The notes beneath the pieces are model-generated. The model had not been told where the DNA came from and made no database searches. It saw only the letters and a list, made by a program, of their open reading frames with translations. From positions 1-42,388 of the forward strand of contig MGSF01000076.1 of assembly GCA_001798715.1 (NCBI GenBank): a DNA stretch of 42,388 nt, read 5' to 3'. This stretch comes from Deltaproteobacteria bacterium RIFCSPLOWO2_02_FULL_50_16 (GTDB lineage: Bacteria; UBA10199; 2-02-FULL-50-16). Position numbers and translations under genes: made by a program. Positions 1 through 42,388 of the stretch are shown here, piece by piece (position 1 is the first letter of the stretch; every line of letters begins with the position of its first letter).

Positions 1-4
1 ACAC
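1..4 (-). CDS. Probable start of elongation factor Tu (gene runs off the left edge)
   Basis: Minus strand reads AAAAGGAGGTTTACC-GTG: strong SD (11-16) and GTG at 4-2. It lies downstream of the Thr-Tyr-Gly-Thr tRNA cluster that classically precedes tufB. Identity is from synteny only. Confidence 0.55.
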
Positions 5-118
5 GGTAAACCTCCTTTTAGAGCCTGTTAGTCTCAAGTCCGTTGAAGGACTTGAGGCGTTACAGGCTTTTATCCCGACTCGTTTCAAAGAAACGAATCG
101 GGGTTAAAAATTAAATTG

Positions 119-222
119 TTACTAACAGTCCCGAAATTGTATAGACATTTGGGAACTGTTAGTATTACAGGACCGGCTGTTAGCCCTATTGGGCTGTCCA
201 TATTATTTCGGTCCTGTTAATA
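119..222. repeat. 104-bp double-hairpin (MITE-like) repeat, copy 1
   Basis: Direct repeat of 1526-1629 with about 5 mismatches. It is made of two TA-bounded inverted repeats: TACTAACAGT...ACTGTTAGTA and TATTACAGGACCG...CGGTCCTGTTAATA. Confidence 0.9.
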
Positions 223-258
223 ATTTAATTCTTCATCTCGTCCCAAATCTATTTTTCT

Positions 259-455
259 GCACCGTTTCGCTCCCGCGAAACGGTGCGGCGACGTACAGTC
301 TCCGCAAACTTAACTCTTATCTTGGTACCAACTCGCTCCCTTCGCGCCTCTGGCGCTTCAGGGTCTCAGCGCTCTGCGCTGGGATCGTTCGTTGGTACAG
401 CACTTTTCTACACTTTGCGGCGACGTACAGTCTCCGCCAAGTGTGAAAAGTGCTG
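259..455. repeat. Hairpin array in the 3' trailer of tRNA-Thr(GGT)
   Basis: Stems at 259-286 (GCACCGTTTCGC/GCGAAACGGTGC), 284-306, 325-398 (branched) and 398-455. GCGGCGACGTACAGTCTCCGC occurs at both 285-305 and 417-437. Confidence 0.85.
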
Positions 456-528
456 AGCCGACACGCGGAATCGAACCGCGGACCTTCTCCTTACCATGGA
501 GATGCTCTGCCAACTGAGCTATGTCGGC
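456..528 (-). tRNA. thrT: tRNA-Thr(GGT)
   Basis: Reverse complement GCCGACATAGCTCAGTTGGCAGAGCATCTCCATGGTAAGGAGAAGGTCCGCGGTTCGATTCCGCGTGTCGGCT folds as a cloverleaf with anticodon GGT and TTCGA T-loop. No encoded CCA. Confidence 0.97.
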
Positions 529-1020
529 GCAAATTAATCTCCTTGCCCCATCTCGTTTCACGAGACGAAACCAGCTCTCGTACGATTTGCGTGCGTTCTC
601 CGAAGGAGAACCCTATAACACCCACTTCCTTACACTGTCCCGTGAAGCCGTTTGGTTTCGACGAGTTCAACGAGGAAGAAACCATTACGGATTCACGCAC
701 CGTTTCGCCCATCGCGCCTCGTATCGCATCTCTGATGCTTCAAATGCACTTGAGCACTGCGAAAGTGCTGGCGCTTCGACGTAGTCGTCCCAGCACTCTG
801 TGCTGGGGTTGTTCAACGGTGCCAGCTTCCGTAAGATTTGCGTGCGTTCTCCGAAGGAGAACCCTATAATACCCACTTCCTTACACTGTCCCGCAAAGCG
901 GGACGCCGGCGTAAAGCCGTCGCAAATTGATCTCCTCGCCCCGTCTCGTGAAACGAGACGGGACCAGCTCTCGTACGATTTGCGAGGACGCAGGATCCTC
1001 GCAAATCAACGGAAGCTGGG
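529..1020. repeat. Nested hairpin/repeat mosaic between tRNA-Gly and tRNA-Thr(GGT)
   Basis: Internal repeats: 528-591 vs 921-984; 584-642 vs 835-893 (59 nt, 1 mismatch); 636-708 vs 1653-1725 (73 nt, 2 mismatches). Segments 822-842, 906-927 and 1007-1019 together reproduce hairpin 1741-1796. Confidence 0.9.
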
Positions 1021-1093
1021 AGCGGGAGACGAGGTTCGAACTCGCGACCCTCAGCTTGGAAGGCTGATGCTCTACCAACTGAGCTACTCCCGC
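1021..1093 (-). tRNA. glyT: tRNA-Gly(TCC)
   Basis: Reverse complement GCGGGAGTAGCTCAGTTGGTAGAGCATCAGCCTTCCAAGCTGAGGGTCGCGAGTTCGAACCTCGTCTCCCGCT; anticodon TCC. Followed by CCC rather than CCA. Confidence 0.97.
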
Positions 1094-1330
1094 AAATCCG
1101 TTCGGTTTCTGCAAGCCTAGCGTCCCGAAGTCAGAGACTTCAGGACCTGATGGGCCAGAGGCCCTGATCCGAGCAAGAAACCGTTACGGATTTGCGTCCC
1201 ACATGCTTCATAATTACAAGCATGTGGGACGCGTGGCCTTCTTCGCGGCACCGATTCGCTCCCGCGAAACGGGGCCTTATTCCGTACGCCTTGCGCCGAC
1301 GTAAAGTCGTCGCAAGGCTACGGAATAAGG
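1094..1330. repeat. Hairpin array between tRNA-Tyr and tRNA-Gly
   Basis: Stems at 1091-1196 (with two inner AGA-loop hairpins), 1194-1232, 1248-1275 and 1275-1330. Confidence 0.85.
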
Positions 1331-1413
1331 TGGAGGGAGAAGGATTCGAACCTTCGAAGGCATACGCCGGCAGATTTACAGTCTGCTCCCTTTGGCCTCT
1401 CGGGCATCCCTCC
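1331..1413 (-). tRNA. tyrU: tRNA-Tyr(GTA)
   Basis: Reverse complement GGAGGGATGCCCGAGAGGCCAAAGGGAGCAGACTGTAAATCTGCCGGCGTATGCCTTCGAAGGTTCGAATCCTTCTCCCTCCA; anticodon GTA, long variable arm. Followed by CCT. Confidence 0.97.
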
Positions 1414-1525
1414 AGCAGTTCGTTAGTTTTGCGGCGATCTTGCATCGACGCAAAACTTATGAACTGCTGGTCCTCAGCCGAAGGCTGAGGGCCCGGAAGT
1501 CAAACGAATCACTCCCCACCAGATC

Positions 1526-1629
1526 TTACTAACAGTCTCAAAATTGTATAGACATTTGGGGACTGTCAGTATTACAGGACCGGCTGTTAGCCCTATCGGG
1601 CTGTCCATATTATTTCGGTCCTGTTAATA
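1526..1629. repeat. 104-bp double-hairpin (MITE-like) repeat, copy 2
   Basis: Direct repeat of 119-222. Confidence 0.9.
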
Positions 1630-1657
1630 GTTAACTTTTAAAAAAACTTTTTTGTCC

Positions 1658-1796
1658 CGTGAAGCCGTTTGGTTTCGACGAGTTCAACGAAGAAAAAACC
1701 ATTACGGATTCACGCACCGTTTCGCTTCCGCGAAACGGTGCCAGCTTCCGTAAGATTTGCGCCGGCGTAAAGCCGTCGCAAATCAACGGAAGCTGG
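1658..1796. repeat. Three abutting hairpins in the 3' trailer of tRNA-Thr(TGT)
   Basis: Stems at 1658-1714, 1714-1741 and 1741-1796, each sharing one nucleotide with the next. Homologous to 641-1019. Confidence 0.9.
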
Positions 1797-1797
1797 G

Positions 1798-1870
1798 AGC
1801 CGACGCCCGGAATCGAACCGGGGACCTACTGATTACAAATCAGTCGCTCTACCTACTGAGCTACATCGGC
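1798..1870 (-). tRNA. thrU: tRNA-Thr(TGT)
   Basis: Reverse complement GCCGATGTAGCTCAGTAGGTAGAGCGACTGATTTGTAATCAGTAGGTCCCCGGTTCGATTCCGGGCGTCGGCT; anticodon TGT. Followed by CCC. Confidence 0.97.
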
Positions 1871-2041
1871 GTGCATCATTTTCCAAATTACTGCACCGCC
1901 TCCTGAAAAAAAATAAACTCTTCCCTCGCGACCGGATCGTTAAAAAAACAAATTGCATCACAGCGACCTAGTCCATTGGAATTATTACAGTCTTCGAGCT
2001 TTGGTAAACCCTTTAATTTTGAAAATCGAAAAAGCCGTGGA

Positions 2042-2070
2042 TATATAATGGCATTCCCAACAATTGTCAA
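2042..2070 (-). promoter_or_regulatory. Putative sigma70 promoter of the tRNA-tuf operon
   Basis: TTGACA-N17-TATATA on the minus strand. Confidence 0.55.
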
Positions 2071-2079
2071 TAAGTTTTG

Positions 2080-2853
2080 TCAAGAAGGTTTGTGGATTTT
2101 TTCCAACAGTTTTAAGGACTTAAAGATCTCGTACATTCCAATGGCCCCGGCGACAGAGGCATTGAGTGACTGAATCCATCCCATCGTTGAAAATGTAAGT
2201 AAAAAGTCACATTTTTCCTGAACAAGTCGCCGAATCCCCTTCCCCTCACTCCCCACGACCAGGGCCACCCGGTCTCCGAATTCTTGCTCGGAAAAATCCC
2301 CTCCCCCCTGGGGCACTAATCCATAAATCCAAAATCCTATTTCCTTCAAAAAATCAATGGTTTGAGCTAGATTTGTGACAGAAACGATGGAGAGGTATTC
2401 GGTGGCCCCTGCCGATGCCTTAACCACTGAGGCCTCCAGGGGTGGGGTCCTTTGAGAAGGGAGGATGACCCAGCGAACCCCAAAACAAGAGGCCGAACGT
2501 AACAAGGCCCCGAGATTTTGTGGGTCTTGGATCTCATCCAATATGAGGATAAAATGGACCTTTTTTTCAACCTTGATGGCCGAGGCAAGATCCTCAAGAC
2601 CGAGTAAAGGACAGGGATCCACTTGGGCCATAACCCCTTGATGGACCTCAATAGGAGATGTCTTCTGGAAAAAAGACCTCGGATACCATTGAAGTGGGAT
2701 GTTGGCCTTAACCGCCAATTTTTCAATCTCCCCATCGATCGCCCCCTTCCCCTTTGACCCCTCCTTCTCTAGTAAGGCTATTTGATAGGTCTTTCGCCGA
2801 CCTGCCCGTAGGACCTCAAGGACAGGATGATATCCTGCAATCCAAGATTTCAT
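2080..2853 (-). CDS. rlmB: 23S rRNA (guanosine-2251-2'-O)-methyltransferase, SpoU/TrmH family
   Basis: Motifs HQGV, LDEIQDPQNLGALLRSA, KASAGA, VGSEGKG, SLNASVA. Confidence 0.92.
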   Translation of the reverse strand: MKSWIAGYHPVLEVLRAGRRKTYQIALLEKEGSKGKGAIDGEIEKLAVKANIPLQWYPRSFFQKTSPIEVHQGVMAQVDPCPLLGLEDLASAIKVEKKVHFILILDEIQDPQNLGALLRSASCFGVRWVILPSQRTPPLEASVVKASAGATEYLSIVSVTNLAQTIDFLKEIGFWIYGLVPQGGGDFSEQEFGDRVALVVGSEGKGIRRLVQEKCDFLLTFSTMGWIQSLNASVAGAIGMYEIFKSLKLLEKIHKPS

Positions 2854-2859
2854 AAATCC

Positions 2860-2976
2860 TATGGTTTATTAACTTTCAATGAGTACAATTTAAAATAACC
2901 AACCATAAGTACCTGCAAAATTGATAAGCAGGCTTTTTATCCGCACTACCCGTACGAATAAAAAGTTGAAATGCTA
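2860..2976. repeat. Dispersed AT-rich MITE-like palindromic element, copy 1
   Basis: TATGGTTTATTAACTTTCA.TGAGTACA...ACCAACCATAAGTA and the terminal AAAGTTGAAATGCTA are shared with 17526-17626. Confidence 0.8.
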
Positions 2977-3013
2977 TATAAAGCCGATGAGGTCCTTTTC
3001 GTCAAGAGGGGAT

Positions 3014-3050
3014 AAAAAAAGCCCTCATCCGGTTAAAGCCAGATGAGGAC
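3014..3050 (-). terminator. Rho-independent terminator after the 111-aa ORF
   Basis: GTCCTCATCTGG/CCGGATGAGGGC hairpin followed by T7 on the minus strand. Confidence 0.75.
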
Positions 3051-3082
3051 TCAAAGGGGCATAGGGAAGGAAATAAAAAAAA

Positions 3083-3418
3083 TTAAGCGTGATGTCCGAT
3101 GTGAAAAAATTCTCTTTTTTGCGCCTCTAAATCAGCCTCAATGTCTACAACAGATTGAGGGGCCTCATTCCACAATTTCTTTCGGGCATGGAAATAGGCA
3201 TCCCGAAGGGCCTCCATCCGAATAGACAATTCCTCTTGTTTCATCAGACAATCCGTCTTTTCATATTCTAATTGTGTATAGGCGTGATTTAAGGAACTAT
3301 TCAACATGATCATCTTGAGATTGGTGTGATGGGTCTTCTCCTCCGCCGAAACAACAATCTTGACGATATGGGTCTCTTTCTCTTCTTCGAGGATGGAGTC
3401 TTTAACTTCGAAATCCAT
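3083..3418 (-). CDS. Hypothetical protein (111 aa, helical/coiled-coil-like)
   Basis: ATG ORF with GAAGGGG SD-like sequence, upstream sigma54 promoter and downstream terminator. Confidence 0.75.
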   Translation of the reverse strand: MDFEVKDSILEEEKETHIVKIVVSAEEKTHHTNLKMIMLNSSLNHAYTQLEYEKTDCLMKQEELSIRMEALRDAYFHARKKLWNEAPQSVVDIEADLEAQKREFFHIGHHA

Positions 3419-3448
3419 AATGTTTAAGCCCCTTCATTAATAGATGTA

Positions 3449-3465
3449 AGCAAACTCCTTGCCAA
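3449..3465 (-). promoter_or_regulatory. Sigma54 (-24/-12) promoter
   Basis: TTGGCAAGGAGTTTGCT has GG-N10-GC. IHF-like site TGATTTCAATATATTACA at 3489-3506. Confidence 0.75.
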
Positions 3466-3626
3466 AACCCCTCTTTAAGTACATCCTCTGTAATATATTG
3501 AAATCATTTGATAATTTACAAAAAACTATCAAATCTCTTAAAAAGGGCTTGAGGGAAATTGGGGGGGGCCATACCCCATTTTGGGGGGGTGGCGCCTCAC
3601 TCAAGGGTCATGATTAAGGGGGAGGA

Positions 3627-4742
3627 CTAAGTGATCAATCGCTTAATTTCGGTCTTGAGACGGGGCAAAATGTCCTCGTAGGAAAAACGCCCTAAGAATT
3701 CATCCTTGCGTTTTAGATTCACAAAGGTAGGGGAACACCACAAACCCAGATCCGCATCATCTGTCTCTCCAGGACCATTCACTCGGCATCCCATGATAGC
3801 AATGGTCAATTTGTGACTTTTGGCAAAAACAGCCATGTCTTTCACCTTCTGAGCCAATTCAACAAACTTCTCATTTTCCACACGGGAACAAGAAGGACAT
3901 GAAATAATATTCAGACCCGCATTCTCATAATAAGAAACCGATCGAAAACGCCCATTTTGGATATCCTCGATGATCCCACGAGCCACATAAATCTCCTGCC
4001 CTTTCTCCTCAAAAGGGACCGTCAAGGAGACGCGGACGGTATCTCCGATCCCCTGAGAGAGAAGCTGCTCAAAGGCAACACGTGTCTTGATCACCCCTTC
4101 CGGAGGCAAACCGGCTTCGGTCACACCCAGATGGAGGGGAACAGAAGGACAGAGGAGATGAAAACGTTTATTGACCGCAACAACCCTGTTGGGATCCGAA
4201 TCTTTTAGGGAAACAAGATAATTTTTAAATCCAAGCTTGTCCAATATTTCACAATTTTCTATGGCAGAACTGACAATGGCCTTTTCATGATCCTTGGGAT
4301 AGCGCTCCAACCATTCGGGGTCCACGGACCCGCAATTGACACCCACTCGGAGGGCACAGTTGTGTGGGGCAACCTTTTCTACAATCCAGGCCACCTTGTC
4401 TTGTTTGCTCTTTCCCTTTTCATGATGATGGAGATGTCCGGGATTATAACGAATTTTTTGGACTAATGGAGCCAGGAATTCTGCTAAACGATAACTTTCC
4501 TGCAAATCAACCACCAAGGGGGTCTTTGCCTCCTCCCTCAATATCTTCAGGGCCTCAACATCTTTCTGACTGTCAATGGCTATGCGAATGAGATCCGCAC
4601 CGGCCTTCTCCAAAATCGCTATTTGACGCCTGGTCCCCTCAATATCCTGCGTCCTGGTCGCTGCCATACTCTGGACCAAGATGGGATTCTGTCCCCCCAA
4701 CTTCACGGATCCTATTTTAATTTCACGACTCTGGCGCTGCAT
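3627..4742 (-). CDS. ispG: (E)-4-hydroxy-3-methylbut-2-enyl-diphosphate synthase
   Basis: Motifs [61 protein letters not shown]. Start set at MQRQSRE, after the pyrF stop; the ORF track extends to 4784. Confidence 0.93.
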
Positions 4743-4752
4743 AGATGTTTTC

Positions 4753-5730
4753 TTAGTGGGAGAGAGGGGGTTCGCCATTTTCATCTATTTTCAATGTCGT
4801 CTCCTCTTTAGTCACAGAATCCTCAGTCGTCTCTACTGGGGATGCCGAAGGAGTCCCCTCGGGAACAGGGATTTCGGGGGTCTCCCGAATTTCAATCGGT
4901 CGATCTTGCGGTGTCATCTGTTGGGAGGAGACAGCATTGTCGCCCCCCTCTTCTTGAAGACCTTCTCCTTGAGAAAGCACTTGATCAGAAACTTCTTCTT
5001 CTTTCACAGGAGGGGTCCACCCTTCCATATCATGAATGGAGGCATTAATGATTTGCACGACCCGTAAGGGATCTTCCGCCTTAGTAATGGGACGACCCAC
5101 CACAATATAATCGGCACCCGCCTTGATGGCAGCCGCTGGGGTGGCAATGCGTTTTTGATCATCCGGCTCCTGATCGGGGAGGCGAATCCCCGGGGTCACG
5201 ATGACAAAGTTGTCTCCACATTCACGCCTGACCGCCTCAATCTCCTGTGGGGAACATACCACTCCATCAGCACCGGCCTCCTTGGCCATCAAGGCCAATT
5301 TCAACACCAAATCCTTTGTCTCTGCAGCAAGTCCAATCTCGCCGAGATTGCTCGAGCTGGTGAGAACAGTCACGGCTAGGAGGAGAGGTTTGCGAATCTC
5401 CAATTTTTCTGCGATATTTCCCGTGGCATCCACGGCCCGCTCGATCATCTCCCGCCCTCCCAGGGCATGAACGTTGAGCATGGATACGCCCTTTTTGGTC
5501 GCCTCCATGCAAGCCTTGCCCACCGTTGCAGGGACATCAAAAAATTTAAGATCCAAAAACGTTTTCAGATGACTCTTGTGTAAATAGCTAATAATCTTCG
5601 AACCTGCAGAAGTAAAGAGCTGGAGACCCACCTTAAAAAAAGTGACATCCTTCTTCAACTGGCGAATCAACTCCTTGGCATCGTCTTCTGTAGAAACATC
5701 GAGGGCCACTATTAATTTTTCACTACGCAT
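4753..5730 (-). CDS. pyrF: Orotidine-5'-phosphate decarboxylase with acidic C-terminal extension
   Basis: Motifs [42 protein letters not shown]. Confidence 0.95.
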
Positions 5731-7438
5731 TCAAAACCTCCACTATTTTATCGACGACCATTTTTACCGAGAGGGTCTGTTTTTGACCCGTCCGTCTTTC
5801 CTTAATTTCGACTTCTTGTCGGGCCAGGGATTTGGCCCCAATGATAATCACCCAAGGAATCCCAATAAGATCTGCATCCTTAAACTTGACACCCGGGCTT
5901 TCGTTTCTGTCGTCTATTAAGACATCGATACCCTTTTCTGTCAACTTCTCATAGATCTTTTGGGCCTCCCTTAAGACTTCATCCTCCCCTTTATGGAGGG
6001 ACAGGATTTCCACGGAAAATGGGGCCATGGGAAGGGGCCAAATGATCCCATGCTCATCGTGATTCTGCTCGATGGCCGCAGCTGCTGTGCGCCCCACCCC
6101 AATCCCATAACATCCCATAAAGGCGGTCTTTTCTTTGCCATTTTCATCAAGAAAGCGCACCCCCATGGGTGTGGAATACTTGGTCCCCAAATAAAAAACC
6201 TGCCCGACTTCAATCCCACGGTGGCTTTGATAACGTCCCTTCTCACAACGGGGACAGGAATCCCCTTTTTGAACCCGGCGAAGATCGGCAAATCTTTCCA
6301 CCTTAAAATCACGATCTAAGTTGGCATTGACCCAATGGACCTCTGCCTCATTGGCCCCGACGACAAAATTTTTCATCGACCGCACCGATTCATCGGCATA
6401 AAGTGAAATCCCTTTTAGACCTATCGGACCCGAATAACCACAAGGACCTCCCGTCACCTTCTGAACAGTCTTCTCATCAGCGAGCTGCATGGTGGCCCCA
6501 TTTAGCAAGGACTGCAGTTTTCCCTCACTCACCTCATGATCGCCGCGAATGAGAACAGCCACCGCCGATTGATCCTGTTCCAAGACATAGATAAGGGTCT
6601 TCACCAAATGATAGGGTTTCAAATTGAGAAACTGCGCCACTTCCTCGACAGATGTCTTTTGGGGTGTGGTTACTTTTTCACAAACCAACAACTCCGATGT
6701 CTTCTGACCCTGGGCCTCTGATCGGACCTGGGCCTTGTCGGCATTGGCCGCATAGTCACAATGATCGCAAGAGAGGATTTCATCCTCCCCGGAAGAGGCC
6801 AAGACCTGAAATTCATGGGAGACATTGCCTCCAATCGCCCCCGATAGGGCCTCCACCGAACGATACTGCAGGCCACATCGATCAAAAATGCGCCGATAGG
6901 CCTTCTCCATCTGCCGATAGGTCTCCATGGCCTTTTCCTCACTCACGTCAAAACTGTAGGCGTCCTTCATGATAAACTCGCGTCCCCTCATCAATCCAAA
7001 ACGAGGGCGGATTTCATCGCGAAATTTGGTCTGGATTTGATAAAGATTCAAGGGGAGTTGGCGATAGGATCTCAATTCCCCAGCCACAAGTGAGGTGATG
7101 GCCTCCTCGTGGGTCGGACCCACGCAATAATCGCGTTCATGGCGATCCTTGAGTCGCAAAAGCTCCTTGCCATAAACCTTCCATCGGCCGCTCTGATCCC
7201 AGAGTTCACGGGGCATAATGATGGGCAGCAAGACCTCGGTGGCCCCCGCCGCATTCATCTCTTCACGGATAATATCTTCGATTTTACGAAGGACACGCAG
7301 GCCCAGGGGAAGATAATTATAGATCCCCGCTGCCACCTTCCGGATAAAACCGGCCCTCACCATGAGCTGATGGCTCACGACCTCCGCATCGGAGGGTGCC
7401 TCGCGCAAGGTCTGAATAAAGAACTGGGACCACTTCAC
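5723..7438 (-). CDS. proS: Proline--tRNA ligase (bacterial type with editing domain)
   Basis: Motifs GPTHEE, QIQTKFRDEIRPRFGLMRGREFIMKDAYSF, MGCYGIGVGR, GVKFKDADLIG. Confidence 0.97.
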   Translation of the reverse strand: MKWSQFFIQTLREAPSDAEVVSHQLMVRAGFIRKVAAGIYNYLPLGLRVLRKIEDIIREEMNAAGATEVLLPIIMPRELWDQSGRWKVYGKELLRLKDRHERDYCVGPTHEEAITSLVAGELRSYRQLPLNLYQIQTKFRDEIRPRFGLMRGREFIMKDAYSFDVSEEKAMETYRQMEKAYRRIFDRCGLQYRSVEALSGAIGGNVSHEFQVLASSGEDEILSCDHCDYAANADKAQVRSEAQGQKTSELLVCEKVTTPQKTSVEEVAQFLNLKPYHLVKTLIYVLEQDQSAVAVLIRGDHEVSEGKLQSLLNGATMQLADEKTVQKVTGGPCGYSGPIGLKGISLYADESVRSMKNFVVGANEAEVHWVNANLDRDFKVERFADLRRVQKGDSCPRCEKGRYQSHRGIEVGQVFYLGTKYSTPMGVRFLDENGKEKTAFMGCYGIGVGRTAAAAIEQNHDEHGIIWPLPMAPFSVEILSLHKGEDEVLREAQKIYEKLTEKGIDVLIDDRNESPGVKFKDADLIGIPWVIIIGAKSLARQEVEIKERRTGQKQTLSVKMVVDKIVEVLNA

Positions 7439-7510
7439 AATCGACTCCTTTTATTAACAGGATGTAGCCCATATAATAGAAGAATGCAAGGGCAGGAATG
7501 GAGGACGGTT

Positions 7511-8938
7511 CTACTGAACCCATTGAAGAATCGAAGACTTGAGATAAACCCAATATTCACTCCAGGTCATTTTTTGAATAGGGTTTTTTTGGAAAATATA
7601 GTGCGGATCGGCACCTTGAGGAAGAAGGCTTAATTGACAACCACTCGAAGAACTGTCATCCGTATCATCACAGGCATCCCCTGTGCCATCGCTATCATCA
7701 TCGGCTTGGTCGGCATTCGCCGTTGTGGGACAATTATCGCTCCCATTGGCGACACCATCACCATCGGTGTCGGCGGTGGCAGTATCTCCTCCCACATTAT
7801 CACTGGTACTGGTAAGGGTGAAATTCATCCCCGAGACGGTCTCTCCCCCAGAGCCCGATACCGTTTGGGCATGAGTCTGAGAGTCAAAAGTCGGGGCCGT
7901 CGGATTTCCACTGGCCCCATTACAGGGGATGATCCCTGAGGAACCTGTAAAGGAGGCCTCAATATCCTCGACTTCAATGGAGTAGGTTTGTCCGGGCTCA
8001 ACATAGAGTTCATAATCCCCATCGAAACTCGCCGCTGGAGACTGCATCCCCGAGACAAAGGCCACGGCATCACTGCGAGAAAGTGTGGAATCCGAGTTTC
8101 TGGCAATCACGTTGGCACACTGAAACTCCGTCACCCCATCCGTGTCATAGATCGTCCCCGTCACCTTGACCTTGCTGGACAAAAAAGAACCCGAGGGATA
8201 AAGAAAGGCTATCGCCACCTGGTCATCAACATTGAGTGTCTTGATAAAGGCCCCCGTCCCCGGGGTAAAAAACGAATACATGGTGGGCACGACGCTGCGT
8301 GAGGCGATGGAACTGGAACTGGCCTCGGAGACATTGAGTTGTACGTGATTGACACCAAAAAAGTGGCCCAGCTCGTGTGTCACAATCGCTGAAAGATCAT
8401 CATCACCAAAACTCAATGAACCACACCCCGCACTCTCAATACCTGTCAGGCAGGCCGCATTAAAGACCCCCTCTCCCTTCACCACCGTCCCCGTCGTGGA
8501 ACTGTAACTCACGATGCCAGCGAAACCCAAGACGGCGTATTGATTCGGGGTGCCAAAAAATTGGGCAATAATACTTCCATCTTCGTCAAAGACGATGGGA
8601 TTAGTCCCGTCAGAAGTGGGACCACTAGGACAGGCCGAGGCATCATACAAATAGGTGCAGACATTGGAGGTATCCACCGCCACTCCCAAGGATCCCTCGC
8701 TGGCACTCAGACTCGTCCCCGACGCCGTCGTCCAGGTCGTCAAGGCATCCGACACAAAAGAGGTGACATCCTTTCCTCTCACATCCAGATCGGTCTCCAC
8801 ATGAACCGTCACCGTCCCGCTCCAGCGGACAATACTGCCCCCGCTCGTCACCGCATTAGGCCCAAAGGCCCACACCGGCGAGGAAACCCACACCATCATA
8901 ATAATACCCAGCCACAGGACCTTCTTTTGTGCCATCAC
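7511..8938 (-). CDS. Secreted matrixin (metzincin)-type metalloprotease with thrombospondin type-3 repeat and C-terminal SSSSGC motif
   Basis: Signal peptide; HELGHFFGVNH plus Met-turn PTMY; beta-rich domain; DTDGDGVANGSDNCP...DGTGDACDD repeat. Confidence 0.85.
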   Translation of the reverse strand: MMAQKKVLWLGIIMMVWVSSPVWAFGPNAVTSGGSIVRWSGTVTVHVETDLDVRGKDVTSFVSDALTTWTTASGTSLSASEGSLGVAVDTSNVCTYLYDASACPSGPTSDGTNPIVFDEDGSIIAQFFGTPNQYAVLGFAGIVSYSSTTGTVVKGEGVFNAACLTGIESAGCGSLSFGDDDLSAIVTHELGHFFGVNHVQLNVSEASSSSIASRSVVPTMYSFFTPGTGAFIKTLNVDDQVAIAFLYPSGSFLSSKVKVTGTIYDTDGVTEFQCANVIARNSDSTLSRSDAVAFVSGMQSPAASFDGDYELYVEPGQTYSIEVEDIEASFTGSSGIIPCNGASGNPTAPTFDSQTHAQTVSGSGGETVSGMNFTLTSTSDNVGGDTATADTDGDGVANGSDNCPTTANADQADDDSDGTGDACDDTDDSSSSGCQLSLLPQGADPHYIFQKNPIQKMTWSEYWVYLKSSILQWVQ

Positions 8939-8945
8939 TCTTCTC

Positions 8946-9554
8946 CTAGGGCATCAGCTGTTTCACCAAGGGGACAAAATCGCCATAACGGATTTGTTGG
9001 GGCGCCTTGTGAACCATAGACGATTGTTGGGAAGAAAGGGTTTTTGCCTTCAAGACAGGGGAGTTGGAAAGATCTCTAAAAAGACCTGCATTATTGATGT
9101 CGTTGGCAATAAATTTTTGTCCCGAACCATCCTCACGAACACAAAAACGTCCCTGACCCAAACCGATGGGGGCCGCCAATCCCAAAGAACTCTCTTCACT
9201 CAGAAAGACGACACATTCCTCACCCACACTATAAGTGGGCATCCCTTCAAAGGCGGAACCCAAACCGATTTCCCTCAAATCTTTATCGGGGGGGGCCAAC
9301 TGATTAAAAGTGACCGTTGAGCCCACGGATCCCTTAATCACCTCATCGACCTTGAAGGAAACCACAAGGACGTCCCGACCCCCTTGAATCTTGCGATCGA
9401 CCGATGTGCAGTAGCCTCGAAAAATAATGGGGGCCATTTCGGTGAGTTGGAGAAGATTGAGCTGCACGATTGTCATCGCCCCCACCCACGAAAAAGGCAA
9501 CCCTACCAAAATAACAACTCCTAAAATTAGAAATTTTACTCTTTTTCTCATCAT
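8946..9554 (-). CDS. Secreted hypothetical protein, paralog of 10947-11543 (protease partner)
   Basis: Signal peptide; shares FxGxC, VxxVxKGSVGxxVTxxQ, PxF/YxxGExxxxFL and PxGLGQGxF with 10947-11543. Confidence 0.85.
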   Translation of the reverse strand: MMRKRVKFLILGVVILVGLPFSWVGAMTIVQLNLLQLTEMAPIIFRGYCTSVDRKIQGGRDVLVVSFKVDEVIKGSVGSTVTFNQLAPPDKDLREIGLGSAFEGMPTYSVGEECVVFLSEESSLGLAAPIGLGQGRFCVREDGSGQKFIANDINNAGLFRDLSNSPVLKAKTLSSQQSSMVHKAPQQIRYGDFVPLVKQLMP

Positions 9555-9590
9555 AAAAAACCCGCGCAATTAATAATCGTATATATTTTT

Positions 9591-10937
9591 CTACCTGTCA
9601 ATTGGTATTAAGGAACATCCCCCCGATGATTGACCGGATCCTGAGCTTGACGCATTTTTGGTGGTCACAATATCGGTCGTCACTGCCGTCCCTGTTGCAA
9701 TGACCTGCCCGCCCGTATCACAACTGAAACGCCCCTCCAAAATCGCCTCATCAAAACCGCTCGCCGGGGGATCGCAAGGCTCAATACTGGACCCCCCAGT
9801 AAAAACCGATGAAATGCGCTCCACCTCGAGGGTATAAGAAACCCCAGGGACCAATCCTTGAATAACATAATCCCCATTGGCGGCACTGCAATTGGACGAC
9901 GATCCTGTATAGTGAGCCCCCGAGACAAAACTGGTGGCCTCTACAACCCCATTCTCCACTCTCCGGGCCACCACATTGACTCCCTGCATGGGTGTCGTCC
10001 CATCCGACTCGAAGACCGTTCCTTGAATCGTGCAAAAGCGGTTGGCAAAACTGGTATTTCCATAAAGAAGCCCCATGGCGATCTTGTCGTCATGATGCAG
10101 GGAGAGCTGGGCCTCACCATCGACAAAGAGTGGAAACATGGTGGGAATCCCGGCCAAGGCCACTTCATCCCCCCCCGCAGCATTCGTCACCAGATCCAAA
10201 TTGACCTGGGTATGATCGAGCCCCAAAAAATGACCCAGCTCGTGAAAAATGGCCCCCTTAAAGGCATCGATGGAAACCTCGGGATCCTGACAAGCATCAT
10301 TGCTTGCCGCTCCATCAGGGCAATCGATAAAAAGACCATTTAAAACAGCTTGAGCCTCTGTAATAAAAAGAACACTCCCTATACGCTGCACGACTCGAGG
10401 ACCGGCAAATCCCAGGACAGATTGATTCGCCCCTTCTCCCTGAATCAAGTCGACAATGGAACCATCTTCATCAAAAATGATAGGACTCTGCCCTGATCGC
10501 GCCGAACCCAAGACAAAGGGGTCCTCGTCCGTGCTCGAACAATACTGGCCGGAGGGACAATAGGTGAAATGATCGTCGATATTGTCTTCATCCACATTCC
10601 CCAGCCCCTCTCCCTGTGTGATCGTCAACTCAATGATGTTAATATCCGAACTCCCGTCATTTAAGGTAACCACCGACCAACCCGAAAAGAGCTCCTCTAA
10701 TAATTCCAGGGTCTCGGCATTGGAAAGTCGCCCCAAAGTCCCCCCGACTTGTGTCGTGCCTGATGTGGTTTCCGGATTATAATTGATGGTGTTTTGAAGG
10801 ACGCCATTGCCACTGGGAATCCCCCAACCGACCGGTTCACCCGTCGAACTCGAATCGACCAAGATAGCCCCCGCCGCCCAAACGAAGTGGGGCAAAAAAC
10901 ACAAACCGGCAATAATGATGAAATATCGGATTCCCAT
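9591..10937 (-). CDS. Secreted matrixin-type metalloprotease ending in SSGGCSLIPIDR
   Basis: Signal peptide; HELGHFLGLDH plus Met-turn PTMFP. Paralog of 7511-8938 (PIxFDEDGSI, VLGFAG, NVxAR, FTGxSxIxPC). Confidence 0.87.
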   Translation of the reverse strand: MGIRYFIIIAGLCFLPHFVWAAGAILVDSSSTGEPVGWGIPSGNGVLQNTINYNPETTSGTTQVGGTLGRLSNAETLELLEELFSGWSVVTLNDGSSDINIIELTITQGEGLGNVDEDNIDDHFTYCPSGQYCSSTDEDPFVLGSARSGQSPIIFDEDGSIVDLIQGEGANQSVLGFAGPRVVQRIGSVLFITEAQAVLNGLFIDCPDGAASNDACQDPEVSIDAFKGAIFHELGHFLGLDHTQVNLDLVTNAAGGDEVALAGIPTMFPLFVDGEAQLSLHHDDKIAMGLLYGNTSFANRFCTIQGTVFESDGTTPMQGVNVVARRVENGVVEATSFVSGAHYTGSSSNCSAANGDYVIQGLVPGVSYTLEVERISSVFTGGSSIEPCDPPASGFDEAILEGRFSCDTGGQVIATGTAVTTDIVTTKNASSSGSGQSSGGCSLIPIDR

Positions 10938-10946
10938 GTTAAAAAT

Positions 10947-11543
10947 TTAATCTTGGATTCGAATCGTTGGTAATCGCCTTAGGGTCTCAATAAAATTTTC
11001 ATAATAAATGCCTTGGGCCTGTATGGATAAGGCGCTAGAAATCGTTCTTTGTCCCTCCGTACCTTCAGAAACAATAAATTTTCCCTGGCCCAAACCCACA
11101 GGAGAAGTAAAACCCCAATCGCTATCCCCGTATAAAAAGAGAATGACCTTCTCCCCTTTTTGAAATGAGGGCCGTGAGAAACCTTTTGTTGCCGGTATAA
11201 TGTAGGATCCCGGCCCCATGCCAAAAAAGGCCTCCCCCTCTTCTCTCGGCTTCACTCCAAACTGCTTGATCGTCACGCTTTTCCCCACACTCCCCTTGAA
11301 GACGCGATACACTGAAAAGGTCACATAAGTGACGGCCAAACCATTCTCATCAAGATCCTCCTGAAGACCCAAACACTCTCCCTCAAAAACACGATTGGCC
11401 ACCACAGCCATCTGATGCAACGTAAGCGGGAGAACCATGGAGGCATGGGTGACATTTGAAAAAGCCAATCCAATAAACACGGTCAGGCCTATAAATGTGA
11501 AACGTAATGTTTTTGAAAGGTGTCTCGAGAAGGAGGATCTCAT
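10947..11543 (-). CDS. Secreted hypothetical protein, paralog of 8946-9554 (protease partner)
   Basis: Signal peptide ending THA; same conserved blocks as 8946-9554. Confidence 0.85.
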   Translation of the reverse strand: MRSSFSRHLSKTLRFTFIGLTVFIGLAFSNVTHASMVLPLTLHQMAVVANRVFEGECLGLQEDLDENGLAVTYVTFSVYRVFKGSVGKSVTIKQFGVKPREEGEAFFGMGPGSYIIPATKGFSRPSFQKGEKVILFLYGDSDWGFTSPVGLGQGKFIVSEGTEGQRTISSALSIQAQGIYYENFIETLRRLPTIRIQD

Positions 11544-11720
11544 ATGTATTTTTAGCCGCGTGTTAAAAAAGAATTATACCTTAGGGAGAGTGTCTCTCGA
11601 AAGATAATTATGGGTTTTCTAAATTATTCTTGAAAAGATCACTTGTTCCAGTAATATCAGCCCGCTTTCACGATAACATTCTGTTTTTTGATCAGTCTTC
11701 ATGTACCTTAGGAGTAGAGA

Positions 11721-14453
11721 GTGCTTTCTCAAAGCCAAGATAAGACCCTGACATTTAAGAAGATCTTTGGGCTGACCTTGGTGATCCTGGCTATTTCGAT
11801 TTTTTTCAACTTCCCCTATCCGGGATCTTCGGGACGATCCAAGACACCCCAATACCCCTTGACCATCTTGGGAAAAGCGCTTTTCTACATCCAAAACGAT
11901 TACGTGGATCCTGATCTCGTGGATACAGAAAAAATGCTTAAGGGATCTCTTAAGGCCCTAGAAAAAGGTCTGCCCCCTGTATTGGTCCAATGGAAAAAAA
12001 GGGGTTTTGTGCTTCAGGTACAAAACAACACTGAACAATTCGATCTTCCTCAACCCCTCACCTTCTCTGAAATAAAGACCTTGATGAGCCAGGTTTTGGG
12101 TTTTATCAACCATCACTACAACGGGGATACGGGACTCCTGGAGAGGGAACATATCGCCACCGCAGGCCTCCTCGAAAGCCTAGATCCCCATTCCAATTTT
12201 CTCCCCCCCGAGGTTTTTTCAGAATTCAAGGTCAGTACAAAGGGGACCTTTGGTGGCTTGGGGATTGTCATCGGTCTCCGCGATCGTGGGCTGACGGTCA
12301 TCTCAGCCCTGGAGGGAACCCCTGCCCACAAGGCCGGTCTCAAGGCGCAAGACAACATCACACAAATCGATGGAGAATCGACTATTAACATGTCACTCAC
12401 GGAGGCCGTCGGAAAATTAAGAGGAAAGGTAGGCACCACAATCCAAATAGTCGTCCAAAGGGCCAATACTGCCGAACCCCTTTCTTTCACGCTGACAAGG
12501 GCCTTGATCGAGATCAAGAGTGTGGATGGTAAATATCTGAAAAAGAGCAATGCAGGTTTGATCAAAATTAAAACCTTTCAGCAAGACACCCTTTCCGAAG
12601 TTAAAAAATACATCAATAAAATAAACCAGCAGTCTCCCGATCTCAAAGGCTGGATCCTCGATCTTCGTAACAATCCAGGAGGTCTCCTGGACCAAGCTGA
12701 AAAAATTGCGGATCTCTTTTTGAGCTCAGGAGTGATTGTCTCGACGGTGAGCAAAAATCAGATGTTTCGCGAATCTGAATCCGCCAATCCCGGAGATCTG
12801 GAAGAAAAAAAGCCTTTGATTGTTCTCATCAATGAAGGGAGTGCCTCGGCCTCGGAAATCATTGCAGGGGCCCTCCAAATTCATGGGCGCGCCTTGGTGA
12901 TCGGCCATCAGACGTTCGGAAAAGGTTCTGTCCAGACAGTTTATGACCTGCGCGACGGTTCCGCCTTAAAACTCACCATTGCCAAATATTTGCTCGCCAA
13001 TGACATCCCCGTACAATCCATTGGGATTACGCCTGACATCCTCCTTCAGCCAGCCATCATTAGCGAAAAAATCGTCGATCTTCTTGAAAATGAGATGAGA
13101 AGCGAAAAGGATTTGGAACAGAGTTTTAAAGAAGAACCTCTTTTTAAAAATCACTCATTCTACCAAATGAGTTATCTCACTGAAGACGCTCCAGATGAGG
13201 AAACCCTGGAAACAGGACAGGTCAATATTGATTTTGATTTTCCCGTGTTACTTTCTCAGGAGATTTTAGACCATCAAACAAAGGAAATGATCTCCGGCCG
13301 CCTTGATCTCCTGAATGCCGCCAAGCAGGTCCTCCCAAAAATGGAGAATAAAGAATCCGAGAAGATCAAGGCCGCCCTTCTCAAAAGAGAGGTGGATTGG
13401 TCACTCTCAAATGTAGGGGGAAAGCCAAAGGCCGAAATAAGTGTTTGGATCACCAACGAGCAGGGCGAAAAATTGCAAGAATTAAAACCAGGTTCTACAG
13501 CCCACCTTCACCTTACAGTGAAAAATACCGGAAAAGGCCCCTTTGAACAACTCATCGGGGTGATTAAAAGCAAAAACAATTTTTTTAATAATCAGGAGTT
13601 TATTTTGGGACGTATTGAAGCCGAAAAAAACAAATCATGGAAAATCCCCCTAAAAGTCCCCGGATTCATGATAAAACGCAATGAACCCATCACCATCAAT
13701 TTTCAGGAGGGCCATGACCATGCCCCTCCACCCTTTACAACAACCCTCCGCATCGCCGAACCCTCACAACCCAGTTATGCCTTTTCTTATCACCTCCTCG
13801 ACAATGGGGAGGAAGGCTCCAAGGGCAACGGCGACGGCCTTGCCCAGCAGGGAGAAACAATTATCTTGGCTATCAATATCAAAAACACGGGGGGGGTTGA
13901 GAGCAAAGAAACCGTCATCAATCTCGTCAATAAACAGGGAAAAGACATCTTTATTGATAGCGGACGTGTTTCTGTCAAACCCCTTGCTGCCAAATCAGAG
14001 GCTAAAGCCTCCCTCAAGTTTAAGATCGATGGTGATATCATTAAAAAAGAGTTGAAATTTAATCTGGTTTTTCTTGATGCAGATTCCAGCTACTCACTCC
14101 CCTTTAAGCTCAATCTGCCCATCAACGAAGTCCCCCATGAGCCGCCTATAAATACCTGGTATTATCCCCCTCATATAGAGATATCTCAGGGAGACCAAAC
14201 ACTGATCACCAAAAAATCAGAAGCCACTCTTGAAGGAATAGCCAAAGACGATATCGCCATCAAAAACATCATCGTTTTTAATGATGACAGCAAGGTCTAT
14301 TACAAAAGTTATTCTCAGGGTGAAGACAACCAAAATGCAAGGGAGTTTTCCGTCACCTTCCCTCTCCACAAAGATTCCAATACAATCACGGTGCTCACAG
14401 AAGATTACCAGGGGTTAATCTCCCAAAAGCAATGGGTCCTTTGGAAACAATAA
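11721..14453 (+). CDS. S41 family C-terminal processing protease with PDZ domain and long Ig-like C-terminal region (MXAN_5808-like)
   Basis: Motifs LDPHS, FGGLGI, DLRNNPGGLL, SASASEI, TFGKGSVQ; repeated beta-sandwich segments (VKNTGKG, IKNTGG). Confidence 0.9.
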   Translation: MLSQSQDKTLTFKKIFGLTLVILAISIFFNFPYPGSSGRSKTPQYPLTILGKALFYIQNDYVDPDLVDTEKMLKGSLKALEKGLPPVLVQWKKRGFVLQVQNNTEQFDLPQPLTFSEIKTLMSQVLGFINHHYNGDTGLLEREHIATAGLLESLDPHSNFLPPEVFSEFKVSTKGTFGGLGIVIGLRDRGLTVISALEGTPAHKAGLKAQDNITQIDGESTINMSLTEAVGKLRGKVGTTIQIVVQRANTAEPLSFTLTRALIEIKSVDGKYLKKSNAGLIKIKTFQQDTLSEVKKYINKINQQSPDLKGWILDLRNNPGGLLDQAEKIADLFLSSGVIVSTVSKNQMFRESESANPGDLEEKKPLIVLINEGSASASEIIAGALQIHGRALVIGHQTFGKGSVQTVYDLRDGSALKLTIAKYLLANDIPVQSIGITPDILLQPAIISEKIVDLLENEMRSEKDLEQSFKEEPLFKNHSFYQMSYLTEDAPDEETLETGQVNIDFDFPVLLSQEILDHQTKEMISGRLDLLNAAKQVLPKMENKESEKIKAALLKREVDWSLSNVGGKPKAEISVWITNEQGEKLQELKPGSTAHLHLTVKNTGKGPFEQLIGVIKSKNNFFNNQEFILGRIEAEKNKSWKIPLKVPGFMIKRNEPITINFQEGHDHAPPPFTTTLRIAEPSQPSYAFSYHLLDNGEEGSKGNGDGLAQQGETIILAINIKNTGGVESKETVINLVNKQGKDIFIDSGRVSVKPLAAKSEAKASLKFKIDGDIIKKELKFNLVFLDADSSYSLPFKLNLPINEVPHEPPINTWYYPPHIEISQGDQTLITKKSEATLEGIAKDDIAIKNIIVFNDDSKVYYKSYSQGEDNQNAREFSVTFPLHKDSNTITVLTEDYQGLISQKQWVLWKQ

Positions 14454-15389
14454 ATGAACGTCATTTTCGGAACAGAAAAGCTCAAATCCCCCATCAAAAA
14501 TCCTATCATCACCCTCGGTGTCTTTGATGGAGTTCACAGGGGACATCAACACATCTTTGAACTTATAAAAAAACAGGCCAAGAAAAATCGTGGCAAAAGT
14601 ATTGTTTACACCTTCAATCCTCATCCGGTGCGTCAATTGGCCCCTGATGCGTGTCCTCCCATGCTCCTCACCCTCGAGCAGAAAATTGAGACCATTCGTC
14701 GTCAAAAAGTGGATTATCTCATTATTGAGGCCTTTACTCCCGTCTTTTCCAAGCTTTCTCCTGACAAGTTTTTTCAAAAAGTGATTGTCGACCGAATCCA
14801 GGCACGGGAAATTTATGTTGGCTATGATTTTACATTTGGTTGCCAGCGAAGCGGCACTATTGAAACCTTAGAACAGCTTGGGAAAAACCATGGGATCGGC
14901 ATTCATATTGTCCCTGCCTTCTTTTTGGATAACACACTGGTATCGAGCACGCGAATTCGCCAGCTTATTGCCGAGTCAAAAATGTCTTCTGCCTCATATT
15001 TACTTGGAAAACACTACTGTATCGAAGGACATGTCGTGACCGGGCGCGGCATTGGAGGCAAAAAGCTGGGCTTTCATACTGCCAACATAGAAACCCTCAA
15101 TGAACTGATTCCCCCCAATGGAGTCTATGCCACCTTTGTCAAAATCAAACACAAGCGACACTTCAGTGTCACCAACATCGGCACCAATCCAACCTTTGGA
15201 GGAAAAACACTTTCCATCGAATCTCATATTCTCAATTTCAGGAGAAATATTGTTGGTCAAAAAATTTGTCTTGAATTTGTAGAAAAAATCCGTGAAGAAA
15301 TCAATTTTTCAAATGCAATGGATTTGTCGCATCAAATTCAATCCGATATTGAAATCGCCAAATCCCATCTAAGGCGGACACGATGGTAA
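14454..15389 (+). CDS. ribF: Bifunctional riboflavin kinase/FAD synthetase
   Basis: Motifs GVFDGVHRGH, TFNPHP, VGYDFTFG, VSSTRIR, LGFHTAN, NIGTNPTF, IESH. Confidence 0.96.
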   Translation: MNVIFGTEKLKSPIKNPIITLGVFDGVHRGHQHIFELIKKQAKKNRGKSIVYTFNPHPVRQLAPDACPPMLLTLEQKIETIRRQKVDYLIIEAFTPVFSKLSPDKFFQKVIVDRIQAREIYVGYDFTFGCQRSGTIETLEQLGKNHGIGIHIVPAFFLDNTLVSSTRIRQLIAESKMSSASYLLGKHYCIEGHVVTGRGIGGKKLGFHTANIETLNELIPPNGVYATFVKIKHKRHFSVTNIGTNPTFGGKTLSIESHILNFRRNIVGQKICLEFVEKIREEINFSNAMDLSHQIQSDIEIAKSHLRRTRW

Positions 15390-16228
15390 AATTTGTAGGC
15401 GTTATTGGAGATCCGATCCATCATTCCCTCTCTCCTTCGATGCACAATGCCGTCTTTAAAAAGTACAAAATGGATTACCTTTATTTGCCCTTTCATGTCA
15501 CGCCACGACAACTTAGCGATTTTGTAAAGCATGCCAACCTCTGGGATCTTAAGGGATTTAATATCACTATTCCCCACAAAAAAAGCATCATGCGCTATTG
15601 TCATCAACTCTCTTGCGAGGCCAAGCTGATCGGTGCCGTCAATACGGTTGTCATCCGGTCGGGTCAGTGGAAAGGACATAACACGGATTATGAAGGTTTT
15701 TTAACGGCCTTAAAAAAATCTCATTGCCATCCTCAAAACAAGAATGTTGTCCTTATAGGTGCCGGTGGAGCAGCCCACGCCGTTCTCTATGGACTTTGCC
15801 TCCAAAAAGCTCGTTCTGTTATCGTTGTCGATCTTTACAAAAAAACGGCTCAGGGACTGGTCCGCCATTTTCAAAAAAAATTCCCAAAAACATCTCTACG
15901 AGCCCTTTCTTGGAAGGAAGTTGATTTAAAAAAAATATTGGGCGAGACATTTTTGTTGGTCAACGCCTCCCCCATAGGCCTCAATGGCACCTCGTTTAAA
16001 AATCTACCCCTCTCCCATATGCCTCCAAAAAGCTTTGTCTATGACCTGGTCTATACCCCCCTTGTCACGCCTTTACTGCGGCAAGCCCGTCGTCATGGGT
16101 TGAAAACGATTCCGGGCATCGACATGTTTATCCATCAGGGGGCCCGTGCCTTTTACCTGTGGACCCGTCGTCGACCCGATGTGAGACTCATGAAATCCAC
16201 CATCCTCAAATATCTCAAAAAAGCCTAG
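15383..16228 (+). CDS. aroE: Shikimate dehydrogenase
   Basis: Motifs HSLSPSMHN, NITIPHK, GAVNT, NTD, GAGGAA, YDLVY. Confidence 0.95.
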   Translation: MVKFVGVIGDPIHHSLSPSMHNAVFKKYKMDYLYLPFHVTPRQLSDFVKHANLWDLKGFNITIPHKKSIMRYCHQLSCEAKLIGAVNTVVIRSGQWKGHNTDYEGFLTALKKSHCHPQNKNVVLIGAGGAAHAVLYGLCLQKARSVIVVDLYKKTAQGLVRHFQKKFPKTSLRALSWKEVDLKKILGETFLLVNASPIGLNGTSFKNLPLSHMPPKSFVYDLVYTPLVTPLLRQARRHGLKTIPGIDMFIHQGARAFYLWTRRRPDVRLMKSTILKYLKKA

Positions 16229-16264
16229 GTTGACCCCCCCTATTTTTTTTGATACCTTTTTTCG

Positions 16265-16816
16265 ATGGGGTTTCCGAAAAAAGACAAAAAAAAACTCCTG
16301 GGCTTTACCCTCATAGAACTCATGGTGGTCATCGCCATTTTAGCGACGATTGCTGCCGTCTTGATCCCGCGTTTTGTGAGACACCGACTTCAGCTAAAGC
16401 AGGCCGAATGCCGACAGTCTCTTACGGAAATCCTTGAGGCTGAACACTCTTTCTACAATCAACACGGCTCTTACACCAATGACCTAAGGCAACTGGGATG
16501 GACCCCAAAAGGCACTCCCCGTTATCTTTACGGTTTTTTTGACGCCCCCGATGACATCCCTCATACAACAGCGGACCCGGCCATTATCTCAAACTGTAAC
16601 TCCCCTCCCTGCTATTCGACAAAACTGATGACGAAGGGCGAAAAAGGCCCCTTGTATGGCCCCCTAACCCCCCAAGATCTCCCACACACGACCCACGCAA
16701 AAGACCTCACCTTTAAGGTGGGCTGCGTGGCCCAAATAACAAATGATTCTCGATTGGACCAGGCCACCATGGATCAAGAAGGTCATTTTGAACCACTGAT
16801 TCAATTCTATCCTTAA
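16265..16816 (+). CDS. Type IV pilin-like protein
   Basis: Basic leader followed by G|FTLIELMVVIAIL prepilin cleavage/methylation motif. Confidence 0.9.
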   Translation: MGFPKKDKKKLLGFTLIELMVVIAILATIAAVLIPRFVRHRLQLKQAECRQSLTEILEAEHSFYNQHGSYTNDLRQLGWTPKGTPRYLYGFFDAPDDIPHTTADPAIISNCNSPPCYSTKLMTKGEKGPLYGPLTPQDLPHTTHAKDLTFKVGCVAQITNDSRLDQATMDQEGHFEPLIQFYP

Positions 16817-17018
16817 ACCGTCAAAATTCAGACTGCTTTAACTACTTAAATTTGTTTGTTATTTTTACATATCCACACTATGTCGATCTAGGAGGGGGGT
16901 AAAAATAACCCCTTTTCACCCCCATTCCACCTATGAGACCCTTTTTCTCTTTGAAAAAAACAATTGTGATTTCAAATTGTTACAAGTTTTTTGTCAAATC
17001 TTTTCAAATGGGCGGGTA

Positions 17019-17034
17019 TGGCATTGAATTTGCT
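17019..17034 (+). promoter_or_regulatory. Sigma54 (-24/-12) promoter
   Basis: TGGCATTGAATTTGCT has GG-N10-GC. IHF-like TGATTTCAAATTGTTACA at 16967-16984. Confidence 0.75.
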
Positions 17035-17073
17035 CTGATAATCCTAGAGAAGGGAAAAAAGAGGCGAACCACC

Positions 17074-17517
17074 ATGTCCAAACAGAGGATCCTTATTGTT
17101 GATGACAATACGATGATGCTCAAGTTCTGGCAGCGTCTCCTTGCGGGGGAGGCCTATGAGTGCCATACCACCCCTTCTGCCGAGGAGGCCCTTGAGATGA
17201 TGGAGGCCCTTACCATTGACGTCCTCATTACCGATCTTGTGATGCCCCACATGGACGGTTTTCAGCTGATGCGCCAAGTGCATCAACTCTATCCCCATGT
17301 TCAAATCGTTATGACAACGGGTTATTTCTATGATTTCGAAAAATTGCCCCTCCAAAAGACCGATTTGCACAAACTGCCGATCATCCTCAAGCCCTATCAT
17401 GACATCAACAATGTGCAAAACTTTCTTCATTACCTCCTGGAGGTGGAGGGGGGCTTGAAAAGCTATCCCCCCCATGTCACCACATCGGACGGCCGCGTCC
17501 AGTTGTGGACCTTATAG
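17074..17517 (+). CDS. Single-domain response regulator (receiver)
   Basis: Motifs ILIVDD, ITDLVMPHMDG, MTTG, LKP. Start moved to MSKQR, downstream of the promoter and GAGG SD. Confidence 0.9.
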   Translation: MSKQRILIVDDNTMMLKFWQRLLAGEAYECHTTPSAEEALEMMEALTIDVLITDLVMPHMDGFQLMRQVHQLYPHVQIVMTTGYFYDFEKLPLQKTDLHKLPIILKPYHDINNVQNFLHYLLEVEGGLKSYPPHVTTSDGRVQLWTL

Positions 17518-17525
17518 ACACACTT

Positions 17526-17626
17526 TATGGTTTATTAACTTTCAGTGAGTACAGCTTAAATGACCAACCATAAGTATTTCTAACTTTGAATGAGCACATG
17601 AGTACTCATTCAAAGTTGAAATGCTA
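17526..17626. repeat. Dispersed AT-rich MITE-like palindromic element, copy 2
   Basis: Homologous to 2860-2976. Second half is the hairpin AACTTTGAATGAG...CTCATTCAAAGTT. Confidence 0.8.
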
Positions 17627-17760
17627 TCTCAGGACATCTTTAAGGAGACCTTTTCAGAACTCTTGGAATCGGCCTTGTCCCTCCTTTGTCGGGACCGCGA
17701 AAGGAAGATTTGATTGTATTTTTCACCTCCGGTGAAAGGCTGGCCGGAAGTAGCAACCCC

Positions 17761-19905
17761 TTAGAACTTGATGAGTTCGAGGCGGGCATGTTCCAATGAA
17801 AGGGTCTTCACTCGACCATCCGTAAAATAGACCGTCACCTTTTGATGGGGAGCCTTTCCCTGTTTTCTCCTCACAATTCCCATCCCGAAGGTCGGATGAC
17901 ACACTTGAGAGCCGATACGTAATGAAGATCGTTCTTCCAAAGGACGTTGGTCAAAATCAATATCAAAGGCCTCTTTTTTCTCCATTGACCGACTCCCGAC
18001 ACATTCCAAATAATCTTGAGGAATCTCTTCCAAAAAACGGGAGGGGAGATTGTATTGTTCACCTCCGTAAAGACGTCTTTTATGAGCCCTGGTAAAAAAA
18101 AGTCGCTCCTTGGCCCGTGTCATGCCGACATAGCAAAGACGCCTTTCTTCCTCTAGCTCACCGTCATTCCCCAAAGAGCGGGAGTGCGGAAATAGTCCCT
18201 CTTCCATCCCCCCCATAAAAACAACCGGAAACTCCAGGCCCTTAGCCAAGTGAATCGTCATCAGGGACACAACACCCCCCGACCGATCGATCTCATCGGA
18301 GTCCTGAACCAATGAGACCTGGTCTATAAATCGTTCCAAAGTGGGCTCTTCCTCACGACTTTCATAATCGCTGATGACATTTAAGAGTTCGTCCAAATTT
18401 TCCAGACGACTCTCCGCCTCCAAGGTCTTTTGTTGTTTCAGATCATCAATATAACCCGACTCTTCCATGACTGACTTGACAAAAAGGGTCACGCGGGAAC
18501 CGCTATACTGTTTTTTTAGCCTTTCCATCATTTTAAAAAAATCCAAGACCTTCTTTTTCAATCCCTGATTTAACCCTGCGATTTGATCGGCTCGACCCAT
18601 CACTTCATACAAAGAAAGATTTTGTTGGCTGGCATAATCTTCCAAGACGCCTATCGTCTTGTCTCCAATGCCGCGTGCAGAAACGTTAATAATCCTTTTG
18701 AGATTAATGGAGTCGCAAGGATTAATAATAACCCGAAGGTAGGCCATGACATCCTTGATTTCACGACGCTCATAGAATTTGACCCCACCATAAATAGCGT
18801 AGGGGATATTGTGTTTCCTTAATTCATCCTCAAAATTCCTGGATTGGGCGTTTGTCCTATAAAAAATGGCAAAATCAGACAACTTTCGCCCCTCCAAAAC
18901 CTTAAGCTCCTGTACCTGTTGAACAATAAAACGGGCCTCATCCCAATCATCATTGGCCTCATAAAGGACTGGGGCCTTCCCTTCTCCTCGATCCGTCCAT
19001 AATATCTTCCCTTTTCGATGTCTGTTGTGCTCAATCACCTTCGTGGCCGCCGAGAGAATTTTTTGGGAAGATCGATAATTCTGTTCCAGTTTTATCAGCA
19101 GGGTCCCTGAAAAATCATTCTCAAAATTTAATATGTTATTAATATTGGCCCCACGCCATCCGTAAATCGACTGATCTTCATCACCCACCACACAAATATT
19201 ATTACGAGGTTTTGACAACAGGCTGATGAATCGATATTGAGCCTGATTGGTGTCTTGATATTCATCCACCATAATATAGCGAAAAAGATCCCGATAAGAT
19301 TCCAATACCAGAGGATGTTCTTCAAAAAGCTGGACGGTCTTGACCAAAAGGTCGCCAAAATCAAGGGCATTATTCTCAAGAAGTTTCTTTTGATAAAGCT
19401 GATAAAGACCCGCAATAATCTCCTCAAAGGTGTCCTGGGCATGATGAGAATATTTTTCCGGCATGACAAGGGAATTTTTAGCGGCATCGATGCGCGAAAG
19501 TGCCGCCTGGGGTTTGATCACACGATCTGTTATCTTTTTTTCCTCCAGACATCGTTTCATCAAACTTGTTTGATCCATGGTGTCATAAATGACAAAATCA
19601 TTTGAATAACCTATCTTCTCAATGTGTTTTCGTAATAGGCGAAGGCAGGTGGAATGAAATGTGCTCACCCAAATGGAACGGCTCTGTTGATTGAGGATGC
19701 CTTCTATGCGATGCCGCATTTCTTCCGCGGCCTTGTTGGTGAATGTCACCGCCAAAATATTCCAGGGCGGTACCCCCCGATGAATCAAATGGGCCACACG
19801 GGCAGTAATCACCCTCGTCTTTCCACTCCCTGCCCCTGCCAGGATCAGAAGAGGCCCTTCACAATGTTCCACGGCCCGCTTTTGTTCGGGATTTAAATTG
19901 AGCAC
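17761..19905 (-). CDS. uvrD: ATP-dependent DNA helicase UvrD/PcrA
   Basis: Motifs AGAGSGKT, TFTNKAA, VDEYQDTN, VGDEDQSIYGWRGA, LEQNYRS, HLAKGLEF, EEERRLCYVGMTRA. Confidence 0.95.
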   Translation of the reverse strand: MLNLNPEQKRAVEHCEGPLLILAGAGSGKTRVITARVAHLIHRGVPPWNILAVTFTNKAAEEMRHRIEGILNQQSRSIWVSTFHSTCLRLLRKHIEKIGYSNDFVIYDTMDQTSLMKRCLEEKKITDRVIKPQAALSRIDAAKNSLVMPEKYSHHAQDTFEEIIAGLYQLYQKKLLENNALDFGDLLVKTVQLFEEHPLVLESYRDLFRYIMVDEYQDTNQAQYRFISLLSKPRNNICVVGDEDQSIYGWRGANINNILNFENDFSGTLLIKLEQNYRSSQKILSAATKVIEHNRHRKGKILWTDRGEGKAPVLYEANDDWDEARFIVQQVQELKVLEGRKLSDFAIFYRTNAQSRNFEDELRKHNIPYAIYGGVKFYERREIKDVMAYLRVIINPCDSINLKRIINVSARGIGDKTIGVLEDYASQQNLSLYEVMGRADQIAGLNQGLKKKVLDFFKMMERLKKQYSGSRVTLFVKSVMEESGYIDDLKQQKTLEAESRLENLDELLNVISDYESREEEPTLERFIDQVSLVQDSDEIDRSGGVVSLMTIHLAKGLEFPVVFMGGMEEGLFPHSRSLGNDGELEEERRLCYVGMTRAKERLFFTRAHKRRLYGGEQYNLPSRFLEEIPQDYLECVGSRSMEKKEAFDIDFDQRPLEERSSLRIGSQVCHPTFGMGIVRRKQGKAPHQKVTVYFTDGRVKTLSLEHARLELIKF

Positions 19906-19923
19906 AGGACAATCCCTTCCTTT

Positions 19924-21756
19924 TTACTCCACAGTCACACTCTTGGCCAGATTACGAGGCTGATCCACGTCCGTCCCTTTGTAATCGGCCATATAATAAG
20001 CCATCAACTGAATCGGGATGGAGAAAAGAAGCGGGGATAAAAACCACTGTGTCTTGGGGATAAAGATCGTCTCCTTGGCTATCTTGGGAATCAATTTGTC
20101 GCCCTGAGTGGCCAAGGCAATGAGATCGGCCCCTCGCGTTTGGACTTCCTCAATATTGCTATAAGTCTTGTCATAATGTTCATCCTGAGGAATGAGGACC
20201 ACAACAGGAACCCCCTCATCAATCAGGGCAATGGGACCGTGCTTCAATTCTCCAGCGGCGTACCCTTCCGCGTGAATATAGGAGATCTCCTTCAATTTTA
20301 GGGCCCCCTCCAAGGCAATCGGCGCATTGATACCGCGGGCAAAATACAGGAGACTCGGGCAGTGGGCATATTTTCTGGCAATCCTCTGATAGACGGCATC
20401 GGGCCTAAGGATCTTTTTCATTTGACTGGGGATCTTGGACAAAGACTCGATGGCACTGATCACATCCTTACGGTTTAAGTTTTTCGTAAGATCTCCCAAA
20501 AACAGGGAAAAGAGAGAGAGGACCACCAATTGGGCCGTAAAGGCCTTGGTCGAGGCCACCCCGATCTCCGGACCCGCATGGGTATAAAGGGTGGCCTCCG
20601 AGATCCGCGGGATACTGGAATCCATGACATTGCAAATGGAGACGATCTTGGCCTTTTTCTGGCGCGCCATCTGGACAACCGCCAAGGTATCCGCCGTCTC
20701 TCCAGACTGGGAGATGACAACCATCAAACACCTGGAATCTAGCACGGGTTGACGATAGCGAAATTCTGAGGCCAAATCGACAATCACGGGAATCCTGGCC
20801 ATGGACTCCATCATATACTTCCCCACCATTCCGGCATGGTAGGATGTGCCACAGGCCACGATATAAATCCTCTCAAAGGGATTTTTCTTACGAGGAAAGA
20901 GAGGCTCCAATTCCGGCAAATCAATGCGCTGGTGCCCATTTCCCAATCGTCCGCTCAAGGTGTTTTGAACAGCCATGGGTTGTTCATAGATCTCTTTGAG
21001 CATAAAATGCCTAAACCCGTCTTTTTCCGTTGTTGCCAAGGACCATTGGATCGTCTTGAGAGATCGCCGGATCGGCTGGCCTTTTAGATTAAAAATGCGA
21101 ATATTGTCTTTTTCCAGAAAACCCCATTCCTGATCCTCTAGGATCAAAATGGTGCGCGTCTGATTCAAAATCGCGGGAATATCGGAGGCGACAAAATTCT
21201 CCCCCTGTCCCTTTCCGACAACCAAGGGACTCGCGTTTTTTGCCACGTAGATACGATGGGGCTCTTTTTCGTAAAGAACAGCCAGGGCATAGGAACCCCT
21301 GACCTGACACAGGGCCTTTGGAAAGGCCTTCTCCATTTTTAAACCCTGATCCAAATACATCTGGATCAAGTGGCAAATGATCTCCGAATCCGTCTCAGAC
21401 TTGCAAACATATCCCTTTTTCTTCAATATCGGGACCAAGACACGATAATTTTCGATGATGCCGTTATGAACGACGGTGATATCCTTAGAATGGTGGGGAT
21501 GGGCATTGAGCTCTGAGGGGCGTCCGTGGGTGGCCCAGCGCGTGTGACCAATCCCAATAGTCCCTTTAAGACGCAGTTTGTTGAGGATTTTTTGCAGATC
21601 CGCAATCTTTCCCTTGACCTTTTGTATCTGAACGATTCCATTATCGATGATGGCCACCCCTGCCGAGTCATAACCCCGATACTCCAAGCGACGCAGCCCC
21701 TCGATGAGGATCTCTGAGGCTTCTTGCCCACCCACACATCCGATAATGCCACACAT
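19924..21756 (-). CDS. glmS: Glutamine--fructose-6-phosphate transaminase
   Basis: N-terminal MCGIIG, LEYRGYDSAG, GHTRWATHG, SQSGETADT, C-terminal PRNLAKSVTVE. Confidence 0.97.
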   Translation of the reverse strand: MCGIIGCVGGQEASEILIEGLRRLEYRGYDSAGVAIIDNGIVQIQKVKGKIADLQKILNKLRLKGTIGIGHTRWATHGRPSELNAHPHHSKDITVVHNGIIENYRVLVPILKKKGYVCKSETDSEIICHLIQMYLDQGLKMEKAFPKALCQVRGSYALAVLYEKEPHRIYVAKNASPLVVGKGQGENFVASDIPAILNQTRTILILEDQEWGFLEKDNIRIFNLKGQPIRRSLKTIQWSLATTEKDGFRHFMLKEIYEQPMAVQNTLSGRLGNGHQRIDLPELEPLFPRKKNPFERIYIVACGTSYHAGMVGKYMMESMARIPVIVDLASEFRYRQPVLDSRCLMVVISQSGETADTLAVVQMARQKKAKIVSICNVMDSSIPRISEATLYTHAGPEIGVASTKAFTAQLVVLSLFSLFLGDLTKNLNRKDVISAIESLSKIPSQMKKILRPDAVYQRIARKYAHCPSLLYFARGINAPIALEGALKLKEISYIHAEGYAAGELKHGPIALIDEGVPVVVLIPQDEHYDKTYSNIEEVQTRGADLIALATQGDKLIPKIAKETIFIPKTQWFLSPLLFSIPIQLMAYYMADYKGTDVDQPRNLAKSVTVE

Positions 21757-21760
21757 GGAC

Positions 21761-23149
21761 TCAACTCCTTTGGCGCCGGATCCAGCCACGGATCACCTTT
21801 TGATCAACACGTGAGAGGGCCAGGGACCCAGCCGGGACATTTTTTGTGATGGTGGATCCCGCCCCGATATAGGCCTGCCTTCCTATAGTCACAGGGGCCA
21901 CAAACTGGGTATCGCTTCCGACAAAGACATCGGGGCCTAGTATTGTCCTGTGTTTTTTTTGCCCGTCATAATTACAGGTAATGGTCCCAGCACCTATATT
22001 AGAGCGCTCTCCAATAACGGCATCTCCCAAATAGGAAAGATGATTGGCCTTGGCCTTTTTACGAATCCTGGTTTTTTTCAGTTCAACAAAATTTCCAATA
22101 TGGACCTCGGCTTCCACAACGGACAATGGCCGCAGATGGGCAAAGGGACCAATATGGGCCCTAGAGGCAATACGACTTTCCTCAATCACACAATAGGGCT
22201 GAATAGAAACATCCCTGCCCAAGACAGAATCCACAATCACCGAACCCTGATCAATGATCGTCCCCGATCCAATCCGCGTCTTTCCCCTCAATGAGACCTG
22301 AGGCCCAATGACGACATCCGAGGATAACTGAACCCCACTCTCCAGCTGAGTGGAGGCCCCATCTATAAAAGTCACCCCCTTCATCATCCACTCCTCCTTC
22401 ATCCTTTGCTGCATCCAATGACCTGCCTCCGCCAACTCCTTGAGGGAATTAATCCCCTGAACCTCCCTAGAATCCCCCCAATGAAAAACCCCGACACCCT
22501 CTCCCTCTTCAAGGGCCATCGCGATCAAATCCGTCAAATAATATTCCTTTTTAATCTTATTTTTTTTGATGTGAGAAATCCTTGAAAAAAGATAAGAAGC
22601 CTTAGCCACCATAATACCCGAGTAGATCTCGCCTATCTTTTTTTGATCGGGCTTAAGATCCCTTTCTTCCACGATTCCCATAAGCGACCCATCCTGGAGG
22701 CGAATGAGTCGCCCATATCCTGTGGGATTCTGAACCGTCGTCGAGAGCAAGGTCATCGCATTTCCCTCTTGGCGATGGAGAGAAAGCAGGGTCCGCACTG
22801 TCTCAACCCTCACCATGGGAACATCCCCATAAAGAATAAGGATATCTCCTAAAAAATGTTTAAGAAAAGGGGTAGCCTGTCTCACGGCATGAGCCGTTCC
22901 GAGTTGGGGTTTTTGTTCTACACATTGAATATTCTTTGAATTTTTGACCTTGGAGACCACCTCATCTTCCACCTGCTTATGGCCATATCCCAAGACAACG
23001 ACAATCTTCTTGGATTGGAGCCTCATGGCCACTCGAAGGGGATAGTGGAGCATTGGCTCGCCAGCAATACGATGAAGGACCTTGGGTCGGCGAGAGGCCA
23101 TGCGAGTCCCCTTGCCCGCCGCCAAAATAATTGTCGATAAAGACACCAT
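21761..23149 (-). CDS. glmU: Bifunctional UDP-GlcNAc pyrophosphorylase/glucosamine-1-phosphate acetyltransferase
   Basis: Motifs LAAGKGTRM, QLGTAHA, YGDVP, GPFAHLRP, HLSYLGD, TCNYDG. Confidence 0.97.
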   Translation of the reverse strand: MVSLSTIILAAGKGTRMASRRPKVLHRIAGEPMLHYPLRVAMRLQSKKIVVVLGYGHKQVEDEVVSKVKNSKNIQCVEQKPQLGTAHAVRQATPFLKHFLGDILILYGDVPMVRVETVRTLLSLHRQEGNAMTLLSTTVQNPTGYGRLIRLQDGSLMGIVEERDLKPDQKKIGEIYSGIMVAKASYLFSRISHIKKNKIKKEYYLTDLIAMALEEGEGVGVFHWGDSREVQGINSLKELAEAGHWMQQRMKEEWMMKGVTFIDGASTQLESGVQLSSDVVIGPQVSLRGKTRIGSGTIIDQGSVIVDSVLGRDVSIQPYCVIEESRIASRAHIGPFAHLRPLSVVEAEVHIGNFVELKKTRIRKKAKANHLSYLGDAVIGERSNIGAGTITCNYDGQKKHRTILGPDVFVGSDTQFVAPVTIGRQAYIGAGSTITKNVPAGSLALSRVDQKVIRGWIRRQRS

Positions 23150-23209
23150 AAAAAAGATGGCTGCTTATACTTGAAATGGGGGGGTGGGGTCAAGTAGACT
23201 ACACACCTT

Positions 23210-23920
23210 ATGACAAATCCCTTATCTCTTGGATGGATGATGATCGCACTTTTTTTTCTTCAATCGTGTTCCCATATCGCCCAAAATTTTCCCTCCTATC
23301 CCGTAAATCAGGAAAATATTGATGATCTCCTCAAAGCCACCACGGACGCTTATCACCTGGCCGAAAAGGTCAAGGCCCGTGGCGATCAAATGTTGGTCGC
23401 CAAAAAAGGGATGCGCTATGCCGATCTCTGCCTCCAAAAAAATAAGTCCCTGCCCGACTGTCATTACTATAAGGCCTTAAACACGGGCCTTTATTATGAG
23501 GCCCGCGTCGTGGGCTATCACAAGGGTCTCAAGATTATCGTGGAGGAGGCCCAAAAGGTAATCGATCTGGATCCTTCGTACGATTATGGTGGAGGCTACC
23601 GAGTTCTTGGGCGCTTGTATGCCAAAATACCGGCCTTTGCCGTCGGCAAAACAGCTGTCAGAAGGGATCTTGACAAATCGATTGATTATCTCCAAAAGGC
23701 CATCACGATCGCGCCTCATTATCCGGAAAATTATCTCTTCCTCGCGGATTCCCTCTATGAATCCAACAGACTGAAAGAGGCCTTAAAAATCCTTCACCAA
23801 ATGTGGTCCCATCCCCTCCAACCAGAATGGAGACCCATGATGTCCCAATGGAGGAGGGAGGGAGACAGGCTCTTAAAGGCCATCCACAAATCCATCCCTC
23901 TCCCTATTATAGTTTATTAA
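23210..23920 (+). CDS. TPR-like lipoprotein
   Basis: Lipobox-like LQSC after a hydrophobic stretch; helical repeats (GYRVLGRLY, YLQKAITIAP, YLFLADSL). Confidence 0.75.
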   Translation: MTNPLSLGWMMIALFFLQSCSHIAQNFPSYPVNQENIDDLLKATTDAYHLAEKVKARGDQMLVAKKGMRYADLCLQKNKSLPDCHYYKALNTGLYYEARVVGYHKGLKIIVEEAQKVIDLDPSYDYGGGYRVLGRLYAKIPAFAVGKTAVRRDLDKSIDYLQKAITIAPHYPENYLFLADSLYESNRLKEALKILHQMWSHPLQPEWRPMMSQWRREGDRLLKAIHKSIPLPIIVY

Positions 23921-23993
23921 GGTAGGGATGGCCCCTTACCTTTATGAATATAATGAGGAGAGGGGCTAAAGAAAAAAGTGAGGACAATTCATC

Positions 23994-24022
23994 TTGACGC
24001 CCCCCCTTCTTTTCTCTATAAA
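23994..24022 (+). promoter_or_regulatory. Putative sigma70 promoter of ssb
   Basis: TTGACG-N17-TATAAA. Confidence 0.6.
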
Positions 24023-24054
24023 GTCAAACCTCGAAGGGAAAAAACCATCACAAT

Positions 24055-24492
24055 ATGGCTGGAATCAATAAAGCTATTCTCATTGGGCATCTAGGCGCTG
24101 ACCCGGAGGTGCGTTATACACAGAGTGGGCAGTGTGTCTGCAATTTTAATATCGCCACATCAGAGCGTTGGAAGGACAAAGAAGGAAATCAACAAGACCG
24201 TACCGAATGGCATCGTATCGTTGTCTGGGGCAAACTAGGCGAGCTTTGTAAAGAATACCTCTCCAAGGGCCGGCAGGCCTTCATTGAAGGCCGCATCCAA
24301 ACCCGTCAGTGGGAAGATAAAGAAGGCAATAAGCGTTATACAACTGAAATCGTGGCACAAAATGTCCAGTTTTTAGGCGGCCCCGGACAGTCGGCGGCTT
24401 CTCAAGGGATTTCCCAAGGAGCCCCTCAAGCCACCCCTGCCGAAACACCCCTCCCTGACACCCTCGCAGGAGATGATGATATCCCCTTCTAA
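24055..24492 (+). CDS. ssb: Single-stranded DNA-binding protein
   Basis: Motifs [22 protein letters not shown]-terminal DDIPF. Confidence 0.98.
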
Positions 24493-24547
24493 CCCGTGAT
24501 TGCGCCATGGCGCGAAACAAAGCAGATAGGCCTTTGTCAACAACCTG

Positions 24548-25603
24548 CTAACGAGACATCAAACGCCCGTGGCCTTCGAGAATCATTGCCTCCGTATCCT
24601 TCCAACCCAAACATTGGTCGGTCACAGAAACACCGTATTTGAGCTGACTGAGATCTTGGGGGATCTTTTGACTTCCCTCTTCCAAATAACTCTCCACCAT
24701 AATGCCCACAATGCTCTTATTACCCGCCAAGATCTGATCGATACAGGATTTAAAGACCTGGGGTTGCTTTTTGTGGTCCTTGCCTGAATTGCCATGACTG
24801 CAATCCACCATGATCCTCTTCTCAAGATTCGCCTTGACCAGGGCCTCCTCACATTCCTTGATGTCCCGAGGATTATAATTGGGCCCATTGTCCGCGCCTC
24901 TTAAAACAACGTGACTATGAGGATTGCCCTTCGTCATAAAGACTGAAATCTGCCCCTCTTTATTAATACCCAAAAAATGATGGGGCGTGAGAGAAGACTG
25001 CATCGCATTGATGGCCACCTGGATATTGCCGTCCGTTCCATTTTTGAAACCCACGGGCATGGAGAGACCGCTGGCCATTTCACGATGGGTCTGGGACTCC
25101 GTCGTCCTGGCCCCGATGGCGGCCCATGAAATCAGGTCGGACAAATACTGGGGTGTAATGGGATCCAAGGCCTCCGTGGCCGTCGCCAGCCCTATCTGGG
25201 TGATGTCGAGCAAAAGCCTGCGGGCCATCTTGAGTCCCTCTTCAATATGAAAGGAATCATCCATGCGAGGGTCGTTGATCAGTCCCTTCCAACCCACGGT
25301 CGTCCTGGGTTTTTCAAAATAGACACGCATCAAAACAAACATCGTCTGATCCACCTTCTGAGAAAGGGCCTTCAATTTTTTCGCATAATCTATGGCCTCC
25401 TTGATATCATGAATAGAACAAGGCCCGACAACGATAAAGAACCTTGGGTCCTGACCGGCCAAGATGCGGCGGATGGTCTCGCGTCCCTGTAGGACAGTCT
25501 TGAGGCTTGCGTCAGAGGCCGGAAGTAGATTTTGGATCTCTTCCGGGGTGGGGAGGAGATAGCTTCCCTTGACATTGATATTAACAAGCTTTTTAAAATC
25601 CAT
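24548..25603 (-). CDS. aroG: 3-deoxy-7-phosphoheptulonate (DAHP) synthase, class I alpha
   Basis: Motifs VGPCSIHD, FEKPRTTVGWKG, IGARTTESQTHR, DCSHGNS, YGVSVTD. Start and isoenzyme specificity uncertain. Confidence 0.92.
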   Translation of the reverse strand: MDFKKLVNINVKGSYLLPTPEEIQNLLPASDASLKTVLQGRETIRRILAGQDPRFFIVVGPCSIHDIKEAIDYAKKLKALSQKVDQTMFVLMRVYFEKPRTTVGWKGLINDPRMDDSFHIEEGLKMARRLLLDITQIGLATATEALDPITPQYLSDLISWAAIGARTTESQTHREMASGLSMPVGFKNGTDGNIQVAINAMQSSLTPHHFLGINKEGQISVFMTKGNPHSHVVLRGADNGPNYNPRDIKECEEALVKANLEKRIMVDCSHGNSGKDHKKQPQVFKSCIDQILAGNKSIVGIMVESYLEEGSQKIPQDLSQLKYGVSVTDQCLGWKDTEAMILEGHGRLMSR

Positions 25604-25685
25604 GGGTCCCTGACTTACCATATCGCTAGGATTTTCAGCAACATTTTTCAAGCCTTGACGATAAGGCCTTCGCAAAATCATGGCG

Positions 25686-25737
25686 GGCGTCTGTTGAGCT
25701 CCTGTTGCCTTGCGTAACAGGAGCGATTACAGGCGCC
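25686..25737. repeat. Long intergenic hairpin related to the tRNA-spacer hairpin family
   Basis: GGCGTCTGT-TGA-GCTCCTGTT...AACAGGAGC-GATT-ACAGGCGCC has the same CTGT-T...TT-ACAG architecture as 22-68. Confidence 0.6.
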
Positions 25738-25750
25738 AGTCCTAAATACG

Positions 25751-25777
25751 AAGTCTTTAGGGCAGGGGTAACGATAA
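25751..25777 (+). promoter_or_regulatory. Putative sigma28 (FliA)-like promoter
   Basis: AAGTCTTT-N11-AACGATAA vs consensus TAAAGTTT-N11-GCCGATAA. The same CTTT-N11-AACGATAA occurs at 31439-31461. Confidence 0.5.
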
Positions 25778-25787
25778 TTGGGATGGC

Positions 25788-27233
25788 ATGGCACCTATCA
25801 ATGGTTCAGGTATTTCTACAGGACATCCAGAGACAAGATGGTCCCGAGAGGATTTAAGATCACGACCGGGGCGTTTTGATTCCATCAGATCCTCCGGTCG
25901 CAGACCACGAGAGGTCCGCTCCCTCCGAGGTACTTCTCACGTCTCATCCTCTTCACCAGTGGATGACGTCTATACCGGAACCGGGGCTCCTTTATCGCCC
26001 CGTCTTCCCCTACGGGCCATGGGGGCAGAAGTCCCCTTGATTCGACAGGGTCCTGGGCAACCCTTCTCCCTTGGCGGCGACTTGCCACCCGAATTGCCGA
26101 GTTTTACCCAAAGGGCCGATTGGCGCTGGTGGCGAGAATGGCCCGTCACAGAGGAGGTCAATCGTGAGATAGCCTCTGTGTGGAGCCAAGATATCCCCTT
26201 AGAAGATAGGGTCCGCCAATCCTCTCAAGCCCTCCTCCGCTGGCGGGTGGCCACGATGACAAACAGAGACGCCCAATTTGACGCCGAGCACTTGGTCACT
26301 ATCCAACCTTTTTTTTCAAAGGTCCTGGGTATCAACGTACGCAGTTCTCTGGAAATGGAATTCGCCCTCAACCGCCTCCTCTCCATCCTTCCTCGCTCAG
26401 TAGATAGCCCCTCGATTCCCAGTCGCGAAATAACACTCGGCCAATTTGCCAGGATGGCACGCATCGCCCATCGGGACCATGGAGTCCCTCGAAGGGATCT
26501 CCGCGAGGCCTTTCATCTCTTATCCGCCTTTCGGCAACTCTACATGGGGACATGGGGGGCCTACAGTGGCCGTAGCGGTGAGATCTGGGTCAATCCCCCC
26601 ATGAGGGTTGTGCCTCATGGGATCGGGACGGCGGCCATCCTGGCCCACGAATTGGGGGGACACATGGCGACTAATGGAGGGGCCTCAGGTCCCGTTGCTC
26701 GTGCCTTTCATTGGGCCGCCATGAATCCAGTCACTCACCTCCTCGATCCCTTGACCCCCGTCACCGAGAGGGTCTTAACCGTCCTGGCAGAAAGTGAGGC
26801 CATCGGGGCCGAATGGGAATATTTATCCCGCATCCCCGAAGACGGCCGTACGACACTCAAGCGCAGTATCGAAGAACAACTAGGGGAACACAGAGACCTC
26901 CTTCGCATCCCCAGGGATCGATTGAGACAAGAGTTGAGATCCAGATTCAAAGGCGATGAGGACCTCCTTTTTCATGGAAGCCATGTGACCGCCTACCACA
27001 GTCTGGAGATCGCCGGCCTCCCCAAACCAGAGTTTATCAGACGAGAGCGTCACAATATCGGATACGCCCCCTCCCAGCAAATCTTAAAACCCATCCAAAG
27101 GAGTTGGAGGTGGGCCCGACATGAAGAATATTACAGAGACTTTATAGCCGAAAGGGCCCTGTATGTCGCCAAACTGGGTCTTTATGGGGCCCTCACGTAT
27201 CTCGGATATCAGTGGCTGGCCTCCGACGATTGA
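25788..27233 (+). CDS. Orphan protein with disordered N-terminus, zincin-like AHELGGH motif and C-terminal hydrophobic helix
   Basis: 481-aa ORF; ILAHELGGHM followed by a distal AESEAIG glutamate; C-terminal ALYVAKLGLYGALTYLGYQWL. Confidence 0.75.
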   Translation: MAPINGSGISTGHPETRWSREDLRSRPGRFDSIRSSGRRPREVRSLRGTSHVSSSSPVDDVYTGTGAPLSPRLPLRAMGAEVPLIRQGPGQPFSLGGDLPPELPSFTQRADWRWWREWPVTEEVNREIASVWSQDIPLEDRVRQSSQALLRWRVATMTNRDAQFDAEHLVTIQPFFSKVLGINVRSSLEMEFALNRLLSILPRSVDSPSIPSREITLGQFARMARIAHRDHGVPRRDLREAFHLLSAFRQLYMGTWGAYSGRSGEIWVNPPMRVVPHGIGTAAILAHELGGHMATNGGASGPVARAFHWAAMNPVTHLLDPLTPVTERVLTVLAESEAIGAEWEYLSRIPEDGRTTLKRSIEEQLGEHRDLLRIPRDRLRQELRSRFKGDEDLLFHGSHVTAYHSLEIAGLPKPEFIRRERHNIGYAPSQQILKPIQRSWRWARHEEYYRDFIAERALYVAKLGLYGALTYLGYQWLASDD

Positions 27234-28306
27234 TTTTTTCGTGGCGTTATATCCCAGTGATACCCCACAACAAAGGTCGTGGTAAAATCAATCGAGGGGC
27301 CGTTGATATCGGGATCTTCTGTAAATCCAAACTGCCAAAAGAACCGATCTCCCACCCTCCCAGAAAGTCCGACCACGAGATCTAATGAACCATGGCTGAG
27401 TTGAGCAACTCCCGTCCCTGTAAAGAGGGCGCTATCGCCATTTAATTGAAGAGTGACATTTAAATATTTTTCGATCGCCATCAGTTCGGCCCCCAGCATC
27501 CATGTGACGAGGGCGGGCCTCAAGATGGGATCGAGATCAGCCTGCCCCCCCAGGATAACAAGTCCCAGATTGAGATAGGTCCCCATTCGCCAAAAACTCT
27601 TGTCCGAAGAAAAATTAAACCCGAGATCGGGACGCCCACTCCCCAACCCCTCACTGCGCATCCCCGTGGGAATCTTGAGATAAGCGGTCGCCGCCAGCCC
27701 CGGGGAATATTTTCCAAATTTTTCCTCTTTAAAAAGATGCCTCTTCAGGTGAAAAGTGATGTCCGAAAGACCAAAGGGTTGATCATCCACCTGATAATTT
27801 ACCCCATCCCTGGACTCGACACGATACTCAAAGGCCCCATTGCGCCGGTTTTCACGTCCCCCATTGGGAAAATTAAAGACATCGTGAAAACCCTGAATAA
27901 AGGGATCCAGGAAACCCCCACTAAATTCCAAAAAGGGGAGCTCAGCCCCCGCCTCCCAATCTTCCCTGAAACCATATCGAAAAAAGAAGGCCGGGCGAAA
28001 GATCTCCATATCCAGGATCAAATTTGTCCCTGAAGAGATGTTAAATGGATTTTCATAGAGATTAGAGTAGGGCGCCGTAAATGTCAGATTGAGATGCCCC
28101 TTGGGGACAACACTCGAATCCTCGGCCCGGGGCATCAAAAACTGCAAATAAAGGGGGTTTTGATTCCGAACCTGAAGGGGACCCAATAAGGAATAGTCCG
28201 TCACGGCCTGGACCAAACTCCCTTTTAAAATGATCCCAAGAAAAACGATGAGTGATGTTTTTTTCAAGAAAAAGGAGGTCGTCTTTTTTTGGTTGCCAAA
28301 AAGCAT
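27209..28306 (-). CDS. Outer-membrane beta-barrel protein, DUF3187-like
   Basis: Signal peptide; GPLQVRNQNPL, GGFLDPFIQGFHDVFNFPNGGR, KIPTG...GSG; amphipathic strands. Start uncertain. Confidence 0.7.
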   Translation of the reverse strand: MLFGNQKKTTSFFLKKTSLIVFLGIILKGSLVQAVTDYSLLGPLQVRNQNPLYLQFLMPRAEDSSVVPKGHLNLTFTAPYSNLYENPFNISSGTNLILDMEIFRPAFFFRYGFREDWEAGAELPFLEFSGGFLDPFIQGFHDVFNFPNGGRENRRNGAFEYRVESRDGVNYQVDDQPFGLSDITFHLKRHLFKEEKFGKYSPGLAATAYLKIPTGMRSEGLGSGRPDLGFNFSSDKSFWRMGTYLNLGLVILGGQADLDPILRPALVTWMLGAELMAIEKYLNVTLQLNGDSALFTGTGVAQLSHGSLDLVVGLSGRVGDRFFWQFGFTEDPDINGPSIDFTTTFVVGYHWDITPRKNQSSEASH

Positions 28307-28346
28307 GGGGCCCCATAGCATGTCTCGACCCAGGAGACAACCCCCT

Positions 28347-29267
28347 ATGGCAGAAAAAGTCATCATCATTGGTTCTGGTCCGGCCGGCCTGACGGCGGGG
28401 CTTTATACCGCCCGGGCCGATCTCAAACCGCTCCTACTTGAGGGTTATCAGGCCGGGGGACAGCTCATGCTGACAACGGAGGTAGAAAATTTCCCGGGAT
28501 ACCCCGAGGGAAGAATGGGACCCGATCTCATTGCCGACATCCGACAACAAGCCAAGCGCTTTGGGGCCCGATTGATCACAAAAGATGTGACGAGGGTCAA
28601 CCTTTCAAAAAGACCTTTCCAGATTGAAGTCGGAAAGGAATCCTATGAAACCGAATCCGTCATCCTCTCGACGGGGGCCTCAGCACGCCTTTTGGGGCTT
28701 GAAAATGAAAAACGCCTCATGGGTAAGGGGGTCACCACCTGTGCCACCTGCGATGGGGCCTTTTTTCGGGGGATGGAGGTGGCCATGGTGGGGGGGGGTG
28801 ACTCGGCTCTGGAAGAGGCCATCTTTCTCACCCGATTTGTCAAAAAGGTCTCCGTCATCCATCGGCGGGATCAACTGCGGGCCTCTAAAATCATGCAAGA
28901 ACGGGCCAAGAAAAATGAAAAAATCTCCTTTGTCTGGAATTCGATCATTGAAGACGTTTTAGGGGATAAAGAAGTTACGGGTATCCGACTCAAAAATGTC
29001 AAAACAGGCCATGTCCAAAATTTTTCGTGTTCGGGACTCTTTGTCGCTATCGGCCACACCCCCAATACCACGCTTTTTAAGGGGCAAATTGATCTTGATA
29101 AAAACGGCTACATCCTGACCCACGAGGGGAGCTCTACCAATATCCCCGGGGTCTTCGCCTGTGGGGACGTCCAGGATCACACTTATAGGCAGGCGATCAC
29201 GGCCGCGGGCTCGGGATGTATGGCGGCCCTTGACTGTGAGCGCTATCTCCAATCCCTCGAAGGCTAG
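28347..29267 (+). CDS. trxB: Thioredoxin-disulfide reductase
   Basis: Motifs IIGSGPAG, GGQL..TTEVENFPG, CATCD, GGGDSA, HRRD, RQAITAAG. SD AGGAG upstream of MAEK. Confidence 0.97.
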   Translation: MAEKVIIIGSGPAGLTAGLYTARADLKPLLLEGYQAGGQLMLTTEVENFPGYPEGRMGPDLIADIRQQAKRFGARLITKDVTRVNLSKRPFQIEVGKESYETESVILSTGASARLLGLENEKRLMGKGVTTCATCDGAFFRGMEVAMVGGGDSALEEAIFLTRFVKKVSVIHRRDQLRASKIMQERAKKNEKISFVWNSIIEDVLGDKEVTGIRLKNVKTGHVQNFSCSGLFVAIGHTPNTTLFKGQIDLDKNGYILTHEGSSTNIPGVFACGDVQDHTYRQAITAAGSGCMAALDCERYLQSLEG

Positions 29268-29481
29268 TGGTGTGTCCCATAAATCTCTTTATGCTTCGTC
29301 GTCAGCAAGCTCGGAGGGAGCCATCATACTATCGCAGCCGCTGCGACAGTCCACAGGACTGTCGGTCGGCTTTGATTGTCAGGCCGCCTCAACGTACGAT
29401 CCAGTACGCCTCGGCAGCCTTCCTCAAAACTCCTCTTCAATTTTCCCTGAGAAGTCGCAGGGATGATGGATCCTCCCTCCG
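29265..29481. repeat. Structured palindromic (MITE-like) insertion between trxB and comM
   Basis: Enclosing stem CGGAGGGAG-CCATCAT (29312-29327) / ATGATGG-ATC-CTCCCTCCG (29463-29481) with inner hairpins such as CGACAGTCC-ACA-GGACTGTCG. Confidence 0.65.
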
Positions 29482-29497
29482 TGGCACTGACTTTGCA
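29482..29497 (+). promoter_or_regulatory. Sigma54 (-24/-12) promoter candidate
   Basis: TGGCACTGACTTTGCA is a near-perfect match to the sigma54 consensus. Confidence 0.6.
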
Positions 29498-29510
29498 GGA
29501 AATCTCGTCA

Positions 29511-31052
29511 ATGCTCTCCAAGGTCAACAGTGCCACACTGCATGGCATCGATGCCATTCCCATAGAGGTGCAGGTCGATATCGCCAAGGGTTCCCTCCCC
29601 TCGTGGCAAACCGTGGGCCTCCCGGAAAGTTCTGTCCGAGAGAGTCGCGACCGGGTCATTGCCGCCATAAAAAACTGCGGCTATTCCTTCCCTCGCTATC
29701 GAATCACCATCAATCTGGCCCCGGCCAATATCAAGAAGGCTGGTACGGCCTTCGACCTTCCCATTGCCCTAGGGCTCCTTGTTTCAGGAGAAATTGTGAC
29801 ACAGGAAAAGATCTCTTCGTGGCTCGTGGTCGGTGAACTCTCACTGGATGGCTCCCTGAAACCCATTGAAGGGGCCCTGGCCATGACCCTCATGGCCCAG
29901 GAAAAAAAATACAAAGGCATCATCCTCCCCCAGTCTAATCTCCGTGAGGTCTATCTGCTTCGAGACTACAATATTCAAGGGGCTCATAACATTGTCGAGG
30001 TTGTTGAATATTTCACCGGTCATCGCCTAGAGCTTTGTCTCCCTTCTGGTGAACCCAGTGAAGAACCCCCTCCTTCTTACCCACTGGACTACCAAGACAT
30101 CCGGGGGCAGGATCATGCCAAAAGGGCAATGATGATCGCGGCGGCAGGAGGACACAATCTCCTGATGACGGGGACCCCGGGGGCCGGCAAAAGCATGTTG
30201 GCAGAACGTCTCCCCACGATTCTCCCTCCCCTCTCTTTCCAGGAGACCTTGGAGACAACCAAAATTTACAGCATCACGCCCCAAACAAGGACGCAGAATA
30301 AAAACAACTTCCTTCTCTCCCGCCGGCGTCCTTTTAGGGCCCCCCATCATACTATTTCAGAGGTGGGTCTCGCCGGGGGTCGTTCTCATCCCCGTCCCGG
30401 GGAGGTGAGCCTCGCCCATAATGGAGTCCTTTTCCTGGATGAGCTCGCAGAATTTAAGAGGAATGTCCTGGAGGTTTTACGCCAACCCATGGAGAATCGT
30501 GAGGTCACGATCGTTCGCAGCCAGGCGGCCGTCACCTTCCCGGCCTCATTTATCCTGGTGGCCGCCATGAACCCCTGCCCCTGTGGACGCCGCTACTCTC
30601 CAAAAGAAGAATGCTATTGCACCCCTGGCGACCTGCAAAGATATTTTAAAAAAATTTCCAGCCCGCTATTGGACCGCTTTGATCTCCATGTGCCTATCAC
30701 CGCGGTCAGCTATGACAAACTCCACACCCCTCCCTTGGGAGACAATTCCTACACAATGGGGGAAAAAGTCCTGTGTGCCAGAAAGAGACAACTCACTCGT
30801 CTCAAAGAAACCCCCTATTCCTGCAACGCACAACTCCCTCCAAGACTCACCCGCGAGATGTGTCCCCTTCCCCCCGAAGGGGAGGCGCTCCTCTCTCGGG
30901 CCATTGATTCTTTGGGTTTTTCAGCACGAGCCTATGACCGCATCTTAAGGGTCTCACGCACCATCGCTGATCTTGAAAACATTGAGAAGATTAATAAGGA
31001 ACATGTGGCCGAAGCGATCGCGCTCCGACATCTAGACAAAATAGTCTTTTAG
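29511..31052 (+). CDS. comM: YifB/ComM family Mg-chelatase-like AAA+ ATPase
   Basis: Motifs VGLPESSVRESRDRV, INLAPA, FDLPIALG, GTPGAGKSM, FRAPHH, PGEVSLAHNGVLFLDE, AMNPCPCG. Confidence 0.93.
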   Translation: MLSKVNSATLHGIDAIPIEVQVDIAKGSLPSWQTVGLPESSVRESRDRVIAAIKNCGYSFPRYRITINLAPANIKKAGTAFDLPIALGLLVSGEIVTQEKISSWLVVGELSLDGSLKPIEGALAMTLMAQEKKYKGIILPQSNLREVYLLRDYNIQGAHNIVEVVEYFTGHRLELCLPSGEPSEEPPPSYPLDYQDIRGQDHAKRAMMIAAAGGHNLLMTGTPGAGKSMLAERLPTILPPLSFQETLETTKIYSITPQTRTQNKNNFLLSRRRPFRAPHHTISEVGLAGGRSHPRPGEVSLAHNGVLFLDELAEFKRNVLEVLRQPMENREVTIVRSQAAVTFPASFILVAAMNPCPCGRRYSPKEECYCTPGDLQRYFKKISSPLLDRFDLHVPITAVSYDKLHTPPLGDNSYTMGEKVLCARKRQLTRLKETPYSCNAQLPPRLTREMCPLPPEGEALLSRAIDSLGFSARAYDRILRVSRTIADLENIEKINKEHVAEAIALRHLDKIVF

Positions 31053-31387
31053 TGGGCAAACCATTTTTTATAAAACGAATCTGCCATGGCGGCGTCCGTC
31101 AGACGAACGGTGATTTCATCCACAACATCGTCCCGATCATAGGCCTTGATGATGTTTTCCTTGACGCGCTTCCGCGCCCGCCTCTTTACATCGGAGCATT
31201 GTCTTTCGACGCTATGATTTTGCAATAACTGCCTCATCGCTATATGCATCTCCCTGGCCTTTTCCGCCAGAAAGGTCCCTTCCGCCACATCAATCAGCTT
31301 GGGCTTGGCCTTTTTCTCGAGATAGGTCATGCCCTGACGCGTGGCCTCGACTGTCATTCCAAAAATATTAAAAACCCACGAAATCAT
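31049..31387 (-). CDS. Hypothetical protein (112 aa)
   Basis: ATG ORF with AAGGA SD and a sigma28-like promoter; stop overlaps the comM stop. Confidence 0.6.
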   Translation of the reverse strand: MISWVFNIFGMTVEATRQGMTYLEKKAKPKLIDVAEGTFLAEKAREMHIAMRQLLQNHSVERQCSDVKRRARKRVKENIIKAYDRDDVVDEITVRLTDAAMADSFYKKWFAH

Positions 31388-31438
31388 GACTTTCCTTAAT
31401 AATTACAAATAGTTTAATTGTATCCTCAAGCACCTTTC

Positions 31439-31465
31439 TTATCGTTTTAGGGCCATAAAAGTTGC
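31439..31465 (-). promoter_or_regulatory. Putative sigma28 (FliA)-like promoter
   Basis: GCAACTTT-N11-AACGATAA on the minus strand. Confidence 0.55.
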
Positions 31466-31581
31466 TTGGAAAAAAGGAGATTAATATTTACTTTGTCTTT
31501 TCAACATGTTAGAGATCACCCGCTTCTAAGAGGCGGTCGGAAACACGACACTCAAGTCTTCTGAAAGGAAGGTTATTGATT

Positions 31582-32898
31582 ATGATCCAAAAAGGAACAA
31601 AAATTGCCCCTGCTGAGGGTAAATTAGGTGTTTTGTTGGTGGGTTTGGGAGCCGTCAGCACGACATTTATTGCCGGTGTTGAATCCATTAAAAAAGAACG
31701 GGCCAAGCCCATTGGCTCTCTGACTCAAATGGGAACGATTCGTTTAGGCAAACGCACAGAAAATAATAGTCCCAAGATACGGGATTTTGTCCCCCTGGCC
31801 TCTCTCAAAGATATGGTCTTTGGCAGTTGGGATATCTTTCAGGATGATGCCTACCAGGCTGCAAAAAAGGCCGGGGTTTTGAAACCAGAGGACCTCGAAT
31901 CCGTCCGATCGGAGCTTGAGGCCATTCAACCCATGAAGGCCGTTTTTTCCAAGGACTACGTCAAAAAACTGGATGGTCCCCACGTCAAGAAAGGGGCCAA
32001 TAAAAAAGAACTCGCGGCACAACTCATCCAGGACATTACCTCATTTAAGGAAAATAATAATCTTAACCGTCTCGTCGTCATCTGGTGCGGTTCCACCGAG
32101 GTCTTTCAAAAACCGGGACCTGTTCATGAATCCTTGGCGGCCTTTGAAAAGGGTCTGGAGAACAATGACCCCACCATCCCTCCCAGTATGATCTATGCCT
32201 ATGCCGCCTTAAAACTCGGCGTCCCCTTTGCCAACGGGGCCCCCAACCTCTGCGTGGACACAAAGGCCCTTCAAGAGTTGGCCCACCGAACAGGCACCCC
32301 TATCGTGGGGAAAGACTTTAAAACGGGACAAACCCTGATGAAGACCATCATCGCCCCCGGTTTAAGGGCCCGCATGCTGGGGCTTCGGGGCTGGTTTTCC
32401 ACCAACATTCTGGGCAATCGCGACGGCGAGGTTTTAGATGACCCGGGATCCTTCAAGACCAAGGAGGAGTCAAAATTGGGCGTCCTCGATACCATCCTTC
32501 AACCAAAGCTGAACCCCGATTTGTACGGCAATCTGTTTCATAAGGTTTGTATTAATTATTATCCCCCTCGGGGAGATGACAAAGAGGGCTGGGACAATAT
32601 AGACATTTTTGGTTGGCTGGGTTATCCCATGCAAATCAAGATCGACTTTCTCTGTAAGGACAGTATCCTTGCCGCCCCCATTGTCCTTGATCTCGTTCTT
32701 TTCCTGGATTTGGCCAAGAGAAGCGGCATGAAGGGAACCCAGGAATGGTTCTCATTCTACTTTAAGAGCCCCATGACGGCCGCAGGTCTTTATCCGGAAC
32801 ACAACCTCTTCATCCAGGAAATGAAGCTCAAAAACACGCTCCGTTATCTCATGGGCGAGGAGCAGATCACGCATTTGGGTCTGGAATATTATAGCTGA
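31582..32898 (+). CDS. ino1: Myo-inositol-1-phosphate synthase
   Basis: Motifs VGLGAVSTT, WCGSTE, NGAPN, GKDFKTGQT, NILGNRDG, DSILAAP, FYFKSP. Confidence 0.94.
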   Translation: MIQKGTKIAPAEGKLGVLLVGLGAVSTTFIAGVESIKKERAKPIGSLTQMGTIRLGKRTENNSPKIRDFVPLASLKDMVFGSWDIFQDDAYQAAKKAGVLKPEDLESVRSELEAIQPMKAVFSKDYVKKLDGPHVKKGANKKELAAQLIQDITSFKENNNLNRLVVIWCGSTEVFQKPGPVHESLAAFEKGLENNDPTIPPSMIYAYAALKLGVPFANGAPNLCVDTKALQELAHRTGTPIVGKDFKTGQTLMKTIIAPGLRARMLGLRGWFSTNILGNRDGEVLDDPGSFKTKEESKLGVLDTILQPKLNPDLYGNLFHKVCINYYPPRGDDKEGWDNIDIFGWLGYPMQIKIDFLCKDSILAAPIVLDLVLFLDLAKRSGMKGTQEWFSFYFKSPMTAAGLYPEHNLFIQEMKLKNTLRYLMGEEQITHLGLEYYS

Positions 32899-32902
32899 CG
32901 AA

Positions 32903-34537
32903 TTAAATACGCGCGGGGATCTTCACCTTCCTCAAGGCCCGAGACAGACCGAGAAAGACCTTAAAAGACACCCCCTCCTCCCGAAAGGGATCACAGAAAA
33001 GTTCGCGGATCTCCGCCTTACTGATAACCTTATTAATAAAACCATAGTAAAGCCTGTCCCCCAAACCATATCCCAAACCATGAGTCACCGCAAAAAAGAG
33101 CTGGGGATCACTTTTAAGGATCCGCCTGTTGGTGATGGGCCTTCCCCTCTTGGCCATATCATAATGCTCCAGGATCAAATGAGCGGCCTGCCATTCCAAC
33201 TCACGATCCTTCGTCACCTTGGAGGTCTTAAAATAATTGATCAAATCCTTATAATCCTTTTGATGAAAGCACTTGCGTTTATGATTGATAATCTTGGAAC
33301 CAAAAAAACCAAGGCATTCGTTCAAGAGATTGGCATAAAAGGCATCGACAAGGTCCCTTTCAAACTCCTCTCCTGAAAAAAGAAATTTGATATAATGGGC
33401 CGCTTCCTCTGCCGCATGATTGATGGAGAGATCGGACAAATAAACATAACGGGCCTTGGGGATAAAATAACTCTCCGAGTTGAGTATCTGTTTTTTGATG
33501 AGCCTGACCTCATGGGCTGAAAACAGCTCGTTACTTTTAAGTCTCTCCAAAAAAGTCAAATCGTCCGAGGTAAAGACCTCCACTTCATCAGAATTTTTGG
33601 ACAAAGGCAAATCCAAGAATTCTGCAATGCGCTCTACCAAATCCATAAAACTCTGTTTGGCATCATGATAATCAATCCCTTCACCTTCATTTTCAATCCA
33701 ATGGATGTAGGACTGCTGCCAAATGATCGGAGGGGTATTCATAAAACAGAAACTCCGCTCGTTAATGCGAACCACTTCAACCTTTTGCTCCAGATTTTTC
33801 TCTGCGAGTTTCCAATAAATGGATTCGCTATTTTGATAAATGATAAGATCCCTCTTGGCGAGGCCCTCCTTCTTAAGACATTTCTGGACCTCAGCCGGCA
33901 GGTGGGTGGGGGCGATGTGAAGGTCACCCACTAAAATCAGGAGTTTTTTCCTGGGATTTTTTTTGACAAACCGGACAATGACCTGCGCACTCTTTTTGTC
34001 CCGATGTCGCAGACGCGCCATAATGTCCGTCACGGCCTCGATGCCGATGATCGGCAATTGATGATATCGTGCAAAGTCAAATAACAGTTTAAAATTGTCC
34101 CACAAACTGACATCCCAGTATTTTTTAAACTGTGTCTTGTAGAGAAATTCCTCCTCATCGATCGTCTCTTCCAGATAATCCCGCAGGAGTTTTTGATGTC
34201 GTTTTTGAAACAACTCCAAGGCGATGGCCATCTCCGAACTTCGTTGCACAACAAGTCTTAGAAGCCTCAAGAAGAATTTCTGGGATTGGTGATTGGTATG
34301 ATAATCCCCCACATAAATGAGATCGGCCTTGTCGATGGCCTCCAAGACCTCATCAATACCTGACAGACCCTCATAGTGGGCGACCTGCCTCTTATAAGCC
34401 CGCTCATAGGCATCAAACTCTCCTTGTCTAATAAAGGTGTGTTTCCGAATAAAGGCGTTGTTGCGCTTGAAGATCTTTTGTTGAATCCCTAAGAGTTCCT
34501 GGCGGGGGGAGAGCGGTTTTTGCCTTGACACCCTCAT
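32903..34537 (-). CDS. ChaN/EreA/Tiki-superfamily domain protein with C-terminal extension
   Basis: Motifs IYVGDYHT, IALELF, RD, LVGDLH typical of ChaN-like domains. No signal peptide or lipobox seen. Confidence 0.7.
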   Translation of the reverse strand: MRVSRQKPLSPRQELLGIQQKIFKRNNAFIRKHTFIRQGEFDAYERAYKRQVAHYEGLSGIDEVLEAIDKADLIYVGDYHTNHQSQKFFLRLLRLVVQRSSEMAIALELFQKRHQKLLRDYLEETIDEEEFLYKTQFKKYWDVSLWDNFKLLFDFARYHQLPIIGIEAVTDIMARLRHRDKKSAQVIVRFVKKNPRKKLLILVGDLHIAPTHLPAEVQKCLKKEGLAKRDLIIYQNSESIYWKLAEKNLEQKVEVVRINERSFCFMNTPPIIWQQSYIHWIENEGEGIDYHDAKQSFMDLVERIAEFLDLPLSKNSDEVEVFTSDDLTFLERLKSNELFSAHEVRLIKKQILNSESYFIPKARYVYLSDLSINHAAEEAAHYIKFLFSGEEFERDLVDAFYANLLNECLGFFGSKIINHKRKCFHQKDYKDLINYFKTSKVTKDRELEWQAAHLILEHYDMAKRGRPITNRRILKSDPQLFFAVTHGLGYGLGDRLYYGFINKVISKAEIRELFCDPFREEGVSFKVFLGLSRALRKVKIPARI

Positions 34538-34594
34538 GGGTTCACTATATCAAAAACCCTTCAAACTCACAACCCTCGGAAATTATTAACCATT

Positions 34595-35503
34595 ATGAAA
34601 AACGCCAAACTCATTATCATTCCCCTTTTTCTTTGCGGTGGTTTTCTCCTTTTGACCCACTTCACCATGGGGTTACGGGCCGAGCATTTTGCCATCGCTT
34701 GCTTGATCTTGATATTGACATGGGCCCATTCAAAGACACGCCGTCTCATGCTCACCCTTCTTCCCCTTGCCCTCTTTGGGGCCCTCTATGACTATTTAAG
34801 GCTCATCCCACAGGATCATGCGGGGACGATCCAGGTCTTCAATCCCTATTTTATTGAATTTTTATTCTTCGCCTTTCCTGTGAATGGGGTCTGGATCCTC
34901 CCGAATGATTTTTTCAGAAACCATCATCACATCATCCTCGACATTTATTTTGCGATCATCTATTCCCTCCATATTATCATTCCCATTGCCTTTGCGTTTT
35001 ATCTTTGGTTGAAAAATGATCCGGCCCGTTATCATTTTGGCTGGATCCTTCTCATCGCCAACATCTTCGCTTTTTTGACTTATGTTTTTTATCCTGCGGC
35101 CCCCCCCTGGTACGTCGAACTTTATGGGATGAGGCCGGGTGATTTCTCCATCCCCGGTTCGGCCGCCGCCCTCCTCCGTGTGGACCAATTTTTAGGGATT
35201 CCTTATTTTGCCGGCATCTATGGCCATGAGGCTTGGATCTTTGGGGCCCTTCCCTCCATGCACGCCGGCATCCCCACCCTGACCCTCTTATATGCCCTCC
35301 GCCTTCGCCTCACCAAAATCAGTCTTGCCGCCCTATTATTCCTCCTCTCCGTTTGGAGCGCGGCCATCTACCTACGACATCACTATATTATCGACTTATT
35401 ATTGGGAGCCGCCTACGGCCTCGTCACATTCTTTGTCTTCGAAATCTGCCCGGCCTCCTTCATCTCCAAGCGGACAAAAACTCTTGAGAAATTGAGGACT
35501 TGA
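34595..35503 (+). CDS. Aur1/inositol-phosphorylceramide-synthase-like PAP2 membrane protein
   Basis: Multi-pass membrane protein with YSLH, YPAAPPWY, GSAAALLRVD, FGALPSMH and HHYIIDL motifs. Confidence 0.85.
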   Translation: MKNAKLIIIPLFLCGGFLLLTHFTMGLRAEHFAIACLILILTWAHSKTRRLMLTLLPLALFGALYDYLRLIPQDHAGTIQVFNPYFIEFLFFAFPVNGVWILPNDFFRNHHHIILDIYFAIIYSLHIIIPIAFAFYLWLKNDPARYHFGWILLIANIFAFLTYVFYPAAPPWYVELYGMRPGDFSIPGSAAALLRVDQFLGIPYFAGIYGHEAWIFGALPSMHAGIPTLTLLYALRLRLTKISLAALLFLLSVWSAAIYLRHHYIIDLLLGAAYGLVTFFVFEICPASFISKRTKTLEKLRT

Positions 35504-35563
35504 CAAAATCCGGGTGATCTGAAAATTTGTAAAAGCCTTTTTACAAAAACAATAAAGGACACT

Positions 35564-36595
35564 ATGCGGGTTGCTGTCTATTACAGTAATAATGACATCC
35601 GTCTTGAAGAGAGACCCACCCCTGTCATCGGTCCAGGAGAGATCCTTCTCCGGACAGAGGCCTGTGGTATTTGTGGAAGCGACACCCTAGAGTGGTATCG
35701 CAAGGATCGGGCCCCGTTGATTCTCGGTCATGAAGTGGCGGGGACCATCGTTGAAATCGGCAGGGGCGTGAGACATTATAAAATCTGGGATCGCGTGGCC
35801 GTTTCCCACCATGTCCCCTGCAACACCTGTCACTACTGCCTCAATGACAATCATACCGTCTGTGAAACCCTGCGCACGACCAATTTTGATCCGGGTGGTT
35901 TTTCGGAATATATTCGCCTCCCTTCCATCAATGTCGATCGGGGTGTCTATAAACTCCCAGACTCCGTCTCCTTTGAAGAGGCCACTTTTATTGAACCCAT
36001 TGCCTGTGTCTTAAGGGGACACCGAAAGATCCAACTCAAAAAGGGGCAAAGCCTTCTCATCCTGGGCTGTGGCATTTCAGGACTCCTCAATCTCCTGGCG
36101 GCCAAGGCCCTTGGCCTTCACCCGATCATGATGACCGACATCGATGAATATAGAATGGAAAAGGCTCGTACCCTTGGGGCCGATGTCATCCTTTCAGCAA
36201 GTGAAGAAGTGCCCCAAAAAGTGCGGCATTCTAACAACGGACGAGGGGCGGATCGAGTTATTTTGACAACGGGGGCCCCTTCCGCCATTGAGCAGGCCCT
36301 GGCTTCTGTTGATCGGGCGGGCGTTATTCTATTTTTTGCCCCCATCAAGGACAACACCCCCTTCCCCCTCCCTATCAACGACATCTTTTGGAGACATGAA
36401 GGCACCCTGACTTCCACCTACGCCGCAGCCCCCGATGACCACAGAGAGGCCCTTGAGATGATAACAGAGAGAAAAATTGACCCCTCCTCCCTCATCACCC
36501 ATCAATTAAAACTGGATGAGACACAAAAGGGCTTTCAATTGACAGCAAAACCCGACAGGTCTTTGAAGGTCATTATCAAACCCCATCTCCATTAA
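35564..36595 (+). CDS. Zinc-dependent alcohol/polyol dehydrogenase (MDR family)
   Basis: Motifs CGICGSD, GHE, CNTCHYC-x7-C, GCGISG. Confidence 0.9.
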   Translation: MRVAVYYSNNDIRLEERPTPVIGPGEILLRTEACGICGSDTLEWYRKDRAPLILGHEVAGTIVEIGRGVRHYKIWDRVAVSHHVPCNTCHYCLNDNHTVCETLRTTNFDPGGFSEYIRLPSINVDRGVYKLPDSVSFEEATFIEPIACVLRGHRKIQLKKGQSLLILGCGISGLLNLLAAKALGLHPIMMTDIDEYRMEKARTLGADVILSASEEVPQKVRHSNNGRGADRVILTTGAPSAIEQALASVDRAGVILFFAPIKDNTPFPLPINDIFWRHEGTLTSTYAAAPDDHREALEMITERKIDPSSLITHQLKLDETQKGFQLTAKPDRSLKVIIKPHLH

Positions 36596-36620
36596 TCTTT
36601 ATGCCCCCTAAGAGGAAAAC

Positions 36621-39041
36621 GTGAGTCGTCTTGCTAATATCATCACCCAACTCATCCCCTGGATCCTTCGACACAATCGCCTCGTCCTTTTCTTAGGAAT
36701 ACTTCTCACCCTTATCAGTTTTTATTACACCTCCAAACTTCAAGTTCACAGCAATTTTGACGAACTCCTCCCTGACACCCTTCCGGCCGTTCAAGAATAT
36801 CACCGCCTTGAAAATACCGTCGGAAGCACAAATTTTATTGTCGTCACAGTCGAGAGTTCTTCGGTTGAAAACGTCCAAAAATTTTTCAAGGGTCTGGAAC
36901 TGACCCTCCAAGACAACCCCTCCATCCGCTACGTTGACTATCGTCCTCCTTCAAACTTTTTTCAGAAAAACACCCTTCTCTATATCCCCCTTCCCGAGCT
37001 TAAAGAAATGACAGGAAAAATGAGAAGGATCATCCACCAACGAACACTCAAAAAATCCGGTCTCCTCATGGACTTCACGGACGAACCCAAGGAAGAAATC
37101 AATCTCGATGAGTACGAAAAAAAATATTCCCACCTTTTAAAAAAAGATCGATTTTATCAAAATGAAGAAGGAAACTTTTTTGTCTTCCTGATCAAGCCTA
37201 AAAAATCGGCCTCACAAACCGATTTTACCAAAAACATCGTTCGTCAAGTCAACGATGCCATCACTCAACTCCACCCAGAACATTACCAGCCCCCCCTTAA
37301 GGTCCAATTGACGGGTCCCTACATGAGGACCCTCTACGAGAATCAAATCTTGACCCAAGACGCCTCAAGGATTGTCCTAACAGCCTTGGTCGGCATCATC
37401 TTATTCCTCACCCTCTATTTCCGTCGCAAAAGGACTGTGTTTTTGATCAGCCTTCCCCTCATCATGAGTGTCACCTGGTCCATGGGATTGGCTTATGTCC
37501 TCTTCAAATACTTAAACCTCTTCACGTCATTCGGCTGCGCCATCCTTCTGGGACTGGGCGTCGATCCCTGTATCCATCTCTTCCATACTTATATGCAATA
37601 CCGGAAATCCGGCCTCAACACGGCAGACGCCCTCATCTCCTCTTACGCAAGACTGACTCGTTCCATGATGATGGCCACAATCACCACCTCCTTTGCCTTT
37701 TTTGCCCTCACCATCAGTGGATTTAAGGCCATATTTCAATTTGGGGTCATCTCAGGAACGGGGATTATTTTTTGTTTCATGAGCATGATTTTTCTTTTTC
37801 CTGCCTTTGTCGTTGAATTTGAGAAGATTAAACCCCTTGAACCTCGACCCGAAGGACGGATCCTTAAAAAAATCCTTCCAACGGTCCAGTCCCTTATTCT
37901 TTCAAGGCCGACTTTTATCCTTTCCAGCCTCCTCATTGTCCTCATGATCACCCCCTTGTTTCTCAAAGGGCCAAGTTTTGACTATAACTTTAGCCACATC
38001 ATGGCCCCTCTCAACACAAAGGCCCTCGACAAAAAGGTCGACAGTGTCTTCTCAATGACGGTCAACCCCCAAGCCGCTCGGACAGAGAGCGCCGAAGAGG
38101 CCCAGAGGCTCGCCAAGGCCATTCGAAAGGTCCAAAGTGAGAATAACAAGACAAGCCCCGAAGGAAGTACGATCTTAACCACTTTATCCCTCCTCGACTT
38201 TGTCCCGCCCGATCAACCCAAGAAGATCGCACTGATCGAGGAAACCAACAGACTCTTTACTCCTGCCGTGATAAAAAACATGTCCCCCAAAGAAAAAAGG
38301 TGGTTTACAACCTTTCAGGTCGCCTCCCATCCTCAGTCTTTCACCATGAACGAGCTCCCCGAATCGATCCTCAACAAGTTTCGCGACCTGAAGGGGGAGA
38401 TAGGACGATTTTTATACATCTTTCCCAATATCGACATGAATTCAAAAAAATTCCTCGATCTCGTGAGGGAACTGCGTTCCATTCAATGCAAGGACTGCCA
38501 ATATCCATTTTATTTCTCCGGGGATTCGGTTATTTTCTACGAAATTTTACAAACCCTGATCCACCAAGGCCCCCTTGTCACACTCGCCTCTCTCCTTTTC
38601 GTCCTTCTTATCTTCTCAATCCTCTTTCGCAAAATAAAATCCATTCTCCTCGTCTTCTCCCCTCTCCTCCTGGCCCTCCTTTCCCTCTTAGGAATCATGT
38701 CCTTTTTTAACATCCAGTTCAGCATCGCCAATCTCGTCACCATCCCCGTTCTCATCGGATCCGGAGACGACTACTCCATCTATCTTTTTCAGCAGTATCG
38801 CGAGGCCAACGGTGATATCCGACGCTCCTATCCCCATTCGGCCCCCGGCATCTTCGCCTCTGCCATCACGACCCTTATCGGGTTTTTGTCGCTCCTCGTG
38901 GCCCAAAATAATGGGGTTTTTTCCGCCGGATTTCTGACCTCCCTTGGCATCACCTTGTGTCTCTCTACAACCCTTGTCTGGTTTGCCTCCCTTTTGGGCC
39001 TGAAACGCCCACGCCCACCCTCCCAAGACCTCAACAGATAA
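36621..39041 (+). CDS. MMPL/RND family transporter
   Basis: Two repeats of one TM, a periplasmic loop and a TM cluster; GLGVD and IGSGDDY motifs. Confidence 0.88.
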   Translation: MSRLANIITQLIPWILRHNRLVLFLGILLTLISFYYTSKLQVHSNFDELLPDTLPAVQEYHRLENTVGSTNFIVVTVESSSVENVQKFFKGLELTLQDNPSIRYVDYRPPSNFFQKNTLLYIPLPELKEMTGKMRRIIHQRTLKKSGLLMDFTDEPKEEINLDEYEKKYSHLLKKDRFYQNEEGNFFVFLIKPKKSASQTDFTKNIVRQVNDAITQLHPEHYQPPLKVQLTGPYMRTLYENQILTQDASRIVLTALVGIILFLTLYFRRKRTVFLISLPLIMSVTWSMGLAYVLFKYLNLFTSFGCAILLGLGVDPCIHLFHTYMQYRKSGLNTADALISSYARLTRSMMMATITTSFAFFALTISGFKAIFQFGVISGTGIIFCFMSMIFLFPAFVVEFEKIKPLEPRPEGRILKKILPTVQSLILSRPTFILSSLLIVLMITPLFLKGPSFDYNFSHIMAPLNTKALDKKVDSVFSMTVNPQAARTESAEEAQRLAKAIRKVQSENNKTSPEGSTILTTLSLLDFVPPDQPKKIALIEETNRLFTPAVIKNMSPKEKRWFTTFQVASHPQSFTMNELPESILNKFRDLKGEIGRFLYIFPNIDMNSKKFLDLVRELRSIQCKDCQYPFYFSGDSVIFYEILQTLIHQGPLVTLASLLFVLLIFSILFRKIKSILLVFSPLLLALLSLLGIMSFFNIQFSIANLVTIPVLIGSGDDYSIYLFQQYREANGDIRRSYPHSAPGIFASAITTLIGFLSLLVAQNNGVFSAGFLTSLGITLCLSTTLVWFASLLGLKRPRPPSQDLNR

Positions 39042-39134
39042 CCAATGACCTGTATTGACCTTATAGATATTTTTACTATATAGTCAGTTTTGCCTATAGG
39101 GAGTGGTGGAAAATAACATTTCCTTCAAAAGGGG

Positions 39135-39926
39135 ATGCCTATGAGTTGGGGACTTCAAAATCGACTGAATAGAATTATTCGACCCGATACAAAGCGGACC
39201 GTCATGCTGGCCATCGATCATGGGTATTTTTTGGGACCCACGAGCGGTCTTGAAGAGCCCGAAAAGACCATTGTCCCCCTCCTTCCCCATGCCGATGCCC
39301 TGATGCTCACTCGGGGAATTCTCCGCCAATGCATTCCTCCCACGAGCAACACCCCCATCGTCTTACGTGTCTCAGGGGGTTCCAGTATCCTCGGGAAGCT
39401 GGACAACGAGGGGATTACGACCTCCATCCAAGAGGCCATTCGTCTCAATGTCTCGGCGGTGACCCTCTCAATCTTTGTCGGGGCAGAACACGAAAAACAG
39501 ACGCTCATGAATCTCAGTCAATTGGTCAATGAGGCGGAGGCCTACGACACCCCCGTCCTGGCTGTTACTGCTGTGGGAAAGGATATGGGGCGAGACGCCC
39601 GCTATTTGGGCCTTTGTTGCCGGATCGCTGCCGAGCTCGGGGCCCATTTTGTCAAAACCTATTACTGCGAGGATTTCGAACAGGTTGTCACGGGATGCCC
39701 CGTTCCCATTGTCGTCGCTGGAGGCAAAAAGACACCAGAAAAAGAGGCCCTAGAGCTGGCCCATAATGCCATTCAACAGGGAGCGGTTGGTGTAGACATG
39801 GGAAGAAATATCTTTCAGTCTGAGGCCCCTCACGCCATGATTCAAGCCGTTCGCAAAATCGTCCACAAAAACGCCTCCGTCAACGAGGCCTATGACCTCT
39901 TCCAAACCCTGAAGAATCAAAAGTGA
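39135..39926 (+). CDS. lsrF: LsrF-like class I aldolase/thiolase
   Basis: Motifs WGLQNRL, MLAIDHGYFLGPT, RIAAELGA, VKTYY, AGGKK, DMGRNIFQ. Confidence 0.88.
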   Translation: MPMSWGLQNRLNRIIRPDTKRTVMLAIDHGYFLGPTSGLEEPEKTIVPLLPHADALMLTRGILRQCIPPTSNTPIVLRVSGGSSILGKLDNEGITTSIQEAIRLNVSAVTLSIFVGAEHEKQTLMNLSQLVNEAEAYDTPVLAVTAVGKDMGRDARYLGLCCRIAAELGAHFVKTYYCEDFEQVVTGCPVPIVVAGGKKTPEKEALELAHNAIQQGAVGVDMGRNIFQSEAPHAMIQAVRKIVHKNASVNEAYDLFQTLKNQK

Positions 39927-39977
39927 ACCGTCTTTATTTTTGCTACTTCCATTACTACCTTAATCAGTTAATAGAAG

Positions 39978-41132
39978 TTAGCGAAGGGCAATAAGAGTGG
40001 AGGCGATAGATAAACTGAAAGTGGCCAATCCCATCGTAAACTGCAACCAACCCAAGGGTTCCATTCTTTTTTCTTTAATAATAACAGTATCCCCCGGATT
40101 GATTTTTTCTTGAGAATCCGCGTTAATTCTGCGGGTATCTCCTGCTTGACTAAGGATATATATTTTCCCTCTCTTGGCCAAGCGGCTAAATCCGCCTGTT
40201 GTCGCAATATATTGCCTGATTGTATAGGAGGGCACATAAGGTGTGGGGCCTGGAGATGAAACCCCCCCAATCACGTAGACCTGATCATCATAGGCGGGAA
40301 GAAACAACTCATCTCCAGGAATATTACTGAGCGTATAATCAAATTTGACACCCTCTACTAATTTTTGAGGTACATAATAAACATCAGCCGCTTTTATTTT
40401 AAACGCCTTTAAGGCAGGATCATTGTTGTCCACATCCAACACCTTTTTATCTCCATTGTCATAACGAATGACTTTAATAGGTTCACTCATCAGCACACCC
40501 TTGGTGTACCCCCCCGCCAGCTTAATAATCTCATACAAACTGGCCTCACGGGTAATTTCATATTGTCTGGGACGTTGAACAGCACCAACAATTTGCACCA
40601 ATCCTTTATTCAGCGGAACAAAAACAACATCATTATCCATTAAGTACGGATTATCTTCTAAGTTGCCAAAATATTGAAAGCGATAGAGATCATAAGTCTT
40701 AGTTTGTGATCCAAAGCGTCTCACTTCGACTCGCCTCTCAGATCCTCGCTCTAAAATCCATCCCGCCATTTGAATGGCCTCGGCCAACCGCGTGGAGGCC
40801 CCGATATGATAGGTCCCCGGACTAATCACCTCACCCAACACATGAATCTGATAAACAATCCCTTGTCCCAACGAACTACCTGGAGCCGTTGTTGAATTTG
40901 AACCTTGGATCCCACTTCTACTATTATCCCTAAAACTACCAGATCTAGTACCGCGTCGAGCCCCCATCCCCCCCAGCACCCTCTCTCCAGGGATGCTACC
41001 CACAAAATTTTGACTATTTAAGAGCAAATTATTCACCTGCTCTAACTCACTCTGAGCCATTACGACAAAAGGTTCAAAAGCAATGGTAATAACTATAAGA
41101 AATATTTGAATTTTTTTTAATACCGATCTCAT
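39978..41132 (-). CDS. SLBB-domain polysaccharide export protein (Wza/KpsD-like)
   Basis: Signal peptide; three SLBB repeats (VLGEVISPGTY, IVGAVQRPRQY, VIGGVSSPG); C-terminal amphipathic helix. Confidence 0.85.
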   Translation of the reverse strand: MRSVLKKIQIFLIVITIAFEPFVVMAQSELEQVNNLLLNSQNFVGSIPGERVLGGMGARRGTRSGSFRDNSRSGIQGSNSTTAPGSSLGQGIVYQIHVLGEVISPGTYHIGASTRLAEAIQMAGWILERGSERRVEVRRFGSQTKTYDLYRFQYFGNLEDNPYLMDNDVVFVPLNKGLVQIVGAVQRPRQYEITREASLYEIIKLAGGYTKGVLMSEPIKVIRYDNGDKKVLDVDNNDPALKAFKIKAADVYYVPQKLVEGVKFDYTLSNIPGDELFLPAYDDQVYVIGGVSSPGPTPYVPSYTIRQYIATTGGFSRLAKRGKIYILSQAGDTRRINADSQEKINPGDTVIIKEKRMEPLGWLQFTMGLATFSLSIASTLIALR

Positions 41133-41272
41133 TCACAGTTTCCTTAGAAAGAAGCGCTTGCGTATACGAAATTTCATAAATCTTGTCAATTTATTGCTTG
41201 ACCTCCTATTCATTCTCATATAAACGTTCGAAAAATGAACAATTAATAACCAAAAAGAATCCTCCTAACTAG

Positions 41273-41293
41273 TTATTATTATTATTATTATTA
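41273..41293 (+). repeat. (TTA)7 microsatellite just upstream of the regulator start codon
   Basis: TTATTATTATTATTATTATTA ends 7 nt before ATG 41301. Confidence 0.85.
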
Positions 41294-41300
41294 CTTCTCA

Positions 41301-41876
41301 ATGTTGAAATCTAAAGAACAAATAGTAAATTCCACTGGGCTTAACCCGCACGAGCTTGATTGCCTCAGTCATATCTCTACCTATTCTGGAAGCCTTTCAC
41401 AAAGAGACCTTTCCAGAAAAACAGGTCTCTCCTTAGGACTGATCAATGCCATCCTCAAAAAGCTTATCAATACAGGCTATATCAAGGTTTCCCATCTAAA
41501 CAAAAAGAAACTAAAATACATACTTACCCCAAAAGGGCTGTCCGAACTTGCTTTAAAATCCTACCACTATATCCTAAAAACAGTGAATAATTACAACCTC
41601 ATACAATCACGCATGAAAGAAACCCTTCAACAACTTGTCAACAAGGGACACTCCGTCCTCTTTTACAATGGAAACGGAGAACTCCTCGATTTGCTAAATG
41701 ACATTATTCAAAGCGAATTTAGCACAACCTTGCTGCAACTAAAGGATTTCAGCGATCGCACTTCTATTTTAGCCCGAGATGATGCCGTCGTCATCAATCT
41801 GACTAGCGAACCAATAAATTCAGAAAAGATTCAAGTAATTAATTTATATAGTGAAATAAATTCGTTAAACCAATGA
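41301..41876 (+). CDS. MarR-type winged-helix regulator of the EPS-locus-associated kind
   Basis: Motifs SQRDLSRKTGLSLGLINAILKKL, YILTPKG. Confidence 0.88.
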   Translation: MLKSKEQIVNSTGLNPHELDCLSHISTYSGSLSQRDLSRKTGLSLGLINAILKKLINTGYIKVSHLNKKKLKYILTPKGLSELALKSYHYILKTVNNYNLIQSRMKETLQQLVNKGHSVLFYNGNGELLDLLNDIIQSEFSTTLLQLKDFSDRTSILARDDAVVINLTSEPINSEKIQVINLYSEINSLNQ

Positions 41877-42388
41877 ATAAAACCCATCAAAATAATGAAT
41901 GGTACGTCATTCAGACAAAGCCTAACAAAGAGGATTGGGTTGAAAAACAACTCCTACAATCCAACTTTGAAATTTTCTTGCCAAAAATTAAAACTTTTTG
42001 TCCAGTTTTTGGCCGAAAGAAAAGTAGTGAAACAGTTTATATCAAACCGTTTTTCCCCTCGTATATTTTTACCCGAGCAAATCTAAAGGATCCTAGGATC
42101 TTCCGTTTTATTAAATTTACACGGGGGGTAAGCAAGATTTTGAGCTCATCTTCTGGACCTGCCTCACTTCCTGATCAAGCTATCGATATTATCAAGACCA
42201 ATATCAATCAGCACGGAGTACTAGAATACAAGACACTAAAAATTGGAGCTAATGTTCGTATAAAAAAAGGGCTATTAAAAGATCTTATTGGGATTCTAGA
42301 AAAACCTGTTGATGCCATGGGCAGAGTCAAGGTTCTTCTTAAAATGATGAGCAATGATTTCAGGGCGTTACTGCATTGCTCTGAGATT
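41873..42388 (+). CDS. RfaH/NusG-paralog transcription antiterminator (3'-truncated by window edge; absent from the ORF track)
   Basis: Hand translation from the ATGA overlap gives MNKTHQNNEWYVIQTKPNKE...KPFFPSYIF...FTRGVSKIL...GANVRIKKGLLKDLIGI...RVKVLL, i.e. NGN plus KOW domains. Confidence 0.9.
   Translation, partial: MNKTHQNNEWYVIQTKPNKEDWVEKQLLQSNFEIFLPKIKTFCPVFGRKKSSETVYIKPFFPSYIFTRANLKDPRIFRFIKFTRGVSKILSSSSGPASLPDQAIDIIKTNINQHGVLEYKTLKIGANVRIKKGLLKDLIGILEKPVDAMGRVKVLLKMMSNDFRALLHCSEI

Follow-up and report, generated by a model that had tools for sequence, protein, structure and literature searches.

The tRNA gaps of an uncultured groundwater bacterium are packed with small DNA palindromes, some of them mobile

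The window analysed here is the whole 42,388-nt stretch of contig MGSF01000076.1 (assembly GCA_001798715.1, Deltaproteobacteria bacterium RIFCSPLOWO2_02_FULL_50_16), from an uncultured groundwater bacterium in which the gaps between tRNA genes are packed with small DNA palindromes, some of them mobile. The locus is probably the usual Thr-Tyr-Gly-Thr-(tuf) operon, with spacers inflated several-fold by at least three kinds of small palindromic DNA, after which segments would have duplicated locally and similar arms recombined. In the scheme that we propose, a conventional MITE, about 100 nt long and flanked by TA, would have entered the spacers (two copies), a mini-element of 48 nt (three copies and one interrupted) would integrate at T^CT in the loops of short hairpins without target duplication, and the long and short hairpins bordering tRNA and tmRNA genes would be maintained as structures able to fold in the transcript, duplication and arm recombination following. 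The spacers would tolerate such insertions because they are presumably cut away during tRNA maturation.

The operon and the folding of its spacers

The minus strand carries four tRNA genes and then reaches the contig end at the expected start of tuf, as follows.

1796..1870, minus strand: tRNA-Thr (TGT), first gene of the operon (ARAGORN; Rfam RF00005, 75.1 bits)
1329..1413, minus strand: tRNA-Tyr (GTA) (ARAGORN; Rfam)
1019..1093, minus strand: tRNA-Gly (TCC) (ARAGORN; Rfam)
455..528, minus strand: tRNA-Thr (GGT), final tRNA before the contig end (ARAGORN; Rfam)
1..20, minus strand: RBS-like stretch and, at the contig edge, what may be the GTG start codon of tuf, suggested by sequence reading and by the position of tuf after tRNA-Thr(GGT) in relatives
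1981..2008, minus strand: sigma-70-like promoter match about 110 nt upstream of tRNA-Thr(TGT) (consensus match only)

The order of the tRNAs and their anticodons are the same as in the thrU-tyrU-glyT-thrT-tufB operon of E. coli, where tuf also comes next, and this synteny is found in relatives as well; EF-Tu was not found in the assembly at E<=1e-100. The promoter match is weak, since the sole match in positions 1-2100 compares with 1.2 expected. No terminator-like site (GC-rich hairpin plus T run) was detected on either strand of positions 1-2100. Some other tRNAs of the genome do end in such terminators, by reading, and six ORFs of 85-139 codons overlap positions 1-1900 of the window.

The spacers measure 382, 235, 490 and 454 nt, in good agreement with the approximate figures (385, 240, 490 and 450 nt) of the initial annotation. 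Compared with the E. coli-type operon, these spacers of 235-490 nt are long, those at 10 distant loci that keep the rlmB-tRNA synteny being about 10-130 nt, and the inter-tRNA gaps of same-class relatives range from 0 to 434 nt. When relatives of the locus were sought through the neighbouring rlmB-like gene, none was found above 46% identity.

The initial annotation had divided the spacers into 23 palindromic modules, and on refolding at exactly the listed coordinates 21 of the 23 gave closed hairpins whose terminal bases pair with each other, modules 163-222 and 1527-1629 being hairpins with a few unpaired end bases. The z-scores of the modules ranged from -2.2 to -9.9 (against 100 dinucleotide shuffles) and those of the four spacers were -12.8, -9.5, -12.6 and -11.7 (against 60 shuffles), with 67-78% of the bases paired. 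Folding also upheld the sharing of exactly one base between neighbours at 398, 697, 822, 1275, 1714 and 1741, which arises because both neighbours are closed at that base, and 16 of the 26 junctions counted from the listed coordinates abut or overlap by 1-3 nt. In perfect hairpins with stems of at least 9 bp, positions 1-2000 ranked second among the 2-kb bins of the genome (6 hairpins versus 267 genome-wide). No internal-loop motif was dominant when tallied over all strong hairpins. Several modules belong to local or small families, and some have no copy found outside the locus.

22..102, unstranded: leader hairpins 22-68 and 74-102, ahead of tuf; no further copy found beyond the locus
1194..1232, unstranded: perfect 15-bp hairpin; no copy found outside the locus
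528..591, unstranded: hairpin adjoining the 5' end of tRNA-Thr(GGT), family D8; diverged copy at 921-984
595..648, minus strand: F5, a dispersed family of small hairpins; another copy lies at 846-899, and the rest of the genome has 6 matches
636..708, unstranded: local duplicate of 1653-1725 (97%)

Further local duplicates are 571-648 with 822-899, 815-842 with 1734-1761, 999-1023 with 1776-1800 and 284-305 with 416-437, and hairpin 1469-1493 likewise had no copy found outside the locus. Copies beyond this locus were found for F5 and for the MITE-1 and mini-element families described below, but not for 22-102, 1194-1232 and 1469-1493.

Two dispersed families, MITE-1 and the mini-element

MITE-1 is non-coding and present at 21 loci genome-wide with 80-100% identity, its ends are inverted repeats of about 16 terminal nt (13 of 16 matching, by reading), and TA bounds all 20 complete copies listed. 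The locus holds two copies.

119..220, plus strand: MITE-1 copy 1 (hairpins 120-164 and 163-222), at the centre of an AT-rich palindrome with arms 99-121 and 218-240
1527..1627, plus strand: MITE-1 copy 2; contigs without the element apparently retain one TA

Support for the locus and for its shorter forms was drawn from Logan contigs, not raw reads, of runs X1, X2, X3 and X5, of which X2 and X3 may be one data set, as their figures are identical. Contigs of four runs, at the organism's depth, contained the joint 118->221, which skips 102 nt with no ambiguous letters, and the joint 1526->1628, which skips 101 nt with 2 ambiguous letters; the latter fits a TA duplication and the former is one letter off a clean one. 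We read these forms as sites that would have preceded insertion, rather than as products of precise loss. The TA flanks of MITE-1 have the pattern of TA target duplication and do not point to HUH chemistry, and TA may be a one-sided target of the element. In the assembly, which is 92% complete, every match to the MITE-1 ends was a short copy, so that no parent IS was found; DDE_3, rve, OrfB_IS605, IS110 and RVT_1 (reverse transcriptase) had 0 matches, the one IS4-family transposase, at a contig edge, has ends unrelated to MITE-1, and no autonomous partner or enzyme was identified for the elements of the locus. The window itself has no transposase gene, as had been stated earlier.

The mini-element is a unit of 47-48 nt with two hairpins, a conserved 5' stretch, a linker, TCT loops and covarying stems, for which model R1 gave 69 matches in the genome, three of them in the window.

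338..384, plus strand: mini-element (R1, 61.6 bits) occupying the loop of hairpin 325-398, with flanks that fold again about the junction
720..767, plus strand: mini-element (R1, 51.5 bits) seated within the 3-nt loop of a 5-bp hairpin that belongs to an older copy; its presence varies in natural populations
1124..1171, minus strand: mini-element in opposite orientation (R1, 61.7 bits), inside the long hairpin 1091-1196 adjoining the 5' end of tRNA-Gly
708..815, plus strand: older mini-element copy interrupted by 720-767, within hairpin 697-822; nhmmer matches to 7 other loci

In the R1 alignment 88.8% of the cells are paired and 12 of the 14 pairs have changed on both sides, values reached by 0 of 500 shuffles. 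The joint 719->768, with 1 ambiguous letter, was present in contigs of all four runs, and the filled form (679-797) was also found in X1. The copies show no target duplication. Among the 27 copies that start with CG or CT, the preceding base is T in 21 and the next two bases are CT in 14, and, one letter being ambiguous, the junction may be read as TC^T just as well as T^CT.

To define a loop context we required a loop of at most 6 nt in a hairpin of at least 4 bp at -8 kcal/mol or better; a looser criterion, which 1034 of 3000 random sites passed, was dropped. Under the strict criterion, 11 of the junctions at 17 sites with distinct flanks lay in a loop and 9 of these 11 were also T^C (hand tally), versus 260 (loop) and 17 (loop plus T^C) of 5000 random sites, and the subtype starting with CC showed the loop context at just 4 of 15 distinct sites (hand tally). 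Some loop-context sites are not independent because their flanks are alike (contigs C9, C13 and C46, which carry three identical 48-nt copies), and the host stem could sometimes be part of a larger structured unit instead of a pre-existing hairpin. The apical loop of another family, MITE-4, holds the mini-element in 3 copies, and 17 copies are uninterrupted. The mini-element carries TCT loops itself, and it would therefore nest in its own kind and lengthen stems from inside.

Copies of the mini-element were also found in several families of the same bacterial class (93 genomes searched), with the T^CT context in 3 of the 5 copies examined in other genomes. In the genome under study, 23 of the 69 copies lie inside open frames of at least 300 codons, and two were verified as exact in-frame insertions of 16 residues, one in ClpB by comparison with the solved homologue 4d2q_A and the other in a thiolase by comparison with 6bn2_A. 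The copies of the window occur in both orientations within one transcription unit, and genome-wide the orientation agreed with the sign of the local GC skew in 30 of 62 copies (median |skew| 0.09), and therefore the element has no replication-strand bias. A defined T^CT loop context, a copy that is present or absent, and class-wide and in-frame copies make integration of a sub-50-nt element directed at loops directly testable.

The initial annotation had pointed to a mobile-hairpin system of the REP/REPIN kind, with a Y1 HUH enzyme of the RAYT or IS200/IS605 type moving single-stranded hairpins into the foot or the inside of existing stems, a proposal that in its full form we consider unlikely. 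The part concerning the inside of stems gains support from the mini-element, whose flanks rebuild loop hairpins far above random, but no filled/empty pair was seen for insertion at the stem foot. A mini-element that has two hairpins, makes no target duplication and sits in single-stranded loops would suit such an enzyme, and through the one-letter ambiguity its cut can be read as C^T, PMC3333891 stating that E. coli TnpA-REP needs a CT dinucleotide to cleave single-stranded DNA. Moreover, the genome encodes one RAYT-like Y1 protein with a DnaA_C-like C-terminus, for which the top match in NCBIfam is 'REP-associated tyrosine transposase' at 72.6 bits, below the cut-off of 80, and Y1 relatives were found in 69 of the 93 genomes searched for this class. 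However, the 32-nt terminal repeats of the Y1 gene are found only at its own two ends and no hairpin of the window flanks it. Mini-element genomes G040 and G091 have no Y1 homologue at E<=1e-10, many genomes without the mini-element have Y1 homologues at E<1e-60, and no association between the two was seen across the 93 genomes. TnpB was not found in the assembly, and the TA flanks of MITE-1 and the lack of replication-strand bias of the mini-element also speak against HUH mobilisation, which was not borne out for this locus.

Tentatively, the 48-nt unit could be a minimal self-targeting transposon, in which an enzyme, possibly a Y1 HUH protein of the sort common in this class, would read C-TCT-G hairpin loops both as ends and as target, cutting C^T in single-stranded loops. 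Such a unit would nest in itself, grow hairpins from inside, colonise tRNA spacers and palindromes and enter essential genes in frame (16 residues), and the hairpins at tRNA and tmRNA ends would be its seeds.

Hairpins at tRNA ends and the origin of the mosaic

Long hairpins at the ends of tRNA and tmRNA genes (model R2), together with short ones, make up most of the tiling.

1741..1796, minus strand: type-A long hairpin at the 3' end of tRNA-Thr(TGT) (R2, 75.9 bits; folding)
1275..1330, minus strand: type-A long hairpin at the 3' end of tRNA-Tyr (R2; folding)
964..1019, minus strand: type-A long hairpin at the 3' end of tRNA-Gly (R2); its 3' arm also matches a second 5' arm, 822-842 (module 822-1019)
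398..455, minus strand: type-A long hairpin at the 3' end of tRNA-Thr(GGT) (R2; folding)
1412..1470, plus strand: type-A long hairpin, inverted, at the 5' end of tRNA-Tyr (R2, 55.7 bits on the plus strand versus 33.3 on the minus strand)
1714..1741, unstranded: 28-nt short hairpin after the long one, family D9; sisters at 259-286 and 1248-1275, related hairpin at about 935-967

A strong hairpin adjoins the 3' end of 25 of the 38 tRNA and tmRNA genes, the 5' end of 12 and both ends of 9. Model R2 recovered in this genome its 11 training loci alone, 10 of which adjoin a tRNA or tmRNA end, and in its alignment 89.5% of the cells are paired and 17 of the 23 pairs have changed on both sides. Enrichment near tRNA genes, a test suggested in the initial annotation, was not seen for the seven larger repeat families (4 of 141 loci within 600 nt), the mini-element having 15 of its 69 copies within 600 nt of a tRNA or tmRNA versus 10.4% of crude non-coding DNA. 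The supposed mobility of the modules is supported by MITE-1 (21 loci), by the mini-element (69) and by the three modules skipped in contigs, but the tRNA-flank hairpins were found beside tRNA or tmRNA genes at 10 of their 11 loci and not elsewhere.

In 17 trailers with a long plus a short hairpin, G·U pairs numbered 41 on the sense versus 15 on the antisense strand (hand tally), and in 25 strongly folded trailers 64 versus 24, the four trailers of the window giving only 8 versus 5; this asymmetry could stem from a mutation bias linked to transcription. In 9 cases the inner hairpin of 23 nt is found 14-17 nt away from the tRNA end. Here 20 of 36 tRNAs have a trailer whose initial 60 nt fold at -25 kcal/mol or better, the corresponding figures in four relatives being 1 of 16, 2 of 20, 1 of 10 and 0 of 9. 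Among distant relatives, in which such hairpins accompany the same tRNA, an R2-type hairpin adjoins tRNA-Phe in genome G007 and tRNA-Leu(CAG) in G057, and in G032 the hairpin comes after a 3' end of tRNA-Leu(TAA) that has been duplicated. The tRNA-flank hairpins of the locus are not terminators, positions 1-2100 having no terminator-like site. They would fit a constrained feature of the transcript at least as well as a free-moving element, and most likely they represent an older structure-constrained trailer or leader (a processing or 3'-protection signal) that multiplied in this lineage. Strong hairpins at two thirds of the tRNA genes of this lineage could bear on 3'-end maturation.

It is quite unlikely that a functional, structure-constrained RNA acting in the processing, stability or regulation of the pre-tRNA/tuf transcript, shaped by selection and local duplication without any mobility, accounts for the mosaic. 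The covariation of the tRNA-flank hairpins, their G·U excess on the sense strand, the constant geometry of the inner hairpin, the dependence of the R2 scores on orientation and the same hairpin type behind tRNA genes in three distant relatives agree with such an RNA, and the absent terminator tails are compatible with read-through to tuf. However, population contigs skip three modules, two families are scattered over 21 and 69 sites, some of them in coding genes, the mini-elements take both orientations in one transcription unit, and most relatives lack such trailers. In Rfam, tRNA alone passed the gathering threshold, an E-value threshold adding only sub-threshold hairpin look-alikes.

Very improbable is an origin of the hairpins in place, by template switching in replication, fold-back copying and unequal recombination without transposition. 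It would explain the numerous segments duplicated locally, the rearranged arms, the partial tRNA 3' ends duplicated along with trailers (contigs C45 and C14) and some MITE-4 and MITE-6 insertions that, by reading, build a new hairpin from adjacent host letters with 8-nt repeat flanks. It leaves unexplained the near-identical copies at unlinked sites, including the three on C9, C13 and C46, the constant length of 47-48 nt, and the copies in other genomes of the class and in frame in clpB and the thiolase gene.

As to the assembly, which the initial annotation wished to see confirmed by mapping, ten exact pieces without differences, at the organism's depth, from contigs of other runs (1-118, 276-427, 416-508, 493-613, 679-797, 768-869, 1064-1172, 1368-1528, 1692-1789 and 1797-2400) back the operon region piecewise. 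For most contig joints, what lies between is not known; the joints 528->1019, 1077->1329, 1094/1095->1330 and alike were left unused, as they link conserved tRNA letters and probably belong to other organisms. An artefact of assembly, with repeats mis-threaded into a metagenome-assembled contig, has a negligible probability: the genome is a draft of 90 contigs, the present one stops at tuf, none of the listed contigs extends over the whole region, bin 1201-1280 is uncovered in the four runs and bin 881-960 has little cover, but across independent runs the ten exact pieces take in most of the module junctions, and the module-skipping forms join the same unique flanks, which are therefore truly adjacent. 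Loci of this kind break assemblies and seed false ORFs. Inflation of a usual operon by at least three kinds of small palindromes remains our preferred explanation.

Comparison with known palindromic elements

Small palindromic repeats are common in bacteria and the movement of the smallest is rarely known. We rate the contents of the locus as akin to known kinds, namely MITE, REP and RPE-like, and a few narrow literature searches returned no paper describing loop-inserted elements of less than 50 nt or hairpin-tiled tRNA operons. Minimal elements derived from IS200/IS605 have two hairpins, produce no duplication and keep a short sequence 5' of the element. The mini-element likewise has two hairpins, no duplication and a T kept 5' (21 of the 27 CG/CT copies), but it differs in the lack of strand bias (30/62), the absence of TnpB and hairpins much closer to the ends.

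MITEs with TA target duplication are treated in bacterial MITE reviews (PMC3184786, PMC10969869), and MITE-1 resembles them in being short, non-coding, TA-flanked and present at 21 loci, with inverted ends and an apparent empty site with one TA, but no transposase sharing its ends was found and its body consists of two tandem hairpins. With the REP/BIME/REPIN-RAYT systems (PMC3333891, PMC2817692, PMC3116915) the locus shares short covarying palindromes, intergenic mosaics, a RAYT-like Y1 gene in the genome and a possible C^T junction. Unlike in those systems, the Y1 gene here is not flanked by these repeats, many copies lie in ORFs, copies occupy the loops of other hairpins, and no 5' tetranucleotide equivalent to GTAG was established.

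Integration directed at a palindromic repeat is also known for IS1397, ISKpn1, IS621 and ISPpu9, which target REP palindromes with their own transposase and in some cases make 3-bp repeats (PMC1525189, PMC3184786), whereas the insert described here has 48 nt, is non-coding and makes no duplication. The mini-element offers a simple route for spacers, palindromes and proteins to gain sequence. The Rickettsia palindromic elements (RPE) are comparable, being units of about 150 bp found in intergenic regions and in frame inside unrelated housekeeping genes (PMC10969869). The mini-element is likewise both intergenic and in frame, ClpB and the thiolase each gaining 16 residues, but it has 47-48 nt and a defined loop context, and it occurs in an unrelated groundwater lineage whose closest ProRS relatives are Nitrospirota and Desulfobacterota MAGs (56-59%). 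The mini-element works like an RPE but is not a member of that group.

Folded spacers of the tRNA operon

The region at 1-1900 carries four minus-strand tRNA genes, transcribed in the order Thr(TGT), Tyr, Gly(TCC) and Thr(GGT), and belongs to a draft genome of 90 contigs (1.73 Mb, 49% G+C, completeness rated at 92%) in which the window is contig C76. The first tRNA, Thr(TGT), is preceded at a distance of about 110 nt by a single promoter-like match, and no terminator-like site was detected in 1-2100. The contig ends at a ribosome-binding-site-like stretch, at the point where tuf directly follows these tRNAs in relatives. EF-Tu had no match in the assembly at E<=1e-100. Relatives carry two tuf copies, which we infer to be the reason for the contig break at this point. 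As the initial annotation had stated, no mobilising enzyme lies in the window; its proteins include no transposase, and the remaining genes encode housekeeping proteins.

The four spacers measure 382, 235, 490 and 454 nt, close to the approximate lengths given previously, and fold with z-scores of -9.5 to -12.8 against dinucleotide shuffles. Spacers in syntenic loci elsewhere are about 10-130 nt long (10 loci), and those in relatives of the class range from 0 to 434 nt. When the 23 proposed hairpin modules were folded at exactly the coordinates first given for them, 21 closed and the other two nearly did so, and the one-base overlaps between neighbours proved real insofar as both hairpins close at the shared base. 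The structure had been seen correctly; most of the tiled array resembles hairpins that are linked to tRNAs and constrained in the transcript. The repeated components of the array are the following.

120-164 and 163-222: two modules that form one element of about 100 nt (MITE-1)
1527-1629: twin of this MITE-1 copy
338-384, 720-767 and 1124-1171: copies of a mini-element whose family unit is 47-48 nt
636-708 and 1653-1725: duplicated stretch
571-648 and 822-899: duplicated stretch
815-842 and 1734-1761: duplicated stretch
999-1023 and 1776-1800: duplicated stretch
822-1019: two arms of a trailer hairpin with other modules between them, previously taken as one 198-nt hairpin

The assembly was compared with contigs of four public runs (X1, X2, X3 and X5) from groundwater and soil metagenomes; X2 and X3 appear to be the same data set. 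The stretch is present in 17 runs. Ten pieces were reproduced at the depth of the organism, covering most module junctions, with no single contig spanning the whole array and one 80-nt bin without cover. Six spurious-looking ORFs (85-139 codons) overlap the array on both strands and could be called as genes by an automatic annotator.

Hairpins at tRNA ends

Of the 38 tRNA/tmRNA genes in the genome, 25 carry a strong hairpin that starts no more than about 3 nt from the 3' end. A hairpin at the 5' end was seen for 12 genes, and 9 are flanked on both sides. Manual reading showed that some of the 3' hairpins elsewhere in the genome are ordinary terminators, and that 17 of the 3' trailers have a long hairpin (52-60 nt) with a shorter one of some 28 nt directly behind it; in a manual tally of these 17 trailers, G·U pairs numbered 41 on the sense strand versus 15 on the antisense strand. 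Long hairpins of one type (type A) supply the four trailers of the window and the inverted copy before tRNA-Tyr. Within this genome, the type-A covariance model matched no loci beyond the 11 on which it was trained, and 10 of these abut a tRNA or tmRNA end. In 9 cases the inner 23-nt hairpin is 14-17 nt away from the end of the tRNA. The stems covary, with 89.5% of cells paired and both sides changed in 17 of 23 pairs.

Strong trailers were found at 20 of 36 genes here, versus 1/16, 2/20, 1/10 and 0/9 in four relatives. Type-A hairpins also abut tRNA-Phe in G007 and tRNA-Leu(CAG) in G057, two distant relatives, and in a third, G032, one follows a duplicated tRNA-Leu(TAA) 3' end. At this last locus (L257, 1480-1780), the last ~17 nt of tRNA-Leu(TAA) recur after a gap of about 130 nt, and the long-plus-short trailer hairpins follow this second copy; the arrangement resembles a small insertion at the 3' end of the tRNA.

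The proposed enrichment beside tRNAs held for strong hairpins in crude non-coding DNA, 46 of 130 of which lie near tRNAs in a 10.4% share of that DNA, and did not extend to the larger repeat families, which are not concentrated there (4 of 141 loci within 600 nt). We regard the tRNA-end hairpins as a feature of tRNA transcripts that is older, is constrained in structure and was multiplied in this lineage. Targeted insertion is one way in which they may have spread; another is that they were copied along with tRNA 3' ends, as duplicates on contigs C45 and C14 suggest.

The most hairpin-dense 2-kb bin of the genome contains two tRNA-Arg genes (C45:51400-52300); the 3' part of tRNA-Arg(CCT) and its two trailer hairpins are duplicated downstream of tRNA-Arg(CCG), and the hairpins upstream of each gene include its 5' acceptor strand, with matching changes. 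In G001 (L017, 849-1445), the Tyr, Gly and Thr tRNAs lie without spacer, and a 290-nt fold-back comes after tRNA-Thr(TGT), while in G004 (L018, 683-870) a tRNA-Thr 3' end is duplicated around a hairpin-bearing stretch of about 100 nt.

Mini-element and MITE families

The mini-element comprises two hairpins and a conserved linker between them; the first hairpin has 5 bp and a TCT loop, the second 9 bp and a TCT(G) loop. Its covariance model gave 69 matches in the genome, and of the 92 other genomes of the class, 8 had matches too, at up to 11 copies each. The stems covary strongly (88.8% of cells paired, both sides changed in 12 of 14 pairs), which was matched by 0 of 500 shuffles. Fifteen of the 69 copies are no more than 600 nt away from a tRNA or tmRNA gene, versus 10.4% of crude non-coding DNA.

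The integration context of this element is specific. Among the 27 copies that start with CG or CT, 21 are preceded by T and 14 have CT as the next two bases after them. When the flanks were joined, 11 of 17 distinct sites gave back a hairpin whose loop, of at most 6 nt, contained the junction, 9 of them at T^C, whereas random sites gave 5.2% for the loop and 0.34% for the loop with T^C. The element occupies the apical loop of three copies of a 125-nt MITE, 17 other copies of which are uninterrupted, and the window copy at 720-767 is placed in the TCT loop of an older mini-element. Target duplication is absent, with a one-letter ambiguity only. Filled and empty sites exist: 720-767 was skipped in contigs of all four runs, and the filled form was present too in X1. 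The T^CT context recurred in 3 of 5 copies examined in other genomes, once inside the loop of another copy. The earlier idea that palindromes insert in existing stems was borne out inside stems for this one family, and not at the foot of stems.

Within open frames of at least 300 codons lie 23 of the 69 copies. In-frame copies in the genes for ClpB (C65:25271-27946) and a thiolase, acetyl-CoA acetyltransferase (C56:15683-16912), correspond to exact 16-residue insertions relative to solved homologues, with which both otherwise intact genes align end to end. Long open frames (390-896 codons; putative genes) at C13:21593-21699, C46:34256-34350 and C63:15952-16130 also contain 47-48-nt units, two or three in each, arranged in tandem or one inside another.

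MITE-1 is an ordinary MITE. It occupies 21 loci in the genome with 80-100% identity, its ends are inverted copies and TA bounds all 20 complete copies listed. In contigs of all four runs, 1526 is joined to 1628, and two letters of the joint are ambiguous, which fits the empty site of an element that duplicates TA; a second joint, from 118 to 221, skips the other copy. A 74-nt palindromic element sits at the same internal TAG in two MITE-1 copies and also interrupts 7 copies of another MITE. At least seven such MITE-type families are present, with 189 repeated segments totalling 20.9 kb.

Further members and variants were noted. The window holds two copies of a ~103-120-nt family (8-9 loci) and one 74-78-nt MITE-nesting palindromic element, at 2860-2979, 17525-17627 and 23894-23975. 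A ~150-nt family with at least 12 loci (among them C46:7176-7227, C72:3288-3339 and C56:2136-2187) again shows variable stems within a constant frame: its hairpin stem differs fully between copies while the flanks are conserved. In two MITE families, some copies (C41:14850-14998, C67:10634-10781, C12:11329-11533 and C49:5949-6136) are longer by ~26 nt, which build a new small hairpin out of adjacent host sequence and have an 8-nt repeat at their flanks; this looks more like fold-back copying than transposition.

Mobility and known systems

The signs of movement are indirect: the dispersal of copies, the occurrence of both filled and empty sites, and the population contigs. The TA flanks of MITE-1 suggest a cut-and-paste enzyme specific for TA, but the assembly, which is 92% complete, yielded no such gene. 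For the mini-element, the features of its sequence would allow an HUH-type enzyme, namely the lack of duplication, the loop targets, the two hairpins and a junction readable as C^T, the dinucleotide that E. coli TnpA-REP needs (PMC3333891). However, the HUH mobiliser proposed in the initial annotation finds no support in the one RAYT-like Y1 gene of the genome (C87:3926-4990; L001, 1400-2465), which has a DnaA_C-like tail and 32-nt inverted ends present nowhere else: none of the window's hairpins flank it, its homologues do not track the distribution of the mini-element across 93 genomes, and mini-element orientation is independent of the replication strand (30/62). The Y1 gene is bracketed by a direct duplication of about 225 bp of the end of a neighbouring ORF, and it adjoins a 125-nt MITE.

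The closest known systems are TA-duplicating MITEs and REP/BIME mosaics with RAYTs, together with insertion sequences that target REP palindromes (PMC1525189) and the Rickettsia palindromic elements (PMC10969869), which insert into genes in frame. The mini-element has traits in common with each of these four systems, but it lacks at least one defining feature of each family.

Follow-up and report, generated by a model that had tools for sequence, protein, structure and literature searches.

To our knowledge, it is unsettled by which route tiny palindromes that carry no genes, such as RPEs and DHEs, enter new and often in-frame sites. Non-autonomous elements derived from IS200/IS605 are known as PATEs. 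For REP elements, the accessible text of one study offers only models of spread, in which TnpA-REP is predicted to yield excised single-strand circles and tandem units, and it describes IS608-type insertion as preferring the lagging template (PMC3333891). Cuts by TnpA-REP are placed at C|T and C|A in the available part of a second study (PMC8266576), and excerpts of a third report palindromes inside other palindromes for some REP families (PMC3733652). Likewise in excerpt, DHEs are called 'potentially mobile' (PMC10085805; PMC4618339) and multicopy intragenic repeats are described for Geobacter (PMC2700814).

The locus analysed here contains a 48-nt cassette that resembles several of these elements. 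As far as the available portions of the sources go, it has in common with REP/BIME sequences that they are short non-autonomous palindromes with module mosaics, tandem amplification and strain polymorphism (PMC3333891; PMC8266576; PMC3733652), that they make no target duplication and are cut with very little specificity, mainly near C and T, and that some REP families stand within palindromes or in frame in genes. Dispersed palindromes lying in frame in unrelated housekeeping genes are also described in the accessible text on Rickettsia RPEs (PMC10969869), and the fungal mitochondrial DHEs are presented, in the parts available, as two adjacent stem-loops which are dispersed and considered mobile (PMC10085805; PMC4618339). 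With IS608 and the IS200/IS605-derived non-autonomous elements, the cassette shares hairpins at both ends, the lack of a target duplication and precise empty sites.

The tRNA cluster and its interrupted hairpins

The window, by which we mean the whole stretch of DNA analysed (42,388 nt), carries at positions 1-1900 a minus-strand thrU-tyrU-glyT-thrT cluster:

1796 to 1870, minus strand, tRNA-Thr(TGT), thrU
1329 to 1413, minus strand, tRNA-Tyr(GTA), tyrU, with its own tail module at 1248-1330
1019 to 1093, minus strand, tRNA-Gly(TCC), glyT
455 to 528, minus strand, tRNA-Thr(GGT), thrT

The full CCA is encoded by none of the four tRNA genes, which are separated by spacers of 382, 235 and 490 nt, and a search of 1-3200 with Rfam models found only the four tRNAs at gathering scores. 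At the contig end, a ribosome-binding-like word and a GTG suggest that a putative tuf gene comes next, a placement taken from relatives, in which thrT is often succeeded by tuf. In relatives, the cluster spacers measure 0-345 nt at 17 of the 19 loci with the cluster, and one spacer of 599 nt holds an ORF; the tail and cassette modules of the window are absent from the cluster spacers of 17 relatives. When 40 relatives were compared with the tRNA locus, similarity was confined to the tRNAs and no relative was closer than the same order, so that polarisation of this locus by orthologues failed. A search of plasmids and phages with 690-930 gave no match. We consider it probable that the spacers represent a pile-up of non-autonomous hairpin cassettes over paralogous tRNA-tail hairpins.

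Several other features were observed in this part of the window. SNPs at 326, 428, 433, 674 and 802 mark at least two haplotypes of the tRNA locus. Two copies of a further repeat, family A, are present:

1527 to 1627, unstranded, 101-nt TA-flanked MITE-like repeat of family A, with a second copy at 120-220

Family A is a double-hairpin, MITE-like repeat with a TA duplication and more than 20 copies in the genome, some of which carry an insert of about 80 nt; an absent allele of the copy at 1527-1627 is hinted at in three of four metagenome runs, with a side of only 28 nt. Positions 2859-2980 belong to another repeat family of about 105 nt and, by eye, seem to hold an extra hairpin of about 21 nt.

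The hairpins of the cluster belong to a wider set. Directly after about 17 of the 38 stable RNA genes of the genome (chosen by eye) follow a long bulged hairpin and then a short one, and a profile built on 15 of these tail modules gave 22 matches, second stacked modules included. Since this two-hairpin tail is repeated after many stable RNAs, the interrupted hairpins represent one copy of a tRNA-tail module. The conserved tail may represent a processing signal or an element targeted to tRNAs. The tails after about 17 tRNA and tmRNA genes (e.g., C66:12155, C83:779, C45:51729) have a TTAG/TTAC-like bulge and a divergent sequence, and a tRNA-Met (C46:49684-50300) is followed by repeated pseudo-3'-ends split by D-like pieces and nested 48-nt cassettes.

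The original prediction had described 636-1019, which is the 3' tail of tRNA-Gly (glyT), as a long form of the short 1653-1796, the 3' tail of tRNA-Thr(TGT) (thrU), reproduced with three interruptions. The features involved are the following:

1714 to 1797, minus strand, thrU tail module, the form originally called empty (fold z -11.3)
1653 to 1713, unstranded, third hairpin in the tail of thrU, with a copy at 636-696
529 to 591, minus strand, half a tail module and the leader of thrT
590 to 642, plus strand, first family-D copy, truncated at its second hairpin, with the same left junction as 841-903
636 to 708, unstranded, copy of 1653-1725, joined to the first family-D copy at a 7-nt shared motif
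708 to 814, plus strand, interruption 1, a subfamily-B cassette variant replacing the tip of the short hairpin
720 to 767, plus strand, 48-nt cassette of subfamily C in the triloop of the B variant's first hairpin, CT|CTG
815 to 840, minus strand, one arm each of the short and the long hairpin
841 to 903, plus strand, interruption 2, a 63-nt family-D cassette in the stem of the long hairpin (z -4.3)
904 to 927, minus strand, remainder of the thrU-type long hairpin
928 to 1006, minus strand, interruption 3, an extra tRNA-tail module between 8-nt direct repeats

The short form folds into three hairpins, and the thrU tail module within it consists of a long hairpin flush with the tRNA 3' end and a short hairpin. 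Global alignment of 636-1024 with 1653-1801 reproduces the proposed correspondence, and the agreement of its blocks is far beyond chance: 636-708 equals 1653-1725 with 2 mismatches in 73 positions (blastn E 1.6e-28), 815-840 is identical to 1734-1759, and 904-919 and 999-1023 correspond to 1760-1775 and 1776-1800, respectively. The net additions in the long form are +98, +63 and +79, i.e., 240 nt.

Interruption 1 occupies the predicted place (106 nt, 709-814), but it is not a pure insertion, as it replaces 8 nt of the short form (1726-1733). Within it lies the inner insert of about 48 nt, at 720-767 (721-768 in an equivalent frame). What remains without this 48-mer is a B variant related to 333-390, with a linker longer by 6 nt and a short tail, and this tail is the same as that of the B copy contained in the hairpin of thrT (325-398); because of the common tail, interruption 1 looks transferred between paralogous hairpins. 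At 776-786, the 6-nt gain in the linker forms a mini-hairpin, one of several small hairpin inserts in this genome (6, 18 and 21 nt) whose lengths are divisible by three.

Interruption 2 is present with its 63 nt and can slide by 2 nt, from 841-903 to 843-905. Family D comprises 21 copies, is separate from the 48-nt family and has the same plan as the latter, which starts with C and continues with a hairpin, a linker and a hairpin flush with the 3' end; copies of family D host B cassettes and a 21-nt insert. Since the two D copies of the window have a common left junction, they are most simply explained by a single insertion that was copied afterwards. Among the joints listed in four metagenome runs, none represents an empty allele of the 63-nt site. 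In the D copies on C52, C44 and C39, a 21-nt hairpin is inserted in the first loop. A perfect TATAAT stands at 864-869 on the strand opposite to the tRNAs, and the paralogue at 613-618 is one base off.

Interruption 3 has 79 nt (928-1006) between two copies of TCGCAAAT and is composed of part of a long hairpin, a short hairpin and a spacer. A chimeric second tail module of this kind also follows tRNA-Leu on contig C83. Further copies of the inserted pieces, which the original prediction had placed elsewhere in the array, were found at 584-648 (92%) and 525-591 (87%); the latter is the paralogue of 918-984, with an inverted loop. Interruptions 1 and 3 look like recombination between paralogous tRNA-tail hairpins. 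Of the sequential insertion or recombination events proposed originally, insertion holds for the 48-nt piece, which is the only clean insertion in 636-1019, and probably for the 63-nt piece; for pieces 1 and 3, simple insertion into the 1653-1796 hairpins finds no support.

Metagenomic data provide a view of the alleles. At least half of the words of 200-4200 occur in 8 of 17 runs among those listed, which come from soil and groundwater metagenomes, and none of the runs listed as carriers is an RNA run; the best carrier run may be the source of the assembly. The strain-level polymorphism that had been suggested was found at the inner cassette: a joint that skips exactly 48 nt at 719-768 is present in three of four runs, with a shorter side of 30, 46 and 76 letters. 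Run X1 holds the filled allele of 720-767 (contig 679-797, depth 6.5) together with the empty one (6.9), runs X2 and X5 have the empty allele only (counted as no contig with the window's letters at 744), and run X7 has no cover at 720-767. The empty allele of X5 bears two SNPs.

Interruption 3 was not seen in the four runs, 932-992 is uncovered in all of them, and the filled form is known from the assembly. Simulated 31-mer unitigs for an allele lacking 928-1006 give a piece of 94 nt that begins at 840, as well as breaks at 1789, at 1771 and five letters before 999. All four contig ends predicted in this way occur in the runs, which would thus carry a form without interruption 3; the assembled allele predicts a 715-nt unitig instead, with which the contig ends in the runs disagree. 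Simulation and runs disagree for one piece, which was simulated as 691-797 and observed as 679-797. These observations speak for an assembly artefact, specifically at interruption 3. Against it stand the join word of 8 nt, which is too short for a k-mer mis-join, and the stretch 918-984, for which no identical source was found within the genome and which is off 525-591 at 9 of 67 positions. The uncovered stretch itself proves nothing, as all four runs also leave the tyrU tail (1176-1297) without cover, and there are contigs that span interruptions 1 and 2 (679-797, 768-869 and 840-927). An artefact is barely credible as a rival account of the locus and close to negligible for the finding as a whole; for interruption 3 taken alone, it keeps a minor, appreciable chance. 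A deletion that produced the shorter form reads as well as an insertion for interruption 3 alone and is there a serious, if tentative, possibility.

A family of 48-nt double-hairpin cassettes

Searches with 712-775, 333-390 and 1120-1180 led to three subfamilies, C, B and E, which have one layout. Besides the C copy at 720-767, the window contains the following members:

338 to 384, plus strand, 47-nt subfamily-B cassette at the tip of the short hairpin (325-398) in the thrT tail
1124 to 1171, minus strand, 48-nt cassette of subfamily E

The order is a 5-6-nt tail, a 5-bp hairpin with a C-NNN-G triloop, a 7-8-nt linker and a second hairpin flush with the 3' end; the ends are fixed and the length is 47-48 nt. 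As the original prediction had envisaged, collecting the genome copies defined the exact ends, and it revealed no target duplication (overlap of 1 nt at most). The catalogue holds 75 double-hairpin copies of 47-48 nt, obtained by iterative removal and rescanning (80 rows, from which 5 partial or mis-framed ones were dropped); the variant at 708-808, which the script did not peel, was added for counts based on 76 copies. The first base is C in 74/75 copies of this genome, and C or T in 28/28 copies from other genomes in a hand tally. Among 43 aligned copies, two-sided changes occur in 14 of 15 pairs, a level reached by 0/500 shuffles, although the test leans in favour of the structure because this was derived from the same, author-chosen copies. 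Taken alone, the C copy of the window folds no better than shuffles (z -0.8). The alignment of these 43 copies shows variable tails and YCAR linkers and no GTAG, and the cassette has no terminal inverted repeats. Copies are single, head-to-tail or nested, with no inverted dimers, and at four sites head-to-tail copies are preceded by a partial extra 5' copy of 8-14 nt. The 48-nt family is apparently a gene-less selfish repeat that is still moving.

Many cassettes lie within genes. After four short or N-containing ORF calls had been set aside, 26 of the 75 copies were located within 20 long ORFs, of which 15 could be assigned to named families, including UvrC, NirB, MetH, Acs, HolA, RlmN, ClpB and RluA. 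UvrC has 22 extra residues that are lacking in 12/12 relatives, encoded by an 18-nt hairpin whose tip holds a 48-nt cassette; four cassettes account for 64 additional residues in RlmN, and ClpB has 16, in both cases lacking in 9/9 relatives, and the insert of Acs is lacking in 8/9. Since the inserts are missing from the proteins of relatives, insertion is the derived state in genes. Because its length corresponds to 16 codons, the cassette is tolerated in frame; the 48-nt length is found in 21 of 26 ORF copies vs. 31 of 49 outside, as plain counts, and one of the five in-ORF copies scored as 47 nt is a framing artefact. Within genes, 8 copies are in sense and 18 in antisense orientation, and they are read in several frames. 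In uvrC (C62:43082-43147), the 18-nt hairpin is a circular permutation of the first 18 nt of the cassette.

These comparisons bear on the reverse reading, in which the long form came first, and hairpin-assisted deletion between microhomologies gave rise to the short form and the empty alleles. Such deletions would be eased by the flanks of 720-767 (a 1-nt repeat, C) and of 928-1006 (8 nt) and by host stems that bring the ends together, and in the four runs, empty alleles are more common than filled ones. Yet the inserts in genes are missing from all or nearly all relatives, the relatives' cluster spacers hold no such modules, empty hosts outnumber filled ones and the same cassette occurs in unrelated hosts; moreover, deletion cannot create a family and explains only a given empty allele. 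We regard this reading as very unlikely. At 720-767, it is the family evidence, and not the data from the runs, which favours gain over precise loss.

Outside this genome, 92 other genomes of the phylum were searched with a covariance model, which detected the family in 8, with one match being weak, and a pattern search detected it in two Elusimicrobiota records, i.e., in a second phylum. E cassettes in other genomes occupy diverse host repeats, and genome G091 has 11 copies, 4 of which are inserted in the first triloop of a further copy. The C-subfamily pattern had 0 matches in the genome-contig collection and 4 in metagenome contigs, all 99-100% identical to this genome, and the E pattern had 0 viral matches. 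A pattern for the left end only, run over 93 genomes, gave whole cassettes and no autonomous form among the loci inspected. In three relatives (L099, L101, L102), the E cassette lies in the tip of a CCCTCACCCC-type repeat, which we take to be DUF559-associated. The E cassette of L210 (G091:C138:7380-7700) has a 24-nt insert in its second hairpin, which also occurs in the hosts of L202 and L203.

Target sites and routes of insertion

The original prediction had expected that junction rules could be read directly, and the 48-nt copies do allow this. The cut is followed by C at 41 of 60 distinct sites (24.5% genome-wide), and the site is CT|C at 17 of 60 (1.7% genome-wide); beyond N|C and CT|C, no fixed target word of 4-5 nt was found. 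The 1-nt ambiguity of the junctions follows from the C that usually stands on both sides. In other genomes, a cassette with an initial C or T and an end flush with the second stem restores the host repeats. A frame shifted by 1 nt would give C|T at 24/60 and C|A at 11/60 sites, but the cassette would not start with T or A, and the flanks in relatives favour the other frame. The target C|T with a cassette starting after the C was rejected: host repeats are restored only with the first base included (7 copies; two others, L107 and L110, are ambiguous or opposite).

For the 48-nt insertion, the succession from empty to filled forms stands on exact empty and filled alleles in the population and on exact empty sites elsewhere in the genome. 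When rejoined flanks were matched with up to 2 mismatches in 18, one host repeat had 28 empty and 3 filled sites and a second one had 18 and 9, respectively, of which several filled sites may stem from one event. A strict hairpin loop, closed by at least 5 pairs, surrounds 15 of 58 distinct sites, as compared with 7% of random sites, in a test that misses stems with G-A pairs; with this share, targeting of tips is a preference and not a rule. Although copies cover 0.2% of the genome, 15 of 76 lie inside another copy. Of these, 13 have the same orientation and use the same triloop bond, the other 2 lie at a stem base in opposite orientation, and two reach three levels deep. Unrelated families of 18, 21, 48, 63, about 85 and about 100 nt nest alike. 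Because CT|C is the triloop of many hosts, including both triloops of the cassette itself, each insertion adds two targets, which leads to Russian-doll nesting.

A combination of cassette pasting and recombination of tail modules is a fairly likely best explanation overall, and the identity of the pieces as mobile cassettes plus recombination is very probable. For the pasting, we would place an enzymatic single-strand route slightly short of even. The cassette would be excised or copied as a single strand, probably as a small circle, and a trans-acting strand-transfer nuclease (HUH-like, in a peel-and-paste style) would join it to extruded hairpins. The head-to-tail copies that carry a partial extra start are consistent with an intermediate that is circular or rolling. 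Together with the exact ends, the missing target duplication and the weak C/T specificity, they recall the circle and tandem models for BIMEs (PMC3333891) and the C|T and C|A cuts of TnpA-REP (PMC8266576). The 63-nt D piece may have been pasted once in the same way and then copied, and interruptions 1 and 3 would result from template switching or unequal recombination between near-identical tRNA-tail modules at microhomologies of 7-8 nt.

No mobilising enzyme was found in searches of this genome and of the Y1 loci of relatives. The genome has one Y1_Tnp HUH gene, whose ends are unrelated to the cassette, and a cassette-like flank was present at 0 of 17 Y1 loci (16 from four cassette-bearing relatives and the one mentioned), in genomes that are incomplete. 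The inverted ends of this sole HUH gene (L021, C87:2527-5859) are of the GGGGTCAG type, and the gene is enclosed by two copies of a direct repeat, about 230 nt of upstream coding sequence. Two GIY-YIG matches correspond to UvrC and to a small gene without repeats, one DDE_Tnp_1 gene has no cassette flanks, and DUF559, RVT_1, the IS110 Transposase_20, 23S_rRNA_IVP and DDE_3 had no match in this 92%-complete genome. The orientation of cassettes shows no leading or lagging bias (34/69), as judged by the GC3 skew of contigs as a proxy, with 6 copies on unskewed contigs left out.

The missing partner gene and the lack of a replication-strand bias agree with a process that needs no transposase. Here, a structure-specific nuclease of the host or of a selfish element would nick hairpin tips, and repair would switch template onto another copy of the cassette, whose ends would be set by structure, with polymerases stalling and restarting at stem bases. 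At several sites, the flank to the left of the copy agrees over 4-12 nt with the 3' end of the cassette itself, several unrelated families nest alike and the E cassette is found in diverse host repeats, as such a process would predict. It has more difficulty with ends that are exact to the base across three subfamilies, the genomes of several families and a second phylum at a length of 47-48 nt, and with the many sites that share 1 nt of homology at most with the cassette. We consider repair-driven capture unlikely, though a substantial rival, and favour enzymatic single-strand pasting over it.

Group II intron reverse transcriptases jump templates on one base pair. A template-jumping reverse transcriptase, primed by a match of 1 nt, could also copy RNA of the cassette into nicks, in keeping with the 1-nt overlap at junctions, the head-to-tail multimers and the association with tRNA operons. 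Such RNA-templated insertion is highly improbable given the absence of RVT_1 matches noted above, the presence of both orientations in genes and 5' ends among which non-templated or truncated ones do not stand out. The most specific form of the enzymatic route, a minimal and currently active transposon class whose cassettes are moved by an undescribed structure-reading enzyme with a single cutting site in C-NNN-G triloops, is rather doubtful.

Comparison with described repeats and implications

The cassette works like REP/BIME, RPE and DHE elements but lacks defining features of the first two. In contrast to REP/BIME sequences, its palindromes have neither GTAG nor CGTC at their foot, its two hairpins are in direct order instead of forming REP-iREP dimers, about a third of its copies (26/75) are in ORFs, its first base is not the T of a C|T cut, and no tnpA-REP flanked by cassettes was found among the 17 Y1 loci; recursive insertion into its own triloops is a feature of the cassette that the consulted portions of the REP literature do not describe. 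RPEs are about 150 nt long instead of 48, and unlike them, the cassettes encode no single conserved peptide, as they are read in several frames and both orientations. The cassette family further differs from RPEs in nesting within itself and in the demonstrated segregation of an empty allele. The likeness to DHEs is one of described architecture and mobility; unlike DHEs, the cassettes are located on a bacterial chromosome, in frame and self-nested. Compared with the IS200/IS605 group, the cassette is much smaller and has no target word of 4-5 nt, no lagging-strand bias and no partner TnpA. It differs from classical MITEs in lacking terminal inverted repeats and a target duplication, whereas the neighbouring family A shows a TA duplication. 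In open-licence literature text, we found no description of the 48-nt family or of triloop self-targeting; the repeat list in the supplements of the Geobacter study, whose main text was the part available, may bear on the novelty of the family (PMC2700814).

The family offers exact ends, a target preference that is repeated in an independent genome, insertions polarised by proteins and one site that segregates within a single sample. In this organism, repeat DNA is seen to lengthen essential proteins and tRNA precursors stepwise. If a triloop-cutting enzyme of the kind considered above exists, a cassette with two triloops would build its own targets and grow recursively, and protein loops would be extended in steps of 16 residues, of which RlmN would have gained four. 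The cassette would then parasitise other repeats in at least two phyla, and it would provide the first tractable handle on the movement of RPE- and DHE-like elements.
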